A stretch of 64,000 nucleotides of DNA from Nitrososphaeraceae archaeon (GTDB lineage Archaea; Thermoproteota; Nitrososphaeria; Nitrososphaerales; Nitrososphaeraceae). This document shows, one piece after another, positions 1 to 64,000 of this stretch. Positions within the stretch are counted from its first letter, which is position 1, and each line of letters starts with the position of its first letter. A model generated the notes under the pieces. The model had not been told where the DNA came from. It saw nothing but the letters and a program-made list of their open reading frames with translations, and made no database searches. The translations under genes and the position numbers were made by a program. The stretch is taken from contig DATFEP010000058.1 of NCBI GenBank assembly GCA_035250975.1, forward strand, positions 13,723 to 77,722, in the 5' to 3' direction.

Positions 1-1
1 T

Positions 2-112
2 CACTTTCATGAAATTATTCAAAACCAAAATCAAATGATATCAGAAATTCACCTCACCATCATGCAGGAAAAAATAGCAGTCGAAGAAATTAGAAAAATG
101 CTGGACAAATAA
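2..112 (+). CDS. 3' end of a gene truncated by the window start
   Basis: Open frame HFHEIIQNQNQMISEIHLTIMQEKIAVEEIRKMLDK* ends at TAA 110-112; coiled-coil-like. Confidence 0.45.
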   Translation, partial: HFHEIIQNQNQMISEIHLTIMQEKIAVEEIRKMLDK

Positions 113-319
113 AATCGTTCGTGAGCTAGGAAAAGAAAATAGTTGCATTGGAAGCATTGATTTCTTATAAATTGTTTCAATATCTTATTTTTTTAGGTCA
201 GGTTTTCTCTTTGATCTTTTGTACATCAATTATATTTGTTTTTAGGAGAAAATTTAAGCAATATATGAATAAATGTCATACAATTATACGCTTCCAATCA
301 TAATCAACATAAAGAAAAC

Positions 320-597
320 TAATTTGTTAGAGTATCCAATGATCTGAATCGTACCTGCTGTTTTGTCATTGAAATCTCTTTCAGATTGCTTGCAAAAGTA
401 CTGTTGGTATGAATGGTATTTATCATCCCATTCTGCGTCATAAGACTGACAGCTTGGACTTAATATATTCTTCCCTCTTACCTCAAACTATGCATGAAAA
501 TCAACTGTCATAAGGAATAGATTATGTTAACGTAAACATGTCTTGAATGTGTGTATTAAATTTTTAAGCATGGCCGAAAGATTCATGAATAAGAGCG
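320..597 (-). mobile_element. Degenerate IS1595-family (ISH4-like) left end with transposase N-terminal remnant
   Basis: Minus strand begins CGCTCTT at 597-591, the terminal motif I recall for the ISH4 subgroup. ATG at 539 gives MFTLT*SIPYDS*; after a frameshift SPSCQSYDAEWDDKYHSYQQYFCKQSERDFNDKTAGTI resembles the Zn-ribbon CPxC...YxCKxCxxxFNDKTGT. No DDE core or right end found. Confidence 0.6.
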
Positions 598-613
598 GGC
601 ACCATTTATTTGT

Positions 614-1117
614 TCATTCATATTGTTGCTGATTTTTTAGAGGCCTTTGTAGCTTTAAGAGTGACTTTCTACATTCTTTTTCCATTTCCTCTGGAGACAT
701 ATCCATTATATGTGTAGCTATCGACCAAATATGACCATAAGGGTCTTTTAACTGTCCACATCTGTCCCCCCAAGGTGCGTCCATTACATGTACGATTTCC
801 TGTGCACCAGCTAATAATGCCTGATTAAATACTTTATCTGCATCAAGAACGTAAACATATAGAGATACAGCACTTCCACCAATAGATAACGGAGAGTAAC
901 AACCCATGTCAGGAAATTCGTCAGATAATATAATTATAGAGTCACCAAGTTTTAACTCTGCATACATTATTCTCTTTCCATCTGGTGCATAATTTCTAAA
1001 GCTTTCAACAATATTGAACGCTCGTTTGTAAAATTCTATAGCTTCATTCCCATTTTTTACGACCAAACATGGAGTTACTGTATGATAACCCTCTCTGATA
1101 GGGCTAACCTCTATCAT
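614..1117 (-). CDS. VOC/glyoxalase superfamily protein (PhnB-like)
   Basis: Motifs AIEFYKRAF, MYAELKLGDS and PWGDRCGQLKDPYGHIWSIA. Confidence 0.9.
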   Translation of the reverse strand: MIEVSPIREGYHTVTPCLVVKNGNEAIEFYKRAFNIVESFRNYAPDGKRIMYAELKLGDSIIILSDEFPDMGCYSPLSIGGSAVSLYVYVLDADKVFNQALLAGAQEIVHVMDAPWGDRCGQLKDPYGHIWSIATHIMDMSPEEMEKECRKSLLKLQRPLKNQQQYE

Positions 1118-1991
1118 CTTATAATATATTAGCTAAAGTAATATTTAAGAGAATATACAAAATGAAAGAAAATTGTGATTAACAATCAAGACAGAGTATT
1201 TACTAGTATACCCAAATAATACAAATAATTTGTACCATCATAACACTACATAGTTATAAAAACTGGCAGACGTGAACTCTAAATCTTATTCATATTCTTA
1301 TTAAAAAATTGTTTTGGCACAAGCTGAAAAAATATTATTCAGATTGCATAGAGATGTACTAATGATTAAATCGAGTGTCAATTTTATGAGATATACTTAG
1401 TAGTTATTTCGGAACCTATATGGTACTAATTATACTGATTCAACAAAGAACAATCCAAATATTTACATATGTCAATTAAACGAAGTACTTTAATTCGTAA
1501 ATCCTGATAAGACATAATGCTGTAAGCGAATAGAACATAAAATAATTAAAGGCAATCAATACCATAAAATGAGAAAGACAAGAAAAAATATGTTGAGACA
1601 AACATCCTACAAGATTAGTACTTTCGGAAAGAACAAATTCATGGTATAATATACAGGAAATTATATGCAAGATATTAAAAACTAGATTACTCTTATGTTG
1701 AATAAGTTTTATTAGGGAATTAATGATATTATTAATTCTTAGAATACCTTGTATTTATGTACATATTTTATATCGGCTTTTTAGTATCTTTTATTTTAAC
1801 ATCAAATTCTCATTTTATATTTATTTATATTTGTATTTTAATTTGATATGTTATTTCGTTCCAAATGGTTCCTGTTACATACGAATATATAAAATCGTAA
1901 AAAATATACTTTGGAAAGACATCTATTGTTTGAAATTTTGATTAAAAAATAACACAGTCAAATAAGATAACCGTTACCTTTTCAAAAAATA

Positions 1992-4019
1992 TTATCCTGT
2001 GGTCGTTTCAACATTATATTGATCAAATGTAAATTTTCTTTTTCTACCAAAAGGCTTGAAAGGTTTTCCGTTACCATGATAAAATTTTGAAAAGAATTCA
2101 ACGTAAATCAACCTAGCACCCTGAATACCTGGTTCGAATACACCAAGGACGATATTAAAAATGTGACCTATAAAGAATATTGATATTCCTAGAATAACAT
2201 GCGGAAGTGGGTTATCTATGGTTCTAAGAAAAATATGATCAATTACGTCAGCGAGTATAATTGATGCAAGCATTATTCCTACAATTCTAGTATAGGAAAG
2301 TATATGACTAATTATGGAAGGTAATTCCATCATAGCCCTAACACCTTCACCGTAAAACATCAATCCTAACCCCCCAAGTATCAGCGCAAAATAAACAGCT
2401 CCCGTGATACTACCTGTTGGGTTTATATTTTGATGTCCTATGAGTGCCAATCCTAAAAGAGATATTCCCCAGCCAAACGCAAGCCATCCAATTTTGCCGA
2501 TTGCATGTTTTTTCTGTCCTTCCCTTAGAGCATTTATTATTCCTAGTACAAGCCCAAATGAAACCATACCCAGACCTATATACCCACTTATTAGCAATAA
2601 TTTACGTAGTCCAAATGTACTAATAGGGTCGAGCAGCGCACCGTCAGGCGGCAAGCTGAATCCAAATGTTTCATTTAGAAATGAGAATAGGTATTGATTT
2701 AAGTGAAATCCAAAATAAAGATTAAAACAGAATCCAAGTATAATTGTAAAAATACATCCAGGAATTATTGCCTTGGCTAGCTTCACCATTTGTGTAGGTC
2801 TTAAGATTGTCTTTGCAAAATTCCGTAAAAATTTTGGCATTATAGTAAAATTACGCTTACCACCTTCTACCCTTCTTATGACCCATTTAGAGACAAGTAA
2901 TATAACGATACCGTATCCTACATCACCTATCATCATACCATAAAAAAATGGAAAAATTAAGGCGAACATTATCGTTGGATCGAACTCTCTACCAGAAGGC
3001 AAAGAGTAAAACCTAATAAATGATTCATAAACCTTCATTTTTTTTGGGGTGGCAAGAAGAGTTGGAGGATTCTCTTTACTCTCCAAATCAGACAAAATTG
3101 TTCCCTCAGAATGTTTTTTAAAAGCTGTTTTTAGGTTTTCTATTTTTGGTTTTGGGACCCATCCTTCCAACGCAAAAGCATCTTCTGTTACTCCTAGATG
3201 ATCAATGATCTCTAGTTTTCTATTTTCTATCTCAAGTTGTTCTTCTGCCCCTTTCAGAAATTTGTAATGCATTCTGGAAATTTCAGTCATCTGATTATTA
3301 ATTTGATTTAATTTTGATGATAGAGTATTGCTAATATTTTTCTGATTTTGAATAATAATTTCTGGTTTGCCTTTAAGTTTTGGTACGACCTCTAAATGTA
3401 CATTATGTGAATTAACCGCTGATGCCAAGGATGCCGATCTAAAGGTTGGAGTAGTAATAAGAACAAAATGTGTTACTTTGTTAGCCTCTTTAGGATATAT
3501 AATGATGTCCGGACTTTCAGATTGTAATTCCTTCCTAAATTCTGGAAATTTTTCAGAGGCAACACGTCCAAAGTACGAACGGGCGAAGGATAGATCTAAA
3601 ATATTGAAATCTTCATGAAAGAAAGAAAACTCTTCAACCAGTTTGATATTGTTCTCTGCCTCTCTTTTCTGTGTGGTTAGATTATCCTTTTCCCTTTCCA
3701 GAGACGCAATTTTACTATCAATATCAAGAGACTTTAAGGTCGAAATCAATTCATTTAATGACAAAAATCCAGATTTTCCGACTATTTTTGTTGGTGGAAG
3801 AGAACCAAGTAATCCTTTAATCCTCAGTAGTTGATCAGAAATTTCATTATGAAATTCACTTTCACGTTCTCTAGCAAGAAAGGATTCTGTTGTTTTTGAA
3901 AGAGGTTCGAGGTGTATTACATTCATTTCATGTAAGATAGTAAGAATTTGTTGTCTAAATTTTTTTAGCCCTATTATAGCTACTCGAACCATAGGAACTG
4001 GTTTAAGTATCGTAGACAT
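1992..4019 (-). CDS. atpI: V/A-type ATPase subunit I (a)
   Basis: Soluble N-terminal half, FYGMMIGDVGYG, LSYTRI with the essential Arg, RLIYVEFFSKFY. Confidence 0.97.
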   Translation of the reverse strand: MSTILKPVPMVRVAIIGLKKFRQQILTILHEMNVIHLEPLSKTTESFLARERESEFHNEISDQLLRIKGLLGSLPPTKIVGKSGFLSLNELISTLKSLDIDSKIASLEREKDNLTTQKREAENNIKLVEEFSFFHEDFNILDLSFARSYFGRVASEKFPEFRKELQSESPDIIIYPKEANKVTHFVLITTPTFRSASLASAVNSHNVHLEVVPKLKGKPEIIIQNQKNISNTLSSKLNQINNQMTEISRMHYKFLKGAEEQLEIENRKLEIIDHLGVTEDAFALEGWVPKPKIENLKTAFKKHSEGTILSDLESKENPPTLLATPKKMKVYESFIRFYSLPSGREFDPTIMFALIFPFFYGMMIGDVGYGIVILLVSKWVIRRVEGGKRNFTIMPKFLRNFAKTILRPTQMVKLAKAIIPGCIFTIILGFCFNLYFGFHLNQYLFSFLNETFGFSLPPDGALLDPISTFGLRKLLLISGYIGLGMVSFGLVLGIINALREGQKKHAIGKIGWLAFGWGISLLGLALIGHQNINPTGSITGAVYFALILGGLGLMFYGEGVRAMMELPSIISHILSYTRIVGIMLASIILADVIDHIFLRTIDNPLPHVILGISIFFIGHIFNIVLGVFEPGIQGARLIYVEFFSKFYHGNGKPFKPFGRKRKFTFDQYNVETTTG

Positions 4020-4037
4020 GTTATTCTCTCATCCTAT

Positions 4038-4364
4038 TCATATCTTAGAAAGCAGGATTTCTATTATATTCATTATATTCTGTTTGTCAGAATTGAAAGA
4101 GATTGACTTGGATTTTTTTTCTGCATCCGCTAGAATCTGCTCAGCCTCTTTAGAAGCTTCCTGCTTAGCATGTTTAACACTTTCTTCAACCATTTTTTTT
4201 CCTTCTATTTTTGTTTCAGAGATCACGTTTTCTAGCTCGTCTTGTAAATTTTTTATATCTTTCTCAATAGAACGTCTATGTTTCTCAATTTCCACCTGTA
4301 CTTGATCTTCCTTTTCTTTAATTCGCTTTAGTATAGATATATAATCTTGCTGGGAATCTGACAT
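4038..4364 (-). CDS. atpH: V/A-type ATPase peripheral stalk subunit H (G)
   Basis: 108-aa charged coiled coil directly upstream of atpI. Confidence 0.85.
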   Translation of the reverse strand: MSDSQQDYISILKRIKEKEDQVQVEIEKHRRSIEKDIKNLQDELENVISETKIEGKKMVEESVKHAKQEASKEAEQILADAEKKSKSISFNSDKQNIMNIIEILLSKI

Positions 4365-4366
4365 AT

Positions 4367-4540
4367 TTAAGCTCCTAAAAATTGTTTACCTATAATGAAT
4401 AACAAAACTGTTGTCCCTATGATATTTCCAATCTTAAAGGCTCTTCCAATGATATAAAATTTTTTTTGCTTGTCGTTTGCAAAATTTCCTTTAGTGTTAT
4501 TATTTTTATTATTGTCTTTATTATTATAACTATTATGCAT
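4367..4540 (-). CDS. Small (57 aa) predicted membrane protein inside the ATPase operon; not in the ORF track
   Basis: MHNSYNNKDNNKNNNTKGNFANDKQKKFYIIGRAFKIGNIIGTTVLLFIIGKQFLGA*. Overlaps the end of atpD by 8 nt (ATGCATAA) and stops 2 nt before the atpH ATG. Confidence 0.7.
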   Translation of the reverse strand: MHNSYNNKDNNKNNNTKGNFANDKQKKFYIIGRAFKIGNIIGTTVLLFIIGKQFLGA

Positions 4541-5198
4541 GAATCTCTATTTCCTCCTTCTTTTGAATCATTTCTTCTCTTTCTCCCATTTTCCTCTTTA
4601 CAGTTTTCAACATAATGAATGTATCCCGTTCCATCTCATCAAGTCTAAAAGTAATGAATTTCACTGCAGCTAATAATTTAGGAATCAAGACATTTTCTAT
4701 TGCATTATATTTGCGCTTTGTTCTCTCTATTTCATAAAGCAATTTCCTCAATGCAGTTTCTTTCTCTGCTACCTCTAAAACAATTTTGTGAACCTTTTGG
4801 AAGGCTCTTATTGCTTCGTTGATAGATGCTGGGAGTTCAAGTAAATGTTCAGCAAGCAACTCTCTTTCCCCACCAGTTAGCTTGGGGATGTGAACGCCCA
4901 TTATACTCTTTGATTCTATCTGTAAATTTCTCATTTGCGATATTTTCATCGCCTCATTTTCGAGTTGCATTGTACCAGCCAGCATCTCAGCCATTCTGAT
5001 ACTTTCATAGCCTTTTATCAGTTCAGACTGTAAACTACCTCTTAAAGCCGCTGCAGTCTTGCTTGTATTAAAGAATTCAAGAATTAAAGCTTGACGTTTT
5101 AGTTTTAGCAGATTCAAGCCTTTCTTTGCAACCAAAATTCGACGTTTTGTACGTATATATTCAAGGCGAGTTGGTCTAATATCACTAGCGACGCCCAT
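4533..5198 (-). CDS. atpD: V/A-type ATPase subunit D
   Basis: PTRLE...LLKLKRQAL, TKRKYNAIENVLIP, LDEMER. Confidence 0.96.
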   Translation of the reverse strand: MGVASDIRPTRLEYIRTKRRILVAKKGLNLLKLKRQALILEFFNTSKTAAALRGSLQSELIKGYESIRMAEMLAGTMQLENEAMKISQMRNLQIESKSIMGVHIPKLTGGERELLAEHLLELPASINEAIRAFQKVHKIVLEVAEKETALRKLLYEIERTKRKYNAIENVLIPKLLAAVKFITFRLDEMERDTFIMLKTVKRKMGEREEMIQKKEEIEIHA

Positions 5199-5208
5199 TA
5201 TGCACCAA

Positions 5209-6612
5209 TCATGCTCCTTCTGTCCCTGTTTCTACAAGAGCCTTCTTTCTATATTTTGTAATAAATTCCGCCTTTATACGTTTCAATTCGGATTCTGGCA
5301 GATCACTTAAGAGGTCCCACCCGATATCTAGCGTCTGTTCAATCGATCTATTTTCATTTACTCCCTGATTTACGAATTTTCGTTCAAAATTATTAGCAAT
5401 TTTAACAAATTTTCTATCAGTATCACTTAATGCTTCCTCTCCGACTATTGCGGCCAATCCCCTAGCATCTTTTCCTTGGGCATATGTTGCATAGAGCTGA
5501 TCAGCAAGATTTCTGTGATCTTCCCTTGTTCTACCACTACCGATCCCTTGATTCATTAATCTTGAGAGACTTGTTAGTACATCAACTGGAGGTTGAATAT
5601 TCAATCTGTTCAGATCTCTACTCAAAACTATCTGACCTTCTGTAATATATCCAGTTAGATCGGGTATAGGATGTGTAATATCATCTGCTGGCATAGCAAG
5701 AATTGGAATTTGAGTAACAGAACCCTTTCTACCTTTAATTTTTCCTGCACGTTCATAAATTGAGGACAGATCTGTATACATATAACCCGGGTATCCCCTT
5801 CTTCCAGGGACCTCTTCACGTGCTGCGGAAATTTCCCTTAGAGCTTCACAATAATTGGTCATGTCAGTGAGTATAACTAGCACATGCATCTCTCGTTCAT
5901 AGGCTAGGAATTCTGCTGTTGTTAGGGCAAGTCTTGGAGTAAGTATACGTTCCATTGAAGGATCAGATGATAGATTTAGGAAAAGAACACTTCTACCAAG
6001 TGCTCCACTTTCTTCAAACTCATTCACGAAGAAATTAGCTTCTTCACTTGTAATACCCATTGCAGCAAATACTACAGAAAAATTTTCTGAGGTCCCAAGA
6101 ACTTTGGCTTGTCTAGCAATCTGTGTTGCTAGTAAATTATGTGGCAAGCCAGCACCGGAAAAAATAGGAAGTTTCTGTCCTCTGACAAGAGTATTCATCC
6201 CATCTATATTAGACATGCCGGTCTGGATAAATTCAGACGGTTCTTCTCTAGAATAGGGATTTATTCCAGAACCTACCAAATCGTATTTTTGTTTAGATAT
6301 AATCTTTGGTCCATTATCTCTTGGTTTTCCCAATCCGTCAAAAGTTCTTCCGAGCATTTCGTCAGATACAGAAATCATGGCGGTTTCACCCAAGAATTTT
6401 GTTGAAGTTCCACTAGTACCAAGTCCATATGTTGCTCCAAATACTTGGACAACTGCCAAGCCTTGTTTTGTATCAAGTACTTGTCCTAAACGATGTTCTC
6501 CATCTGCTAACTTTATCTCCACCATCTCTCCGTAGGCTGCATTATCAACACCTTCAACAAAAATCAAAGGACCAGCTATCTTGGATAAGGTTTTAAACGC
6601 TACATTAGACAT
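5209..6612 (-). CDS. atpB: V/A-type ATPase subunit B
   Basis: [43 protein letters not shown]. Confidence 0.99.
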
Positions 6613-6614
6613 TT

Positions 6615-8381
6615 TTAAATTGTTACCTCCAGCAACAAATTATCATATTGTTGTTTCATATTTATCTTGATCTCATTAAGTAATTGTTCAACTTCTTCTT
6701 CTTTTGTCCATTTCATCTTTGATAAAAGTTTTCGTGCCTCAAGGGCACCAACCTTTGAGGATGGAACCCCTTTCTTTATAGCTTCAGCTTCCATTCTTCC
6801 GAATTCTAATATCATAGAGAGCATCAAATTCTGTTTTTTGATAGAGGTGTAAGTATCGACTTCATCGTAAGCACTTTGCTGAAGATAGTCTTCTCGAATA
6901 GATCGTGCAGTATCCAAAATACCTTTTTCAGGTTCAGGTAATGCATCATATCCTATCAGTTGAACAATTTCTTGTAATTCTGACTCCCTTTGTAAAATTT
7001 CTAAAGCTTCCTTCCTCTGCGGAATCCATTCAGAAGAGACATTGTTGTTGTACCAGTTAGTCATATCATCAGCATACAAGGAATAACTTGTTAGCCAGTT
7101 TATAGAGGGAAAGTGCCTTCTTGACGCTAAATTAGCATCGAGTGCCCAAAATACTCTTGTAACTCTTAAAGTATTTTGAGAAACAGGTTCAGAAAAGTCT
7201 CCTCCTGGTGGAGATACTGCACCAACTAAAGTCAGAGAACCGACCCGCTCTTCGGGAGATATTACTACTGCCTTTCCTCCCCTTTCATAAAATTCCGCTA
7301 ATCTTCTTCCAAGGTAAGCTGGATATCCTTCCTCTCCAGGCATTTCTTCCAGCCTGCCTGAGATTTCTCTCAATGCTTCGGCCCACCTTGACGTACTATC
7401 AGCCATCAAGGCCACATCATATCCCATGTCTCTATAATATTCACCCATGGTAATACCGGTATAGATACTTGCTTCACGAGCTGCAACGGGCATGTTCGAT
7501 GTATTTGCAACAAGAATAGTTCTCTCCATTAATGGTCTTTTTGATTTTGGATCTTCTAATTCTGGAAAGGTAGTGAGAATCTCTGTCATTTCGTTTCCTC
7601 TTTCACCGCATCCAATGTAAACGATAACACTACTGTCTGCCCACTTTGCAAGTTGTTGTTGAGTTACTGTTTTTCCACTTCCAAAGGGTCCTGGAATAGC
7701 TGCTGTCCCACCCTTTGCTACTGGAAAAAAGGTATCAAGAACACGCTGTCCTGTAAGCAAGGGTGACTCTGGTGGAAGTTTGCGAAGAACAGGTCTTGCC
7801 ATTCTTACCATCCACCAACTTGATAAACCAATATCCTTAGTACCCGTATTTGTTTTCACTTGTGCAACATTTTCATTAACTGTGTATTTCCCTTCTGTTA
7901 TTTCGGAAAGTTGACCATTAATACCAAAGGGAATCATTATTTTGTGACTTATCAATGGCGTTTCTTGAACCTCTCCAATTATTTCACCTGGAGAAACGTT
8001 TTCACCATTTTTCTTGATTGGGACAAAATCCCATTTCTTATGTTCGTCTAAAGCGGGAATAATATTGCCTCTGCTGATAAAATCACCGCTTTTCTCCCTT
8101 AATACATCGAGCGGGCGTTGAATTCCATCATAAATTGACGTCAACAATCCTGGTCCAAGCTGCATTGATAGTGGTCTCTTTGTGTTGATAACTTTTTCTC
8201 CCGGTCTAAGTCCTGTAGTATCTTCGTATACTTGTATTGTGGCCTTATTACCTTCAAGACGGATAATTTCTCCGAGCAAACCCAATTCTCCAATTCTTAC
8301 AACATCATACATTTTTGCAGCTTCAACATCTGTCGCTACAACAACTGGACCCGAAATTCTCGAAACAATAGCAGTTGACAT
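6615..8381 (-). CDS. atpA: V/A-type ATPase catalytic subunit A
   Basis: Walker [31 protein letters not shown]; no intein. Confidence 0.99.
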
Positions 8382-8401
8382 ACTAATATTTCACTCCTTC
8401 A

Positions 8402-8746
8402 TCAACCCATTTTAATACTTATCCCAAGTACACGTTTAGCCAACGTCGCGATCGATTCCTCCTGAACATTTCCTTTTAAGGAGGGCATAAACAAAACCAA
8501 TGGTTCGATAGATGCTTCGACTCTTGTTCTAAATAAGTGTGGAAGAGAAGCACTGACAAACTGACTAGCGATTATCAAGTTAAACTTTCGAGAGAAAAAA
8601 ATGCTTTCCATAGTTTTCAGAGCCTCATCTGCTTGGTTAACTATATATGTATCGTCTATCCCCAATAGGCGATAGCCCATTACAAGTTCTCTTTCACCTA
8701 TGATAGCAATTGCACCATCTGATTCTGATTTTTGTTTAGTTGACAT
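8402..8746 (-). CDS. atpF: V/A-type ATPase subunit F
   Basis: IAIIGERELVMGYRLLGI; position in the operon. Confidence 0.93.
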   Translation of the reverse strand: MSTKQKSESDGAIAIIGERELVMGYRLLGIDDTYIVNQADEALKTMESIFFSRKFNLIIASQFVSASLPHLFRTRVEASIEPLVLFMPSLKGNVQEESIATLAKRVLGISIKMG

Positions 8747-8752
8747 TTTATA

Positions 8753-9820
8753 TCACTCCAAAAGTAGCATTGATTTAATACGTTCAACGGGGATATCATA
8801 ACGTTTTCCATACGCTATTCTTTTAATGTTGTCCCATTCAGATTCTGCAGTTAAGATAAAATGAAAAATTGTTCCTATTGAGAGTGATATATTTTTCAAT
8901 CTTTTTACATATGTTTTAATAATAAATTTATCCAAGGCCACCTCAAAATCTATTAGATTGTTGGTCTTGATAAAGTTATCCAATAAATCATCTAACTTGT
9001 AGTAATCTTGTATTTTCCCTATAAATTCATTAATATTTTTTGATCCAAAAATATCAAGCAAGATATTCAATGGAATGTTCCCCCCTTCGATAAGATGTTT
9101 ATTTAATAATTCTCGATCCAGATTGGAATCCCTAGCTTTTAATACATTTAAAATGTTCTTTTTATCTATTTGTGCTCTAAATAACTCTCTAATTACTCCC
9201 TCATCACCTTGAAAAAACTTTAAGGATTCAAGTAATGACTTGTAATAATATGATTGAAGATCAGCCATCATAGGACCAAGGTCGGCTGTTTTTTGATAAG
9301 CATCAAGATGTTGCATCAATATGGTTCCATATCTATACTTTATGAGTTGATTCACGACACCCTCTACGTTGGTTTGCGACAAAATAATTTTCATTTCATC
9401 ATGTGCAATATTTCCTGCTGAGATTCCTGCAGGAACATTTCTACTAGATACCAGAAAATGTTCTGTTTCCGTTATTGCACGTCCTATTAATTTAGAAGAT
9501 AAAATTAATTCTATATTATGAATATCCCACTTTAAAAGATAGGCTCTGACCGCAGCCCTTCCACTGAACGGTGTAGCTTCAAGAGCAATTTTGTTTATAT
9601 CAACCATATGTCTATTGAGAGCTACTTCTAAAAGTTCTGGTGGCGAATATACAGCTGCTGCTTTTTCTATTTCTGGACCGTAGGACGTAGGTTCAAGCAT
9701 CCTAATAATTTCAGCAACATCTTTGGCCTGAGCGAGACTTAGAATAAAATCCTTAGATAGAAAGCTCATCGAGAGTGCCTGCAATCTTCCAAAAGAAGAG
9801 GAATATGATGAGGTCGTCAT
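8753..9820 (-). CDS. atpC: V/A-type ATPase subunit C (d)
   Basis: 355 aa; WDIHNIELIL and EWDNIKRIAYGK motifs. Confidence 0.93.
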   Translation of the reverse strand: MTTSSYSSSFGRLQALSMSFLSKDFILSLAQAKDVAEIIRMLEPTSYGPEIEKAAAVYSPPELLEVALNRHMVDINKIALEATPFSGRAAVRAYLLKWDIHNIELILSSKLIGRAITETEHFLVSSRNVPAGISAGNIAHDEMKIILSQTNVEGVVNQLIKYRYGTILMQHLDAYQKTADLGPMMADLQSYYYKSLLESLKFFQGDEGVIRELFRAQIDKKNILNVLKARDSNLDRELLNKHLIEGGNIPLNILLDIFGSKNINEFIGKIQDYYKLDDLLDNFIKTNNLIDFEVALDKFIIKTYVKRLKNISLSIGTIFHFILTAESEWDNIKRIAYGKRYDIPVERIKSMLLLE

Positions 9821-9822
9821 TA

Positions 9823-10386
9823 CTACTTTATCATTCTCTCAAGAAGAAAACTTTTTACATCATCTTCATGAGTTCTTAACAACTCTTCAAAGGTCAGATC
9901 GATCTCTCTAGTTCCATTATTATCCTCTGCTAGAATTCCACCTATAGTATCGATAGTTGCTCCGAGTGTTACGTTCATAGCTTTAATAGCCATACTATCA
10001 TCAACATTAGAATGAATTACTACGTTCTTACCCAAATTCTTTTTTGCATGGTTGACCATCCTTTCCAGAGTTTTTTTGTATTCTGGTTTCTTGGTATAAT
10101 TTTTTAATTCTTGTCTTATTGTATTAAAGGTGGAATCCATGTTTTCATTAATTGCATCAAAAAGGACCTTTTTTGCGTCTAACTTAGCCGTCTCCACTAT
10201 CCTAGCCGCATCTCTTTGAGACCTTACTTTTGCTTCATTAGCATAAAACTCTTTGAGCTCTTTTATTGTAGTTTCCTTTGATATTTCAATGGCTGCTTTC
10301 TTTTCAGCAAAAGAAGTATCAATAATATCTATTTTTCTTTGTTTCCTCTCATCAATCTCTCGCATGAAAGTGAACAGGCTTGTCAT
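9823..10386 (-). CDS. atpE: V/A-type ATPase subunit E
   Basis: N-terminal coiled coil; C-terminal IGGILAE...IDLTFEE. Confidence 0.9.
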   Translation of the reverse strand: MTSLFTFMREIDERKQRKIDIIDTSFAEKKAAIEISKETTIKELKEFYANEAKVRSQRDAARIVETAKLDAKKVLFDAINENMDSTFNTIRQELKNYTKKPEYKKTLERMVNHAKKNLGKNVVIHSNVDDSMAIKAMNVTLGATIDTIGGILAEDNNGTREIDLTFEELLRTHEDDVKSFLLERMIK

Positions 10387-10401
10387 CTAACAAGTCGCCA
10401 C

Positions 10402-10746
10402 TTAGAGTATTCCTAACAGTAGAATTATTCCTAGCACGAAACCAATAATCCAAAGAGTCTCAGGGATCACGAAGAAGAATAGAACCTGTCCAAACTTTTC
10501 TGGTTTCTCTGCTATTATCCCCATTCCTGCCGCACCTATACCTTGCTGAGCATTTCCAGTACCTATAAGACCACCTGCAATTGCTATTGCTGCCGCAATT
10601 GCCAATAATGGCTTCGTCAAATCTGAACTAGCTGCTTTCGCTGTCTCTTGGGCAAACACTTGTGTAGTAGATAATGTAAAAGCAGCAATTGCCAATCCTG
10701 CAATTATAGTAATAATTGACAATTTTGAACCATTATATCTCATCAT
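10402..10746 (-). CDS. atpK: V/A-type ATPase proteolipid subunit K (c), single hairpin with a signal-peptide-like leader
   Basis: GIGAAGMGIIAEKPEKFG loop; PET with the ion-binding Glu; leader ends VFA-QE. Confidence 0.95.
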   Translation of the reverse strand: MMRYNGSKLSIITIIAGLAIAAFTLSTTQVFAQETAKAASSDLTKPLLAIAAAIAIAGGLIGTGNAQQGIGAAGMGIIAEKPEKFGQVLFFFVIPETLWIIGFVLGIILLLGIL

Positions 10747-10771
10747 TACTAGATATGGTTAATTATATGGT

Positions 10772-10790
10772 TATATTAAGAGTTTTCTCC
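10772..10790 (-). promoter_or_regulatory. Putative BRE/TATA promoter of the ATPase operon
   Basis: Minus strand GGAGAAAACTC-TTAATATA about 27-33 nt upstream of the atpK start. Confidence 0.5.
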
Positions 10791-11355
10791 AAATTTCCTA
10801 AGAATTTGTACGCAACCTATGAAATAATAGTATTGTTTTTTCAATTAATTTCAACTAAAGTATAACAGATTGCATTTTCTAACTCCTATATCATATGGAA
10901 ATTTGATAAGATATTTGACCAAAAAATACTCAATCATCTCCATGAAATAAAAAGTAATAGGTAGATTTGGAGATAACTGAGATTCAATAGATTCTTCTAT
11001 TATACTTAGTATCATATAAAAAAGTCAGCTTGCTCATTGTTAAATTTTCTCTGCTCATTCTGATTTCATAAATTTCATTAATAGTTCGACGTAATTTTCA
11101 ACGCGAAGTTGATCAACCAAGAATTGATATTGGGATTTACACTACTATCAAATATACATGTTACCGATAATTTATGAATGGTTTGTTAATTTTTTTGCTA
11201 AATATTTGAGTTTGATCTAATATTCAATAGTATACAAAAAAAATTTAATTGTTGGTTACATGGTCATTTTATGTAAAACATTACTAAAAATTGGTTGTTC
11301 ATTCGACTGCAGATTCGGTCGAATTAACAATAAATTCACAAGCATTTCCATCAAA

Positions 11356-11625
11356 TTACTTAGTCAAATTTTGCGCAGCATCTGTTTGATTAGAAGTTAT
11401 ATTTGCAAGAGCACTTGCAGTCGCGTTAACAATAGTTTCTGTTGTATTTCCAATAGATTCAACGAATGAAAAATTCTCCAGCGGGTTATCACCTGTCAAC
11501 TTTTCCAGTTCTTCTATGCTCCCTACTGCGTTAACATCTTGGGAGGCGTTCTGTGCAAAAACGTGAGTAGTTGACGTCAGAACCACCAGACTTGCAAAGA
11601 TAATCAATGTAATTCCTTGATTCAT
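11356..11625 (-). CDS. Small secreted protein rich in N-x-S/T sequons
   Basis: Signal peptide ends VFA-Q; GSIEELEKLTG motif is shared with 33706..34098. Confidence 0.75.
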   Translation of the reverse strand: MNQGITLIIFASLVVLTSTTHVFAQNASQDVNAVGSIEELEKLTGDNPLENFSFVESIGNTTETIVNATASALANITSNQTDAAQNLTK

Positions 11626-12112
11626 AATAAATTTCTGAATCTAATCATATATTATCTTTTATATTCATAGAAGGATCTAATAAAATTTGAATATTTTCAT
11701 ACATTTCGGCTTGAATTCAGGCGCTAATAATTTTGTTTCGTCGCTTTAAAAAATATATTTAAAATATTTTTTACCTATGTTTTTAAAGCAGATCCATAAT
11801 GGAAATTTTTCATTTCAGACAAGAATCATCGCGTAATAAATGATATGCCAACGTTATCCTAATTTTATAAATCAAACCGAGTTATTTCTAATCCTTGAAT
11901 TTCACACGCAAACATAATTTGTAAAAGAAGGATGTTTTAATCTTTTGACACATTTTTTTCTTACCAACAAGATGGAGAAAAAAGGGTAAAGGATTAACAA
12001 AATAACGAGCAAGTACATTGTGAAAAACTTGTAAAGACGTTACCCACATATCATAATGCCGTGATTGAAAGACATTACAATGCTAATAAAGTTTGTTAGT
12101 TAATATTATTTA

Positions 12113-12319
12113 TTGGGAATTACAGAAAAATTGGAAAACATTATAAGAATTTGCAGATATGAAGACGATGTAGATAAAAAAGTTGTGCTGTTACTTTCGA
12201 TCGATAATTTGTTGCCTAACAAAAATAAATTAAAAATTCCTTCATATGTGACAAGAGACTATATCGATATGATTTTAAATGAGCTAGAAAAGAAGATAGA
12301 ATATCAAAAGTTAATATGA
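12113..12319 (+). CDS. Hypothetical protein
   Basis: Protein-like composition, TTG start, AT-rich box upstream. Confidence 0.6.
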   Translation: MGITEKLENIIRICRYEDDVDKKVVLLLSIDNLLPNKNKLKIPSYVTRDYIDMILNELEKKIEYQKLI

Positions 12320-12580
12320 AATATAGCATAACAATACAGTATTTCACTGTAATCGCCCTGAATTTTAATCTAGAATTATGCTACAATCTTATGATATCCA
12401 CGACTAATAATAAAAAATGATTTTTCCTGATCTAGAATTCTTGTTATATATTTTATAATTCAAAATATTTACTAAAATATCACTAAATTTCCTGTTTAAA
12501 ACCAGTTTAGATTATTATAAACATCTTAGAAGGATAATAAACAATTTTAACAGCTATAGAGTTATTATAATGCGAATCAT

Positions 12581-12982
12581 TTGAGAGCGAAAAAAATTAT
12601 GATTATAGAAGATGAATTAGATATTTTATTATTGTATAAAGACTATTTGGCAAACAAGGGGTATGAGGTAATTGGAACCTCTACGACCGCAAATGAAATT
12701 CTGAAGGATTATGAAAATTCTCTTCCAGATATTGTTATGTTAGATTATAAATTACCAGGAAATATGAATGGTCTCGATGCAGCTAAAATGCTCTTGCAGA
12801 AAAAGACGGATTTATCCATAATACTGGTTACTGCTTTTGATGAGGTAAAGAAGGAGATAAATAAGGATCCTTTCTTTTCTAGTAAAAAAATATCAGTACT
12901 TATTAAACCGGTTAGATTGAACTTACTTGAAAAACATATAAGAAACTTGGGGAATATTTTACCAAAAAACAAGAGCAAATAA
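12581..12982 (+). CDS. Stand-alone response regulator receiver
   Basis: IIEDE, DIVMLDYKLPG with the phospho-Asp, LVTAF, KP. Confidence 0.93.
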   Translation: MRAKKIMIIEDELDILLLYKDYLANKGYEVIGTSTTANEILKDYENSLPDIVMLDYKLPGNMNGLDAAKMLLQKKTDLSIILVTAFDEVKKEINKDPFFSSKKISVLIKPVRLNLLEKHIRNLGNILPKNKSK

Positions 12983-13107
12983 TAAAATCAGATTATGTTT
13001 TATATCTTATATGTGCACTCAATATATCTAGAATTTTATCGTATAAACATAATTATCATCAAAAAATTTATATATTTGACTATCTCGCCGACCTAAATCT
13101 AATAGTC

Positions 13108-13455
13108 TTAGAAGACGTACACTTCTGATGCTTTCTTCTTCTCTAGGTCTACATCTATTATGAATAAACATGTTTTTAATATATCTACAGTATACGAAAG
13201 CCTACAAATATCCAGTACATCTTTGGTATTTTTCAGCTCGTAGCTTAATTCAATTGTGGCATCTTGAATTATTGCTCTTAAAGAATACAAGTCATCAACT
13301 TTTTTACTCACAAATTTGATCCACATCAGGATTGCTTTCTCGACTGATTCATGATATTTAATATTACTTGAACTATTGTCATAGTCTTTGGTTACCTTAT
13401 TTACAATTTCCCCAAAATTTATTTCAGTTGTGAGAATCATTTTAATCAAAACCAA
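13108..13455 (-). CDS. Hypothetical protein, probably co-transcribed with tfb
   Basis: Starts 33 nt downstream of tfb on the same strand; helical. Confidence 0.6.
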   Translation of the reverse strand: MVLIKMILTTEINFGEIVNKVTKDYDNSSSNIKYHESVEKAILMWIKFVSKKVDDLYSLRAIIQDATIELSYELKNTKDVLDICRLSYTVDILKTCLFIIDVDLEKKKASEVYVF

Positions 13456-13488
13456 AACAAAAGTAGTTCATTTTTAATGTAAGACTTT

Positions 13489-14424
13489 TTACTCGTTTTT
13501 TGATAATGCATTATCTGGCAAGTGAGGGAAAATTTGCTTCACGTCAAGAAATCTTTTTCGTAGTGTTACAACACTCATATTTCCTGCATTTGCAATTTTT
13601 GACTGAGTTATTTTTTCCCCTTTTTCTAGACAAGCACCATATAAGGTAGCAACAGATAAAGCTGTTGGATCTTTTCCATATGAAATGGGATCGTCGTTAA
13701 TTAACGTCATCATTTCTAATGCCCTAACCATAGTTTGTCGAGTTATACCTGCTATTCCAGCAATTTTTGTCATGTGGGTGGTAGAGTCAATTAACGGTAA
13801 ATTGATCGTCAGGTGTCTCAGAAGTAGACGATAACAACGCCCTGCAAATACTTTATCAGCATTAACAGAATTAGAAATTTCACTGATTGTACGAGGAACT
13901 TTCAATTCTCTACAAACGACATATACGCAAGCAACAATGAATTCTTTAATAGAACGACCTTTTATTATTTTTAAGTCTACTACTTTACGGTAATAATATG
14001 CTGATTTTTCGATAATAGTTTCGCTTAATGATAACTTATCTTTTATTCTCATTAGAATGCTAAATGCTTTCTTTAAATTTCTATGATAGCTTCTGTTACT
14101 ATTTGATATCTTGTTCCAATGACGTATCTTAACTGCTTTTGAGATTTGTTTAACATTTAGTTGATTACCATATGCATCTACATTTTCCTGAGAAATTGTT
14201 GTGGACAATCCTTTATCAAAAATAAGCAATGAATTTTTTTCCAAGTTTTGCGATCTATCAGCTGAAATATCATCAGTAACAAACTGCTCGCAATTTACTA
14301 CACCACATTTGGTACAAATTATCTCACTGCTAATACTGTCAAAAACTAGATTTGAATTTTTACAATTAAAGCAAATGTCTTTTGTTGTATCTGGTTTCTG
14401 TAATTTTTCTACTAATTTACTCAC
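13489..14424 (-). CDS. tfb: Transcription initiation factor IIB paralog
   Basis: Zn ribbon CFNC...CTKCGVV; cyclin repeats (IIKGRSI, VPRTISEI, GKDPTAL); C-terminal ITQSKIA...VTLRKRF. Confidence 0.95.
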   Translation of the reverse strand: MSKLVEKLQKPDTTKDICFNCKNSNLVFDSISSEIICTKCGVVNCEQFVTDDISADRSQNLEKNSLLIFDKGLSTTISQENVDAYGNQLNVKQISKAVKIRHWNKISNSNRSYHRNLKKAFSILMRIKDKLSLSETIIEKSAYYYRKVVDLKIIKGRSIKEFIVACVYVVCRELKVPRTISEISNSVNADKVFAGRCYRLLLRHLTINLPLIDSTTHMTKIAGIAGITRQTMVRALEMMTLINDDPISYGKDPTALSVATLYGACLEKGEKITQSKIANAGNMSVVTLRKRFLDVKQIFPHLPDNALSKNE

Positions 14425-14552
14425 AGATGGAACTTATTTTTGGAATTAATAAAGGATAGGTTTACATAGTACGAAAAAAATTATAATAATTACAAATAAC
14501 TACAAACGAACACAAAGAAACACAATTATAAGCGCTTAGCGTTCTCAATATA

Positions 14553-15074
14553 GTGAAATCTGTTACACGGTCCTTTAGACTTGAAGATTCTCTATCTAAG
14601 ATTCTAGATGAAGAAGCCGACAGAATGGGAATTTCAATCAATGCATTAGTTAATATAATTATTAAGCAATATTTGGATTTCACGCGCTACTTGTCCAAAA
14701 TAGACATGGTTATCATCAACAGAGAGCTCTTGAGGGTTTTGTTAGAATCCTTAGAAGAGAAGGAGATCTATGATATTGCAATTTTATTTGGAAGCAGTAT
14801 ACCAAAAGATACAATATTATTTTGGAAAAAAGAACTAACCAATCATACCGTCTTTGAATACCTTGAAAAAATCGTATGTAGATATGGTTTGTTAGGAACT
14901 TATGATGAGATGTTCCAAAATGACATAAAAACAATTGTTATACGGCACAGACTTGGAAAAAAGGGTTCGGTCTTTTTCAACGGTTATTTGAAATCTACAT
15001 TGAAAAATACCTTAGGATTAGATACTTCAGTAGAATTGACCGAATCATCTGTGAAAATTCAAATTAAAATATAG
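14553..15074 (+). CDS. Ribbon-helix-helix DNA-binding protein with a C-terminal domain
   Basis: KSVTRSFRLEDSLSKILDEEADRMGISINALVNIII fits the RHH pattern; divergent from tfb. Confidence 0.8.
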   Translation: MKSVTRSFRLEDSLSKILDEEADRMGISINALVNIIIKQYLDFTRYLSKIDMVIINRELLRVLLESLEEKEIYDIAILFGSSIPKDTILFWKKELTNHTVFEYLEKIVCRYGLLGTYDEMFQNDIKTIVIRHRLGKKGSVFFNGYLKSTLKNTLGLDTSVELTESSVKIQIKI

Positions 15075-15477
15075 TGAATATTAGAGAAGTTTAATCCGAA
15101 AGTGCAATTGATTCTTATACATCTACAATAAAAGAAGATAAATCAAAATAGCACCAATGAAAGAAGCACTAATCTTAGTTCGAAAGTCTAATACTACTAG
15201 CTATCATGGAAATTTTGTCTCTAATTGAATTTTTAACAAACGATATTTGGTTTTATGACCGCATGTTTAATACTGTAAGTCTTATTACAGATTATGAGAA
15301 TTATGAAAAATTTTTGCGAGGTCGACTTGGACAAGATGAAGATGTAAAATCATAATTTAGAACTTGATTAGTGCAATAGAGGATATTGAAATTAAATGGC
15401 AAAGATAAAATGATATGTTGCTAGATCGGTTTCATTTGCAGCTAATAATCATTTCAAAAATTAAGTATATGTACAGA

Positions 15478-15705
15478 TCATAAATCATATTTCATCCATT
15501 TGTTTTCAACTATCATATTTTCAAAATCTCTTTTACTGCTGAAGTGTTCTTCTATAGCATCAGCATCATCCTGAATAGAGTACAGAGAATAACCTGGAAA
15601 GTGCTCTACTATAATTGTGGAATCAGATTTCATATCCATAAAAATCTCTAAAGTACTCTTAGCATTTTCTTTAATCAAGTGCTCGCTCATTTTATAACTT
15701 TCCAT
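15478..15705 (-). CDS. Hypothetical protein
   Basis: Clean ORF; GGTGG SD-like sequence just upstream. Confidence 0.55.
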   Translation of the reverse strand: MESYKMSEHLIKENAKSTLEIFMDMKSDSTIIVEHFPGYSLYSIQDDADAIEEHFSSKRDFENMIVENKWMKYDL

Positions 15706-16099
15706 CCACCATCATCATTATTAAGGCAGCAAGGTAGAAAAACAATTTGGATCATTAGTAATTAAAAATTTCTAATACCAGAGTAAATGTGTCGAATTTG
15801 ATGTTACTATAAATGTTAAATTGACCCCAAGATAAATATGAATTATTCGAAAATACGTGTTATAGTGATGTGTTTAGAATTATACCTTCAGAATCTTATC
15901 TGTAAATAAGGAAAAAATTATTATTTTATTTATATTACATACTCTCCTCTGATTTGACTTCCAGATAATTATTATGTAAAAATTTGACTTGTGGCACCAA
16001 ACTCAAACTGCAGTTTCATTTTATTGTGAGTCTTAATAAAATTTGAACTGTAAAATGACGATTAAATAATTATATTTTGACAGTGTTTATATTAGTAAA

Positions 16100-16501
16100 T
16101 TGATAAATGAACATATGCAAAAACCAAGAGTTTTCATAGTTCAGGAAGATGAAGATGCCAACATAATATTATCTGGGATGTTATGTTTAAAGGGTATTGA
16201 GGCACTCAAGTTCACCACAGGAGAAGATTGCATTAAAAAAATAAGAGAATTCAAAGGAAAGGTGGATGTAGTAATAATTAGTGGCGATATCGCGTCCGAT
16301 AGATATCTAAAGATTGTATTAACCATTAAACAGATAAATAATAATATCAAAATCTTGGTGATTGCTGAGGAAGATTCTGAAAAGACTAGACTCTTGGGTT
16401 ACGGAGCAGATGAATTTACCTTAAAACCAATGAGTCCCGAGAATGTGGCAGATAAGGTATTTATGTTAATTTCAAGGGAAGCTATACTGGATAACAGGTA
16501 G
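16100..16501 (+). CDS. Receiver-domain protein apparently lacking the phospho-acceptor Asp
   Basis: Receiver pattern (VFIVQEDED, GADEFTLKP), but beta-3 reads DVVIISGD instead of DxxxxD. Confidence 0.85.
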   Translation: MINEHMQKPRVFIVQEDEDANIILSGMLCLKGIEALKFTTGEDCIKKIREFKGKVDVVIISGDIASDRYLKIVLTIKQINNNIKILVIAEEDSEKTRLLGYGADEFTLKPMSPENVADKVFMLISREAILDNR

Positions 16502-16777
16502 CAATCGTACACTAACATGCGACAGCACGTTTTTCTTTCTATTATTTATTTTTGGACTAGAAGTTGTTTGAAGAGATTCAATAGTTTAGATATTTTAGTA
16601 GGTCTGAGATAGGTTTATTGCAGTAACTTTTTTAATCCAATAATGAACGTATAATTTAAAATGGTCTAAATAAGCAGATTAAAATGTGTTGAAAAATAAG
16701 TATTTAGGTACAGGCTCTTTTGTATTTATTTATTATTTTTGCTTCTATATTAAGTATTATGTATATTATATAATGGA

Positions 16778-17281
16778 ATGAAAAATCTGTCTAAATATGT
16801 AATAATGGCTGCTGGATTAGTTGCAATTTCAATACTGGTTCCCAACGTCCAGGCACAAAACAATACTGAATTTTCATCAAGCCAAGGTCAATCTCAGACT
16901 GCATCCAATGAAACGATGTCTTTAATGTCATTAAATATAGGAGAACTCAAAGACTCGCTTGTGAATGCAAAAGATGCTGTTTCAACAGGAAATTTTGAAA
17001 ATGCATTGACAGAAGTCACAAATGTCGAAAATCAACTATTACTTGTTAAAGGAGAACAACCACCATTTGTAAGTGATATCCAGGCTATAAAAGAATCGAT
17101 AGCAAATTCTGATGCTCCAAAGACACTTGATGGAATAACAAATGTTCAAATTGAACTATTAAAAGCCGAGACTGATATGATGAAAGCAAACCAAGGAAAC
17201 CCCCAAATGATGATGGGTCAAAATGCTAATAATGATGACAACCAGCAGAATGATGACGACGATAATGAAGACAAAAACTAG
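16778..17281 (+). CDS. Secreted helical protein with an acidic low-complexity tail
   Basis: Signal peptide ends VQA-Q; two similar helical segments; NDDDDNEDKN tail. Confidence 0.8.
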   Translation: MKNLSKYVIMAAGLVAISILVPNVQAQNNTEFSSSQGQSQTASNETMSLMSLNIGELKDSLVNAKDAVSTGNFENALTEVTNVENQLLLVKGEQPPFVSDIQAIKESIANSDAPKTLDGITNVQIELLKAETDMMKANQGNPQMMMGQNANNDDNQQNDDDDNEDKN

Positions 17282-17624
17282 CAAAAATATTAACTAATCT
17301 TCACCTATTTTTTTCAAACCTTCTTTACTATCATTGCATTGTAATTAATATATATTATTTAAGAATAACTTGAATTATAAACATTACAATTTTATTAATA
17401 TTTAGTTTTAAAAAAATAAGAGTTGACTTAATTACCAATCGATAAGTTAAGAAAGATTAATTAATTTAATAAATTCTGAATTTGTATCGGGTTTTCATTT
17501 ACATTTGAGGTTTTCCCAAGATTCGTATCTTAATCGATATAGTTAATATTCAATATGTGTATTTACTCGTATACGTTATAATATACTTACAAATTTTAAT
17601 ATATTATGTATTACTATAAACATT

Positions 17625-17933
17625 ATGGAAAGTATCCATAATATTTATTGCTATGATCCCATAGGTAAGATTGCTAGACTAATAGGGGGAAAAAGTATTG
17701 GAAAGGTAAAAAAAATATTAGATAAAAATATAATTACACAAAGAGACAATGGTGAAATATTTTATTTACCAAATAAGAGCGTTTACGGATTTGATGGAAT
17801 GAATTTTTGGTTTATGTTATCAGAACGTGACCTATTTGAATATAAAATCAATGGGGTTTTTGATGTTCAATATTTTTCTTCATCTGCTAATCCAACTAAC
17901 TACTTTATAAACAATAAATGGATGGTCAATTGA
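17625..17933 (+). CDS. PRC-barrel-like single-repeat protein
   Basis: IGKIARLIGGKSIGKVK...FYLPNKSVYGFDGMNFW aligns by eye with the repeats of 53438..54445. Confidence 0.65.
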   Translation: MESIHNIYCYDPIGKIARLIGGKSIGKVKKILDKNIITQRDNGEIFYLPNKSVYGFDGMNFWFMLSERDLFEYKINGVFDVQYFSSSANPTNYFINNKWMVN

Positions 17934-18342
17934 TGTGTGTGGAATTGCAGGTAAATTCCGAAATTTAGTTCAGCTATCAACGATATCTTGACCTGCTTAA
18001 TAATTTAGCAATAGTTATACCAGCGCATGTATTTTTAATCGATATGTCAACATTAAATCCTGTTTTTGATCAATTGCAAGAATAACAAGCTCAGAAACTA
18101 GATAGATTGAAGCTTTTAAACTAACGAACGTATCTGATTAAACATCTGCCATCGAATCACTTCAAGGATGGATAGAATTATTTGTCAATATATTGCAACA
18201 TAATATTGCAACGAAGTAGAATTTTAATAAAATAACTACTATGATCTTCCTCTATGAGTTGATCATTCAATTAAATGATGATCGAGATTAAAATTCTAGA
18301 TTAGTTCTAAGATAGATCCCGATCGAGTTTGGTAATGATTTG

Positions 18343-18486
18343 TCAGCCGCCTCCTGCTCCCTCGCCTCCTCCTGTAGATTCAACTTCGAACGGTTCAAAT
18401 TCCTTTTTAATTTCTTGTAGGCTTTGATTTTTTAAATCCTCTTCGGTTTTTTTCTTTTCAATCTTTTTTTTAGGTTTTTTGCTCAT
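18343..18486 (-). CDS. 47-aa charged protein with a Gly-rich C-terminus; not in the ORF track
   Basis: MSKKPKKKIEKKKTEEDLKNQSLQEIKKEFEPFEVESTGGGEGAGGG*; CTTATAAA box about 25 nt upstream. Confidence 0.65.
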   Translation of the reverse strand: MSKKPKKKIEKKKTEEDLKNQSLQEIKKEFEPFEVESTGGGEGAGGG

Positions 18487-19207
18487 AAAAAATAATGTTT
18501 TTCATTTTTTATAAGCATTATCCAATCATTACCTCTTAAATCTTTTGACAAGGTTTTAGTCCTATTTAAAATAATGAAAAATGCCACGTGATAAATAGTA
18601 AGTGTGGATACATATTATTGATAGAATTGATTGGTTAGAAATAGATAGAATCTCAGGTATTATTTCTAATTCTTGTTTTTTCGGGTTCCGAATAAAATCA
18701 TTTTAAAAATAATCTTTATAAAATCTCTAATGGGTAAATTTAGACTTTTTGCTGAAATTAAATATATTTTATTGTGTGTGAACAGGATAAGGTCAGGTCA
18801 TTTTGTAATCCTAGGATAATATAATCACTTATCATTTATATTAAATAAATTAATATTCAAATCATTTGTCGTCTGCTGACAGAGAATTGAATCTTTTTAA
18901 TCTATTTAAAACCGGCTTCGAGAAAGAAATTTAACCATAAATACTCTACAATACTATCTATTTTATTTTTGATTTATTTATTTATTTTTTCTTTTTTTAT
19001 TTTTGATGCCTATTAAACCGCTTTTCTAAAAATCTATTCATAATATGGTAACTATAATAAAATGCAAATAATGATAGATATTTCTATATATTGCACGATA
19101 AGTCATTGAATGGCACTAGTTCGAATTATTGATTATCTGTCTTCTTAAACATTCCTCAATATTTAACTTCGTAAAACCGTTTTATACTATAAAGTATAGA
19201 TCTAACT

Positions 19208-19426
19208 ATGAGTGAAAATATTGAATTAGACAATAATACATACAATATTTTAATATCTTTAGGACATGACGCGAATTTTCTATATGATACTATTAATAAA
19301 TATCGTGATGATGCAAAAAAATCCAATAGAGATGATTTGGTAAATCTATGGGAAGAAATAAAAAAAGATAGACTAAGACATTTACATATATTGAAAGAGG
19401 CATTAGAGAAAGAGATACATAAATGA
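19208..19426 (+). CDS. Small two-helix ferritin-like protein
   Basis: YNIL...KYRDDAKK...LWEEIKKDRLRHLHILKE; TTTTATA box upstream; ATGA overlap with the next gene. Confidence 0.7.
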   Translation: MSENIELDNNTYNILISLGHDANFLYDTINKYRDDAKKSNRDDLVNLWEEIKKDRLRHLHILKEALEKEIHK

Positions 19427-19890
19427 TTCATATTATTAAAGGGTTGCAAACAATTACTTTAGATGATAAAAATATTGGTAAGGTAAAAGGCATAGATAAA
19501 AAAAATAGGAACTACTTTATTGTCTTTAAAAAAGGTCTTTTTAATGATGAGGAATTTCATATACCTATTGAGGCTATAATTCGAAAAGCAAAACTCGATA
19601 ATAAGATTTTTTTAAATTTGAAAGAATCACAACTAAAACATGGGCACGAATTACTAAAAAAACATAAACCATCAGATCTCGTAAAAGGAAAATCATATCC
19701 AACATTTGCTAATCCTTTCGAAAAAGAGATAATTCGATATGAAGCATTTCCTACATCTAAAACTACAAAGGAAGTTAAAAAGGAGATGCCAAGTAAATTT
19801 TTGTGTGATAGCTGTTCCGAAGAGTTTAAAAATGGTCAAAATTTAGAACAGCACAGATTGGAAAAGCATTTTGGCCCCGTTGGTATATAA
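19423..19890 (+). CDS. PRC-barrel-like domain fused to a C-terminal C2H2 zinc finger
   Basis: TLDDKNIGKVKG...KKGLFNDEEFHIP; CDSCSEEFKNGQNLEQHRLEKH. Confidence 0.8.
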   Translation: MIHIIKGLQTITLDDKNIGKVKGIDKKNRNYFIVFKKGLFNDEEFHIPIEAIIRKAKLDNKIFLNLKESQLKHGHELLKKHKPSDLVKGKSYPTFANPFEKEIIRYEAFPTSKTTKEVKKEMPSKFLCDSCSEEFKNGQNLEQHRLEKHFGPVGI

Positions 19891-20793
19891 TATATTCAAT
19901 AATTACATTTTAGGTTTTTAGATGTACGAGTGTTCTTCTTCTAACGTAAAGTCTGTTTCTATTTTATTAGGCGTCCAATCTTTTGACTCTAGAACGGACA
20001 AACTAAAATATTAGTAGCTTTCACTATTATTATTTAATTACTCGGGATTTGTTTTGAGGCAAAAAGTGATATTTATTGGTTGTAGAGGTATAAAATAAAA
20101 GTTAAAAATCAGTGGTGATAGGACAGCCGGATGCATTACTTTATACCTTTTATTTTATATTTCTTGGTCTTAACGTTCCTTGTAGTTCATACACTTCTGA
20201 ATGTTATAAGTATTAAAAAAAGAATTTTTGTAGAATAATATTCATAGATTTTTGTCCAAAATCGGGAACATGATGGAAAGAGAGTTGGTAAATTGCTGAC
20301 AGACCAAAGAAAAATTTGGTGAAGATCTACTCAATAGTGTTATAGATCTATTTCAAGATTCTCATTATGTATGTCATAGCTTTCAGAACAAAGAATAACT
20401 GGGCTACTTTAAGCGGTTATGGTCCTATTGGCGACATGAAGGATATGAAATGTATTTACAATATCCATACAGATCACTAGAATTATTCTGATCATTACGA
20501 TCATGATTATTACATTACAATGATTTCTTTATCATCTTTATTCCTGTTAACTGCAGTTGGTTTATGTGTGGCTATCTTTTATGGGGACATGGGATCTTTT
20601 CCTCTATAATAATTTTTTTTCTTTCATATTAAATAAGAATACTCATTTTATTATATACCCATTACATGCATACTGATTATATTTTTAATTTAACTACGGT
20701 AAGCTGAATGAAAGTTTAAGCGATTACTCTAGCCTCTTAATTAGTTTTTGTTAATGGTTATAAACGATATTGTATCATTAATAAGTAGATATA

Positions 20794-21279
20794 ATGGCAG
20801 CTAAAACCATAATAGAACAAAAAATTGGAGAAGCAATAGGTTTAGAGAAAGCAGCTCAAAAAGCAGTTGAAGAACTAAAAGCAAAAGGATTGATAAAAGC
20901 AGAGCATGAAAAAAAACTAATGACTATGAAGAAAGAGGCAAATGAGCAACAGATTAAGATGGAAGGACTCATCCAGAATATCGCTGAGAGCGAGGGATTA
21001 GATTTAGATAATATCAGTTCCGTTACTGAGGAAACGGCTGAAAAAGCATCCAAGATAATGGATACTTATTTGGGGGAATCACCAGACGAGCAAGAAGCAT
21101 TAGAATTTTTATGTTTAGCAGAAGGAGCAGAGGTTACTCATTACGAGGTTCTGTCTTCTATTGCAAAAGATATAAAGAGCAGAAAATTTGCGACAACCGT
21201 TAGGTCCATACTGAAAGAAGAAACAAACCATTTGAATTTATGTACGAAATTAGCCAAGCAAAATATTAGCAGGCAGTAA
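20794..21279 (+). CDS. Ferritin-like four-helix-bundle protein (DUF892/YciF-like)
   Basis: GLEKAA, AEGAEVTHYEVL and ILKEETNH (ExxH) motifs. Confidence 0.8.
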   Translation: MAAKTIIEQKIGEAIGLEKAAQKAVEELKAKGLIKAEHEKKLMTMKKEANEQQIKMEGLIQNIAESEGLDLDNISSVTEETAEKASKIMDTYLGESPDEQEALEFLCLAEGAEVTHYEVLSSIAKDIKSRKFATTVRSILKEETNHLNLCTKLAKQNISRQ

Positions 21280-21307
21280 GAAAACCCATTATACATTTAT
21301 TTTAAAT

Positions 21308-22081
21308 TTATTTTAATTTACATAGGGGTGGCAGTTCATGCTTATGCTGATTTTTTTCAATAAGTAACTTTACTTTTAAAATTTTTCTTTTAGTAATATT
21401 AGGGCTCGGAGATATAGAAGGTTTTGAGTTTTTATTTTCTAAGAATTGCAAAATCTTGTCAATTTCTTCATATTCTAGACCTAATTCTTTCTCGGCAGTC
21501 TGACCCTTCCACAGACGAGCACTACTTCTTTTATTGATTATTTTGATAGGAATCGGCAAATATTCAGCAAGGGACCTTACCTCCGTTTTGTAAAGGTCCC
21601 CAATAGGAAATAGATCAACAGCTCCATCTCCGTATTTTGTATAATACCCTAGCATGATTTCACTTTTATCTCCTGTACCTAAAACCAAGCTGTGCTTTAC
21701 AGTTGCATAATAGTAAAGGACTGACATTCTTAGCCTCACTAAAAGATTTGCGACTGCCAATTTATTTTTGGGAAGATTTTTGGCTAACTCTTTTTTGATC
21801 TTTTTTAGCTGTATTACTTTATAATTTATTTTTAAATTCTTTGCTAATTTAATAGCGTCCTTTGTATCATCTTCTGGAGTGACGGAAGAATCTGGAAGAA
21901 TTAATCCAAATACCTTTTTGTTTCCTAAGGCTTCCACTGCTAATACTACGACCAGAGATGAGTCTATTCCACCGCTCAAACCTACAACTATGCCCTTTGA
22001 TTTTCTTTTTTGTACTTCTTCTCTTATAAAATTCACTATCGTATTAATCACAGCAATATGATCATTTTTATCCTTAAACAA
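21308..22081 (-). CDS. nadE: NH3-dependent NAD+ synthetase
   Basis: VGLSGGIDS, RLRM, GYYTKYGDG, PIGDLYKTEV, SARLWKGQTAE. Confidence 0.96.
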   Translation of the reverse strand: MFKDKNDHIAVINTIVNFIREEVQKRKSKGIVVGLSGGIDSSLVVVLAVEALGNKKVFGLILPDSSVTPEDDTKDAIKLAKNLKINYKVIQLKKIKKELAKNLPKNKLAVANLLVRLRMSVLYYYATVKHSLVLGTGDKSEIMLGYYTKYGDGAVDLFPIGDLYKTEVRSLAEYLPIPIKIINKRSSARLWKGQTAEKELGLEYEEIDKILQFLENKNSKPSISPSPNITKRKILKVKLLIEKNQHKHELPPLCKLK

Positions 22082-22291
22082 TTTAATACTGATAAGCTCT
22101 TATTTCTTATATACATATTAGTCAGTTCACGTCTCAATTACTTACATTTAAAAAAATACCTTTAATTCAATAATCTATTAAGTTATTAAAATGACATATT
22201 TGTCTTGTTTTTACTTATGTTTAATCCATATATATTTTGTTTAGAATATTATTAGTCATAATACAACAGAAAAAATCAAATAAACTAAAAT

Positions 22292-22825
22292 ATGAACAAA
22301 TGGGGGGAAAACCCAGTAGAATTACCTCATTCGTAAGCAAAACAAATAGTAGAACAGTTGAATGGAAATCTTACAACTTTTTATCTGATTTTTTTCAAAT
22401 AATAAGCATCTCTGGTTAGTTGAAGGGACTGACTGGAAGCATATACATCTGGCATTAGAATAATATTCAAATTCTATTTCCGCACAAGCAGACTCCAATT
22501 CTGAGAGAATCGTAGCCATTGGAGGCATACCGACATCAGATCCATCTAAATTTGAAGGGATTTCAAGAGTAAAATTTGAAGTAGAAGATAACATAAATTT
22601 AAGATCAATGCTAGACCATGATTTAGAAACAGAGGAAAAGGTCATTAGAGAAATCCGAGAAAAAATTAAGTTACTACTGAAAACCAAGACTATGCCACGG
22701 AGCATATCTTGAAAGCTATTTTTGTTAGACAAGAGGAGATAGCGCACGAATTAGATCGTTATCTGAAAAATGAAAGTTTCGAAGTAATTACGGAATGTAA
22801 ATGTCCTGAGTTTAATCCGTCATAA
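22292..22825 (+). pseudogene. dps: Dps/DpsA-type ferritin pseudogene
   Basis: Reads across two frameshifts and in-frame stops: MNKWGENPVELPHS*AKQIVEQLN / KHLWLVEGTDWKHIHLALE*YS...ADSNSERIVAIGGIP...LRSMLDHDLETE / DYATEHILKAIFVRQEEIAHELDRYL. Confidence 0.85.
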
Positions 22826-22963
22826 CAATAAGGGAGAACAAAGAGATAAAACGCCTTATTATGGGATTCATTTACTTCAGTTTATAATTATGTGGTGTAG
22901 ACACATATTTACACTACAATTAAGTACATAATCAGATTTATAGTTTATTGTACAAATAGAATT

Positions 22964-23437
22964 ATGAAAGAGAAAAGTTACTTATGTATAAAAGCGTCGA
23001 ACGTGAATACGATTAGCTATTCAATAGCAATTATAACATCTTTAGCTTTGACGAGCCCAATATTATTCCCTCTTGTTTTAGCACAGGAAACACAGATAGA
23101 CCTTACTGCCCCAGAAGCATCTACTCCTTATGGAGGAGAAAAAAGAGGAACCTTATTGATTTCTACACAAGATAATAATCTAAACTTGCAGGCCGAAATT
23201 GATGTAGCTGCATCCCAAGATAGAGTATATGAAGGATGGTTAGAAGATGCCAGTGGATCAGGGTACAAATTGAGCTTAGGTGAATTTGACAATAATGAAT
23301 TAAATTTTACTCAGAAAATGGTCAATCCATATACCTACTCCCAATTCGTGATAACCGAGGAACCAAATGACGATGTGGACCCACTTGGATCTGACGTAGC
23401 TGCAGGAGCAAAATTAGAAAGTCCTTTTGGACAATAA
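22964..23437 (+). CDS. Secreted protein with an RskA C-terminal-like beta domain
   Basis: Signal peptide; VYEGWL, YKLSLG and FVITEEPNDDVDP pattern. Confidence 0.7.
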   Translation: MKEKSYLCIKASNVNTISYSIAIITSLALTSPILFPLVLAQETQIDLTAPEASTPYGGEKRGTLLISTQDNNLNLQAEIDVAASQDRVYEGWLEDASGSGYKLSLGEFDNNELNFTQKMVNPYTYSQFVITEEPNDDVDPLGSDVAAGAKLESPFGQ

Positions 23438-24330
23438 AATTTTATTTTTTTTATAAATATTGCCCTTTGAGGCATAATGAATAATTAACAATATTATATA
23501 CATTTTTATTATATCGTATACCCAATTTTAAGGAATCCTTAAATATCTGACAATTTTCCTCTCAAATCTTGCTTGATTTAATTATACTAATTCTTGCATT
23601 GACTTCATTGTGGTTATATTATTACTTATTTATATGCTTATTTGGAGAGCTTTATCACATGTTATTGTATGTCATTTTTACAATAAAGATAGAAATTAAC
23701 GTATTAATGTCAACAATGATCCCAACAAAGAAGAATAGAAGTAGTTTTAGGTATCTTTTAAAAACAAATGTACTACCAAATGATTTTTACGATCGATAAT
23801 TAGATTCAATATAACGAAAAACTGTTTGCTATCATATGCCGATTAAAATAATTATTAATTCTGCGGTGAAGGTTCAAGATTAGAATAACAACCAGCCCAG
23901 GATACGAAAAAGTCAAAGAGAATTATATTTTAACTCATTATTTACCTATTATTGTGTGAATTAATTAAGTTGTTGATTTTAATTCAAAAGTGTAATTAAT
24001 TTTCCTTTTCTATTATTCTCGTAATCTTGTAGTTAAAACAATATGTCTCAACCACAAATCAAAACGTTCGAAAATTACAGAATATAATTATAACTCTTTT
24101 TACAATAAAAAATGAATCAAGTTAGTCAGACACACAGTTTCCAGTAGATCTAATGATTATATCAGCTAAAGATATTAGAATTATTTGGTATTAAAAATAA
24201 GAATGACGTATTATTAAATTACATGACTAAATTAAAAGATATAACAATTAGACAATTTAGATTTATTTTACATACTTTAGTATCAAAAAAATATAAAAAA
24301 TAAATGTTAGGAAGGATAATCTATTTTACT

Positions 24331-24618
24331 CTATTTTCCTAAATCTTTCATACCTTCGCCTATATCGGATAAGACTTCTCCTGTACCCTTAGCAAGTCCT
24401 TTAGCGGCTTCTCCAGTTTTATCTAATATTTCTGAACCAACTTCAGATGCATTCTCTCCCGCTTCTTCTGCCGTTTTATTAATTGATTGTGCGGTATCTT
24501 TAACAGTTTGATTTGTTTCTTCGGAAATTCCAAAAACTGGAATTACGACCGATCCTACTAAAGCTGACAGTACAAATGTGAGAGAGAGTAATATTCCGTT
24601 TTGAAGATGATTTGTCAA
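24331..24618 (-). CDS. Secreted LEA-like amphipathic helical protein
   Basis: Signal peptide, then A/G/E/K-rich repeats; similar to 50527..50817. Confidence 0.75.
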   Translation of the reverse strand: MTNHLQNGILLSLTFVLSALVGSVVIPVFGISEETNQTVKDTAQSINKTAEEAGENASEVGSEILDKTGEAAKGLAKGTGEVLSDIGEGMKDLGK

Positions 24619-24809
24619 TCTAATGGTGCCTCTTTTGTCTTTTCTTTTTCGTATTCAGTTTCTAAATCTCTATCATGATCTTGTATTTTTTTACCTACCG
24701 CCTTTAATCCAGCCTTTATTTTATCTCCTGCACCTTCATCCGAATCGCTATAATCAGTTTCGCTATCTGTATCTACTTTATACTCTGTTTCTTTTTTTAT
24801 TTCTACCAT
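24615..24809 (-). CDS. Small hydrophilic charged protein
   Basis: GAGDKIKAGLKAVGKKIQDHDRDLETEYEKEK; 4-nt overlap with the downstream gene; TATA-like box upstream. Confidence 0.75.
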   Translation of the reverse strand: MVEIKKETEYKVDTDSETDYSDSDEGAGDKIKAGLKAVGKKIQDHDRDLETEYEKEKTKEAPLD

Positions 24810-24953
24810 TATATTATACTACACATTAAACTATATTAACATCATCCTTCTTTTTTAAAAAATGACTTAATATTGAGATTTATTCATATAATCCTAAAAT
24901 GCCTAAATTTGGTCAACAAAATATATTAGCATGATCATTTATTATATTGTTAA

Positions 24954-25124
24954 ATGGTTTCTTTAGAAAGTGGTATTGCTCTAATAATAGTGGGAATTAT
25001 TGTATTATTTCTAAACCGACTGCTACCTTCACTCCCCGCTCGTATCATGTATGTGATAGGTTCGATCCTTCTTGTCATTGGAATAATACTAGTTATCGTC
25101 TATTTAGTATATGCGGTAGTATAG
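24954..25124 (+). CDS. 56-aa two-TM membrane protein; not in the ORF track
   Basis: MVSLESGIALIIVGIIVLFLNRLLPSLPARIMYVIGSILLVIGIILVIVYLVYAVV*. Confidence 0.75.
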   Translation: MVSLESGIALIIVGIIVLFLNRLLPSLPARIMYVIGSILLVIGIILVIVYLVYAVV

Positions 25125-25506
25125 GAGCTTCTATAATTTTTTTTATTTCGTGCCCCGATTTTCCTATCTTACAATATAATAGTTACCTAGATAATTTGCC
25201 ACTATTGTTTTATAATGGATTTTCATTTATCTTAATATTTTTTAATTTATAACTATCTCGTCAAAAATAAGGATAGAAAATCGGAAGGTTACAAAAATAA
25301 TTTGTCAAAATCACGAAGTTTTAACTGTTATTACAAGTATAGTCAATTGAAATTAGAATTGAAAATATCGAACATACATTTCTATTTATCTCAAATCTGT
25401 CCATTTTAACATTTAAATTCTGCTTGAAGTTATTGGTTTAACAAAGACAGCTATGTTATTTGCCTTTACTTTTAACATTCCTTATACTTTTTGTATCTTA
25501 AAATGA

Positions 25507-26010
25507 TTATTTATTCATAATAAAGCTTATCTGTCCATTAATCTCTAGATAAGATAATCGTACATCGGATAGGTCATCCGTACCGTGCAATCGCATGTGC
25601 GATTCGAACTCATTCTTCGCAATTTTAGCTTTTTCTAATGAACCTTCTAGAAACTTTCCATTCTTAACCAACAAAATAGGTTCAGGCGTGATCATTTTAT
25701 TGAATATCTTGCTTTTCGTAGTTAAGTAATCATAAAGCTTAAACATTCCTATAACAATTAGAACTGCGGTAAAAGCGTGTGGTATTGATATCTCTGAAAT
25801 CATTGGATCTCCTATTGCAGAACCAAGTCCCAACAGTATTATTAGTTCCGTAGTAGTAAGTTGACCTAATCCCTTGTTACCTAGAAGTTTTATCGCAAAT
25901 AAAATAAATATGGTTATAATTGCTGTCCTAAAAATTATTGATGAAATAATTACATTGTCCGTCTTAAATGCATCCGATATTATTCCTAATGAGAATAATT
26001 CTACCAACAT
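25507..26010 (-). CDS. DUF421 (YetF-like) membrane protein
   Basis: KLLGNKGLGQLT...LGSAIGDPM, PILLVKNG, YLEINGQIS. Confidence 0.88.
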   Translation of the reverse strand: MLVELFSLGIISDAFKTDNVIISSIIFRTAIITIFILFAIKLLGNKGLGQLTTTELIILLGLGSAIGDPMISEISIPHAFTAVLIVIGMFKLYDYLTTKSKIFNKMITPEPILLVKNGKFLEGSLEKAKIAKNEFESHMRLHGTDDLSDVRLSYLEINGQISFIMNK

Positions 26011-26685
26011 ATTTTTATTATAACTAAACCAGGCTCATATAGTTAATGTCTAATTGAATTATTAGAAGGAACTGATTGTTGAATAAATTCTTTCGAATAA
26101 GTTAAAAATAAATGAAAAATTAATATCAAGAGATAAACCTGATTAAAATATTATTTACTCCCATACGATAACTATTTGCTACTATATACTGCCAAAAATT
26201 AAACCAATTGTAAGATTCATCGAAGGAATTATCCGACTTGACTATGTGTCAACGCTGAAAAATTAGAAGATAAACAGAAAATATTACAATTTCGGTATTA
26301 AACAATTGTTGTTCTTGTAGTACATATTAAAATCAGTGTATAAAATTAGTATTACTTTTTATTACTTTGTTGGTAAAATCACAAGATTGGAGATGAATTT
26401 ATTAATACAAATACCTCTAAAAAGGTTTTGACTTCGAAGTCTTAAAGAACTATATTCCTTCCTAAATAAAAATTAGAAATTACTAGACATAAAACTCGCC
26501 TATAAATCCTTTTTAAAAATATTTTTTAATACAGACGTTATCGGCAAACATCTTGAATTGAAAAAATTAGACAATCCTTTGAGATGCAATAAATTAAGGG
26601 TATCAAACTAATAAACCAAAATATTTAGTATCGACATTGAGAAGTAACATTATTTAAATTATGATGTGATTATAATAAATAGCTG

Positions 26686-27249
26686 ATGACCTTAATTGGG
26701 GATTTTTATAGATGGTTTAGTAGCAAGATTTCTTCTCGTCCTACCAATTTTAGCTGGGTCATAAAAGATCAATTAGCGGGAAGTGGATTGCCACTAACAT
26801 TTAAGCAGTTTCAATGGATAGAAAGTGAAGGTATCCAAACTATTATAACATTAAGAGAGATTTCATTGCCCCCGAAATGGTTTGACACTTTAGAAAATTT
26901 AAACAACAATAACAAGTTAGACCGTATAAAAAATTCTCAAGAAAATAAAATGAATTATTTACATCTATACGTAGAAGATTATAAAGTACCATCAATTCAA
27001 AAGATGGATTCCACCGTTGAATTTATTGAAAATGAAATCAAAGTGAAGAGACCCGTAATGGTTCATTGTGCAGCAGGTAGGGGAAGGACGGGTACAATAC
27101 TGGCAGCTTATCTATTAAAAAAAGAAAAACTGTCGCCGGAACAAGCAATCAAAAAGATCAGAGAAATTAGACCTGGCTCAATCCAAACAAAAATACAAGA
27201 AAAATCTATATACGAATACTCAAGTTATATAAATTCGCCAAAAAACTAA
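26686..27249 (+). CDS. Dual-specificity protein phosphatase
   Basis: Catalytic HCAAGRGRTG (CX5R); NFSWV; IRPGSIQT. Confidence 0.93.
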   Translation: MTLIGDFYRWFSSKISSRPTNFSWVIKDQLAGSGLPLTFKQFQWIESEGIQTIITLREISLPPKWFDTLENLNNNNKLDRIKNSQENKMNYLHLYVEDYKVPSIQKMDSTVEFIENEIKVKRPVMVHCAAGRGRTGTILAAYLLKKEKLSPEQAIKKIREIRPGSIQTKIQEKSIYEYSSYINSPKN

Positions 27250-27349
27250 GACATTGGTGGATCACTTTGATTATTGCATATCATTATTATTCTGCTTGTA
27301 GTATATACAAATATATGATTATTAATTAATATCTTAGATACATATTAAA

Positions 27350-27739
27350 ATGAATTTTGATCAACTAGATGAATGCATTTATTCAGTAAAGCAGGCAAGA
27401 AATGCTAGCAAAGAGGGGAAATTAAAAAAACTAGAAGGAAAAATTATAGATTTTATATTAAGTGAAAATTTCATTTTTCCTGTGGAAAAAAAAGTTCTAA
27501 TAAATGACAATAGTGCTTCTTTTGTATACAAAGGTAATAAAACATTCACGAACACGTTTGAATTTCTGAGTGAACTGCTTGAATTAGAAATTCCTTTTCA
27601 TTTGAATGGCTGTAAATTTGGTCCGTCAGAAATCATAGTTGCGGCGACCAATGAAGAAAATGCAAAGAGCAAATTAGAAGAAAATACTCATCTCCTCCAA
27701 AACATGGTTAAATCAAAAATAATGAAAGGAAAAAAATGA
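27350..27739 (+). CDS. Hypothetical protein
   Basis: 129-aa ATG ORF with protein-like composition. Confidence 0.7.
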   Translation: MNFDQLDECIYSVKQARNASKEGKLKKLEGKIIDFILSENFIFPVEKKVLINDNSASFVYKGNKTFTNTFEFLSELLELEIPFHLNGCKFGPSEIIVAATNEENAKSKLEENTHLLQNMVKSKIMKGKK

Positions 27740-27892
27740 AATGGCTAATATACAATATGATAAGCAATATAAAATAGGACAAAAATTGGCAAAAAGACAG
27801 TAGGGATAAAAATGAAATTTTTCAAGATTAACGAGCTCAAAAGTATTATAAGCGACTAGATGAATAATTGTTGAAAGTGGTTATTTGGTTAT

Positions 27893-28861
27893 TTGAAGAA
27901 TTTGGAAATTAGTAGAATAATTATTATAAATCCTAGTTCTCAGAGTGGACGTACTGGAAAAAATAAGGAGATCCTTTTTAATGCTCTAACGGAATCATTT
28001 AAAAATTCCAAAATAATTTTCACAAAGAAACCAGGTGATGGTAAAAAATTGGCCAGGCAGTACTTGAACAAAGGATACAAAGAGATTCTTGCTGTTGGAG
28101 GTGATGGAACCATAAACGAGGTAGGTAACGGGTTTTTTGAAATTATTAATGGAGACAAACCAGATCTGATAAAAAATATAAATCCTAAGGCAATATTTTC
28201 TATACTGCCTGCTGGAACGAGAAATGTCTTTGCAAATTCACTTGGTCTGCCACAAGAGTTTGAACAATGTGTTGATTCATTAAGTAAATTAAAACCAAAA
28301 AAAATTGATGTCATCACAGCTATTGTTACTAACCCCATTTCAAAAAAACCTACAAGACCTCGAATTTGTTTTAATGCCGTAGAGATCGGGGCGGCAGCTG
28401 AAATAATACAAAGATCAAAGAAAATCAGAAGTAAAATAAACAGCAGATTAATATCGACTATAACAGGTATTATTTCAACCGTACCGACTTATACAAGCAA
28501 TATGTTCGAGATCACAATTGACGATAAAATAACTATAAATCAAAATGTTACAATTTGTATTATTGCAAATGGAAAATATTTAGGGGGACAAATTAAAGTC
28601 GCACCTCAGTCAAGTATTTCAGATGGTTATTTAGATGTAATACTTCTTTTAGATTCTGGAAGTTTGATGATGTTAGACGGGATCGTCCGGATGAAAAGTG
28701 GCAATTATTTTGAAAAAGATAACATTCTGTATTTTAAAGCCAAGAAAATCCATATAAAATCTAAAGAAAGAAGTGTAAGCATTAGTGTTGATGGTGAACC
28801 AATAGGAATTCTTCCAGCGACTTTTCAAATTTTGCACAAGAAATTATTAATGAAGTTTTAG
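27893..28861 (+). CDS. Diacylglycerol/lipid kinase family (YegS/DAGK)
   Basis: INPSS, GGDGTINEV, LPAGTRNVFA, NGKYLGG, VDGEP. Confidence 0.93.
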   Translation: MKNLEISRIIIINPSSQSGRTGKNKEILFNALTESFKNSKIIFTKKPGDGKKLARQYLNKGYKEILAVGGDGTINEVGNGFFEIINGDKPDLIKNINPKAIFSILPAGTRNVFANSLGLPQEFEQCVDSLSKLKPKKIDVITAIVTNPISKKPTRPRICFNAVEIGAAAEIIQRSKKIRSKINSRLISTITGIISTVPTYTSNMFEITIDDKITINQNVTICIIANGKYLGGQIKVAPQSSISDGYLDVILLLDSGSLMMLDGIVRMKSGNYFEKDNILYFKAKKIHIKSKERSVSISVDGEPIGILPATFQILHKKLLMKF

Positions 28862-29006
28862 TAGCTAAGAATTTGTAATTACAGAATATGTATAATTATA
28901 GTATGTCAGTTATTATTTAGATTATGTATATGTGAAATTCTAATATGAAGTATATATTACATTTGCAATGAATAAATATTGTCACATAAGCTTATCCTTT
29001 TATCTT

Positions 29007-29285
29007 TTAATTTTCTAGAACAGATTTAATATGAAACTTTATTCCGCAAAATGGACAGTATGAAATTGGAAGTTCGTACAATTCTAAATTATTCTCTCCA
29101 GCATATCCTAAAGTATCGATAAGGTATATTTTTAAGTCTTTTACATCATAATTGGAAACACCGATCAGATTTTTTTTTAAAGCCTGTTTAAACAAAGGGC
29201 AGCATGTTGTTAATAATTTTTTTTCTCTTAATAAATCTCCATCATATTTGATAAGAATTAACATTTCAATTGTATTGGTTTCCAA
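29007..29285 (-). CDS. Small Cys-containing (Zn-ribbon-like) protein
   Basis: TCC and ISYCPFCG motifs. Confidence 0.65.
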   Translation of the reverse strand: METNTIEMLILIKYDGDLLREKKLLTTCCPLFKQALKKNLIGVSNYDVKDLKIYLIDTLGYAGENNLELYELPISYCPFCGIKFHIKSVLEN

Positions 29286-29634
29286 ATTCTCTGACTAAAT
29301 TATATACAACATCTATATTAGGTCTTTCTGTATATATTGATTCCAATTAAGTAGAAACCACTATTCGAAATTAGGCTTCTTGGAAATTCCTGTGGATATG
29401 AATCTAATAGTTATTCAAATACCGCGATGCGTCAGCTAATTTAGTTTGTGTATTTTTTTCTTCATTTTTTTAACATCATATCAAGAGAAATATAGATAAT
29501 AGCATCAGCTATCACATTAGATCCTTACAAACACTAAATCTAGGTGAACTCATATTTTTTTGTCAAGATTATATTTTTATATTGATGAAAGTAGACAATA
29601 AAATAATTAAATGCTAGATATTACTAATCAATTA

Positions 29635-30996
29635 TCAATTTGTTCTTATTTCACCAAGCTTAACACCAAGAATGCGAAAAATATCGAAAATAACAAGACG
29701 TAATGATGAAATACCTGTCCTAAAAGGATAAGCACCATATCCTACATGTGTTAATGGATTCACCCATTCAAAAAGAAGATTATCATTATTTGAATTACTT
29801 AAAAAAAGTTTTGATATCATTTTTTCGCATTCGTCTATTTGATTAAATCTGATCCTTGTCATCAGTTCAATACCAGTAATCCATGGCCAAAACGTGTGAT
29901 TGTGATAATTATAGGGCTTGTGAATATAGGGGCCAGTTTTTAACAAAGGCTTCTCCGTTATAGTGGGAATTCGATTCCAAATTTTTCTTTTTACTGAGTG
30001 AAGCATCTTATTGCATTTTAATAGATTTTCTTTACTGATGGTACACCATTTATTAAATTCAGTAGCATCAAAGTTATACAATAAATTGGATTTGCTCAAA
30101 AAATTATCATTAACCAGTGCAAATGGATAAAGAAGGGAATCTTGAGTCACCATATTTTCAACATAATAAGTTTCATTATCACGAATTTTATCTACGTAAC
30201 ATTCTTGTTTATCAGACCAAAGTTGTTTCTCAATTGATGCAATAGAATTTTGTGCTATTCTGTCTAATTTTTTCGCATCTTCAAACTTCCCTAAGCAGTT
30301 TAGGAGGAGTACAAAACTTTTCAAAGCTAATATCCAACAAGCTTGACTATATACAATTTTTCCATCCCTTAAAGCAGTATCCATCCAATCTTCATTTGGA
30401 TTTTGTTCCAGTATGCCATCATTATCAATATCTTTTGTCGCGAGATAGTCTATTGCCTTAAATATCTTAGGGATCAGTTCAACCGTCAATTGAGAAAATT
30501 CTGTCTTTAGATAACTTTCATGGTTCACAGGCTTTATATCAAAACTATAATCATTTTTGATGGAATTGATATGTTTATAAATGAGTGCAAGAATCCATGA
30601 AGAGGTATATATCATTAGTGCGGTAGAATCTATATCAGGTTCAGTAGCATAAATTTCTGAAAATGAAGAATATATAGTAGTTGGTAAGGCGCCATAATAC
30701 TTTTTGATTGAATCGGGGTCACATCTGATAGGAGTGAAATTATTGGTAGGAGATCCTCGGCCATAAATCAATCTAGAAGTATTATAATCGATTTGGTTTG
30801 ACCAAATATACCTTAGTTCTTCAATTGTTTGGGAAATATATCCGGAAATAAATTGATCTTTTAAAATATATGAGGCATCTCGCATCCATGTTGCAGTATA
30901 GTATCCTCCTGGTTCAGAACTTTTGCTAATATATTGAGTAGTATTTGTCACAAACATATCTAATGTTTCCACATGTTTCAAGAGTCCAATTGCCAT
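29635..30996 (-). CDS. Six-hairpin glycoside hydrolase (amylo-alpha-1,6-glucosidase-like)
   Basis: WMRDASY, DIDST, DIDNDGILEQ, EDWMD, YHNHTFWPW. Confidence 0.82.
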   Translation of the reverse strand: MAIGLLKHVETLDMFVTNTTQYISKSSEPGGYYTATWMRDASYILKDQFISGYISQTIEELRYIWSNQIDYNTSRLIYGRGSPTNNFTPIRCDPDSIKKYYGALPTTIYSSFSEIYATEPDIDSTALMIYTSSWILALIYKHINSIKNDYSFDIKPVNHESYLKTEFSQLTVELIPKIFKAIDYLATKDIDNDGILEQNPNEDWMDTALRDGKIVYSQACWILALKSFVLLLNCLGKFEDAKKLDRIAQNSIASIEKQLWSDKQECYVDKIRDNETYYVENMVTQDSLLYPFALVNDNFLSKSNLLYNFDATEFNKWCTISKENLLKCNKMLHSVKRKIWNRIPTITEKPLLKTGPYIHKPYNYHNHTFWPWITGIELMTRIRFNQIDECEKMISKLFLSNSNNDNLLFEWVNPLTHVGYGAYPFRTGISSLRLVIFDIFRILGVKLGEIRTN

Positions 30997-31674
30997 CAGG
31001 AATGATCGCCAATCAGATGGATTTCGATTTATAAATGCTTTTGGTAGAATAATACTATAAGTTGGATATTTTCAATTAAAATAGATCATTTATAAAATCA
31101 AATTAACAATCGTTGTTAAGGTATCTAAATTGAGAAGTCTGAAACTACCTCAATCAATGAATATTTGTAATAATAAAGTAAAATTATCGACATTATTCGA
31201 AAGTATACAATTTGAAATTGATAATTAGATACAATCAATGAAATAATCGCGGGACTGAATAGATATGGTCTTGATTTATCAATGACCCGAAAATATCATT
31301 GTTTTAATAAGATAACAAACAATCGTGACTCAAAAAGGAAAATTTCAATTCCCAATATATCATCTAATTTATTCCACAATACAATTTTTGAATAGAGATT
31401 ACAATTCACAAGATTTTAATAAAATTAGACAAAATAATATAAAATTAATATAGATATTTAAAATTGAAAGAGGTTACTGAAGTAGTTATTATTCTGAAAT
31501 ATATTAAAAGTATCGACTTCGACATAAGTAATCGCGTTACCTATTATAATAATAATTTAGTTTGTACGAAATTGCATGTAAATTTAACTAGTGACTATCG
31601 ATAAGCAATAATGAATGTTATGTTACTGCCTATAAATTTATTAATTAGATTCAAAGCTCGTTGTTAATGCAGGT

Positions 31675-32964
31675 TCATTTCTTGTAATCGTTTTGTAATT
31701 TGCTATTTTTAGTATCAACCGGCAACGTTGGATAGACATAGACTTCTCCTAATATTCGTTCTATTATATCCCTAACATTTCTCTTAAAATTCTTTTTGGA
31801 AAATATTTCTACGGATCTACTTATATCTACTCTTACTTTATGAGGTACATCCATATTCTTGGCAATTATAGATGCGGCTTCCGTTTCATTTCTATAGCGT
31901 AAATGTGGAGGAACGAATTCAGTATTTCCTCCAATAAATGGTACAATAGGGATCAATCCACTGCTCATTCCTTCAACTATCGATATTCCAAAAGGCTCCA
32001 ATTTTGTTGGATGTAGCAAGAATTTACAATTATTCATTATACTTATTAGATCCGTAAGGTGAGTGTTCTTAAATAGTTTAACTTTTTTATCTAATCCCAT
32101 AACGTATTTGGCTTTTTCCAAACTTAGATAATAATCATAATTGTCTTCTGATAGGTTTCCTACAATTACCATTTCAAAATCGACTTTCATGTCCTTTAAA
32201 ATATTTGCAATTTTAAGGGCACTTTCTATCTCTTTATCTGGACTATACCTAGCTATAACAATTATTCTGTTTTCTCTATCTTTGGAATAAGATGTATTTT
32301 CACGAAAATACTGAACATCTACAGGGGGATAAAGTACAGAGAATACTCTATCTCCATAAATATTTTCAATTGCTTTTTTGCTGAAGTAAGAATTTGTCAA
32401 TACAAGAGTATTTTTCATCATCTGATTAAAGTTGCTTAAAGCACAGGAAATAATTTTTTCGAACGGTAAATTTCCATATTCTTTTTTAACTTCTGGAAAA
32501 TAATGTCTTAGTATTTTTTTTAGATAATTAGAATAAGAATTATTTTTTACTAGCTGTGGAACCAATGGATAGTGACAGTATGTTATCATTTTTGTTTTTG
32601 ACCGATTATCCACATTTTCTGAACCGTACTTAAAATAAGGAAAAATATCTCCATGAGCGTTTATAATTAGATCGTATTCATTTTCGCTATTTTCATAATT
32701 TGACTTTTGTAACGGGAATTTTGGATTCCATTTTATAGATGATCCTAATATATCCTTCAAATTTACAACATTTATATCTCTTATCAATGGACTGTAGCTA
32801 TTTCCAAATGATTTCCTAATCCATTCCCAGTCAGGACATGTTATGGTCTCTAGGTCAATAATAAAACCCATTTCTTGTAATGCTTCAATCAAAGTAAAGG
32901 TGAAACGTTCGCTGCCTCCACCGGCATTTAAATCCTCATGGATTATTTTTGCGAATCTTTTCAT
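31675..32964 (-). CDS. GT4 glycosyltransferase (ALG11-like)
   Basis: LNAGGGSER, YCHYP, LTNSYFS, LYPPV, EPFGISIVEGMSSG. Confidence 0.92.
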   Translation of the reverse strand: MKRFAKIIHEDLNAGGGSERFTFTLIEALQEMGFIIDLETITCPDWEWIRKSFGNSYSPLIRDINVVNLKDILGSSIKWNPKFPLQKSNYENSENEYDLIINAHGDIFPYFKYGSENVDNRSKTKMITYCHYPLVPQLVKNNSYSNYLKKILRHYFPEVKKEYGNLPFEKIISCALSNFNQMMKNTLVLTNSYFSKKAIENIYGDRVFSVLYPPVDVQYFRENTSYSKDRENRIIVIARYSPDKEIESALKIANILKDMKVDFEMVIVGNLSEDNYDYYLSLEKAKYVMGLDKKVKLFKNTHLTDLISIMNNCKFLLHPTKLEPFGISIVEGMSSGLIPIVPFIGGNTEFVPPHLRYRNETEAASIIAKNMDVPHKVRVDISRSVEIFSKKNFKRNVRDIIERILGEVYVYPTLPVDTKNSKLQNDYKK

Positions 32965-33511
32965 ACTATTAAATATACTTCATCCTTTATTACCAGATTA
33001 TAAAGTAAGATTTGCTGGTTGCATTCTTTTTTCAATTTAAAATTTAATATCGTATCTATATTATTAATCATTTAACTGGTAATATTTTAGCATATATTTT
33101 CTTAACTTGGTACGTTCTTTTGATCTTCATTACACTTATATCTTTTAAAAGCAGATAAGATCTCTTGAGTTTTTATTTGTATAATAAATTGTAGTACCAT
33201 CTGTACTCCTTGATGTGAATAATCTTTAAAAATATTTATGAAAATATAGCTGACGACTTTGTCATGTAATTGATTTTCTATCTTAAATTTTTATTGTGTT
33301 CAACATCTACATAAGAGTTTTAGTTTATATGTAAAGTATGACTCCGAATTTACATCAAATAAGGAATCATACTACCTTTATTCAAAATTTTTTTTTTGTA
33401 ATTATCTGATTACTAGTTACTAAAGATCGATATGACATTAATTATTTATCCTTATTGAAGCTTGTATAGAAAACAGTTAATTAATTTGATGATGATATTA
33501 TAAATATAGAG

Positions 33512-33652
33512 ATGAAAGCAGTAAAAACATATTATGAATGTAAAATGTGCGAGAATTTCTTCGATTGTCTTGGAGATTTGCAAAGACATCTCTTGTTAAA
33601 TCATCTTTTAAAAATAGACTGTAAGAAAAAACTGTTTAATAAATTTTTTTAA
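33512..33652 (+). CDS. 46-aa C2H2 zinc-finger protein; not in the ORF track
   Basis: YECKMCENFFDCLGDLQRHLLLNH = C-x2-C-x12-H-x4-H. Confidence 0.7.
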   Translation: MKAVKTYYECKMCENFFDCLGDLQRHLLLNHLLKIDCKKKLFNKFF

Positions 33653-33705
33653 TAATTAAATTATTTGGCTATAATTAATTTATAGTTTAACATACATATA
33701 TAATT

Positions 33706-34098
33706 ATGAAAAAAATTGCAAATTTAGGCATATCTTTCCTTATCTTGATGTTAGGGATTGCAACTGTTGGAATAAATACAGTAATAGCTCAGGCACAAAA
33801 CGGAACTAACGCAGATTCTAGTCCATACATTACAGGCGAACCAGGAATAGGCAGCGTAGAGGAGTTGAATAAGGTGTTGGGAAATAACACTGAAATGTTG
33901 ACTAACGGGTCCAGTCTTAAAAATGACAATACATCTATTTTCCAGCAATTAGGTCAAGAAACTAATGAATCAGCTGTAAGTAGCAATCAATCAGCTGTAA
34001 GTAGCAATCAATCAGGCAATGGAGAAGGAAACAACGTAAATCAAACTGATAATCCAATTTCAAAAATAGGGGAAGCAATAGGTGGTCTATTTAAATAA
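33706..34098 (+). CDS. Secreted Asn/Ser-rich protein
   Basis: Signal peptide; many sequons; C-terminal amphipathic PISKIGEAIGGLFK. Confidence 0.8.
   Translation: MKKIANLGISFLILMLGIATVGINTVIAQAQNGTNADSSPYITGEPGIGSVEELNKVLGNNTEMLTNGSSLKNDNTSIFQQLGQETNESAVSSNQSAVSSNQSGNGEGNNVNQTDNPISKIGEAIGGLFK
33969..34015 (+). repeat. In-frame 21-bp tandem duplication (SAVSSNQ x2)
   Basis: atcagctgtaagtagcaatca occurs twice in tandem. Confidence 0.85.
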
Positions 34099-34814
34099 TT
34101 TTTTATACTTTTTTATTAGTGGTGATTGATTTACTTGGGGATATAGATTATAATTCAGTTAGAAACAGTGCATATACGTTCAAGTCTTGGTAGAAGTATA
34201 TAAAATTTAGTAATGCGAACAAGTTCGAATATGATTTAATTTAACTGACTCAAAATAGCGTATTGCACATATGTAACTGATATGTATTATAGATATAATA
34301 GTCTAATAATACATGCTACAAGGTGAGTAATACGTATCTGAATTATAGAACTGACGCTTAACATGATTAATCAAAAAAACATACAAAGATATAACAGGAA
34401 AAGCTAAGAAATTAGGACAAGATAGTCTGAAGTTATGAATAAGTAAAAGATATATTTTCATTGAAAAAATTTAAAAAACTACCAAATGATGCAGCTTCGT
34501 ATTCTAGTTTAAGTTACTTTTAGAATTCTACTTAAAGAACTAATTTATCAATTGAGGATAACTAACTGTTCAAGAAAAAATATGAAGTTATTAATATCAA
34601 ATAAAAAGAATCATATATTTATTAACTGTAATTAAGGTTGTATTATAGATCATAATAGTTCTGACATAACATTCTGTCAATCATAAATGAATCAACTTGT
34701 TTGTTGAAGGAAATGCAAAGAATCAATATCAAAATTAATATGAAACACCTTTACTAAAGTTCTAATTAAAAATATTCAAACTTATAGAAATAGATGTTTT
34801 TAAAAAAAAAGAAA

Positions 34815-34961
34815 TCATTGAACGCCAGTTGGTTCCTGTTCTTTTTTGTGTTCTAATTTGATATGCTGTTCTTTCTCTTGCGGAGTTGCAAATAATATGT
34901 TACAAACATCACATTTCAATGAATAGTTATTAGAGTTTTGTTGTGAACTATCGTTGTTCAT
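34815..34961 (-). CDS. 48-aa C2H2 zinc-finger protein; not in the ORF track
   Basis: MNNDSSQQNSNNYSLKCDVCNILFATPQEKEQHIKLEHKKEQEPTGVQ*. Confidence 0.78.
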   Translation of the reverse strand: MNNDSSQQNSNNYSLKCDVCNILFATPQEKEQHIKLEHKKEQEPTGVQ

Positions 34962-35080
34962 ATAATATACTAGCACAATATCGAATAAATTAATTACAGT
35001 ATTCTAACCCAGTAGCACATTTTCCAAATTATCTAGAATTAAATACAATTACTAAATATGATTTTATCCTTATAATAATA

Positions 35081-35782
35081 TTGAAAGGAATTATTTTTGA
35101 TCTTGATGGAGTTCTAGTAGATTCAATGCCATTTCATTATCGAGCTTGGAAAAAAGCATTTAAAGAAATAGCATCGATTGATGTTGATAAAAAACTGATC
35201 TATTCTTTAGAAGGTATGCCTGGAAAACAATTGATTAAAAAAGTATTTCAATTAAAAGAATTTACGAATAATTCGAAAATCGAACAAATAAACAGGAAGA
35301 AAAAAGAATTATTTCTTGGGGACTTAAATTTTAAATGCTTTCCTTCGGTTAAAACAATGATCAACAATCTTCGTTGTACAAAGGGTTTGGTCACTGGTTC
35401 TACAAAAAAAGAAACAGATTTGATATTAAAAAAAATTTTAACGAATAGTAAATTTGAGCAGATAATAACAGGAGATAACGTTAAGAAAGGTAAACCCGAC
35501 CCACAAGCATTTAATCTCTTTTTGAGGAAAACTGGCTTGAAACCAGAAGAAGTTATAGTTGTAGAAAATTCTCCGCTAGGAGTACAAGCCGCAAGGAATT
35601 CTAAAATGAGATGTATTTTAACCTTAAATAATAGTCCCCTAGATTCATCTGAATTCAAAAATTTTATTGATGAAGAAAATATTTTTGAAAACACGCATTC
35701 CGTTTATAATTATTTAAGAAGTTGGTGTAATAACGAAAATAGTAAAAAAATATCTCATATTAAAGCCAAATTTAGCTCTTAA
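35081..35782 (+). CDS. HAD-superfamily phosphatase (beta-phosphoglucomutase-like)
   Basis: FDLDGVLVDS, VTGS, GKPDP, VVENSPLGV. Confidence 0.93.
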   Translation: MKGIIFDLDGVLVDSMPFHYRAWKKAFKEIASIDVDKKLIYSLEGMPGKQLIKKVFQLKEFTNNSKIEQINRKKKELFLGDLNFKCFPSVKTMINNLRCTKGLVTGSTKKETDLILKKILTNSKFEQIITGDNVKKGKPDPQAFNLFLRKTGLKPEEVIVVENSPLGVQAARNSKMRCILTLNNSPLDSSEFKNFIDEENIFENTHSVYNYLRSWCNNENSKKISHIKAKFSS

Positions 35783-35829
35783 TTTTTTGGACAATAATAA
35801 CAAAATTATATATAATATATAATAATTAA

Positions 35830-36405
35830 AAAGGTTGGAACGATTAGTAGATAAATTGTGTAGGAAAGTATTATTCAATTATAGATTCCAATCTCTATAC
35901 AAAACCGCAAAGTACGATAGCGATTTATGTGGCTGGAATGGGTAAACAATCAGCCCGACTAGCTGTATCAGAGGCACATGGATTCATTACCACAGAACAG
36001 AATATTATAGATGAAAATCTTTTTTCAGAAATAAAAAATATACTAGCTGCTTCGGGATCATAGAAATTTTGAGAAGATATTATCTTTGCCCGCATCCTAC
36101 GACGAGGACAGGCAGATGGCGGTTAAATCTATTCAATTTTGGAAGGGTGTACAAATACCAGCATTTTTGAAGTCGATATACATGATCCAAGAGAAATAGA
36201 AAAAAATGGAAACTAGTAGGAGATGATTACATGGAAAAAATTTTCTAGTATTTATTACTTTAGATGAAGGAATAAAAAAATTGGAAAAATATGTGGAATT
36301 AGGCTTTAGTGAAATTGTACTCATTAATTGAGCCCCAATCCATCAAATTTGTTATTTTCAATTTCAGATAAAATAAATCCAATATTCAACAACAAGCAAA
36401 TTTAG
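35830..36405 (+). pseudogene. LLM-class F420-dependent oxidoreductase pseudogene (C-terminal part)
   Basis: GKYYSIIDSNLYTKPQSTIAIYVAGMGKQSARLAVSEAHGFIT, then frameshifted FWKGVQIP..., DIHDPREIEKNG and EGIKKLEKYVELGFSEIVLIN*. Confidence 0.75.
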
Positions 36406-36520
36406 AACCAATATTTTAGTCATTTTATCTATTGATAGCCTCAAAATTTCTTTTGGTTACCTGCTTCTTATTAGCAATCTATTTCCAAAAATACTAAAAT
36501 GAACTATCAATTTTAGATCA

Positions 36521-36925
36521 TTATTGTTTATTGTTAAGAATGGCACTGCCACGTATTTGGTAAACTAATGTGCCTACCAATATCGAAATACTTACAATAG
36601 TCACTACGAAGAAGACATTGGCTACTTGAACCACCTGTTCCCCAACAACTGCAACAAGTATCGCATAAACCACTACAATAAATCCAATTAATGAGAATAA
36701 CCCTAAGATGATAAGTCTCAAATTGCTTACCCCTTTCAAATAGCCTTTATCAAATTCATTACTTTCTAATTTTTCCTGTAAACTATTTACCTTTTTAAAA
36801 AAACCACCTTCCTTTGATTCTGATTTTTTTTCATTATTTTCTGCTATTGTATCTTCTGCTATTGTATCTTTCTGATTTTGTTCACTTATGGAAGGACTAT
36901 TTGCAGGAACAGATTCTTTTTCCAT
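36521..36925 (-). CDS. Two-TM membrane protein with a disordered N-terminus
   Basis: Two hydrophobic segments; DTIAE 15-bp duplication. Confidence 0.75.
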   Translation of the reverse strand: MEKESVPANSPSISEQNQKDTIAEDTIAENNEKKSESKEGGFFKKVNSLQEKLESNEFDKGYLKGVSNLRLIILGLFSLIGFIVVVYAILVAVVGEQVVQVANVFFVVTIVSISILVGTLVYQIRGSAILNNKQ

Positions 36926-37205
36926 AAAGAAAATAATACAACATTCTATTTATACAGAATAACAGATTAATGCGAATTACTTGAAATAATCCATATTTCA
37001 AGAATTTTATTGTTAGGTCAAATAATCATATGTACTAATTTGATAAGGACTAAATGTTGGAATAATTGAAAGCCATAATTAGGCAGATATGATTTTATTT
37101 ATATCAGTATATTGCCTGACGATTTTACAACTAAGCTAGATTTGCATGTTAACGTGGCATAGATATAACATGCACCAGACGATGAACGAAAACTGATCAT
37201 GTATC

Positions 37206-37364
37206 TTAACCAATAAGCTGATCTACTTCGAATTCTTCTATATTTTTTTCTGATTTGTTGTAATCTTTGACGGAATTAACATAATCTAGTGCTTTTTTTT
37301 CTGTTGAAAAAATTCCGTCAATGGTTATTCTATCAGATTCGTTCCATATTACCCATACTTTCAT
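37206..37364 (-). CDS. 52-aa small protein; not in the ORF track
   Basis: MKVWVIWNESDRITIDGIFSTEKKALDYVNSVKDYNKSEKNIEEFEVDQLIG*; CTTAAA box upstream. Confidence 0.7.
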   Translation of the reverse strand: MKVWVIWNESDRITIDGIFSTEKKALDYVNSVKDYNKSEKNIEEFEVDQLIG

Positions 37365-38128
37365 AAAATATAATGAACATAATCGAATTTAAGCATGTTT
37401 TTGTTTCATAGTAATGAATGCTACTACTGTGTGATAATATCATGGTTTTATAGAAAATATGAAAATATGCTAGAATAATCTATTGATTTATAATTCTGTC
37501 AGCATTATTTTATAGCGCTAAGTACTATTTCCCTGCTCTCCAGCGCTAGAACTTTGCATATGATATGTTCTGCAAATAGTTTTTTATATAGATAGAATGT
37601 TCTTAACTATATTTCTTGATTGTAGATAGAGTTGTTGTATTTAGATTTTTTTCTACTTTTTCTAATTACCCTGTATCAGTATAGATATGTTATCCCATGT
37701 TGATATAACTATTCATTTATTTTCTTTTATCTTTGCACATAATTTTCGTTGATATGCGCTTCCCCATGTAACTCGAAATGAAATTTTTTTGAAATCACAA
37801 GACATCTAGTTAAAAAAATTTTTTCTTCATGTGGACGATGTTCATGATTTACAATTTAAGTTTTTAACTTTTAAAATGTTACTTACCAAAAATCATTCAT
37901 GTACCACATACACACTATAGGAAATATATTCAACTAATGTACGAAATTATTTAGTACAATTAATGTAAAAGTTAGAAGCAATTTACCAGGGGCAGAGAAA
38001 TTCTATTCTTTTTAATATATGCCGTATAACATTAAAAACAAAATAAAAAATCTTAAGGAATTTGAGATAATTTCTTTATAATTTCGATCTGTTCAAAAGC
38101 TGTCTGAAGCTTTTTTATCCATTCACAT

Positions 38129-38356
38129 TTAATTCATCAACCTTTCCAAAAAAGACTTTCCCATCTTTGAAACTTTCATTAATCCTTCATCGTCAATAAA
38201 TAAAAATCCTTTCTCTAACAGAAAATCAGAATAAAATTTAAATTTAGAATGAGATAAAGCAAATTTACTTATTATATGAGATCTTCTTTTTCCATCGATA
38301 CAAGCCTCAAGAATTGAAAAAATGATACTGATTTTACTTTTATATTTATGACTCAT
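38129..38356 (-). CDS. Winged helix-turn-helix protein (archaeal HTH_45-like)
   Basis: SKISIIFSILE...RSHII...LS...YSDFLLEKGFL...VSKMGKSFL. Confidence 0.85.
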   Translation of the reverse strand: MSHKYKSKISIIFSILEACIDGKRRSHIISKFALSHSKFKFYSDFLLEKGFLFIDDEGLMKVSKMGKSFLERLMN

Positions 38357-38680
38357 AGTAATATATGTACATAAACATTTATAATTGTTGAAATACCAAT
38401 GTCAGGATGTTAGATTATAAACATCTTTTGATATATCTCCATGTAAATACTATAGATGATAATTTTCAAGCATTTTATCAAGGGATTACATCAGGACATT
38501 TGAGCTAATACGTTCTAACAAGTAGTTTCTAATATCAAGATCCAATTTTTTGTTTTAAAACACAAGGATCTTATTTGTGAAATCTGTAAATAATGGTTGC
38601 CATCCCGTAATCATTACACTAGCTCTTTTACCCTATTATTTTGTAATTATAATGCTAATAAACAATATCGTCTATTTAAT

Positions 38681-38833
38681 ATTGACCACAAGCGGTCGAT
38701 CTTTTTCTGTCCACATGAGCTAAAACGCTCCTCGCTCGTGTGGACAGCCTAATAAAGAATAACGTCCTGTTAACATTGCTGCAAAAGGACCATCGAAGAA
38801 AACCATAGACCTCGCCCAGAGAGATTACCTGGC
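38681..38833 (+). ncRNA. Candidate structured ncRNA (family not recognised)
   Basis: Four consecutive hairpins, including a 14-bp stem 38707-38720/38734-38747; G.U pairs favour the + strand; TTATAA about 30 nt upstream. Confidence 0.45.
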
Positions 38834-38943
38834 ACTAAAATATAATCTTATTAAATAATGAAGATTATATTATATTACCAATGATCAGCACCGACTAAGT
38901 TCATACTAGTTGATGATCGATATTATGGATCCTCAACTTTCTT

Positions 38944-40836
38944 TTATGATTTTATTTCCAAAGAAAATCCAAATTCTGCTCCTTTTCCATCTTTGTTATT
39001 CATGCCCCATATTCTTCCACCATGAGCTTCAACAATACTTTTTGCAATATATAAGCCAAGTCCAGTCCCAGAAATTGATTTGGAAGCAAATTTCTGAAAG
39101 AGCCTAGGTAGAATGTCGGAATGTATTCCATGACCTGTATCCTTTATCCTTACAACAGCAAATTCTTTATTTTGTTCTTTGTCATGTTCTTTTTCTATTG
39201 TTGTTATAACAGTTCCTTCTTGTGTAAACTTTACTGCATTTGTTAATAAATTATTGACCACTTGATAGATCCTTACCTTGTCAGCAAACACCATGATAGG
39301 TTCTTTCGGCTGCAGAAAAATAAGATTTATTTTATGATTTCTTACTGATTCTATACCTACTGTTAAATCATTTATTACGTTATTTACTTTTTCATTCAAG
39401 TCAAATTTAGACCTATCAAGTTTTAAAGTTCCAGCTTCAATTCTTGTAACATCTAATATATCTTCAATGAGTATAGACAATCTCTTTGCATTTCTTTTCA
39501 GTGGTCCAAGATATTTTTTAAAATTTTCAGGAAAAGTGTCTATCATTTCGATATATCCTGTTACCGATTGAGTAGGTGTTCTTAATTCATGGGCTGCTAT
39601 GTTAATAAATTCTTTTTGCAGTATGTCATGTTGTTTTAATCGCTCATTACTTTTTTCTAATAATAAGATTGTATTTTTTAGGTCAGCCGTTTTTTTTGCT
39701 ACTACTTTTTTCAAGGTATTATTGAATAATCCTTGCATAACAACGAGAATAATTACTATACTTACAGTTAAAATTAGCGATCCCATGGTAAAGTTTTGTT
39801 GCTGTGAAATAAGATCATTAACTTCATGAGCGAAAACATGGGGTATAGAAAGTACAACGTAAAATACATTTTGATCATCAATACGCACGGGAGTGTATGA
39901 TATTGTCGACATATTTCCATTTTTATCGATTAAATCTGTATTACCTGATTTTCCAGATAGTACCAAGTCTTTTATTTTAGGTAAAAGTATAGAGTTAGGA
40001 GGATCATATTGACTTTGGGTAAGTTTCCCGTTTATTTTGCCATCCTGTAAAAGGTTGTAAAATTTTTCGCTGGAAGAATAAATTAGTTTGCCATCCCTGT
40101 CAAGAATAGATACTGACGGATTATTTTTTAATGAAATTTGATTCTTCATTAGTTCGCCCATTTTAGATATATCTATTGCCGCATATGTTGTACCTATGAA
40201 ATTTTTTTGAGATGTTGCTTCTTCATCTTGCTGGGTTCTTACCATTTCATAAAGATCTTTGGTTGTGTAACTATAACTAAAATCTAATAGAGTGGTATTT
40301 GTGGAAGTTAAAAAAATTGGATACGAAAGAAACATTGTGGACACGTTTAATAAAGAAGGTATAAATGGTGTAAAATACGTTCCTGATGTGGATCTTATCT
40401 GTTCAAAATATTTGCTGAATGCAACCTTAGAACCCAAAAATTTATTATAGATATCCTTATCATGAAAATTAGTTGACCATTTTATATTTCCTATTTCATC
40501 GCTCCAACCATAGTAAGAAGTCAATGACTTCGTAGCGCCTTGTGAAGCTTCCAAGATTGTTATTGAGGTTAATTTATTTCCTTTTAGTGCAGGAGTATTG
40601 CTCAACAGATTGAGCTGGTTAGAAATATCTTCTAACCGATATGTTAAAGCTTCTGCTAATTGCTTCGTCTGACTGTCTATATTTGTTTTAATATTTTGTA
40701 CTGCAATAGTGTCTATCCTAACAGAATTATTTAGAAAGAAGGAATAGGTAGAAATGGATGTAAACAGCAACATCATGGTAATTACTACAATAAGGGATCG
40801 AACAGAGGAGACCGATTTAAGAAAAGAAAAAGTCAT
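38944..40836 (-). CDS. Membrane sensor histidine kinase (Cache-like sensor, HisKA, HATPase)
   Basis: Two TM segments; AAHELRTP, NLLTNAVKF, DTGHG, GTGLGL. Confidence 0.95.
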   Translation of the reverse strand: MTFSFLKSVSSVRSLIVVITMMLLFTSISTYSFFLNNSVRIDTIAVQNIKTNIDSQTKQLAEALTYRLEDISNQLNLLSNTPALKGNKLTSITILEASQGATKSLTSYYGWSDEIGNIKWSTNFHDKDIYNKFLGSKVAFSKYFEQIRSTSGTYFTPFIPSLLNVSTMFLSYPIFLTSTNTTLLDFSYSYTTKDLYEMVRTQQDEEATSQKNFIGTTYAAIDISKMGELMKNQISLKNNPSVSILDRDGKLIYSSSEKFYNLLQDGKINGKLTQSQYDPPNSILLPKIKDLVLSGKSGNTDLIDKNGNMSTISYTPVRIDDQNVFYVVLSIPHVFAHEVNDLISQQQNFTMGSLILTVSIVIILVVMQGLFNNTLKKVVAKKTADLKNTILLLEKSNERLKQHDILQKEFINIAAHELRTPTQSVTGYIEMIDTFPENFKKYLGPLKRNAKRLSILIEDILDVTRIEAGTLKLDRSKFDLNEKVNNVINDLTVGIESVRNHKINLIFLQPKEPIMVFADKVRIYQVVNNLLTNAVKFTQEGTVITTIEKEHDKEQNKEFAVVRIKDTGHGIHSDILPRLFQKFASKSISGTGLGLYIAKSIVEAHGGRIWGMNNKDGKGAEFGFSLEIKS

Positions 40837-41754
40837 AATGAATTTAAAAAGTTGGTATTATTAAATAGTTTGTGGTATAATTTTCATAATCTCTATCGAT
40901 CATTGAATTTCAGCCAAGCTAAAAAAAAGAATCATCACGTTATAAGAATGAATTTGATAGAATTGGATGCTTTACTAATATAGTGATTGTCATTGATTTT
41001 GGTGATTTCATTTTTTATATTTTTAACAAACTCACACATTAAAATCACCTTCGTTTTTTAATGATGCCTTCTTATAGTAATCTAATAATAAAATATATCT
41101 TTAAACCGATATTACGACATTATGAATTCAGTTCTCCAAATTTCTATTTATGATATATAAAAAGTATCTTGAAATCATTTTGTTATGTGCTGCTACGAAT
41201 TGAGTGAGAAATGTTAGTTTACTCCAATTCGTATAAAATTGATGATTTATAGTTTATAAATTCGTTCTATGTAAATAATAGTTATTATTATTTCAAATAT
41301 ACTTTTTTGTCCATAACTTAGTTAAGTAATAAAGAATATTAGTAAACGGATGTCTCTAACAAAACCGATCGATCAAAGTAAAAAGTACCTAAAAATTTCA
41401 AAAGCGACATCAGGATATCTGGAGGTAGATCTATTTAAGAATGCTGATTTAAATAAAGGTTATTTCCGTAATAATTGTTTGTACTTTTACTTATATAATG
41501 ATTGTAAAATCGAGATTTTGCATCTTAAACCATTATTCAATAATATAAAAAGCCTCGCAGATTTCAGGTGATGTATATGGATAAAAGACGGATGGATAAG
41601 GGTTTAAGATATCTCTTACTAACCTAAAAAATTACTGAAATAGGCCCGATCATTTTTTTTGTCAAAAAATTGATGAGAACTATTGTTTTCTAAGAAAATG
41701 AATATAATAAAGAATGTCTAAATAGGAGTACCACATATTATATAAGGATTTCAA

Positions 41755-42174
41755 ATGAAACCACTAGAAAATAATAATCAAGTTATTTTGATGGTGGATG
41801 ATGAGGTAGATATCTTGGAACTATTCGGAGAGTTTCTGAGATCAGAAGGTTATAATGTACAACTTTTTACAGAACCCAGTGAACTATTAAAATATTTTTA
41901 CGATAATCCTAACTGCTCGGTTATAATAACAGATTATAAAATGCCTGAAATGGGAGGAATAGATTTGATAAAAAAAATTAGAGAAATTGATAAAGAGTTT
42001 AAAATAAAATTAATATTAATTAGTGCATATTTAGAGGACGGAATCACTAGCAGATATAGTGCCAATGAATTAGAAAATCTGAAAATTGATAAAATCCTAG
42101 AGAAACCGTTAAAGATTACAGAATTAACAAGTATAGTAAAAAAATTGATTGAAATTGAAGCATCAGCAGTGTAG
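41755..42174 (+). CDS. Stand-alone response regulator receiver
   Basis: MVDDE, IITDYKMP, ISA, EKP. Confidence 0.93.
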   Translation: MKPLENNNQVILMVDDEVDILELFGEFLRSEGYNVQLFTEPSELLKYFYDNPNCSVIITDYKMPEMGGIDLIKKIREIDKEFKIKLILISAYLEDGITSRYSANELENLKIDKILEKPLKITELTSIVKKLIEIEASAV

Positions 42175-42256
42175 TCACTGCATTAATAAAAATACGACAA
42201 ATGACAATTATTACATGAATTTTGTTGTTTATATCAGTCAATTTTTTTTGTTTATA

Positions 42257-42325
42257 TCTAGCTCATTTTTAATGGTATTTCTAGCTCATTTTTAATGGTA
42301 TTTCTAGCTCATTTTTAATGGTATT
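42257..42325. repeat. Three tandem copies of a 23-bp unit
   Basis: tctagctcatttttaatggtatt x3, identical, no spacers. Confidence 0.92.
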
Positions 42326-43022
42326 TTCCATCAAACCCCAATTAAAAACCGTATATATATACCAAAAGCTCTGTCCCTCTATCACCTTACCATAGTTGGC
42401 AGGACATTTAGAAAGATACTGTAATAGATACTCTGTATTTTTTAGATAAAAAAATTGAATGTAAGTATGTTATTCTCAAATTAGTTTTCAAGATAAAACA
42501 ATAAAATTTTACGTAAAGATAGAATCAATCTCATTAAAAGAAATAGTTGCAAGATTTATGTTGTCTCTGTCTATTGTATTCCCTTTATTCAATTAATGGT
42601 TTTTTGTGATACAAATAGCATAAATACAATGTCCAGGATTACATCCTCACACATATCACATTTTGAAATAAAATATGATGGGTTAATACTGCTTTTTGTT
42701 TGACTTTGATTGATTCATAGAATATTTATTAAAAATTACTGATAGAACCTCATCTAATAGATATAAACAACAAAAAATTGACTGATATAAACAACAAAAT
42801 TCATGCAATAGTGACGACAAAAATCTTCTTTATGATTTCTTCGTAAAACCAGTTTCATAAACATTCAAGTATACAATAAGACCAAATAGAAAGACCAGAT
42901 TCAATATACATTGAGCGATTTATTAAATGTTGAAATAACAAAGGACAGATGTCATTGAACTAGATGACATCAACAGAAGTACTCGAAACGAGGTGTAATA
43001 CATGTGGTGGGATAATATAGTT

Positions 43023-45839
43023 TTATAGAACATGCGAGGCTTTTTCTAAAATTTCATTCAAATTTTGTTTATTTTCCATCAAGTTGCTCCATGGGTTATG
43101 TGTATTACTTTCTAATATATCAGGAACATTGAGAAGCATAAAATCTGTTGGATCCACATCTAATAGATCCACCCAATTAACAGGAAAAGACACTGCAGCA
43201 GATTCTACAGGACGTGCGGAAAAAATTGATGCTATGGTTTTTCCTTTACTATTTTGATTATAATCAAAGAATACCTTGCCATTCCTTTTTGATGTGTCCC
43301 ATTCCATAGTAATTTTGTTGGGGTAGCGTCTGGACATACTGCTGCCTATTACTCGTGCAAATGATCGCGTCTGATCATAAGTATACAAATTATCTATAGG
43401 AACCAAAATGTGTAATCCTGTTTTGCCCGAAGTTTTCACATAGGATTGTATTTTCAGCTCATCAAATAATTCTTTTAGACCTAATGCCACCTCAGCTGTT
43501 GCTTTAAACCCTTTAAGACTATATTCTGGTTCTTTCTGATTTGTTACATTATCTTGCACGTTTAAAAATATATAAGGATCTAAATCAAAAATAATAAAAT
43601 CAGGGAAATTTAAACTACATTTTTCGGGGTATAATAATGCATTATCTTCCTCTACACCTTCATCAAAGTCGGTAATTCTACTATACCATGGGTGAATCTC
43701 TATACAGCCTAAATTAGCTAACCAAAGGAGTGTTTCTTTGTTATTACATAAAACATAGTTAATAACACCTTCATCTTCGGATTTAGAATAAATTTTCACT
43801 GTCTGTACAAAGGAGGGTTTATTTTGATCCCAATTTTTCTGATAAAATGATTTTCCTTTGATTCCATCTGGATATCTACTTAGGCTTAGGGGTCTATCTT
43901 TAAGATAAGGTAAAATATATTTACTGATTTTATCATAGTATTCAATCAAATCTTTTTTTGTAAATTGTCGATGGGTTGATGTTTTATTCCAATAAACCTT
44001 ATCAAGATTTGAGAAATAAGAATAAGCATGATTATTAAAGTCATTATGACTGTTATTCGCCGTATTCATAATGTTAACCTTCGCATTCTGATTGGATCTT
44101 TCTTTTATCCTTGTGTCGATTACTTTTTTCGTATATCTTTCTTTTTCTATAAAACATTCTTCAGGTTTTTTATCTTCTCTGAGTCTCAAAAAGATAGGAG
44201 ACTTCATTATATTATCTCTTGTCCAATCACTAAATTTTATTTCTGCAACAATTTCTGGTTTTACCCAGATAGGTTCTCGGTTAGTATACGGAACATAATC
44301 AATGGCACATTTTTCTGTTCGTAGATTTTGAACTTTTTCATATATTTGTGCTAAACTTATAGAATCAAATCCACTTCCTGTATGTCCAACAAACTGAAAT
44401 TGACCTTCAATATCTCTAACTGCGAGTAAAAGTGATCCAAAGTATTTTTCTCGTGTTCCTTCACCTTTATTATAACCTATAATTACGCAATCTTGAGTTC
44501 TAATATGTTTTATTTTTAACCAATCGCTAGATCGTTTACCTTGTACGTATTTACTTGATTTATTTTTTGCTACCAGTCCTTCTAATCCCATACTTTTCGT
44601 AGTTTTATAAACTTCCTCGCCAATTTCTTCAATGAAATCCGAAATTTTGATCCTGGTGTTTTCGTTGACGATCTGAGACAAAATTTTTCGTCTTTGCAAA
44701 AAAGACAGATTCTGGACGTTTGTTCCATCAAGATAAAGAATATCAAAGAGATAATAAGTTCCCGGGATCTGTCTAGATAGGTTTTCAATATCCTTTTCAT
44801 GGTCAAGATTCATTCTTCTTTGATGGTTCTGAAAACTGGGTAGTCCCGTTTTGTTATCCAGTACGACAATTTCACCATCCAAAACTGCTGATTTACATCT
44901 TACAACCGACTGTGTCAAAGATTTTATGGAAACAGGCGATTTTAATGCTCTTACTATTTCTGGATATCTATGAGTAATTATATTACCACTTCGTGATTGT
45001 AATTGAACTATTTCTTTTGTATTGTCAATAAACATGATAGAACGGACCCCATCCCATTTGATTTCAAAGACCCATTCTTTATTGTTAAAAGGACGGTTTA
45101 CTAATGTAGATAACATTGGTTTAATCGTTGAAAAGTTATGTAACTGATTGTTACGATTAGCTAACATTTTTTGATAGGGTCCCCCTGATTTTACCCTTAT
45201 TTTAAAAGGTAATTTTTTACTCTGAAATGTCTCTTTTTGTTGTTGTACATCTTTCTGTTTCCGTTTATCTTGCTTCTTTTTCTTTGTTTTTAATATTCCG
45301 GACAAAACAGATCCTGATTTAGTCATAGTTAAATCTTCATTAGGTTCGAACACATCTGGGGCTTTCATTAGAAGCCAGTGCCTTCCTTCCTTTTCATTCT
45401 GTAGATTCATTCTTACTAGATAAAATTTTCCCTTTAATTTCTGACCTGATAGAACAAAAGTAATTTTCCCTTTTTTGAATTGTTCCGATATATCCGATTC
45501 TGATATGAAGGTTCCCCTATCCCAAACAGTTACAGATCCGCCTCCATATTCTCCTTCGGGGATCAAGCCTTCAAAGTGCAAATAATCCAGTGGATGGTCT
45601 TCTGTTAGAACTGCCAGTCTTTTTATTTTTGGGTCGACTGAAATCTCTTTTGGTACTGCCCAAGATTTTAATACACCTTCTAATTTATCTTCAAGTCTAA
45701 AATCATAATGTAATCTACTAGCGTTGTGTTTTTGTACCACAAATCTAGAAGCTTTATTGTATTCATATTTTTTTTGATATCCCTTCGGTTCAGATGTTCT
45801 ATGAAAATTTCTTTTTTCATTATATTTTTCTAATATTAT
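43023..45839 (-). CDS. ligD: NHEJ DNA ligase D, fused phosphoesterase-ligase-primase/polymerase
   Basis: PE: HYDFRLE, SWAVPK, HPLDY. LIG: EIKWDGVR, DGEI, EGLVAK, WLKIK. POL: FDLDP, KTSGKTGLH, FDYNQN. The frame extends upstream of the track start through LEKYNEKRNFHRTSEP. Confidence 0.96.
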   Translation of the reverse strand: MILEKYNEKRNFHRTSEPKGYQKKYEYNKASRFVVQKHNASRLHYDFRLEDKLEGVLKSWAVPKEISVDPKIKRLAVLTEDHPLDYLHFEGLIPEGEYGGGSVTVWDRGTFISESDISEQFKKGKITFVLSGQKLKGKFYLVRMNLQNEKEGRHWLLMKAPDVFEPNEDLTMTKSGSVLSGILKTKKKKQDKRKQKDVQQQKETFQSKKLPFKIRVKSGGPYQKMLANRNNQLHNFSTIKPMLSTLVNRPFNNKEWVFEIKWDGVRSIMFIDNTKEIVQLQSRSGNIITHRYPEIVRALKSPVSIKSLTQSVVRCKSAVLDGEIVVLDNKTGLPSFQNHQRRMNLDHEKDIENLSRQIPGTYYLFDILYLDGTNVQNLSFLQRRKILSQIVNENTRIKISDFIEEIGEEVYKTTKSMGLEGLVAKNKSSKYVQGKRSSDWLKIKHIRTQDCVIIGYNKGEGTREKYFGSLLLAVRDIEGQFQFVGHTGSGFDSISLAQIYEKVQNLRTEKCAIDYVPYTNREPIWVKPEIVAEIKFSDWTRDNIMKSPIFLRLREDKKPEECFIEKERYTKKVIDTRIKERSNQNAKVNIMNTANNSHNDFNNHAYSYFSNLDKVYWNKTSTHRQFTKKDLIEYYDKISKYILPYLKDRPLSLSRYPDGIKGKSFYQKNWDQNKPSFVQTVKIYSKSEDEGVINYVLCNNKETLLWLANLGCIEIHPWYSRITDFDEGVEEDNALLYPEKCSLNFPDFIIFDLDPYIFLNVQDNVTNQKEPEYSLKGFKATAEVALGLKELFDELKIQSYVKTSGKTGLHILVPIDNLYTYDQTRSFARVIGSSMSRRYPNKITMEWDTSKRNGKVFFDYNQNSKGKTIASIFSARPVESAAVSFPVNWVDLLDVDPTDFMLLNVPDILESNTHNPWSNLMENKQNLNEILEKASHVL

Positions 45840-46270
45840 TTTACATCACCAGTAAAACCATAGAAAAACGAACATTGCAATCAAATTACAACAACTAACA
45901 ACAATAAGGAAGGAATAGAATAAATAATAAAATTTATTATAATCGGAATTGCGAGCTGTCGTCGTATGGTGAATTCGTTGACTAATGTTTTAAAGTTCGA
46001 GATGATCATAACTGTTAATTGATTTCTCTTGTATTTCCTCATTATATCTTGGATCTCGCAATACGATTCGTTGGTTATTTCCTTTATATTATCTCTCTTA
46101 TCAAAATACAATTTTGAACAATATGTCATGGATATTGGTGACATCTTTCGGTAACATTATTGGAAGTGTTACAATTCGATTTCATTATGCTCACATATAT
46201 TATTTTTTGCAAACGATTAATTGTATTAATATTTTACCATATGCCTATTCTTTTCATTCACTTGTTTAAT

Positions 46271-47101
46271 TTAATTTGCTTTTGACTTCTGTTTTACATT
46301 GATACTAGCTTTAAGAGCCTCAACTAGATCGGTAGTTTCTTGTATTTTTTCTTCTCTCGTAGCCTTAAATTTCTGTCCCTTTGATTTTGTTGCTATTAAT
46401 TTTTCTAATTCTCTGATATAGACATCCGAATATTTACCTATATCAAATTGGTCATTTGTCAGGTTTTCGACCAGAGTCTTTCCTAAACTTAATTCTCTTT
46501 CCTCAACTTTAGGTTGTTTATCAGTAGAAATGCCCTGGATTTCATCCATTGGCCTTATTTCATCAAGATACTTTAGCTGATGCATCACAAGACCTCTCTG
46601 ATATGGTCTTAAAGCAACAAGGTGTTCCTTATCTTTTAAGACAACCTTGCCTATCGCAATTTTATTGGTTTCATTTAGTATTTTAACAAATAAAGAATAT
46701 GCTTTATTGGTCATTTGTGACGAATTTGCCTTGTTCTTCTTATTCCTTCCATCGTCAGGACCGATGTAATAATTTTTTTCTATATACAGTGGATCCAAAT
46801 CGTCAGAGTTTATAAATTCATTGATATCTATAGTATGAGTTGTTTTTAACTTAATTTTTTCTAAATCTTCCTTTTCCAAAATTACATAATTATCTTTTGA
46901 AATTTCATATCCTTTTTTTATTTCGCTCCATGGAACTTCTCGTTCCTCCACAGGACACCATTTCTTGTACCTAATTCTGTGTCCCTTGTCATCTAGTTGG
47001 TTAAAAGAGGAGTATTCGTTTTGTGTAGCTACAAAAACCTGAACAGGTATATTTACTAGCCCAAAAGATATACTTCCTCTCCATAGATTTCTGCTAGCCA
47101 T
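46271..47101 (-). CDS. ku: Prokaryotic Ku protein
   Basis: WRGSISFGLVNIPV, IKKGYE, DPLYIEKNYY, DLVEALKAS. Confidence 0.97.
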   Translation of the reverse strand: MASRNLWRGSISFGLVNIPVQVFVATQNEYSSFNQLDDKGHRIRYKKWCPVEEREVPWSEIKKGYEISKDNYVILEKEDLEKIKLKTTHTIDINEFINSDDLDPLYIEKNYYIGPDDGRNKKNKANSSQMTNKAYSLFVKILNETNKIAIGKVVLKDKEHLVALRPYQRGLVMHQLKYLDEIRPMDEIQGISTDKQPKVEERELSLGKTLVENLTNDQFDIGKYSDVYIRELEKLIATKSKGQKFKATREEKIQETTDLVEALKASINVKQKSKAN

Positions 47102-47381
47102 TATAATTATATATAAGCTACAAACTTTAAAAGGCTATTAAAGAGGTTCCTGTGAAGACCTGTTCATTTGTTAATCTTGATTTAATGAAAGGGTAGAATA
47201 TATCAGAAATTGCTAAAAAATATTTCTATAGTTATACTTTGGTTTATATATCTCATAGACTTTTTTGCATAAAATAATCTAATTTGAATAACTATTAAAC
47301 AGCTAGCTAGAAATCTTGTTCACGAATTTATTATTTATCAGTTGTAACGGTTATCTAAATTGATGATTAAATTACATTAGA

Positions 47382-49139
47382 ATGCAAAAAATTACTAGCA
47401 GAAATAGATCTCCTTCCTCCGTTGACAAATCAGGTAAATTCGATAGCCATCTCTCGAATAGAGAGATAGGAAAAACAATTGCCTCGGATAAATTTCCGAA
47501 TACAATAGATGATTTTTGGTTCGTGATTAACCCTAATGTAATTATCAATCCTTTTGATTTTGTTTCTGTAGAAAATACATATAAAACCAAGACTATAGGA
47601 ATTGTAAAGCACTTACAATCATCGTTTATAAGGAGTAATTATAATGATTTCGAGAAAGTACAGAATCATAAGAAGGAACAAAATAGATATCCTTTTGTTA
47701 TTGATTCAGGCTTTGAATCAAAAGCAGCAGTACTTGCAAGCGTTTCAATAATGGCAAATACAATAGCTGAATTGGAAAATAGAAAAATTGCCATCAATTT
47801 TCCAGTGGAAGCAGGTAAACCTGTAAAATATGCTAAAAAAGATGAAATAATATTTGCCTTAGGAACCCCTAAAATGAATAATCCGATACCGGTAGGGATA
47901 ATAAACAGTACAGATGGATTACAAGTTCCTATCTCATTGGATATATCATATGTTGCAGGTCCTGATACTGCACATGTAAATGCCTCAGGAATATCTGGAA
48001 ATAGAAAGACAAGTTACCTGCTTTTTCTTCTATTTTCGACATATCAAACGTTAAAAAAACATGGTAATGTTTCGGTAATTATTTTTAACACAAAGGAGGA
48101 TGACCTGCTACATATACATGAAAACAATCGAAAAATTAAGAATTCAACAAAATTGTTGTTTGATCTCCTTGGTTTAAAGACAGAGCCATTTAAAAACGTC
48201 ACTTATTTTCTTCCCAGAGGACGAGACGGAAAACCTAATTCTAACCATATACCCAAGAACCATAAAACATTTTCATACGAATTGAAGGATATTTATGACA
48301 GATTAGATTTGTTGTTTCCTGAAATTTTTGATCCAAAATATAACTTGACCTCAATTACAGATTACATTTCAGAGTCATGGCCGATTCAAATAAGCTCTAA
48401 AGAAAACATCAAGAATTGGACAGATTTAAGTGAATTTATAGGATATCCAGAATACATTGTCAGTCACAAATCCTCACTTCTGAGATTTTTGGGACATTTA
48501 CAAAGATTTAGAAAATCTTCTTTATTTATAGATAAAAAAGTAACGAGTACTTACCTAGGAAAAGAAATACGAAACATTAGTACCAGTCAAGTATTTGTTG
48601 TGGATATCGCAAAAATTTCTTCGTTATGTGAACAAGAATTTGTAGTAGGAGATGTCATGAAAGCTATAGACGAAATATATTCATCAGGATCTACTGAGTT
48701 TTATGACCAATACCCAGATGAGCATATTAAAAGCAATCAAAGGAAAAAAAAGAAAAAACAAATTAACGAGAAACCAAAATATGTGCTTATTTTTATAGAT
48801 GAAATTAATAGATTTATGCCGAAATCCTTCAATGATAGAATTAATGCAGTCCAAGATCAGGTTATGAAAACTCTCATTGCAGGAAAATCACGAGGTACGA
48901 TATTATTTTCAGCTCAGCAATTTAAGAGCCAAACAGATTACCGACTCCATGAAAATATTGGATTACACGTAGTAGCAAAACTTGGCGATCCGGAATTATC
49001 CAAAGATCCTTATTCAATGATTGATAAAAGGACCAAGAAAAATATCAGTAGACTAAATAAAGGAGAATTAGTTATGATCCATCCATCCTTTAGACATCCA
49101 ATAAAAATTTCATTTCCTCCACAAATTCTCAAGAAATGA
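47382..49139 (+). CDS. HerA/FtsK-superfamily ATPase with an N-terminal HAS-barrel-like region
   Basis: AHVNASGISGNRKTSY (variant Walker A), IIFNTK, LIFIDEINRF (Walker B), GKSRGTILFSAQQF, HPSFRHPIKISFP. Confidence 0.85.
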   Translation: MQKITSRNRSPSSVDKSGKFDSHLSNREIGKTIASDKFPNTIDDFWFVINPNVIINPFDFVSVENTYKTKTIGIVKHLQSSFIRSNYNDFEKVQNHKKEQNRYPFVIDSGFESKAAVLASVSIMANTIAELENRKIAINFPVEAGKPVKYAKKDEIIFALGTPKMNNPIPVGIINSTDGLQVPISLDISYVAGPDTAHVNASGISGNRKTSYLLFLLFSTYQTLKKHGNVSVIIFNTKEDDLLHIHENNRKIKNSTKLLFDLLGLKTEPFKNVTYFLPRGRDGKPNSNHIPKNHKTFSYELKDIYDRLDLLFPEIFDPKYNLTSITDYISESWPIQISSKENIKNWTDLSEFIGYPEYIVSHKSSLLRFLGHLQRFRKSSLFIDKKVTSTYLGKEIRNISTSQVFVVDIAKISSLCEQEFVVGDVMKAIDEIYSSGSTEFYDQYPDEHIKSNQRKKKKKQINEKPKYVLIFIDEINRFMPKSFNDRINAVQDQVMKTLIAGKSRGTILFSAQQFKSQTDYRLHENIGLHVVAKLGDPELSKDPYSMIDKRTKKNISRLNKGELVMIHPSFRHPIKISFPPQILKK

Positions 49140-49536
49140 TTTTATTTTTGAATTATGATTTCCAATATACATCATTATTTCTATTAATAAAATAATTTAT
49201 TTATTAAAAATTAATATTCAGTACAGATATAAAAAAAAATATTATGATGGCTATAAAGAAATAATATCAGTGAATTCAACTAACAGATTAGATCTTTAAG
49301 TTATTTATTTGCCTATATTAGTATTCATATTAATATTAGCTATGAGTATTTTTATATTAGATTTCATTCATCAGAATATAAAATTGGATAAAATATTTTA
49401 CTTACTAATTATTTACTCTTAAAAAAGATGGGTTTTTGTAATTTGAACTTAAATATTACTTTGTACTAAAGTTACACCAAAAAAGTTTTAAAAGTCTATC
49501 TCTATATCATTCAATTTGTTAATAATTGTTTTCAAA

Positions 49537-49752
49537 TTATTTGAATTCACTTGATAGATTACGCAATTTAAAATTTTTAATTCGATTTATCTCGTTATCG
49601 AACCATTCTTCCACCTCTGAAGGATTCTCCCTAATTCTGGATTTTATATATTGTAATTGATCAATTCTATTGCTTTTTAATCCTTCTGCAAGAGGAGTAT
49701 AAAATGAAATAACAGATTCTACTATTTTTTGGGTAAATATGTTATTGAACAT
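49537..49752 (-). CDS. Hypothetical protein
   Basis: Clean 71-aa ATG ORF. Confidence 0.55.
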   Translation of the reverse strand: MFNNIFTQKIVESVISFYTPLAEGLKSNRIDQLQYIKSRIRENPSEVEEWFDNEINRIKNFKLRNLSSEFK

Positions 49753-49901
49753 TTATTGTCCTTCCTTGCTGTCATTTGAACTATCTTTTTTATAAACGGG
49801 ATAATTAGTCATAATATTATCTGTACAACATCCTTTAATAACCTCACATAAAATTAGCTGTAATTTCAAAAAAAAGTGTCTAAAATAAAACGTAGGTTTA
49901 C

Positions 49902-49982
49902 TTATATTATTCCGAACAAAAATCTTAGAAGTAAAACTAGAACGATTATTCCGACAACAATTGATATTATGGTCCAAATCAT
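49902..49982 (-). CDS. 26-aa single-TM peptide, possibly a truncated gene
   Basis: MIWTIISIVVGIIVLVLLLRFLFGII*; TTATAT box about 22-27 nt upstream. Confidence 0.45.
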   Translation of the reverse strand: MIWTIISIVVGIIVLVLLLRFLFGII

Positions 49983-50526
49983 AACTATATTAACACATCA
50001 TAGAATATAATGATTCATACCTATTTCTCGGAAAATAATTAGTTGACTACTGCCTCTTTTTGTATTCCACTTGAATTAAAAGCAAATGCAAAACAACCAG
50101 GTTGTATTTATCAAACTAAAATATTCATACAGCTAATTCAATATTTATATGAAAGAATACCCATAACTTAGCCATAAGTTTTAAACCCTATTAAAATATA
50201 ATTTCTATGACATTACCATCGTACAGAATGTCGGAAGGATCCTTCAAATGGTTTCCGGAATGTGCCAATTGAAGGATTTGGTAAACGTAATATCTTGGCG
50301 AAAGCCATGAAGATAATAGATTCCATTTGTAACTGTTCTTCACAATCATATAAGGTATTATTTGTATTCCTGAATTCGAATATAGCATATCATTCAGCTG
50401 GCTAATCTACAGCTAACAATTTTTTTATTTTTATATCATTGAGTAAAAGGGAACCAAATATCGAAGCGCTTTTTTAAAAATCATTACTGATAAAGTATAA
50501 AAAGTATAACGTACATATATAGTTGT

Positions 50527-50817
50527 ATGATTACATCAAGGATTTTTATTATTTTTTTAGTTGTTATTACTTGTATGTCAAGTCCAATTACGATTTATTC
50601 ACAATCAGATAATAGTACTACGGAACAAATCAAAAGTACTGCACAACAGATAAAGGATCTGGCTTCGAAGGTAGCTAGCAATACTAGTGATGATATTGAT
50701 ACAGAAGAAGCAAAAAAAATTCTAATTCAGTTGGGTGACGCAGCTAGAAGTATAGCCTTAGGTGGAGCGGATGTGTTGTCTAATATAAGTGGCGAAATTA
50801 GGTCTGGGTTAGAGTAA
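50527..50817 (+). CDS. Secreted amphipathic helical protein, related to 24331..24618
   Basis: Signal peptide; ARSIALGGADVLSNISGEIRSG resembles AKGLAKGTGEVLSDIGEGMKD. Confidence 0.75.
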   Translation: MITSRIFIIFLVVITCMSSPITIYSQSDNSTTEQIKSTAQQIKDLASKVASNTSDDIDTEEAKKILIQLGDAARSIALGGADVLSNISGEIRSGLE

Positions 50818-51658
50818 ATGATTAAGTTCTAAGAAAAGAAATAAAAAATTTATTTTGTACTTAATAAAATGATTATATAGGAATAAGATTAGACTATATG
50901 TGAACATTACTAAAAATAAATTATAATCCATTTTATGTAATCAAAGATTTATAAACACTATTCATAACCTGAAAATGAAAACAAATTGTCCAATTTGTAT
51001 TTTATTGCATTTACAATAAAAATATTTTTTCAGCATATTTAACCCAAGTCCTGAAGTCCTGAAAGATACTAATTTTATTTAAAGGCTTAATATGATGGTA
51101 TTAAATGATATAATCTTATATTTTTTATCAGAAACCTATCCATGAGTATAATAAATTCGCATGCTCCTGATCTTTATTATTGAAAGCAAAAAGTAAGCAA
51201 TTTTAAGATGGAGAATAAAAATTATGTTGAAATAAAGATAATCAAAGCAGATTTTAAATTTAAATGACTAGCAATATAAAATATAAATAGAAAGGATACT
51301 TGGATAAGCAAACATCTATTATACAGACAAATTGAATTTCAATTAATCAGATACTGAAAAAATAATACAGAACAATCAAACACCATTCTTGAATATACTA
51401 CGGACATTCTGGAGTGAATGAAATATCAAAAGATGTTTATTTTTACTAAAAGCAACAAATTATTAAATCAACTAAATAAATTCTTATAATAATTTTTTTA
51501 CTTTATAGTAAAAAACGCCATCTCTCAGGATGGATTTAGAATTCTACTTTTTGGATCTTATTTGTATTTGCTACAATCATGTATCCTGCAAGCTGTAGAA
51601 TTGTATTAATATAAATCGATTATAAAATCTTGGAGGGCAGACAAGTATGGCGTTAAAT

Positions 51659-52222
51659 TTATTTCTCCACAAGAGATGACGTGAATTTTACGGGGACGAT
51701 TGCATCATTTATCGTATTATTCTCAAGAACAATATTGTCTACTAGGATAGTAAGATTTCCTCTATATTCATTAAAGTTGACATCATAAAATCCTCTGCCA
51801 TTTAATGCAGTTTGATTGATTTTCTTCCACAACTCATCACCTTGAGAATCATAAATAATTAGGTCAAAATTTTTAATCGGAACTACTCTCTCCAATGTTG
51901 AGGGAACAGACAATCCCCAACTTCCTAACGTATCTCCTGTATTATTTGACTCCATTGGAGATATAGTTTCCGTAGTATGTTCTGGCAGTGTTCCATTCAA
52001 AAAAGCGATTTCTATTGGAAAATTATTTACATCATGAGATGGAGACGATTTCAATTGAATATTAAGAATGTCATCTGTTGAATTCTTTTGTAAAACTGGT
52101 GACTTCAGCTCCCACATTTCTACCTCTTCCGATCCAGCAAACGCAGAATGGAACGCAAAGGTTGACCACACGGCAAAAATACTCAAAACTAGACATAAAA
52201 ATATCGATTGCATATAAATCAA
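51659..52222 (-). CDS. Secreted protein of unknown function
   Basis: Signal peptide ends AFA; beta-rich. Confidence 0.75.
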   Translation of the reverse strand: MIYMQSIFLCLVLSIFAVWSTFAFHSAFAGSEEVEMWELKSPVLQKNSTDDILNIQLKSSPSHDVNNFPIEIAFLNGTLPEHTTETISPMESNNTGDTLGSWGLSVPSTLERVVPIKNFDLIIYDSQGDELWKKINQTALNGRGFYDVNFNEYRGNLTILVDNIVLENNTINDAIVPVKFTSSLVEK

Positions 52223-52587
52223 TATTCAACATTCAATATAACCATTATATTTGTTAAATAATCTTGCTAGATTTTATTACGTATATAAATTATCAGATAG
52301 CTACAAGATTACATTTTTTATTATGAATACTTTACATTTAGGACTAAAGACTGTCAATCGATAAAGATCAAATGAATTATTATGATTAGCTTTTGGCGTT
52401 GATTTCTTGATAATATCACATTGAAATGTAAAGAATTAGTAATCCATAATATATAAATTTTAGATCTTTTTTCCATTATTTTTAAGAAAAATTGCACATT
52501 GTAATTAATGTAATTTTTAGAACAACCTGTTTTCCTAAAAAATACATATATTTTTATTCATTTAAGTTCTTATTCTCTGAATTTTTC

Positions 52588-52840
52588 ATGTAGTTATAAC
52601 AACGACTTTCCAGGAATCTTCTATTGTTGCCTTCGCTATTAGGAAAAATCCGGAACAGTTGTTTAAACAGATGACCTTATCCGTATTTGTTATAACTTAT
52701 TTAAACGATAAGGCCTACTTTCGTTTACCCAAACAAATAGTCCAAGTTTTGACTCCGTTCCTTGTGACTAGGGGAGAAGGCAAGCCAAACACGGAGTTGG
52801 CTAACGCCTTCTGTTAAAATCAGATATCTGTGCGTGTACA
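52588..52840 (-). ncRNA. Candidate large structured ncRNA with kissing loop/pseudoknots (family not recognised)
   Basis: Several stems plus loop-loop complementarity; G.U pairs favour the minus strand; GC-richer than its flanks; no ORF. Confidence 0.55.
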
Positions 52841-53050
52841 TTTTCAAGGCATAAAAAAGAATTGAAAAATATACCTATTTAGTTTTTATCACATTACTCT
52901 TTAATACAGGTTGGTAAATTCATTTTACTTCAAATTAGATCAAACTATAATTCGAGAAGATTAGAATTAATTGAGTCATTTTAAATCGTTCAAACAATGG
53001 CAAATTAAAAATAATATATCTTAAAATAAAATATTAATAAAAAAAATTGT

Positions 53051-53248
53051 TTAAACAGAATCTCTATCGGATTCTGTTTCATCTACTGTTTCAGCAGCTT
53101 CTGCTCTCAAATTCTCTGCCGGTCCAGTTGTCGAAGGATCAGACTCTGCTGCTCCTACTTCGTTTTGATCATTTTGAATAGAATCTAAATCTTCGTCTTT
53201 TTTAAATCTTTTATCTTGGTTGTTCTTTTCAGAATATATATCACTCAT
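53051..53248 (-). CDS. Small acidic hydrophilic protein
   Basis: EVGAAESDPSTTGPAENLRAEAAE; TTTATAA box upstream. Confidence 0.75.
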   Translation of the reverse strand: MSDIYSEKNNQDKRFKKDEDLDSIQNDQNEVGAAESDPSTTGPAENLRAEAAETVDETESDRDSV

Positions 53249-53437
53249 TGATATTATATATGCAACAAAGGTTATAAAGCTGTGACAAAAATATTTGACT
53301 AAATAACCTACTAATTAATAATAGGTGAAACAAAATGATGATTAAATAATTCAATCATCCATTTTTAAATTGTAAATAATATGTTCTAAAAACAATATTG
53401 CCTTTCAATGAAGAAGGAACTGATTTAATTATATAGA

Positions 53438-54445
53438 TTATTCATCTAGCAATAATTGAAGCTCTGCTGGAGAAGGTTCTGTTTTTCTTTCGTATTTTGC
53501 AGATAGCAGTGTTGACGGTAATTTCAACCATATATAACTACCATCGTAATTCACAATATGCTTTTTTGGGATATAATACATATGAACATTCACAACTCCA
53601 TCCCTCACTATTAGGACATCGTTACCTACTCGGTCCACGTCACCCACGTCGACATCGTCGCTAGCTCTCACTTTTTTATGGATAACCTCTTCCCAAGGCA
53701 CATCTAATAATTCCTTGGATTTGTTTTCGCCCTGGACTTCTATGCCCGGCTCTTTTGCCATAAATGGTATTAATTCAGAATAGTCACCTTTTTCATATGA
53801 CAAATCAGATTCTAGGGGCGGACTGTCTCTTTCATATTTGGATTCGATTTCGTCCTTACTGAGAGATGAGTATACATGTTCACCATCATATTCTTTGAGA
53901 TATTTTTTTGGAATAAAATATCTATTCTTGTGGACTAATCCCTCTTCAACTTCAACAAAATGTTGGGCAACGCTCTTGATTTCTCCGACCTCTTTATCAT
54001 CGCTGGTTTTTACTTCCTTATTCAATAGCTCAGTCCAGCTCACACCCATCTCCTGTTTTGATACTGATTTTCCACCCTGGGAGTTCAGATTTTCTGTTTT
54101 TTCATAGCGAGGATGAATTCCTTGGTTGAAATCAGGATATTTTTCTTCAACATACGCCTTTCTTTCTTGGTACGATACATCGTCAATAAAGACGTCGGAT
54201 GTAGGAGGATGATCTTGATTTTGAAATTTTTCTTTGACTTCATTCTCTGTTAAAGAAATCCAAACATCGTCACCATCATAACTGTCAAAATAATACTTTG
54301 GTATAAAAAAATGGTCCTTCCCTATTGTTCCTTTTTCGACCTCAACAAAATGATTTAATACATTTTTTATTTTTCCTAAATCTCTATCATCAACAGATTT
54401 TATTTTTTTGTCTTTCGCTTTTTCCCATGAAAGATTAACTACCAA
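53438..54445 (-). CDS. Protein with three tandem PRC-barrel-like (DUF2171-like) repeats
   Basis: 3x W..(V)..K.V.(S).D..(D/E).G...G.....IPK.....YDG...(W/Y). Confidence 0.85.
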   Translation of the reverse strand: MVVNLSWEKAKDKKIKSVDDRDLGKIKNVLNHFVEVEKGTIGKDHFFIPKYYFDSYDGDDVWISLTENEVKEKFQNQDHPPTSDVFIDDVSYQERKAYVEEKYPDFNQGIHPRYEKTENLNSQGGKSVSKQEMGVSWTELLNKEVKTSDDKEVGEIKSVAQHFVEVEEGLVHKNRYFIPKKYLKEYDGEHVYSSLSKDEIESKYERDSPPLESDLSYEKGDYSELIPFMAKEPGIEVQGENKSKELLDVPWEEVIHKKVRASDDVDVGDVDRVGNDVLIVRDGVVNVHMYYIPKKHIVNYDGSYIWLKLPSTLLSAKYERKTEPSPAELQLLLDE

Positions 54446-54560
54446 TTTATCTGATCTTTGTTATGCAACATATGATATATTAGTTTAAGAATACTAACAA
54501 TATTCGTGATATTTAGAAAATTTAAGCCTTATATCCTTTGTGGACCAATAAAGATTGTAA

Positions 54561-54989
54561 ATGAATAAAGATAATTCCATTCCTGGTCCGACAATATTAT
54601 GGAGTGAAATAAAAGATCAAAAAGTAAAATCTGTAGATGGCAAAGATATGGGGAAAATAAAAGTCATTTCTCAAAATCACTTCATGGTGGAAAAAGGATT
54701 AACTAAAAAGACCAAATTCTGGATTCCAAAATTTCTGGCCGACGTATACGACGGTCAATGTTTATGGCTAAATATAGAAAAAAAAGACATAATTGACGCT
54801 TTTTATTATGACGAAGAACCTGAAATTCTACGACATCAAACAGATGTTTCTACCTTTAACACAAGATATGGGATTAATAAAACAGCTGATTCATATGAAA
54901 AGATACCTGTTGCCAAAAACAAAGATTCATCTGTTACTCAACAACACGGTTCAAAACAGCACTATAAGAATATAAGGGATCTAAAATAG
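54561..54989 (+). CDS. Single PRC-barrel-like repeat protein, divergent from the three-repeat gene
   Basis: WSEIKDQKVKSVDGKDMGKI...EKG...FWIPKFLADVYDGQCLW. Confidence 0.85.
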   Translation: MNKDNSIPGPTILWSEIKDQKVKSVDGKDMGKIKVISQNHFMVEKGLTKKTKFWIPKFLADVYDGQCLWLNIEKKDIIDAFYYDEEPEILRHQTDVSTFNTRYGINKTADSYEKIPVAKNKDSSVTQQHGSKQHYKNIRDLK

Positions 54990-55202
54990 AAACAAAAGAA
55001 AATATAATCCAATTTTGTTTGTTCTCGCATATTAAAATTATCGCAATTAAAGGTACCCTTTGATCTGGTCATTTAACTTTAAGACAATACATTAAGTCAG
55101 ATTGGTTTTTACGTTCTATTTGATATCTTCTTATTTCATTGAATTTGTATGGATAAAAATTCTTTTTTTAAAAAAGTCTACATCTTAGAATTCAATATAA
55201 CA

Positions 55203-57539
55203 TTAATTCACAATATGCTGATTAATAGGTAAAGTGAACACAAAATTTGCCCCTTTACCATTTCCATTATTCTCACCCCATATTTTGCCCCCGTGAGCTT
55301 GAACAATATTTTTAGAGATATACAATCCAAGGCCAGTTCCTTTTTCGGATCTAGTTACGAATTTTTTAAACAATCTCGGTAATATCGTTGGATCTATTCC
55401 TTTACCAGTATCTTGGATACTAATTATTATTTGACCCTCCGGACGATTTTTTATTTCAGTAGTTATTGTACCGTTCTCTGTAAACTTATAAGCGTTGCTT
55501 AATAGATTAGATACTACTTGCTGTATTCTATTTTTGTCTGCATGTATCGATAGTTTGTCTCTTTCTCCTTTGTCATCATCTAAATTACAATCTTTATTAT
55601 TATCATTATAGACTAATCTAAAATCATTATTATTTTTATTTCGGGATTTATTTGTAAAATCGTTTATTGTTTCTTTGATCAAATCATATATGTCGAATTG
55701 TTCCTTTTCTAGTTTTAAAGTATCGCTTTCGATTCTTGCTATCTCTAAAATGTGTTCTGTTAATCTATAAAGCCTTTCTGAATTTCTATCTAAAGGATCC
55801 AAGTACTTTTTAAAGTTTTCCGGTCTCATTTTTATCAGTTCCATATATCCTACTATCGACTGTGTTGGTGTCCTAAGTTCATGAGCTGCTATATTGATGA
55901 ATTCCTTTTGCATCTTATCATGAACTTGAAGTTGCTCATTTGCTTCTGTAAGTCTTTTATTTATTGTTGTAATTTCTTCGAGTGCTTTTTTTAGGTCAAT
56001 CGTGGCATCAGAAAGTTCCTCATTTGTAGTTCTTATATTTTCAAACAACTTCTTTTGTCTCCAAATTGTATCAAAAATAGAAATATATGAAAAAATTGTT
56101 GATTTTGCATTTGTGTATGTTGCAGATCCTATTGCTCGCCAGACCTCTTTTTGAGAATCGTCTTTTGTTTCTATCGCCAAAAGTTTTTTTCTATCCACAA
56201 TAACACAAGTCGTTTTAATTTTTGTAACAGATTCAATTTTTTTAAATTCAATATTCAATTTTTGTTTGTGACTTTTTTTATTCTTATTTGTCTCTAAAAT
56301 ATTCTTTATTCGTTGATCTACAATCTTATTAGTAGGAGTCAAGACTCTAAAATAAAATTTTGTATTAATACCATTTCTTATATTTACATTTGATCTTTTA
56401 GTGAGGGTTTCCCAAATTTTTAGATTATATTCTCTAAGAAATGCATTTACAGACGGCAAAATTAATAAAACCTCAAAGGTAGCATTGTTAATAAGCTTGA
56501 ATAGCAACTCTTGAGTCTTGTGTGTATTTTCTATTATTTGTGTAAATTCTTCCTCCTGATATTCTTCTTTACCCCGTTGCATATGGGATTTGACATCGTT
56601 TACCCTTAGAGAACCATCCAAACCTCGAGTCCAAAAATCTTCAAAAACTTTTTTATATTGCTTAAGTAAATTTGGCTCATTAGTAATAATAATATTTTGG
56701 GATGATTCATTATTTGTAAAAAAAGGATCCATAAAAATACTAACCATGTAGTCAGATATTATAAAATTTAGTGGAGGAAGCATATTTGAATGTTTTATCT
56801 GTATTCCACTATGAAGAAATTTTTCAGCCCAACGAACATTGTTCTTATTTATGGATGAGATGTATCTAATATTTCTAAAATTTAATTCTCCATGATTTTT
56901 AAATGCACACTCTATTATGACAGACGTATATTTAGATAAATTTTTAGCGTCAAGTCTAGGTAAATATATATCCAATTGTTCAGAAACATTATAATCTGTT
57001 TTAAAAAATGCTAAAGCCTGCGTTAGAGATTTTACCCGTTTGAAGTAGAATTCATCTCCTTTTTCCTGGATCTCTTTTCTTTCCTCGTTGATATCTCTCG
57101 CGTTCATCCACAGAGTTTCAAAAATATGTTCCTGTTTTTTTAATATCTGTTTTGTCTTACTATATAAGAATGGAGCAAAAATAAAGTATGAAGATATTGC
57201 TCCAATATTACAAAGAATTTCATTCTCATTTAGTACTAAAGCGTCAACAATATTGGGCAAATGTCTTACTTTTGCGACGGGCAAGAATTGTTTAACATAT
57301 AATAAATTCTCTTTTTTTATTTTTGTAATGTACCTAATCTTCACTCCTCTTTCGTAAGCTTGTTTACAACTATTCAATAAATGGTTTTTATGAGAAGAAT
57401 CCTCTAGAATATGATGACTTATACAAATATCTAGTTTTTCAGATGCGTTTTGTATTACATCTTCTATTCTTTTTAAAATATCTTCTTTTCCTTTTATAAT
57501 TTGTGTTTCAAAACAAATATTGGTTTCAATACTTCTCAT
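55203..57539 (-). CDS. Cytoplasmic sensor histidine kinase with repeated N-terminal sensory domains
   Basis: No TM segment; three related segments ending FETLW/FEDFW/FDTIW; AAHELRTP, NLLSNAYKF, DTGKG, GTGLGL. Confidence 0.94.
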   Translation of the reverse strand: MRSIETNICFETQIIKGKEDILKRIEDVIQNASEKLDICISHHILEDSSHKNHLLNSCKQAYERGVKIRYITKIKKENLLYVKQFLPVAKVRHLPNIVDALVLNENEILCNIGAISSYFIFAPFLYSKTKQILKKQEHIFETLWMNARDINEERKEIQEKGDEFYFKRVKSLTQALAFFKTDYNVSEQLDIYLPRLDAKNLSKYTSVIIECAFKNHGELNFRNIRYISSINKNNVRWAEKFLHSGIQIKHSNMLPPLNFIISDYMVSIFMDPFFTNNESSQNIIITNEPNLLKQYKKVFEDFWTRGLDGSLRVNDVKSHMQRGKEEYQEEEFTQIIENTHKTQELLFKLINNATFEVLLILPSVNAFLREYNLKIWETLTKRSNVNIRNGINTKFYFRVLTPTNKIVDQRIKNILETNKNKKSHKQKLNIEFKKIESVTKIKTTCVIVDRKKLLAIETKDDSQKEVWRAIGSATYTNAKSTIFSYISIFDTIWRQKKLFENIRTTNEELSDATIDLKKALEEITTINKRLTEANEQLQVHDKMQKEFINIAAHELRTPTQSIVGYMELIKMRPENFKKYLDPLDRNSERLYRLTEHILEIARIESDTLKLEKEQFDIYDLIKETINDFTNKSRNKNNNDFRLVYNDNNKDCNLDDDKGERDKLSIHADKNRIQQVVSNLLSNAYKFTENGTITTEIKNRPEGQIIISIQDTGKGIDPTILPRLFKKFVTRSEKGTGLGLYISKNIVQAHGGKIWGENNGNGKGANFVFTLPINQHIVN

Positions 57540-58618
57540 ACATTATTTGATAATATTAGGACCTTTTAGTTAATAATCATTTTAGATAATGGTTTGTTGC
57601 ATTCCTAAGGATCTATTCCTGTACAGACGCATTCGTTCTTCTGATTGCTTGATCGCACGCAAAAAGTGACTTATCCTATACCAGGACAGTTAAATTTTAA
57701 GTTCAAATTGTCAAACATGCATTTTTCTTGGTTTTTGAATTTACATTTCTGATACCGAAACGGTATTTACAAATCTGTTCTTTTGTTGTCTTGGAGTAAA
57801 AATAGACTTGTTTGATAGGTGGCACATAGGATCTTCATAAATCAATGCTCCTAAATTTTTGCATATTAGATCCATCATCCATCTAAAATGGATTTATTGC
57901 TACTATTAACTAATTTCTTTCATTTTTTTCCTCCACATCTTTTTAATTGAATATTTTCTACCAGTTTTTCTTTCTAAATCTCTTTTACCGTTTGAAGTCC
58001 ATGCTCATGATTTGTTTTTCTAAATTTACGATATGTTGTTTACCCTCTATCATGCGTCTGACAACATGTGTACTTTCTATTAAATGTGATTTGAATTTTG
58101 TTTCTATCATTGCCTAATTTAGAATGCAAAAACGCAGTTCAAATAAATACCACAAAAAATGAATATTGGAATTTTTCTTTCGATAAGTGGAGAGCTATTC
58201 TATGATCAGATTGTCTCCAATATCACTTTTAAATACTATGAGGCGTACTTTCAGAATAGAAATGATAAAACTAGACCTTCCTACTTTGTATAAACAAAAA
58301 CCTGACAGATTTTTAAAGTTAGTTCACTTTACTATTTCATATTTCGCAATCTTCGATTCACACTCAGAGGACGATAATTAAATGTTGGAATCAATACAAA
58401 TACAACGACTATTTATCCAGAATATCATTCCGATGGATCGCTTCAAATTCCTCCTAACGAGCTAATGAGCATAAAAATTTATGAAAAAGAATCAAAATTA
58501 TATATCCTTTTTGTTATCTAATATTACTATTAGTATTATATTTTATCTCTCATTTCATGTTGCTCTATCGAATCAAAATATAACATATTATAATGAATAA
58601 CGAGGTAAAGATAGAACA

Positions 58619-59644
58619 ATGCATAAAATTTTCTCTTATAACAAACATAATCTACAAGTAATAGACCAATTCAGTCTTGATGATTTACAAAATGAAAATA
58701 AAGTATGGATCGATATAGAAAATCCCACTTCAAAAGAAATATCATGGATTGAGGATACTTTTAATATAGATAACAAAATTGTCAAGCAATATTTAGCTGG
58801 GTCAAAAAAATCACAAATTAGAATCTTGGAAGAATATACGTTTACTTCAATAGTAAATGTAAAGTTCAAGAATTTGCAGACATTGACTACGCAGCCAATT
58901 TATATATTTCTTGGAAAAAATTGGTTGATAACAGTTCATTCATCAGAAATTAATTTAAACGAAAAAGTACATCAAATGTTTGATAATGATAAAACAATAG
59001 CCGAATCCTCGATAAAGATACTGTATTACAATATTCTTACAAAAATTATAGAAAATTATGAGCACTTACTTACTGCCATCGAAATTGCCCTGACTGATTT
59101 TGAGGAAAAATCATTATTTAATTATTCTATTGAAGTATTACGACAACTAAAGGATTTATCACACCAGTTGATTATGCTAAGAAGATATTTCTGGAAAGTG
59201 AGAGAAATTTTTAGCTTTTTAACATATCAGGAGCAGGAAATCGAAGCAAAACAAAATATAAAATATTTAAAAATACTTTACAATAATGTAGACGAATTAG
59301 TACATTTAATTGAATCATATAAAGATACAATAAACTCCATAAGAGAGCTTTATATAGCAAATGTTTCTCTACAAATGAACGACACAGTAAAGACATTAAC
59401 AATATTCTCTGCGATACTTTTACCATTAACGTTCATCACTAGTTTTTATGGGATGAATGGACTGGATTTGAACAATTTTTCTAGTTTACCTTTTGGAACG
59501 ATTTTGGTATCAATCACCATGGGAATAATCCTGTCAATTCTTATTTTATTTTTTAGAAAAAAACAATGGATTTTACGAAAGCGGGAAATCCCAGCTGATG
59601 CTTATAAAATTAAAGTTAACAGCAAAAATGAAAGTAGGACCTAA
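58619..59644 (+). CDS. corA: CorA-family Mg2+/Co2+ transporter
   Basis: WIDIENPT; MNDTVKTLTI; YGMN signature; two C-terminal TM helices. Confidence 0.95.
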   Translation: MHKIFSYNKHNLQVIDQFSLDDLQNENKVWIDIENPTSKEISWIEDTFNIDNKIVKQYLAGSKKSQIRILEEYTFTSIVNVKFKNLQTLTTQPIYIFLGKNWLITVHSSEINLNEKVHQMFDNDKTIAESSIKILYYNILTKIIENYEHLLTAIEIALTDFEEKSLFNYSIEVLRQLKDLSHQLIMLRRYFWKVREIFSFLTYQEQEIEAKQNIKYLKILYNNVDELVHLIESYKDTINSIRELYIANVSLQMNDTVKTLTIFSAILLPLTFITSFYGMNGLDLNNFSSLPFGTILVSITMGIILSILILFFRKKQWILRKREIPADAYKIKVNSKNESRT

Positions 59645-59715
59645 ACAGATTTTGCTTAACGGCTGTTACTATAAAATCAAATAATGGATTGGCTAATTTC
59701 ATATCCTGCCAATCA

Positions 59716-59997
59716 TTAATCCGTTGATATGTCATCTATCCAAATCCGTTGTATCAAATGCGCTGGAATCAATTCTCTTCTTAGAATATTATTTGAACTC
59801 TCTTTTTTATATAGAGTAACAGTCACGTAATCTGAAACTACCTGTACGTTTATAGTTTCACATGTTTTATCCAAACTAGAGACATCTAAAATTTTAACTG
59901 ATTCAATTAGTGGATCTGCACTTTTTTCTATAAAGCGGATTACTATATTTTTTACTTCTATTCCATGAAATTTTATTTTCGCTGATACATTATTCAA
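59716..59997 (-). CDS. Hypothetical protein
   Basis: 93-aa ORF, beta-rich pattern. Confidence 0.55.
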   Translation of the reverse strand: MNNVSAKIKFHGIEVKNIVIRFIEKSADPLIESVKILDVSSLDKTCETINVQVVSDYVTVTLYKKESSNNILRRELIPAHLIQRIWIDDISTD

Positions 59998-60599
59998 TAT
60001 TACTTAAAAGGATTGCAAAGGTAAAGAGGGTTTCGCTTTTACCATTTAATAATCAATTTTCATACAACTAATTTTAAGTGATGGATCAATTAACGTTACC
60101 TTCGATTATTTTTTATTTAAACTGAACTCAATTTGGTCAGTTAATTTTTTGCCTGATTTAATTATCATATCAAACTGTTCATAATCAGCAGAACCTATGC
60201 TAGATATAAAAGGGATATTACATGTAAACAAAGAAGGTTCTTCTGTCTGATTGTCTTTTGTGATGTTTTGTTGACACTGCAATGATAAATTTTTATTCCA
60301 AGAACAAATGTCGAGGGTTTTGTTTATTTCAGCTATTCCTGTTAACGTTGTATTCTGTTTTCTTAAATCTATAATGTCTTCAAATTTTTAGCATTTCTTT
60401 TCTTATTGTGTGATTCATCATAGCTGGTCTGAAAGGATTTTTTTCTATAGATTTTTATCTACAATTTAGTAGGACTTATTTTTATAACAATTTGTATATT
60501 TTGTAACTTTAGTTTTTATTATGAATTGATAGCACGATAAAGATGGTGGTTATATTGATCATTTTTACAAAGTATTCACATTTTAAAGATTGATATATT

Positions 60600-60860
60600 A
60601 TGTTGTACAATTATAAATGGAAAATGACAATAAAAAGAGAAAAAATTTTAAAAACTGAATTTAAAAGATTACCAATAATTAAAATAAGCATAATTATCAT
60701 AAGTACAGTACTATTTTTGATAAACCATCATGTAGACGAATCATTCCAGGAAAAAGGAATTGTATTAGTAGATCCGAAAAACGTCACCAATCAGACTTTA
60801 CAAGATGTGCCAACAGAGGATAAGGACATGTCTACTGGTCTAGAACATAAAAATGATTAA
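60600..60860 (+). CDS. Small membrane-anchored or secreted protein
   Basis: One hydrophobic segment followed by a hydrophilic tail; start uncertain. Confidence 0.5.
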   Translation: MLYNYKWKMTIKREKILKTEFKRLPIIKISIIIISTVLFLINHHVDESFQEKGIVLVDPKNVTNQTLQDVPTEDKDMSTGLEHKND

Positions 60861-61284
60861 ATAAAAATTCTCATTTAATTTATTTAATTTATTTTTAAAT
60901 GAATGTTAGGTTAAAGGGTGTGTGTGTTAATTTCAAATTTATTTTCAAATGAAAAGATCCTCCATAAAAAAAGAAATTAAGACTGTGAAAAAATTCAATA
61001 TTTCATTGAAGTATTTTTTAAAATTATTAATATATACATCAACTAAATTTACTTTAATTACACAAATTTAGGAGCCAATCGCTTGTATCTTACTATCTAA
61101 AGATAAGTTTAAAATCTGCATCTTGATATATTATTCAATCTGATTGATGCAAAATATCTCAATTTATTGGACGTCATTAAAATATATTATTTTTCCCAAT
61201 CATAAAAAAACAGAAAATCTAATATTTTCATAAGAACGATATATGAAATACGATGGTTATTAAGCATTGATCAGAAATAGATGT

Positions 61285-61580
61285 ATGCCAATAGATTTAG
61301 AATTTCCTAGAAATCATCATGTAATTGGGAAGCACTCTCTTTCTAATGGAAAGAATTTTCATTTGGTATGGGTTCCAGGGCGTTCTGATGCAGATGAACA
61401 AGTTCAAAAGGCATACAAAGAAAGAGGGGAACAATACTTACCTATATGTATCCACGTAACAAATCTGACCCGATAAGAGAACGTAATTGCATATATTATA
61501 TGGAGCGCGTTACCTTATGCCCTACACAATCTTTAAAAGTTGACGAAGCAAATACTCAAATTCATAAAAGATATTCATAA
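61285..61580 (+). pseudogene. Thaumarchaeal-type ferredoxin pseudogene with an internal deletion
   Basis: MPIDLEFPRNHHVIGKH...HLVWVPGRSDADEQVQKAYKERGEQYLP is joined out of frame to NKSDPIRERNCIYYMERVTLCPTQSLKVD, a degenerate CxxCxxCxxxCP. Confidence 0.75.
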
Positions 61581-61982
61581 AGAGTGGTAACAAGATTGCA
61601 AAATAAACGAGTAGGTGAAAATAATAATTAAATAAGATTTATAAAAAAACTTTGGTAAAGCTATATTTTAATACAGATAACATAATTTATCATAATAATA
61701 AAAAATATCAATAGAAACACTAGGATATTCAATAATCATAAAGAGCAAGGTTAATTCCCGCTTGGCTTATATAATTACCAGATCATGGAAAAAATCATTC
61801 AAAATAAGAATCTTTGTAAGGATAAGAGATCGAAGAATTATCAAATAGAAAATGTTTTGAAACTACATTTAGCCGATTCTGTAAGGAGTTTAATTATACA
61901 ATTTAGAAAACATTGGAGGAAAATTTATAATTGACATTCTAGAACCTCCTTCATATTTTGTATTTAACTAGATTTTATTTAA

Positions 61983-62495
61983 CTAACTGAACGATGTCGA
62001 ATTTATAGCTGTGGCATTTGCAATTTGTCCTCTTATTTCTCCATTAGGATAATCTACGGTGTGAACATTGATATAAGTCTTCAATTGTTTTATCTGACTC
62101 ACCACATCCTGCATAGATTTTCCAGCGAATGGTCCTTCCAAGTCGCTTGCCGTTATTGTTCCTTCGATTAGAGTTCCGTTAATGACATCGGTTGGAGTAC
62201 TTGAATTAAACAACGTCGCAATCACATCACCATTTTCTCCAAAACCACCTAAATGTATATGAGAAGCTTTAATTTGATCCAAATTTGTTACGTTTATTTG
62301 ATATTTCAAGGTGTTGTTATCATATTTTAGTACTGCAAACCCGCTAGAATTTGTTGTTACTGGTGGTACTTCTTCAAAGCCAACAAGGGGTGTGGTATAA
62401 ATTTCCTCTGTATAAGACATGACAATTGCTACCGAGAAAAGCATGAAAACTGATGCCAGGAATAAGCCAATGCCAGAATGATTGGAAAATAACAT
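61983..62495 (-). CDS. Secreted CHRD-domain protein
   Basis: LVGFEEVPPV, SHIHLG, YINVHTVDYPNGEIRGQI. Confidence 0.93.
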   Translation of the reverse strand: MLFSNHSGIGLFLASVFMLFSVAIVMSYTEEIYTTPLVGFEEVPPVTTNSSGFAVLKYDNNTLKYQINVTNLDQIKASHIHLGGFGENGDVIATLFNSSTPTDVINGTLIEGTITASDLEGPFAGKSMQDVVSQIKQLKTYINVHTVDYPNGEIRGQIANATAINSTSFS

Positions 62496-62966
62496 TAGAT
62501 AGATATGTTCAGCATTGTTTATAAGAATTATGTATCCTAATGTAGTAATCGATATTTAATAGGTTCGTCAATTGAAATACTAATTTTATCATTAATGGAA
62601 GGAAAAAGGTCTTTTAATATTTACCACATAATTTAAACCTGTTATGCCAATTTAATATAAAAAGTGGATTCTAAAATTAGTAGTAAATTAGTGTTTTATT
62701 TGCAAAGTTGAATTGTCATAATTAAGTAATTTGAAATGAAAGTAATTCATCGATAAACAGAAGCCGTATAAATATAACTTATATAATTTAGGAGAAGTCA
62801 GATTTAATGAAGGGAACCTGTCAAATTTGCTAAGCTGTAAATGTGAGCGTACAAAAAATAACTTCAAAAAATAATCAAGATAAATATCTCGATCATTGTA
62901 AAGATGAATAAAATAAAAAAAGAGGTTCGATAAGTTTCATCAAAAGCTTTTTTCAACGATCATCTA

Positions 62967-63119
62967 TTATCTTTTTTTATTCTTTCTTTTTATTTTTCCA
63001 CTCATGCTTGCGTTACATACAGCGTACGGATTTGCCTTGTCTCCCGATTTGCTCTCCACTTTTTCAACGCACCTGTCAAACTTTTTGGAATCGAGTCCCT
63101 TCTTGATACCACGAGGCAT
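62967..63119 (-). CDS. 50-aa basic protein with a Cys pair; not in the ORF track
   Basis: MPRGIKKGLDSKKFDRCVEKVESKSGDKANPYAVCNASMSGKIKRKNKKR*; CTTAATTA box upstream; GC-richer than its flanks. Confidence 0.75.
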   Translation of the reverse strand: MPRGIKKGLDSKKFDRCVEKVESKSGDKANPYAVCNASMSGKIKRKNKKR

Positions 63120-63606
63120 ACATATAATATCACAACATCATTAATTAAGATTAAATGAAGAAATGGTATTGATTCAATAACTAAAATACATTTAGAGACA
63201 GATCAAGAAATTTAATACGATATTTTAATTAAATTAAACGAATTGTACGAATGAAATAGAATATCGTTAATTTCTCAAATTAATTAAGGAGAAATTACAG
63301 ATGTCGTTAAAATAGTACCAAAATCTACAATATATATTTTGAATTTTAAATGACATAGAATATTAATTAGTGTTGTGAAAAATAACAAAAATATCTAAAA
63401 AATAAATAATAAAATAAACTATAAGAGGAAACGATGTTATATTGTCTATGAGGGTCTATTATTTACTAATATAATACGATATAAAAATAGACGACCAGAA
63501 TTATAAACATTGGACCCTAAGGCTCAATTATTTGTTAAATATGTTAAAAAGTGAGTTATGACTTAAAGTATAAAATCATCATATACTTTGTTATCAATAG
63601 TATAGT

Positions 63607-64000
63607 ATGAACTATGAGAAAGAAATTAATGCCGTCGAAGGAGAAGTTATAAATCCAGACGGAAGTGTTATACCAACTATAGAGTCTGAAAATATATCGA
63701 AGGAGAAAGAAAAGTATGTTATTTCAAAAGAGGATATTCCTACATTTAATAAAATTTTAGTGACAGATGATGGCAAAGATATATCAAATAAAGCTCTGAA
63801 TTATGCTATTTCATTATCCAATTCAACAGAGGCGGAAATAGTAATTTTACGTATAATAGAAGATGTTGACCAATTAGATATCTCTGTTGAAGGTTCGAAA
63901 GATGTCAGTGAAAATAAAAATCTTGACAACGAAAATTTTGAACGAACTATCAAGGGAGAGATAATAAATTCAATGGAAGAAAAGATTAAGAATTGTCGGG
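63607..64000 (+). CDS. Universal stress protein (UspA family), truncated by the window end
   Basis: FNKILVTDDGKDISNKALNYAISLSNSTEAEIVILRII. Confidence 0.88.
   Translation, partial: MNYEKEINAVEGEVINPDGSVIPTIESENISKEKEKYVISKEDIPTFNKILVTDDGKDISNKALNYAISLSNSTEAEIVILRIIEDVDQLDISVEGSKDVSENKNLDNENFERTIKGEIINSMEEKIKNCR

Follow-up and report, generated by a model that had tools for sequence, protein, structure and literature searches.

A conserved gene for a predicted tail-anchored microprotein between atpD and atpH in the V-type-like ATPase operon of Nitrososphaeraceae and related archaea

The operon and the small gene after atpD

The window (the whole 64,000-nt stretch of DNA that was analyzed, from a Nitrososphaeraceae archaeon; G+C = 30%) carried a complete V/A-type ATPase operon on its minus strand, in the order K-E-C-F-A-B-D-X-H-I, where X denotes the small gene described here (Table 1). 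An initial reading made from the letters of the window, without database searches (the sequence-only reading), had described an open reading frame that fills the gap between atpD and atpH, and the layout was as described. The X ATG lies inside the last codons of atpD, the overlap reading TTATGCAT on the plus strand and therefore ATGCATAA on the minus strand, and the X TAA (4367-4369) stands 2 nt before the atpH ATG. The TIGR02926 match of atpH (1.3e-5) scored 25.4 bits, with a curated cut-off of 48.5 bits; positional orthologues of atpH were present in all same-genus loci.

Among same-genus loci, the start of X overlapped the atpD stop by 8 nt in nine and by 11 nt in eight (17 of the 18 loci holding D), and L018 was the single same-genus locus with a TTG start for X. 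At locus L091 the start-stop overlap takes the form ATGA. A GGAG-containing string was found at the matching place in all 17 loci with an ATG start; the upstream GGAGG also codes for the C-terminus of D and is therefore not independent evidence. A D-X fusion by frameshifting was considered and ruled out, since X kept its own start codon in 17/18 loci.

Two further features of the operon region were recorded. The c/K ORF is extended at its N-terminus by ~45 aa, part of them hydrophobic and either signal-like or forming a further helix; tblastn covered this extension in L081-L083 and L097, and in L079 and L080 the tblastn match to K was limited to residues 63-104, at 100% identity. Downstream of the operon, a 167-aa ORF was located at 614-1117 on the minus strand.

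Table 1. Coordinates of the operon genes, of the parts of X and of related features (positions refer to the window unless a locus is named)
Feature	Position	Strand	Basis
atpK (c/K subunit)	10402-10746	-	Pfam match
atpE	9823-10386	-	Pfam match
atpC	8753-9820	-	Pfam match
atpF	8402-8746	-	Pfam match
atpA	6615-8381	-	length, position, tblastn identity to orthologous operons
atpB	5209-6612	-	length, position, tblastn identity to orthologous operons
atpB, A, F, C, E, K together (remaining operon genes)	5209-10746	-	Pfam, position or tblastn
atpD (V-type subunit D)	4533-5198	-	PF01813 3e-44; NF001545 1.1e-59
GGAGG, 12 nt 5' of the X start, within atpD	4553-4557	-	sequence reading
Overlap of X start with atpD stop (ATGCATAA)	4533-4540	-	8 nt
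X, predicted 57-aa tail-anchored single-helix membrane microprotein	4367-4540 (stop codon included)	-	ORF and orthologues
X residues 1-19, Asn/Lys-rich, length-variable, predicted disordered	4484-4540	-	alignments, AlphaFold2
X residues 20-36, basic juxtamembrane motif FxNxxQ[KR][KR]F[YF]x[IV]xxx[FL][KR]	4433-4483	-	conservation
X residues 37-55, predicted hydrophobic membrane segment, small-xxx-small (G38, G42)	4376-4432	-	hydropathy, AlphaFold2
atpH (stalk subunit H/G)	4038-4364	-	weak TIGR02926 AhaH and PF16999 V-ATPase_G_2 matches
atpI (membrane subunit I/a)	1992-4019	-	PF01496 8.4e-27
Zinc-ribbon paralogue	L020:1483-1725	-	core and helix match
Zinc-ribbon paralogue	L079:13993-14235	+	core and helix match
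Zinc-ribbon paralogue	L080:13627-13890	+	core and helix match

Coding evidence and occurrence

From base composition, the chance of an open run of 57 codons on the minus strand was ~0.008, and the X frame stayed open in only 33 of 20000 shuffles of its 174 nt. A six-frame search of 41 related genomes returned X at E <=1e-12 in G000 and in 18 of the 24 other same-genus genomes, every same-genus match being an open frame; of the six same-genus genomes that lacked X, four had no D but a distant one of A-type (E 1e-14 to 1e-18), and two had no D match. Across the same-genus loci the X frame was free of stops in 19/19, and the other five frames were stopped in 15-19 of the 19. X was directly 5' of H and I in all 19 and directly 3' of D in 18; the nineteenth, L010, starts inside X and holds X-H-I.

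Selection was estimated on a gap-free alignment of the 37-codon core of 19 sequences. Mean pN/pS was 0.25, pairwise differences at codon positions 1, 2 and 3 averaged 0.21, 0.13 and 0.38, and omega relative to the X of the window was 0.08-0.25 wherever dS was unsaturated. Length changes in the N-terminus were of whole codons only (alignments A1 and A3). Identity across the genus was 54-98% for X and 48-95% for H, and tblastn detected X but not H in L082, L083 and L085, and conservation of X is at least that of the accepted subunit H. In GC-rich lineages of differing nucleotide composition X keeps its motif at 17-40% identity, which argues against a non-coding spacer. Judged by these comparisons, X is a real protein-coding gene under purifying selection.

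Metatranscriptome contigs from soil and rhizosphere covered X with D or H sequence in three of four runs, from three studies, with DNA carry-over possible. A 372-nt RNA-library contig was identical to 4285-4656 and joins the start of H, X and the end of D; a 1125-nt contig spans 3939-5063 and a 466-nt contig 4059-4521. Within X the contigs differed by I49F, by one change in the length-variable N-terminus and by a 6-nt insertion after 4517 that keeps the frame, all of it compatible with a coding X; a 2-nt insertion was in the X-H spacer. They show that X occurs together with D or H on one molecule, and neither translation nor, strictly, transcription. RNA run X3 left 4370-4557 uncovered and gives no evidence either way.

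For linkage within the family, an even draw of 201 genomes was used, in which D split into two groups, a V-type group (76-100% identity, E <=1e-97) and an A-type group (~30% identity, E ~1e-20). A full V-type D was present in 65/201 genomes, and all 65 had X. Profile A1 of X matched 63 genomes, all within those 65, and X and D matches adjoined on a shared contig and strand in 61/63, being on separate contigs in G020 and G142. In the two genomes that A1 missed (G041 and G115), the corresponding gap held divergent forms of X, 52 and 56 aa long, and the wider profile A2 found both. No X match was obtained in any of the 135 family genomes without a V-type D match, nor in G202 (83% complete), which holds only a 63-residue V-type D fragment in an open frame of just 74 aa. 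These tallies include the unpublished genomes G130, G111, G073, G178 and G184, all A-type-only, and no conclusion depends on them. By these counts, X is strictly linked to the V-type-like operon type.

Across the order, A2 matched 95 of 401 genomes (a tally that includes the unpublished G408 and G297). Matches outside the family of the window came from f4 (4/9), f7 (4/13), f10 (27/97) and f13 (19/112), with one weak match each in f15 and f19. Twenty loci were hand-picked from f4, f7, f10 and f13, and in 19 of them X lay after D and ahead of I, preceding H wherever that gene was detected, the operon being K-E-C-F-A-B-D-(X)-H-I or the part of it held by the contig; their X shared the core and was 17-54% identical to X of the window. 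The weak profile match of G392 (L098) was rejected as noise or a relic, with three internal stops and no ATPase genes within 10 kb.

One genome per species (185,579 species) was then scanned with the V-type D alignment. This gave 332 loci, the best 80 of which were taken, and an X-profile match was in frame directly 3' of D in 80/80. All of these best 80 were labelled Nitrososphaerota, Marsarchaeota or Thermoprotei, or were unlabelled; named among them were Candidatus Nitrosotalea devanaterra, Nitrosotalea spp., Candidatus Nitrosopolaris, Candidatus Gagatemarchaeum stordalenia, a Candidatus Marsarchaeota MAG (L155) and two 'Thermoprotei archaeon' MAGs (L161, L169). D of L155, L161 and L169 was 53-58% identical to D of the window. 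A protein search with D gave close relatives only, among the best 120 of 2016 matches, and a phylum-wide draw of 401 genomes contained no V-type-like D outside the order, D there being <=36% identical. The sequence-only reading had named conservation in orthologous operons and dN/dS as checks on the frame. The frame proved conserved and V-type-linked, across several families as well as in MAGs that bear the labels of other orders, and the pN/pS above points to purifying selection.

Some loci departed from the usual operon structure. The A/B tblastn matches were split by 0.7-1.6 kb in L088 (3454-4958 and 6788-8433) and, for the A subunit, in L131, L133 and L153, which suggests that some lineages have intein-like insertions in their catalytic subunits. 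At L090:3923-12570, C, A, B, D and I matched in shifted pieces and X was intact; the shifted pieces indicate numerous breaks of frame, caused either by decay or by errors of assembly.

The predicted protein and its relatives

The translation of X has an N/K-rich N-terminus and ends in the C-terminal stretch FYIIGRAFKIGNIIGTTVLLFIIGKQFLGA. An Asn/Lys-rich N-terminus followed by a hydrophobic, Gly-containing C-terminal helix had been read from the window sequence, and both alignment and AlphaFold2 agreed with it. With 31 sequences, AlphaFold2 gave a mean pLDDT of 76.7, with residues 1-22 unstructured and one helix at residues 23-55; block means for residues 21-57 were 84, 94, 96 and 85, and the mean of residues 1-20 was ~51, residues 8-15 falling below 50.

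In an alignment of 40 sequences, conservation was highest in residues 20-40 (F20, 37/40; N22, 38/40; Q25, 39/40; F28, 39/40; K/R36, 39/40), the conserved sites being F20, N22, Q25, K/R26, K/R27, F28, Y/F29, I/V31, F/L35, K/R36, N/K39 and I/V40. Position 38 was G or A in 34/40 and position 42 in 31/40. The core motif and the terminal hydrophobic helix are both present in X of the window, which is the first row of alignments A1-A3. A single conserved helix face was looked for and rejected, the conservation moment not being maximal at 100 degrees; conserved positions are spread round the helix, which leaves a simple one-sided packing model unsupported.

The hydrophobic stretch of the window X, IGNIIGTTVLLFIIG, averaged 2.07 on the Kyte-Doolittle scale over 15 residues; over 19 residues the mean was 1.59. 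It is short in the genus of the window, 15 residues between two lysines, and the 19-residue mean is borderline. X ended two residues past the membrane segment in the window and 0-6 residues after it in 40/40 sequences, and a membrane segment at the C-terminal end makes X, by prediction, tail-anchored. With five basic residues before the helix and one after, the established positive-inside rule would put both the motif and the N-terminus of X in the cytoplasm, on V1's side of the membrane.

The X of deep lineages has a longer N-terminus (61-90 aa in all), with a PK(Y/F)YYW(G/A)KxPPKP motif before the core (L155:4636-4905, L161:4638-4826, L131:4637-4876 and others), and the X of ammonia oxidisers lacks this motif, which has been lost there.

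X had no match in Pfam (E up to 0.1) or NCBIfam, 40 X members searched against Pfam at E up to 1 gave only scattered single-member chance matches, and a PDB sequence search returned no resembling chain. In the ESM Atlas the nearest clusters were unnamed (0.82), and named ones were at chance level. A word-indexed database search with the long-form alignment gave 43 proteins, all named 'hypothetical protein' except one mislabelled 'PilN', from Nitrososphaerota, Nitrososphaerales or Conexivisphaerales where an organism was shown. Searched exhaustively with the profile, 1.84 billion representative proteins gave 22 clusters only, of 37-97 aa, and the 21 of these that were read all had the X motif or part of it. 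With so few clusters, the X family is narrow and bound to this type of operon. By these searches the family is undescribed. The gene had earlier been called hidden, which is overstated, because gene callers already list X in public databases as 'hypothetical protein'. Three ORFs in which X is fused to parts of H (P0016, P0018 and P0032) were rejected as natural fusions and judged to be frameshifted metagenome contigs.

A second X-like gene, of 80-87 aa, was found in three f4 genomes, divergent 5' of atpK and beside pyrI (Table 1). Its N-terminus is zinc-ribbon-like, CPRC...CxxC (CPRC...CxxCGKWY), and precedes the X core and helix. L079 clearly has both copies; in L080 the zinc-ribbon copy is accompanied by only a degenerate one downstream of D. 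This paralogue hints at an independent link of the membrane module to the operon, kept in a second arrangement. Database proteins like the zinc-ribbon paralogue were P0025, P0029 and P0031.

Precedents and possible roles

The main paper on V-type-like operons counts nine subunits without naming X, and the word 'hypothetical' is absent from its main text (PMC6863869); a thaumarchaeal V-type operon has been expressed in E. coli (PMC6863869). In the N. devanaterra genome paper, NDEV_1999 is atpI and NDEV_2002 is atpD, which would leave two tags between them, for H plus one more gene. Literature searches found no description of a small gene between D and H in ammonia oxidisers. The statement of the sequence-only reading that standard prokaryotic V/A-ATPases have nine subunit types agrees with the published count for these operons (PMC6863869) and does not extend to methanogens, whose A-type operons already have a tenth small gene, ahaG, after D.

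AhaG of Methanosarcina mazei Go1 is described as a 6.3 kDa product of a gene beside ahaD, one tryptic peptide of which is 'very hydrophobic'; on its participation in the enzyme 'questions persist', and homologues are missing in several archaea (PMC4350412). The gene is also listed in Methanothermobacter, a table gives the methanogen gene order as ahaGDBAFCEKIH (PMC3087415), and for acid-mine Thermoplasmatales the absence of an AhaG orthologue is reported (PMC3750248). Compared by published description, AhaG is the closest precedent for X. Each is the small hydrophobic product of a gene adjoining D (X having 57 aa and a hydrophobic C-terminus, directly after D), whereas ahaG is last in its operon and X precedes H and I. 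No sequence relation to AhaG came out of the X profile search, in which all 21 matches read, of the 22 from 1.84 billion representatives, had the X motif in whole or in part.

AtpI/UncI, AtpZ and AtpQ/AtpR are likewise small non-catalytic membrane proteins, encoded in F-/N-type ATPase operons and with unclear or assembly roles. They have several membrane helices and are located at the operon start, whereas X, which has a single helix, is encoded between D and H, with no Pfam match for X or for 40 of its members beyond the chance matches given above. The small proteins of the eukaryotic Vo sector (subunits e and f, the Voa1/Ac45 helix and Vma21), which sit on subunit a or in the c ring or are assembly aids, share with X the concept of a very small membrane protein; they differ in having two helices or the opposite topology, and no sequence similarity to X was seen in Pfam. 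Enterococcus hirae NtpH, reportedly the product of a small gene that immediately follows ntpD in the V-type operon of this bacterium and reportedly absent from the purified enzyme, resembles X by description in its place straight after D. The string ntpFIKECGABDHJ occurs in PMC3608713, and the literature search found no ntpH papers.

We lean towards the reading that X works with the V-type-like ATPase as a partner of the membrane sector, in a lasting association. It may well be an accessory subunit or an assembly factor there, binding to the sector being what we infer. Overlap of the stop and start codons would tie the synthesis of X to that of subunit D, and the C-terminal helix of X, with small residues at 38 and 42, would insert in the membrane and pack on the membrane sector, against either the K ring or subunit I's C-terminal domain. 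The basic motif FxNxxQ[KR][KR]F[YF] would then sit at the cytoplasmic face of the sector, and X would stay as a small accessory subunit or aid assembly of the sector. The position of X, always directly 3' of D and 5' of H and I, argues for such a partnership, as does the keeping of different forms of start-stop overlap (8 or 11 nt; ATGA in L091). Against it stand the spread of conserved positions over no single helix face, the borderline, short hydrophobic stretch, the published count of nine subunits and the absence of the analogue AhaG from purified subcomplexes.

A tentative alternative is that X is an assembly chaperone only, which aids insertion of the K ring or subunit I and is absent from the mature enzyme. 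Such a role is ascribed to AtpI/UncI for F-type c rings and to Vma21 for the yeast Vo. The linkage of X to the operon fits a chaperone equally, and its variable, disordered N-terminus would suit a transient helper; expressed subcomplexes did not yield AhaG, the product of the methanogen gene after D (PMC4350412). The coupling to D by overlap speaks for subunit-like production levels instead, and X has no likeness to known assembly factors in Pfam or NCBIfam.

It is unlikely that X is a regulatory micropeptide that binds to the membrane sector and adjusts proton flow, or the direction in which the enzyme runs, in the manner of phospholamban. Tail-anchored peptides of the phospholamban type regulate P-type pumps, and a tail-anchored single helix with a conserved cytoplasmic juxtamembrane motif would suit such a role, but X is constitutively coupled in the operon and no separate regulatory signal was seen. 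The ESM Atlas does list a phospholamban cluster, at a score of 0.77; scores below 0.9 are leads only and this one is at chance level, so that it counts as no evidence, and neither the Atlas nor Pfam gave phospholamban-type similarity above chance. Regulation would agree with the tie of this operon type to acid and pressure adaptation (PMC6863869).

Very unlikely is a passenger, that is, a real small membrane protein kept by its position and with a job unrelated to the ATPase. Patchy occurrence would be expected of a passenger, whereas X was present in 65/65 family genomes with a full V-type D, in 19/20 chosen loci and in 80/80 public loci (the best 80 of 332), occupying one slot in lineages with D proteins only 52-60% identical, and was absent where the V-type operon was absent. 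The reading of X as no gene at all, either a chance open frame or a spacer conserved as an RNA element or as coupling signals, may appeal to the shortness of the ORF and its low-complexity N-terminus in an AT-rich genome, but with substitutions gathered at third codon positions (pN/pS 0.25), the X frame alone staying open, length changes in frame within the ORF and not so in the X-H spacer, and an amino-acid motif kept at 17-40% identity in GC-rich lineages, it has next to no chance of being right and is, in practice, refuted.

To return to X as a partner of the ATPase, a bolder and doubtful form of that reading makes X a stoichiometric tenth subunit specific to the V-type-like ATPase that operon transfer has spread among acid- and pressure-adapted archaea, its motif aiding the adaptive property. 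If so, the juxtamembrane motif would aid, for example, tighter sealing against proton back-flow or the stability of the stator-rotor interface, and the documented low-pH benefit of the operon would depend on a gene left out of every published description. Among genetic correlates of how ammonia-oxidising archaea spread to acid soils and hadal depths, the V-type-like operon is documented best (PMC6863869), and X, across the genomes compared, is the tenth gene of this operon, always with it and absent without it. X alters what to clone, express, purify and model, and heterologous expression or a structure that leaves it out may overlook a component. The old question of small AhaG-like genes beside D is reopened too, with a much larger and cleaner comparative data set; roughly 160 operons were collected.

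As a separate observation, L084 carried a V-type-like operon (7052-15659) followed directly on the same strand by A-type D, B and A genes (16351-18979; D 27% identical), an arrangement that resembles the two-ATPase state known from descriptions of hadal ammonia oxidisers.

What the first reader, a model, noticed from the sequence alone, without database searches (positions are those of the whole stretch)
52588..52840. Orphan ~250-nt intergenic element folding into a kissing-loop/pseudoknot RNA
Seen directly (+ coordinates): hairpin A pairs agaaggc 52775-81 with gccttct 52806-12 and agccaa 52783-88 with ttggct 52797-802. Hairpin B pairs tagtc-caag 52738-46 with cttg-t-gacta 52761-70. Their loops are complementary (acggag 52791-96 with ctccgt 52753-58), giving a kissing loop. 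Stem C pairs ccttatc 52675-81 with gataagg 52707-13, and its loop holds ttgttataact 52687-97, which pairs 11 bp with agttataacaa 52592-602. A long irregular hairpin spans about 52601-52663. Several short palindromes (gttataac x2, gtttaaac, cagatatctg) could allow RNA-RNA multimerisation or protein binding. Stem-extending G.U pairs fall on the minus strand. The element has no ORF and is GC-richer than its flanks. Inference: an unannotated large structured RNA, such as a ribozyme-like RNA or an orphan transposon-derived guide/scaffold. The minus-strand 'uuaaacaacug...uagcgaaggcaac' only loosely recalls HEARO/omega RNAs.
Basis: partly seen in the sequence, partly recalled or inferred. Interest (0 to 1): 0.8.

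Follow-up and report, generated by a model that had tools for sequence, protein, structure and literature searches.

The report
New kissing-loop RNA of soil archaea
The right-hand third of the flagged stretch is a real small folded RNA gene whose two hairpin loops pair with each other, and it belongs to an uncatalogued RNA family found across soil ammonia-oxidising archaea; its function is still unknown.

Summary
They form the core of a wide, uncatalogued RNA family. A covariance model found the family in 105 of 151 genomes of the window's family, probably Nitrososphaeraceae (16 of 18 genera, 1-6 copies each). It found none in 127 genomes of 19 sister families. Rfam 15 gave no match. The loop-loop helix is 7 bp and is paired in 98.7-100% of cells. 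Three of its pairs change on both sides. G.U pairs and an upstream TATA-like box put the RNA on the + strand, not the minus strand.

Most members are ~115-nt three-way junctions (P1, P2, P3 with L2-L3 kissing). The window's copy is a derived form without P1, shared with three relatives.

The 11-bp long-range helix, stem C and the palindromes are not conserved, and that DNA evolves at the background rate. It lies upstream of the likely start (~52728), where RNA contigs of three runs begin.

There is no IscB, TnpB or RT gene nearby. Across 103 loci the RNA is not consistently upstream of a gene, so I read it as a stand-alone small RNA. Its function is open.

The parts
52675..52727 (+). Promoter region. 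It holds a TATA-like box, TTATTTAAAC, at 52697-52706, about 26 nt upstream of the inferred start.
   Evidence: This segment is 83-94% identical in three relatives, against 62-80% for the DNA to its left. TATTTAAA is invariant in 4 sequences. Across the family a TATA-like hexamer sits at the equivalent distance in 70 of 99 loci, against 27 of 99 in an opposite-strand control.
52728..52737 (+). Inferred 5' end and short leader of the RNA.
   Evidence: RNA-library contigs of three runs (two studies) begin at 52728, 52737 and 52742. Each maps from its first base and none has a loose end (tables 7 and 8). The position fits the TATA spacing. This is inferred; no 5'-end mapping was done.
52738..52770 (+). 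Hairpin B, which is arm P2. The stem is UAGUCCAAG / CUUG-U-GACUA. The 14-nt loop L2 is UUUUGACUCCGUUC.
   Evidence: Invariant in 4 close homologues. In 43 family members 8 of the 9 stem pairs change on both sides. The loop motif is kept family-wide.
52771..52774 (+). GGGG linker between the two arms. It stands in place of the UAUU junction of the majority type.
   Evidence: Alignments. G019 has GGG.
52775..52812 (+). Hairpin A, which is arm P3. The outer stem is AGAAGGC / GCCUUCU, the inner stem AGCCAA / UUGGCU, and loop L3 is ACACGGAG.
   Evidence: There is one substitution (52805, in the bulge) among 4 close homologues. The outer stem covaries at 7 of 7 pairs in 43 sequences. The inner stem GCCA/UGGC is invariant.
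52752..52758 (+). L2 half of the kissing helix (ACUCCGU). It pairs with 52791-52797 (ACGGAGU).
   Evidence: The helix was not part of the covariance model. It is paired in 98.7% of cells in 43 sequences. Pair types are GC29/AU12, CG21/UA18/UG3 and UA32/UG8/CG3. It is 100% paired in a MAFFT alignment of 24 sequences.
52791..52797 (+). L3 half of the kissing helix (ACGGAGU).
   Evidence: Same evidence as the L2 half.
52813..52890 (+). 3' tail of uncertain length. Candidate oligo-T stops are at 52841-44 (T4) and 52883-87 (T5).
   Evidence: Identity drops to 68-82%. RNA contigs run on to 52870, 52890 and 52939. The 3' end is not determined.
52588..52674 (.). It is not part of the RNA as far as the evidence goes.
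Evidence: It evolves at the background rate. No RNA contig lies on it. It does fold well in the window alone, z -3.0 and -3.6.

Best explanation
Positions about 52728 to 52812, plus a loosely constrained tail, are a gene for a small structured non-coding RNA on the + strand. It is transcribed from its own TATA-type archaeal promoter (52697-52706).

The RNA has two hairpin arms. P2 is 52738-70 and P3 is 52775-812. Their loops form a 7-bp intramolecular kissing helix (52752-58 with 52791-97) that locks the arms side by side.

It belongs to a previously uncatalogued family that I found only in the window's family (probably Nitrososphaeraceae). Typical members add a closing helix P1 made by the 5' and 3' ends, so they are ~115-nt three-way junctions. 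The window's copy, like those of G016, G019 and one metagenome contig, is a derived form without P1.

I infer that it works as a stand-alone RNA: a rigid, pre-organised scaffold bound by a protein or a small ligand. I do not read it as a leader of a neighbouring gene.

Shown: the structure, the strand, the family and its distribution. Inferred: the start site, stand-alone action and the scaffold role. The actual function is unknown.
For: Family:
- Model R1, built from 4 close homologues, already found full-length matches in other genera that keep both loop motifs while the stems change.
- Model R2 matched 105 of 151 genomes of the family, in 16 of 18 genera. Two of the 105, G081 and G119, are unpublished genomes; without them the count is 103 of 149.
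- At order level R2 matched 17 of 23 genomes of the family and 0 of 127 genomes of 19 other families.
- The window's copy scores 90.5 bits and is the only one in its genome.

Structure:
- On 43 sequences all covariation measures beat the shuffles. Covariation score and paired cells were reached by 0 of 500 shuffles, and the kissing helix is 98.7% paired.
- On a structure-blind MAFFT alignment of 24 majority-type sequences, 92.7% of cells pair and 0 of 500 shuffles reach any of the five measures. By helix: P1 72.6%, P2 92.5%, kissing 100%, P3 98.3%.
- RNAalifold on its own predicts P2 and P3.

Strand:
- G.U at P2 pair 16/53 in 21 of 24 sequences.
- G.U in 8 and in 10 sequences at two P3 pairs.
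- U.G in the kissing helix.

Promoter: TATA-like hexamers peak 36-55 nt upstream of the P2b anchor. They occur there in 70 of 99 loci against 27 of 99 in the control.

Expression hint: contigs of 4 of 4 laid RNA runs cover the core. Three of them begin at 52728-52742.

Stand-alone action: the first ORF of 70 aa or more downstream is convergent in 60 of 103 loci, same-strand in 39 and absent in 4. In the window no + strand gene follows for over 1 kb.

Not a known RNA: Rfam gave 0 matches for the window and for 7 homologue loci. RNase P RNA, SRP RNA and 5S rRNA lie elsewhere in the genome.
Against: - No strand-specific or end-mapped RNA data exist for this locus. The laid runs are contigs, which show no strand, and RNA libraries can contain DNA.
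- Those contigs continue rightwards to the 65-aa gene. They could therefore partly be minus-strand read-through from that gene.
- The window's variant lacks P1 and the conserved UAUU junction of the family, so it may be functionally diverged or decaying. Against decay, 74-75 of 75 core positions are kept in three relatives.
- An oligo-T run of 4 or more follows within 60 nt in only 51 of 99 loci, so the 3' end is not defined.
- A minority of loci look like leaders. In 22 of 103 a same-strand ORF starts within 300 nt, and two Rieske genes start 16-17 nt after P1.
- No partner protein or ligand was identified.
Confidence: 0.6

Rival explanations
1. The RNA is a riboswitch-like sensor. The three-way junction held by the kissing loops would bind a metabolite or ion and control downstream genes in cis. 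Copies without a downstream gene, such as the window's, would then be trans-acting or decayed aptamers.
For: - The topology of P1, two parallel arms and L2-L3 kissing with conserved junction residues (AAA, UAUU) is that of 'tuning-fork' aptamers. The conserved residues are; the comparison is recalled.
- In 22 of 103 loci a same-strand ORF begins within 300 nt.
- In L085 and L153 the P1 3' strand runs into an SD-like AGGAG 16-17 nt before the ATG of a Rieske gene.
- Rieske/FMN-reductase genes are the first downstream ORF in 9 loci of 5 genera. Other neighbours are a DAO-Rieske fusion and, divergently placed, genes that I read from their sequence as luciferase-like oxidoreductases; no family search was run on those.
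Against: - The first downstream ORF is convergent in 60 of 103 loci, often within 30 nt, which leaves no room for a regulated gene.
- 5 of the 9 Rieske neighbours are convergent.
- The window's copy has no P1, a different junction and no + strand gene downstream.
- No Rfam riboswitch model matches.
Confidence: 0.2
2. The RNA is a cis-antisense regulator. Its transcription runs into the 3' end of the convergent neighbouring gene (in the window, the 65-aa gene at 53051-53248) and modulates that mRNA.
For: A convergent ORF follows within 300 nt in 38 of 103 loci. In one genus a 71-74-aa membrane-protein gene ends 11-25 nt after the RNA. In the window, RNA contigs are continuous from 52737 to 53100 in run X16.
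Against: The convergent genes are unrelated between genera. In G016 a 1.2-kb insert with a transposase fragment separates the RNA from the 65-aa gene, yet the RNA is unchanged. Selection acts on the folded core, not on the tail.
Confidence: 0.08
3. One reading: a ~250-nt large structured RNA on the minus strand, either ribozyme-like or a transposon-derived guide or scaffold such as HEARO/omegaRNA.
For: The whole 253 nt fold better than shuffles on both strands. The left half alone gives z -3.0 and -3.6. One helix (52603-15 / 52649-61) shows 2 compensatory changes in 4 sequences.
Against: - The left part evolves at the background rate.
- The long-range helix and stem C are not kept.
- On the 4-sequence alignment, shuffles reach the observed values in 56-122 of 500 trials.
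- G.U pairs exclude the minus strand.
- The left part is absent from family members in other genera.
- There is no Rfam match and no IscB, TnpB or RT neighbour.
Confidence: 0.03
4. The element works as DNA: nested inverted repeats bound by a transcription factor. Alternatively it is the small ORF 52659-52817.
For: All the stems are also DNA palindromes. The core is invariant in close relatives, loops included. A 52-aa ORF spans the core and is open in L018 as well.
Against: Across genera the sequence changes but the pairing is kept, including G.U pairs that are meaningless in duplex DNA. Linker lengths vary by amounts that are not multiples of three, and G019 has a frameshifting 1-nt deletion.
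Confidence: 0.03

Closest known systems
Purine riboswitch aptamer (Rfam RF00167) and other 'tuning-fork' three-way-junction aptamers
   Same: The majority type has P1 closing a three-way junction, two roughly parallel arms P2 and P3, and Watson-Crick pairing between L2 and L3 that pre-organises the junction. Its junction residues are conserved. The comparison itself is recalled knowledge.
   Different: There is no Rfam match. The RNA is about 115 nt rather than about 70. The kissing helix is 7 bp. The arms carry internal loops. Most copies are not upstream of a gene. The window's copy has no P1.
SRP RNA Alu domain (helices 3 and 4 with loop-loop tertiary pairs, closed by helix 5)
   Same: Two adjacent hairpins whose loops pair, closed in the majority type by a helix of the 5' and 3' strands. 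It is a stable, promoter-driven small RNA. The architecture is recalled.
   Different: The genome has a full-length canonical SRP RNA elsewhere: G000:C1, 106.6 bits, model positions 1-317. There is no sequence similarity. The loop pairing is far longer than the few tertiary pairs I recall for the Alu domain.
Kissing-loop riboswitches: guanidine-II (mini-ykkC) and guanidine-IV (mepA)
   Same: Two hairpins whose conserved loops pair (recalled).
   Different: Those are bacterial leaders in which the loop contact is ligand-dependent and tied to an expression platform. Here there is no Rfam match, the RNA is archaeal, and it usually has no downstream gene.
HEARO / omega RNAs of IscB and TnpB
   Same: Only that this is a structured non-coding RNA in an intergenic region.
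   Different: There is no Rfam match. No IscB or TnpB gene lies among the window's neighbours or in the homologous loci examined.

Membership tests
New kissing-loop RNA family of the window's family, probably Nitrososphaeraceae (defined here by models R1 and R2) | L2 motif UUUYNRYUCCGUUC and L3 hairpin GCCAAAYACGGRRYUGGC | tested here: met
   The window has UUUUGACUCCGUUC and GCCAAACACGGAGUUGGC. It scores 90.5 bits against R2, E 1.6e-20.
New kissing-loop RNA family of the window's family, probably Nitrososphaeraceae (defined here by models R1 and R2) | 7-bp L2-L3 kissing helix | tested here: met
   52752-58 pairs with 52791-97. Family-wide the helix is 98.7-100% paired, with 3 pairs changed on both sides.
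New kissing-loop RNA family of the window's family, probably Nitrososphaeraceae (defined here by models R1 and R2) | Closing helix P1 and the AAAA / UAUU junction (majority type) | tested here: not met
   No conserved P1 in G000, G016, G019 or L018. The linker is GGGG. P1 is present and covaries in 24 majority-type sequences. The window's copy is therefore a variant subtype.
New kissing-loop RNA family of the window's family, probably Nitrososphaeraceae (defined here by models R1 and R2) | Own TATA-like promoter about 25-30 nt upstream of the 5' end | tested here: met
   TTATTTAAAC at 52697-706. Present at the equivalent place in 70 of 99 loci against 27 of 99 in the control. This is sequence evidence only.
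Purine riboswitch (RF00167) | Match to the Rfam covariance model | tested here: not met
   No match at E up to 10 in the window region, and none at E up to 0.1 in 7 homologue loci.
Purine riboswitch (RF00167) | Position in the 5' leader of a regulated gene | tested here: not met
   No + strand gene follows in the window. The first downstream ORF is convergent in 60 of 103 family loci.
HEARO / omegaRNA | Rfam model match and an adjacent IscB or TnpB gene | tested here: not met
   No Rfam match. Pfam on 7 neighbours found DUF2171, a histidine kinase and a below-cutoff BRX_N match; the other four had no match.
Archaeal SRP RNA, RNase P RNA, 5S rRNA | Rfam model match at this locus | tested here: not met
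   All three are found over their cut-offs elsewhere in the genome, on C1, C89 and C1. None matches in the window.
Self-cleaving ribozymes (hammerhead, twister, pistol, hatchet and others) | Rfam model match; catalytic core; cleavage | tested here: inconclusive
   No Rfam match. Cleavage itself cannot be tested with these tools.

The most novel reading that the evidence does not exclude
The family is a new class of ligand- or protein-sensing RNA specific to soil ammonia-oxidising archaea. Its kissing-loop-locked junction would sense a redox or flavin-related signal. It would act in cis at Rieske/FMN-reductase genes and in trans from the dispersed stand-alone copies. Paralogue-specific loop 'codes' would keep the copies from cross-pairing.
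Probability: 0.15. Interest if true: 0.85.

Novelty: new variant of a known kind. Interest (0 to 1): 0.66.

Why it matters
The organisms concerned are, by the public record titles of two homologue contigs, Nitrososphaeraceae; from general knowledge these are the main ammonia oxidisers of many soils. I know of very few non-coding RNAs described for them beyond rRNA, tRNA, SRP RNA and RNase P RNA.

This work finds an RNA in about 70% of the sampled genomes of the family. It is present in up to six paralogues per genome, has its own promoter, and has a tertiary contact backed by covariation. It has no entry in Rfam 15, and I found no description in the paper library.

It gives RNA biologists a clean new fold to probe. 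It gives workers on ammonia-oxidising archaea a candidate regulator or RNP component. The covariance model can also be used straight away to annotate these genomes.

Tried and rejected
- Rfam at gathering threshold on the whole window gave 0 matches. At E up to 10 on 52300-53100 it gave only chance matches (Lnt, HIV_FE, DdR18, RAGATH-34, U6, all far below their cut-offs).
- ARAGORN found no tRNA or tmRNA in the window.
- The bacterial promoter and terminator scan was uninformative for an archaeon.
- BLASTN of the element against 61 genomes found only 2 true homologues. Sequence search alone made the element look like an orphan.
- An exact-pattern scan of genome contigs returned only the same two relatives.
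- The metagenome-contig scan gave one true homologue, L018. It also gave two identical GC-rich contigs (L016, L017) that I judge a chance match.
- Viral contig scans gave 0 matches, then 1 match in a GC-rich phage tail contig that model R2 does not recognise. No viral link was found.
- Earlier findings of this scan hold nothing for this genome or sequence. The only results were unrelated phage three-way-junction RNAs.
- Literature searches found no description of this RNA. One paper (PMC13475601, passages read) names only SRP RNA and RNase P RNA as abundant ncRNAs of a cultured relative.
- RNA contigs gave no cover left of 52728. I treat this as a weak hint only.
- A long-range P1 for the window's copy (52731-40 with 52874-86, from the MFE) was rejected. 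It is not kept in L018 or G016, and it competes with hairpin B.
- C/D-box, K-turn and 5S readings were considered from the sequence and dropped. The apparent AUGAUGA covaries as a stem strand, and 5S rRNA is found elsewhere.
- I looked for a conserved partner gene. Only within-genus synteny turned up, plus the Rieske association, which I could not resolve.

Full report
**1. What is there**

The flagged stretch is a GC island of 36-47% GC in intergenic DNA of about 20% GC. It lies between two minus-strand genes. One encodes a 187-aa protein that looks secreted to me (51659-52222). The other encodes a 65-aa acidic protein (53051-53248).

- The whole 253 nt fold somewhat better than dinucleotide shuffles on both strands, z -2.85 and -2.42.
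- Rfam 15 has nothing for it, either at gathering threshold over the window or at E up to 10 over 52300-53100.
- It is not RNase P RNA, SRP RNA or 5S rRNA. All three are found over their cut-offs elsewhere in the same genome.
- The window has no tRNA.

**2. Close relatives split the element in two**

BLASTN found the element once in its own genome. It found it in only 2 of 24 other genomes of the genus (G019 and G016) and in none of 36 further genomes of the family and order. One metagenome contig, L018, adds a fourth copy.

Identity of the window to these three copies, by segment:

| Segment | Identity to the three relatives |
|---|---|
| 52520-52587 (flank) | 74-91% |
| 52588-52674 (left part of the element) | 62-80% |
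| 52675-52727 (promoter) | 83-94% |
| 52738-52812 (core) | 99-100% |
| 52813-52850 (tail) | 68-82% |
| 52851-52900 (flank) | 63-84% |

The left part is therefore no better conserved than the neighbouring intergenic DNA.

- Stem C loses pairs without compensation.
- Only the base of the long hairpin (52603-15 / 52649-61) shows two compensatory changes.
- On this 4-sequence alignment, shuffles reach the observed values 56-122 times in 500.
- The palindromes CAGATATCTG, GTTTAAAC and the first GTTATAAC are not conserved.
- The 52-aa ORF over the core is frameshifted in G019.

**3. RNA libraries**

Four soil or rhizosphere metatranscriptome runs from three studies all hold contigs on the core. In three of them the contigs start at 52728, 52737 and 52742. 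Each maps from its first base and none has a loose end. They run rightwards to 52870-52939, and in X16 continuously to 53100. Nothing lies to the left.

Contigs carry no strand, and DNA can contaminate RNA libraries, so this is a hint and not proof. A TATA-like box, TTATTTAAAC (52697-52706), is invariant in the four copies. It sits about 26 nt upstream of 52728-52731, the usual archaeal spacing (the spacing rule is established knowledge).

**4. The core is not an orphan**

- Model R1, built from the four copies with hairpins B and A only, found full-length matches in other genera. In these both loop motifs are kept while the stems are rewritten.
- Model R2, built from 20 such sequences, matched 105 of 151 sampled genomes of the family. 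That is 16 of 18 genera, with 1-6 matches per genome. Two of the 105, G081 and G119, are unpublished genomes; without them the count is 103 of 149.
- At order level R2 matched 17 of 23 genomes of the family and 0 of 127 genomes of 19 other families. These are samples searched with strict filters, so this means 'not found in those searched', not 'absent'.
- Record titles of the two close relatives name Nitrososphaerales and Nitrososphaeraceae.
- Seven homologue loci have no Rfam match at E up to 0.1.
- Six literature searches found no description.

**5. Architecture of the family**

Most members are about 115 nt, with the following parts:

- P1, made by the two ends (for example CCUGC ... GCAGG).
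- An AAAA junction.
- A long P2 ending in CGG/CCG and a 16-nt loop.
- A UAUU junction.
- A long P3 with an A-rich internal loop (AAA opposite GAUAAUAG).
- An invariant GCCA/UGGC stem with a 10-11-nt loop.

Support from a structure-blind MAFFT alignment of 24 majority-type sequences:

| Helix | Cells paired | Pairs changed on both sides |
|---|---|---|
| P1 | 72.6% | 6 |
| P2 | 92.5% | 5 |
| Kissing helix | 100% | 3 |
| P3 | 98.3% | 8 |
| P3b | 100% | 1 |
| All five | 92.7% | 23 |

None of 500 shuffles reached any of the five measures. Sliding the partners by 1-3 columns dropped pairing to 33-48%. RNAalifold on its own finds P2 and P3.

On 43 sequences aligned to R2, the kissing helix is 98.7% paired. 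R2 does not model that helix. Its pair types are GC29/AU12, CG21/UA18/UG3 and UA32/UG8/CG3.

**6. Strand and promoter**

- Twenty-one of 24 sequences have G.U at one P2 pair.
- Two P3 pairs have G.U in 8 and in 10 sequences.
- The kissing helix has U.G pairs.

All of these would be mismatches on the other strand. TATA-like hexamers pile up 36-55 nt upstream of the P2b anchor. They are present there in 70 of 99 loci, against 27 of 99 in an opposite-strand control.

**7. The window's copy is a variant**

G000, G016, G019 and L018 share a form with short arms, a GGGG linker and no conserved P1. In each of those three genomes it is the only family member found. Its loops carry their own pairing 'code', ACUCCGU/ACGGAGU.

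Other types use different codes:

- GUUCCGU/ACGGAAC
- GCUCCGU/ACGGAGC
- GUCCCGU/ACGGGAC

Several types can coexist in one genome. The third type occurs in near-identical copies that keep their promoter but have unlike flanks.

**8. Cis or trans**

In 103 loci the first ORF of 70 aa or more downstream is convergent in 60, on the same strand in 39 and absent in 4. Neighbours are conserved only within genera:

- In one genus, a divergent gene that by its sequence looks like a luciferase-like oxidoreductase (my reading of the translation, no family search run) and a convergent 71-74-aa membrane protein.
- In another genus, a convergent gene that by its sequence looks like transcription factor B (again my reading of the translation).
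- Around the window, a DUF2171 gene and the 65-aa gene.

In G016 a transposase fragment (HTH_32 and related families) is inserted between the RNA and the 65-aa gene, and the RNA is unchanged. In G019 the 187-aa gene has decayed. I therefore read the RNA as a stand-alone gene.

One recurrent cross-genus neighbour stands out. Rieske or Rieske-FMN-reductase genes are the first downstream ORF in 9 loci of 5 genera: 4 on the same strand at +9 to +213, and 5 convergent. In two loci the P1 3' strand runs into an SD-like sequence just before the Rieske start codon. This keeps a riboswitch-like reading alive for part of the family.

**9. Mechanism**

Shown:
- A promoter-proximal, + strand RNA.
- Two arms held side by side by a 7-bp loop-loop helix, under strong purifying selection including the unpaired loop residues.

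Inferred:
- The rigid fold serves as a binding platform for a protein or a small ligand, and it acts in trans. In the majority type the paired 5' and 3' ends recall stable RNP RNAs; that comparison is recalled, not tested.

Unknown:
- The 3' end, any partner, and the function.

No viral or mobile-element link was found.

**10. Verdict**

The lasting result is a new, well-supported RNA family of soil ammonia-oxidising archaea, together with a working covariance model.

Noticed in passing
window 53051-53248 (-): A 65-aa, very acidic small protein gene. It is nearly identical in G016, G019 and L018. It has no Pfam family. It has the highest RNA-contig depth in the laid stretch, about 77 in X16. 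A T8 run follows its stop codon on the minus strand.
   Followed up: partly
window 51659-52222 (-); L002 about 960-1140: A 187-aa protein, secreted-looking to me, with no Pfam family. It is conserved in G016 and L018. In G019 it has apparently decayed to remnants, while the RNA next to it is intact.
   Followed up: partly
L003:2366-2815 (-) (G016): A 150-aa fragment holding only the HTH part of a transposase (HTH_32, HTH_33, HTH_29). It lies in a 1.2-kb insert between the RNA and the 65-aa gene.
   Followed up: yes
L085, L153, L141, L083 (same strand); L097, L098, L099, L102, L107 (convergent): Rieske or Rieske-FMN-reductase genes are the first downstream ORF of the RNA in 9 of 103 loci from 5 genera. 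In L085 and L153 the ATG lies 16-17 nt after P1, behind an SD-like AGGAG.
   Followed up: partly
L121, L124, L147 (G100); L109, L112, L114 (G162); L116, L142 (G168); L135 (G147): Near-identical copies of one subtype (loops GUCCCGU / ACGGGAC, long P1 UCUUCUGUAU / AUACAGAAGA) occur several times per genome and across genera. They keep their promoter but have unlike flanks. This could be duplication or some form of mobility.
   Followed up: partly
window 52733-52789 (run X19, record 10): An RNA-library contig of 287 nt carries 57 nt identical to the core. On both sides it continues with unrelated sequence. It may be an assembly chimera or a paralogue in another context.
   Followed up: no
Yet the region evolves at the background rate and lies upstream of the RNA's promoter. 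This is unexplained.
   Followed up: partly
L016, L017 (metagenome contigs): Two near-identical GC-rich contigs match the two-loop search pattern. There the two motifs simply form the stem of an ordinary hairpin. I judge this a chance match.
   Followed up: partly
window 53438-54445 (-) and 55203-57539 (-): A 335-aa protein whose sequence appears by eye to repeat internally, with a DUF2171 match at its C-terminal end, and a 778-aa histidine kinase. DUF2171-like genes also lie near family members in two other genomes of another genus (L064, L105).
   Followed up: no
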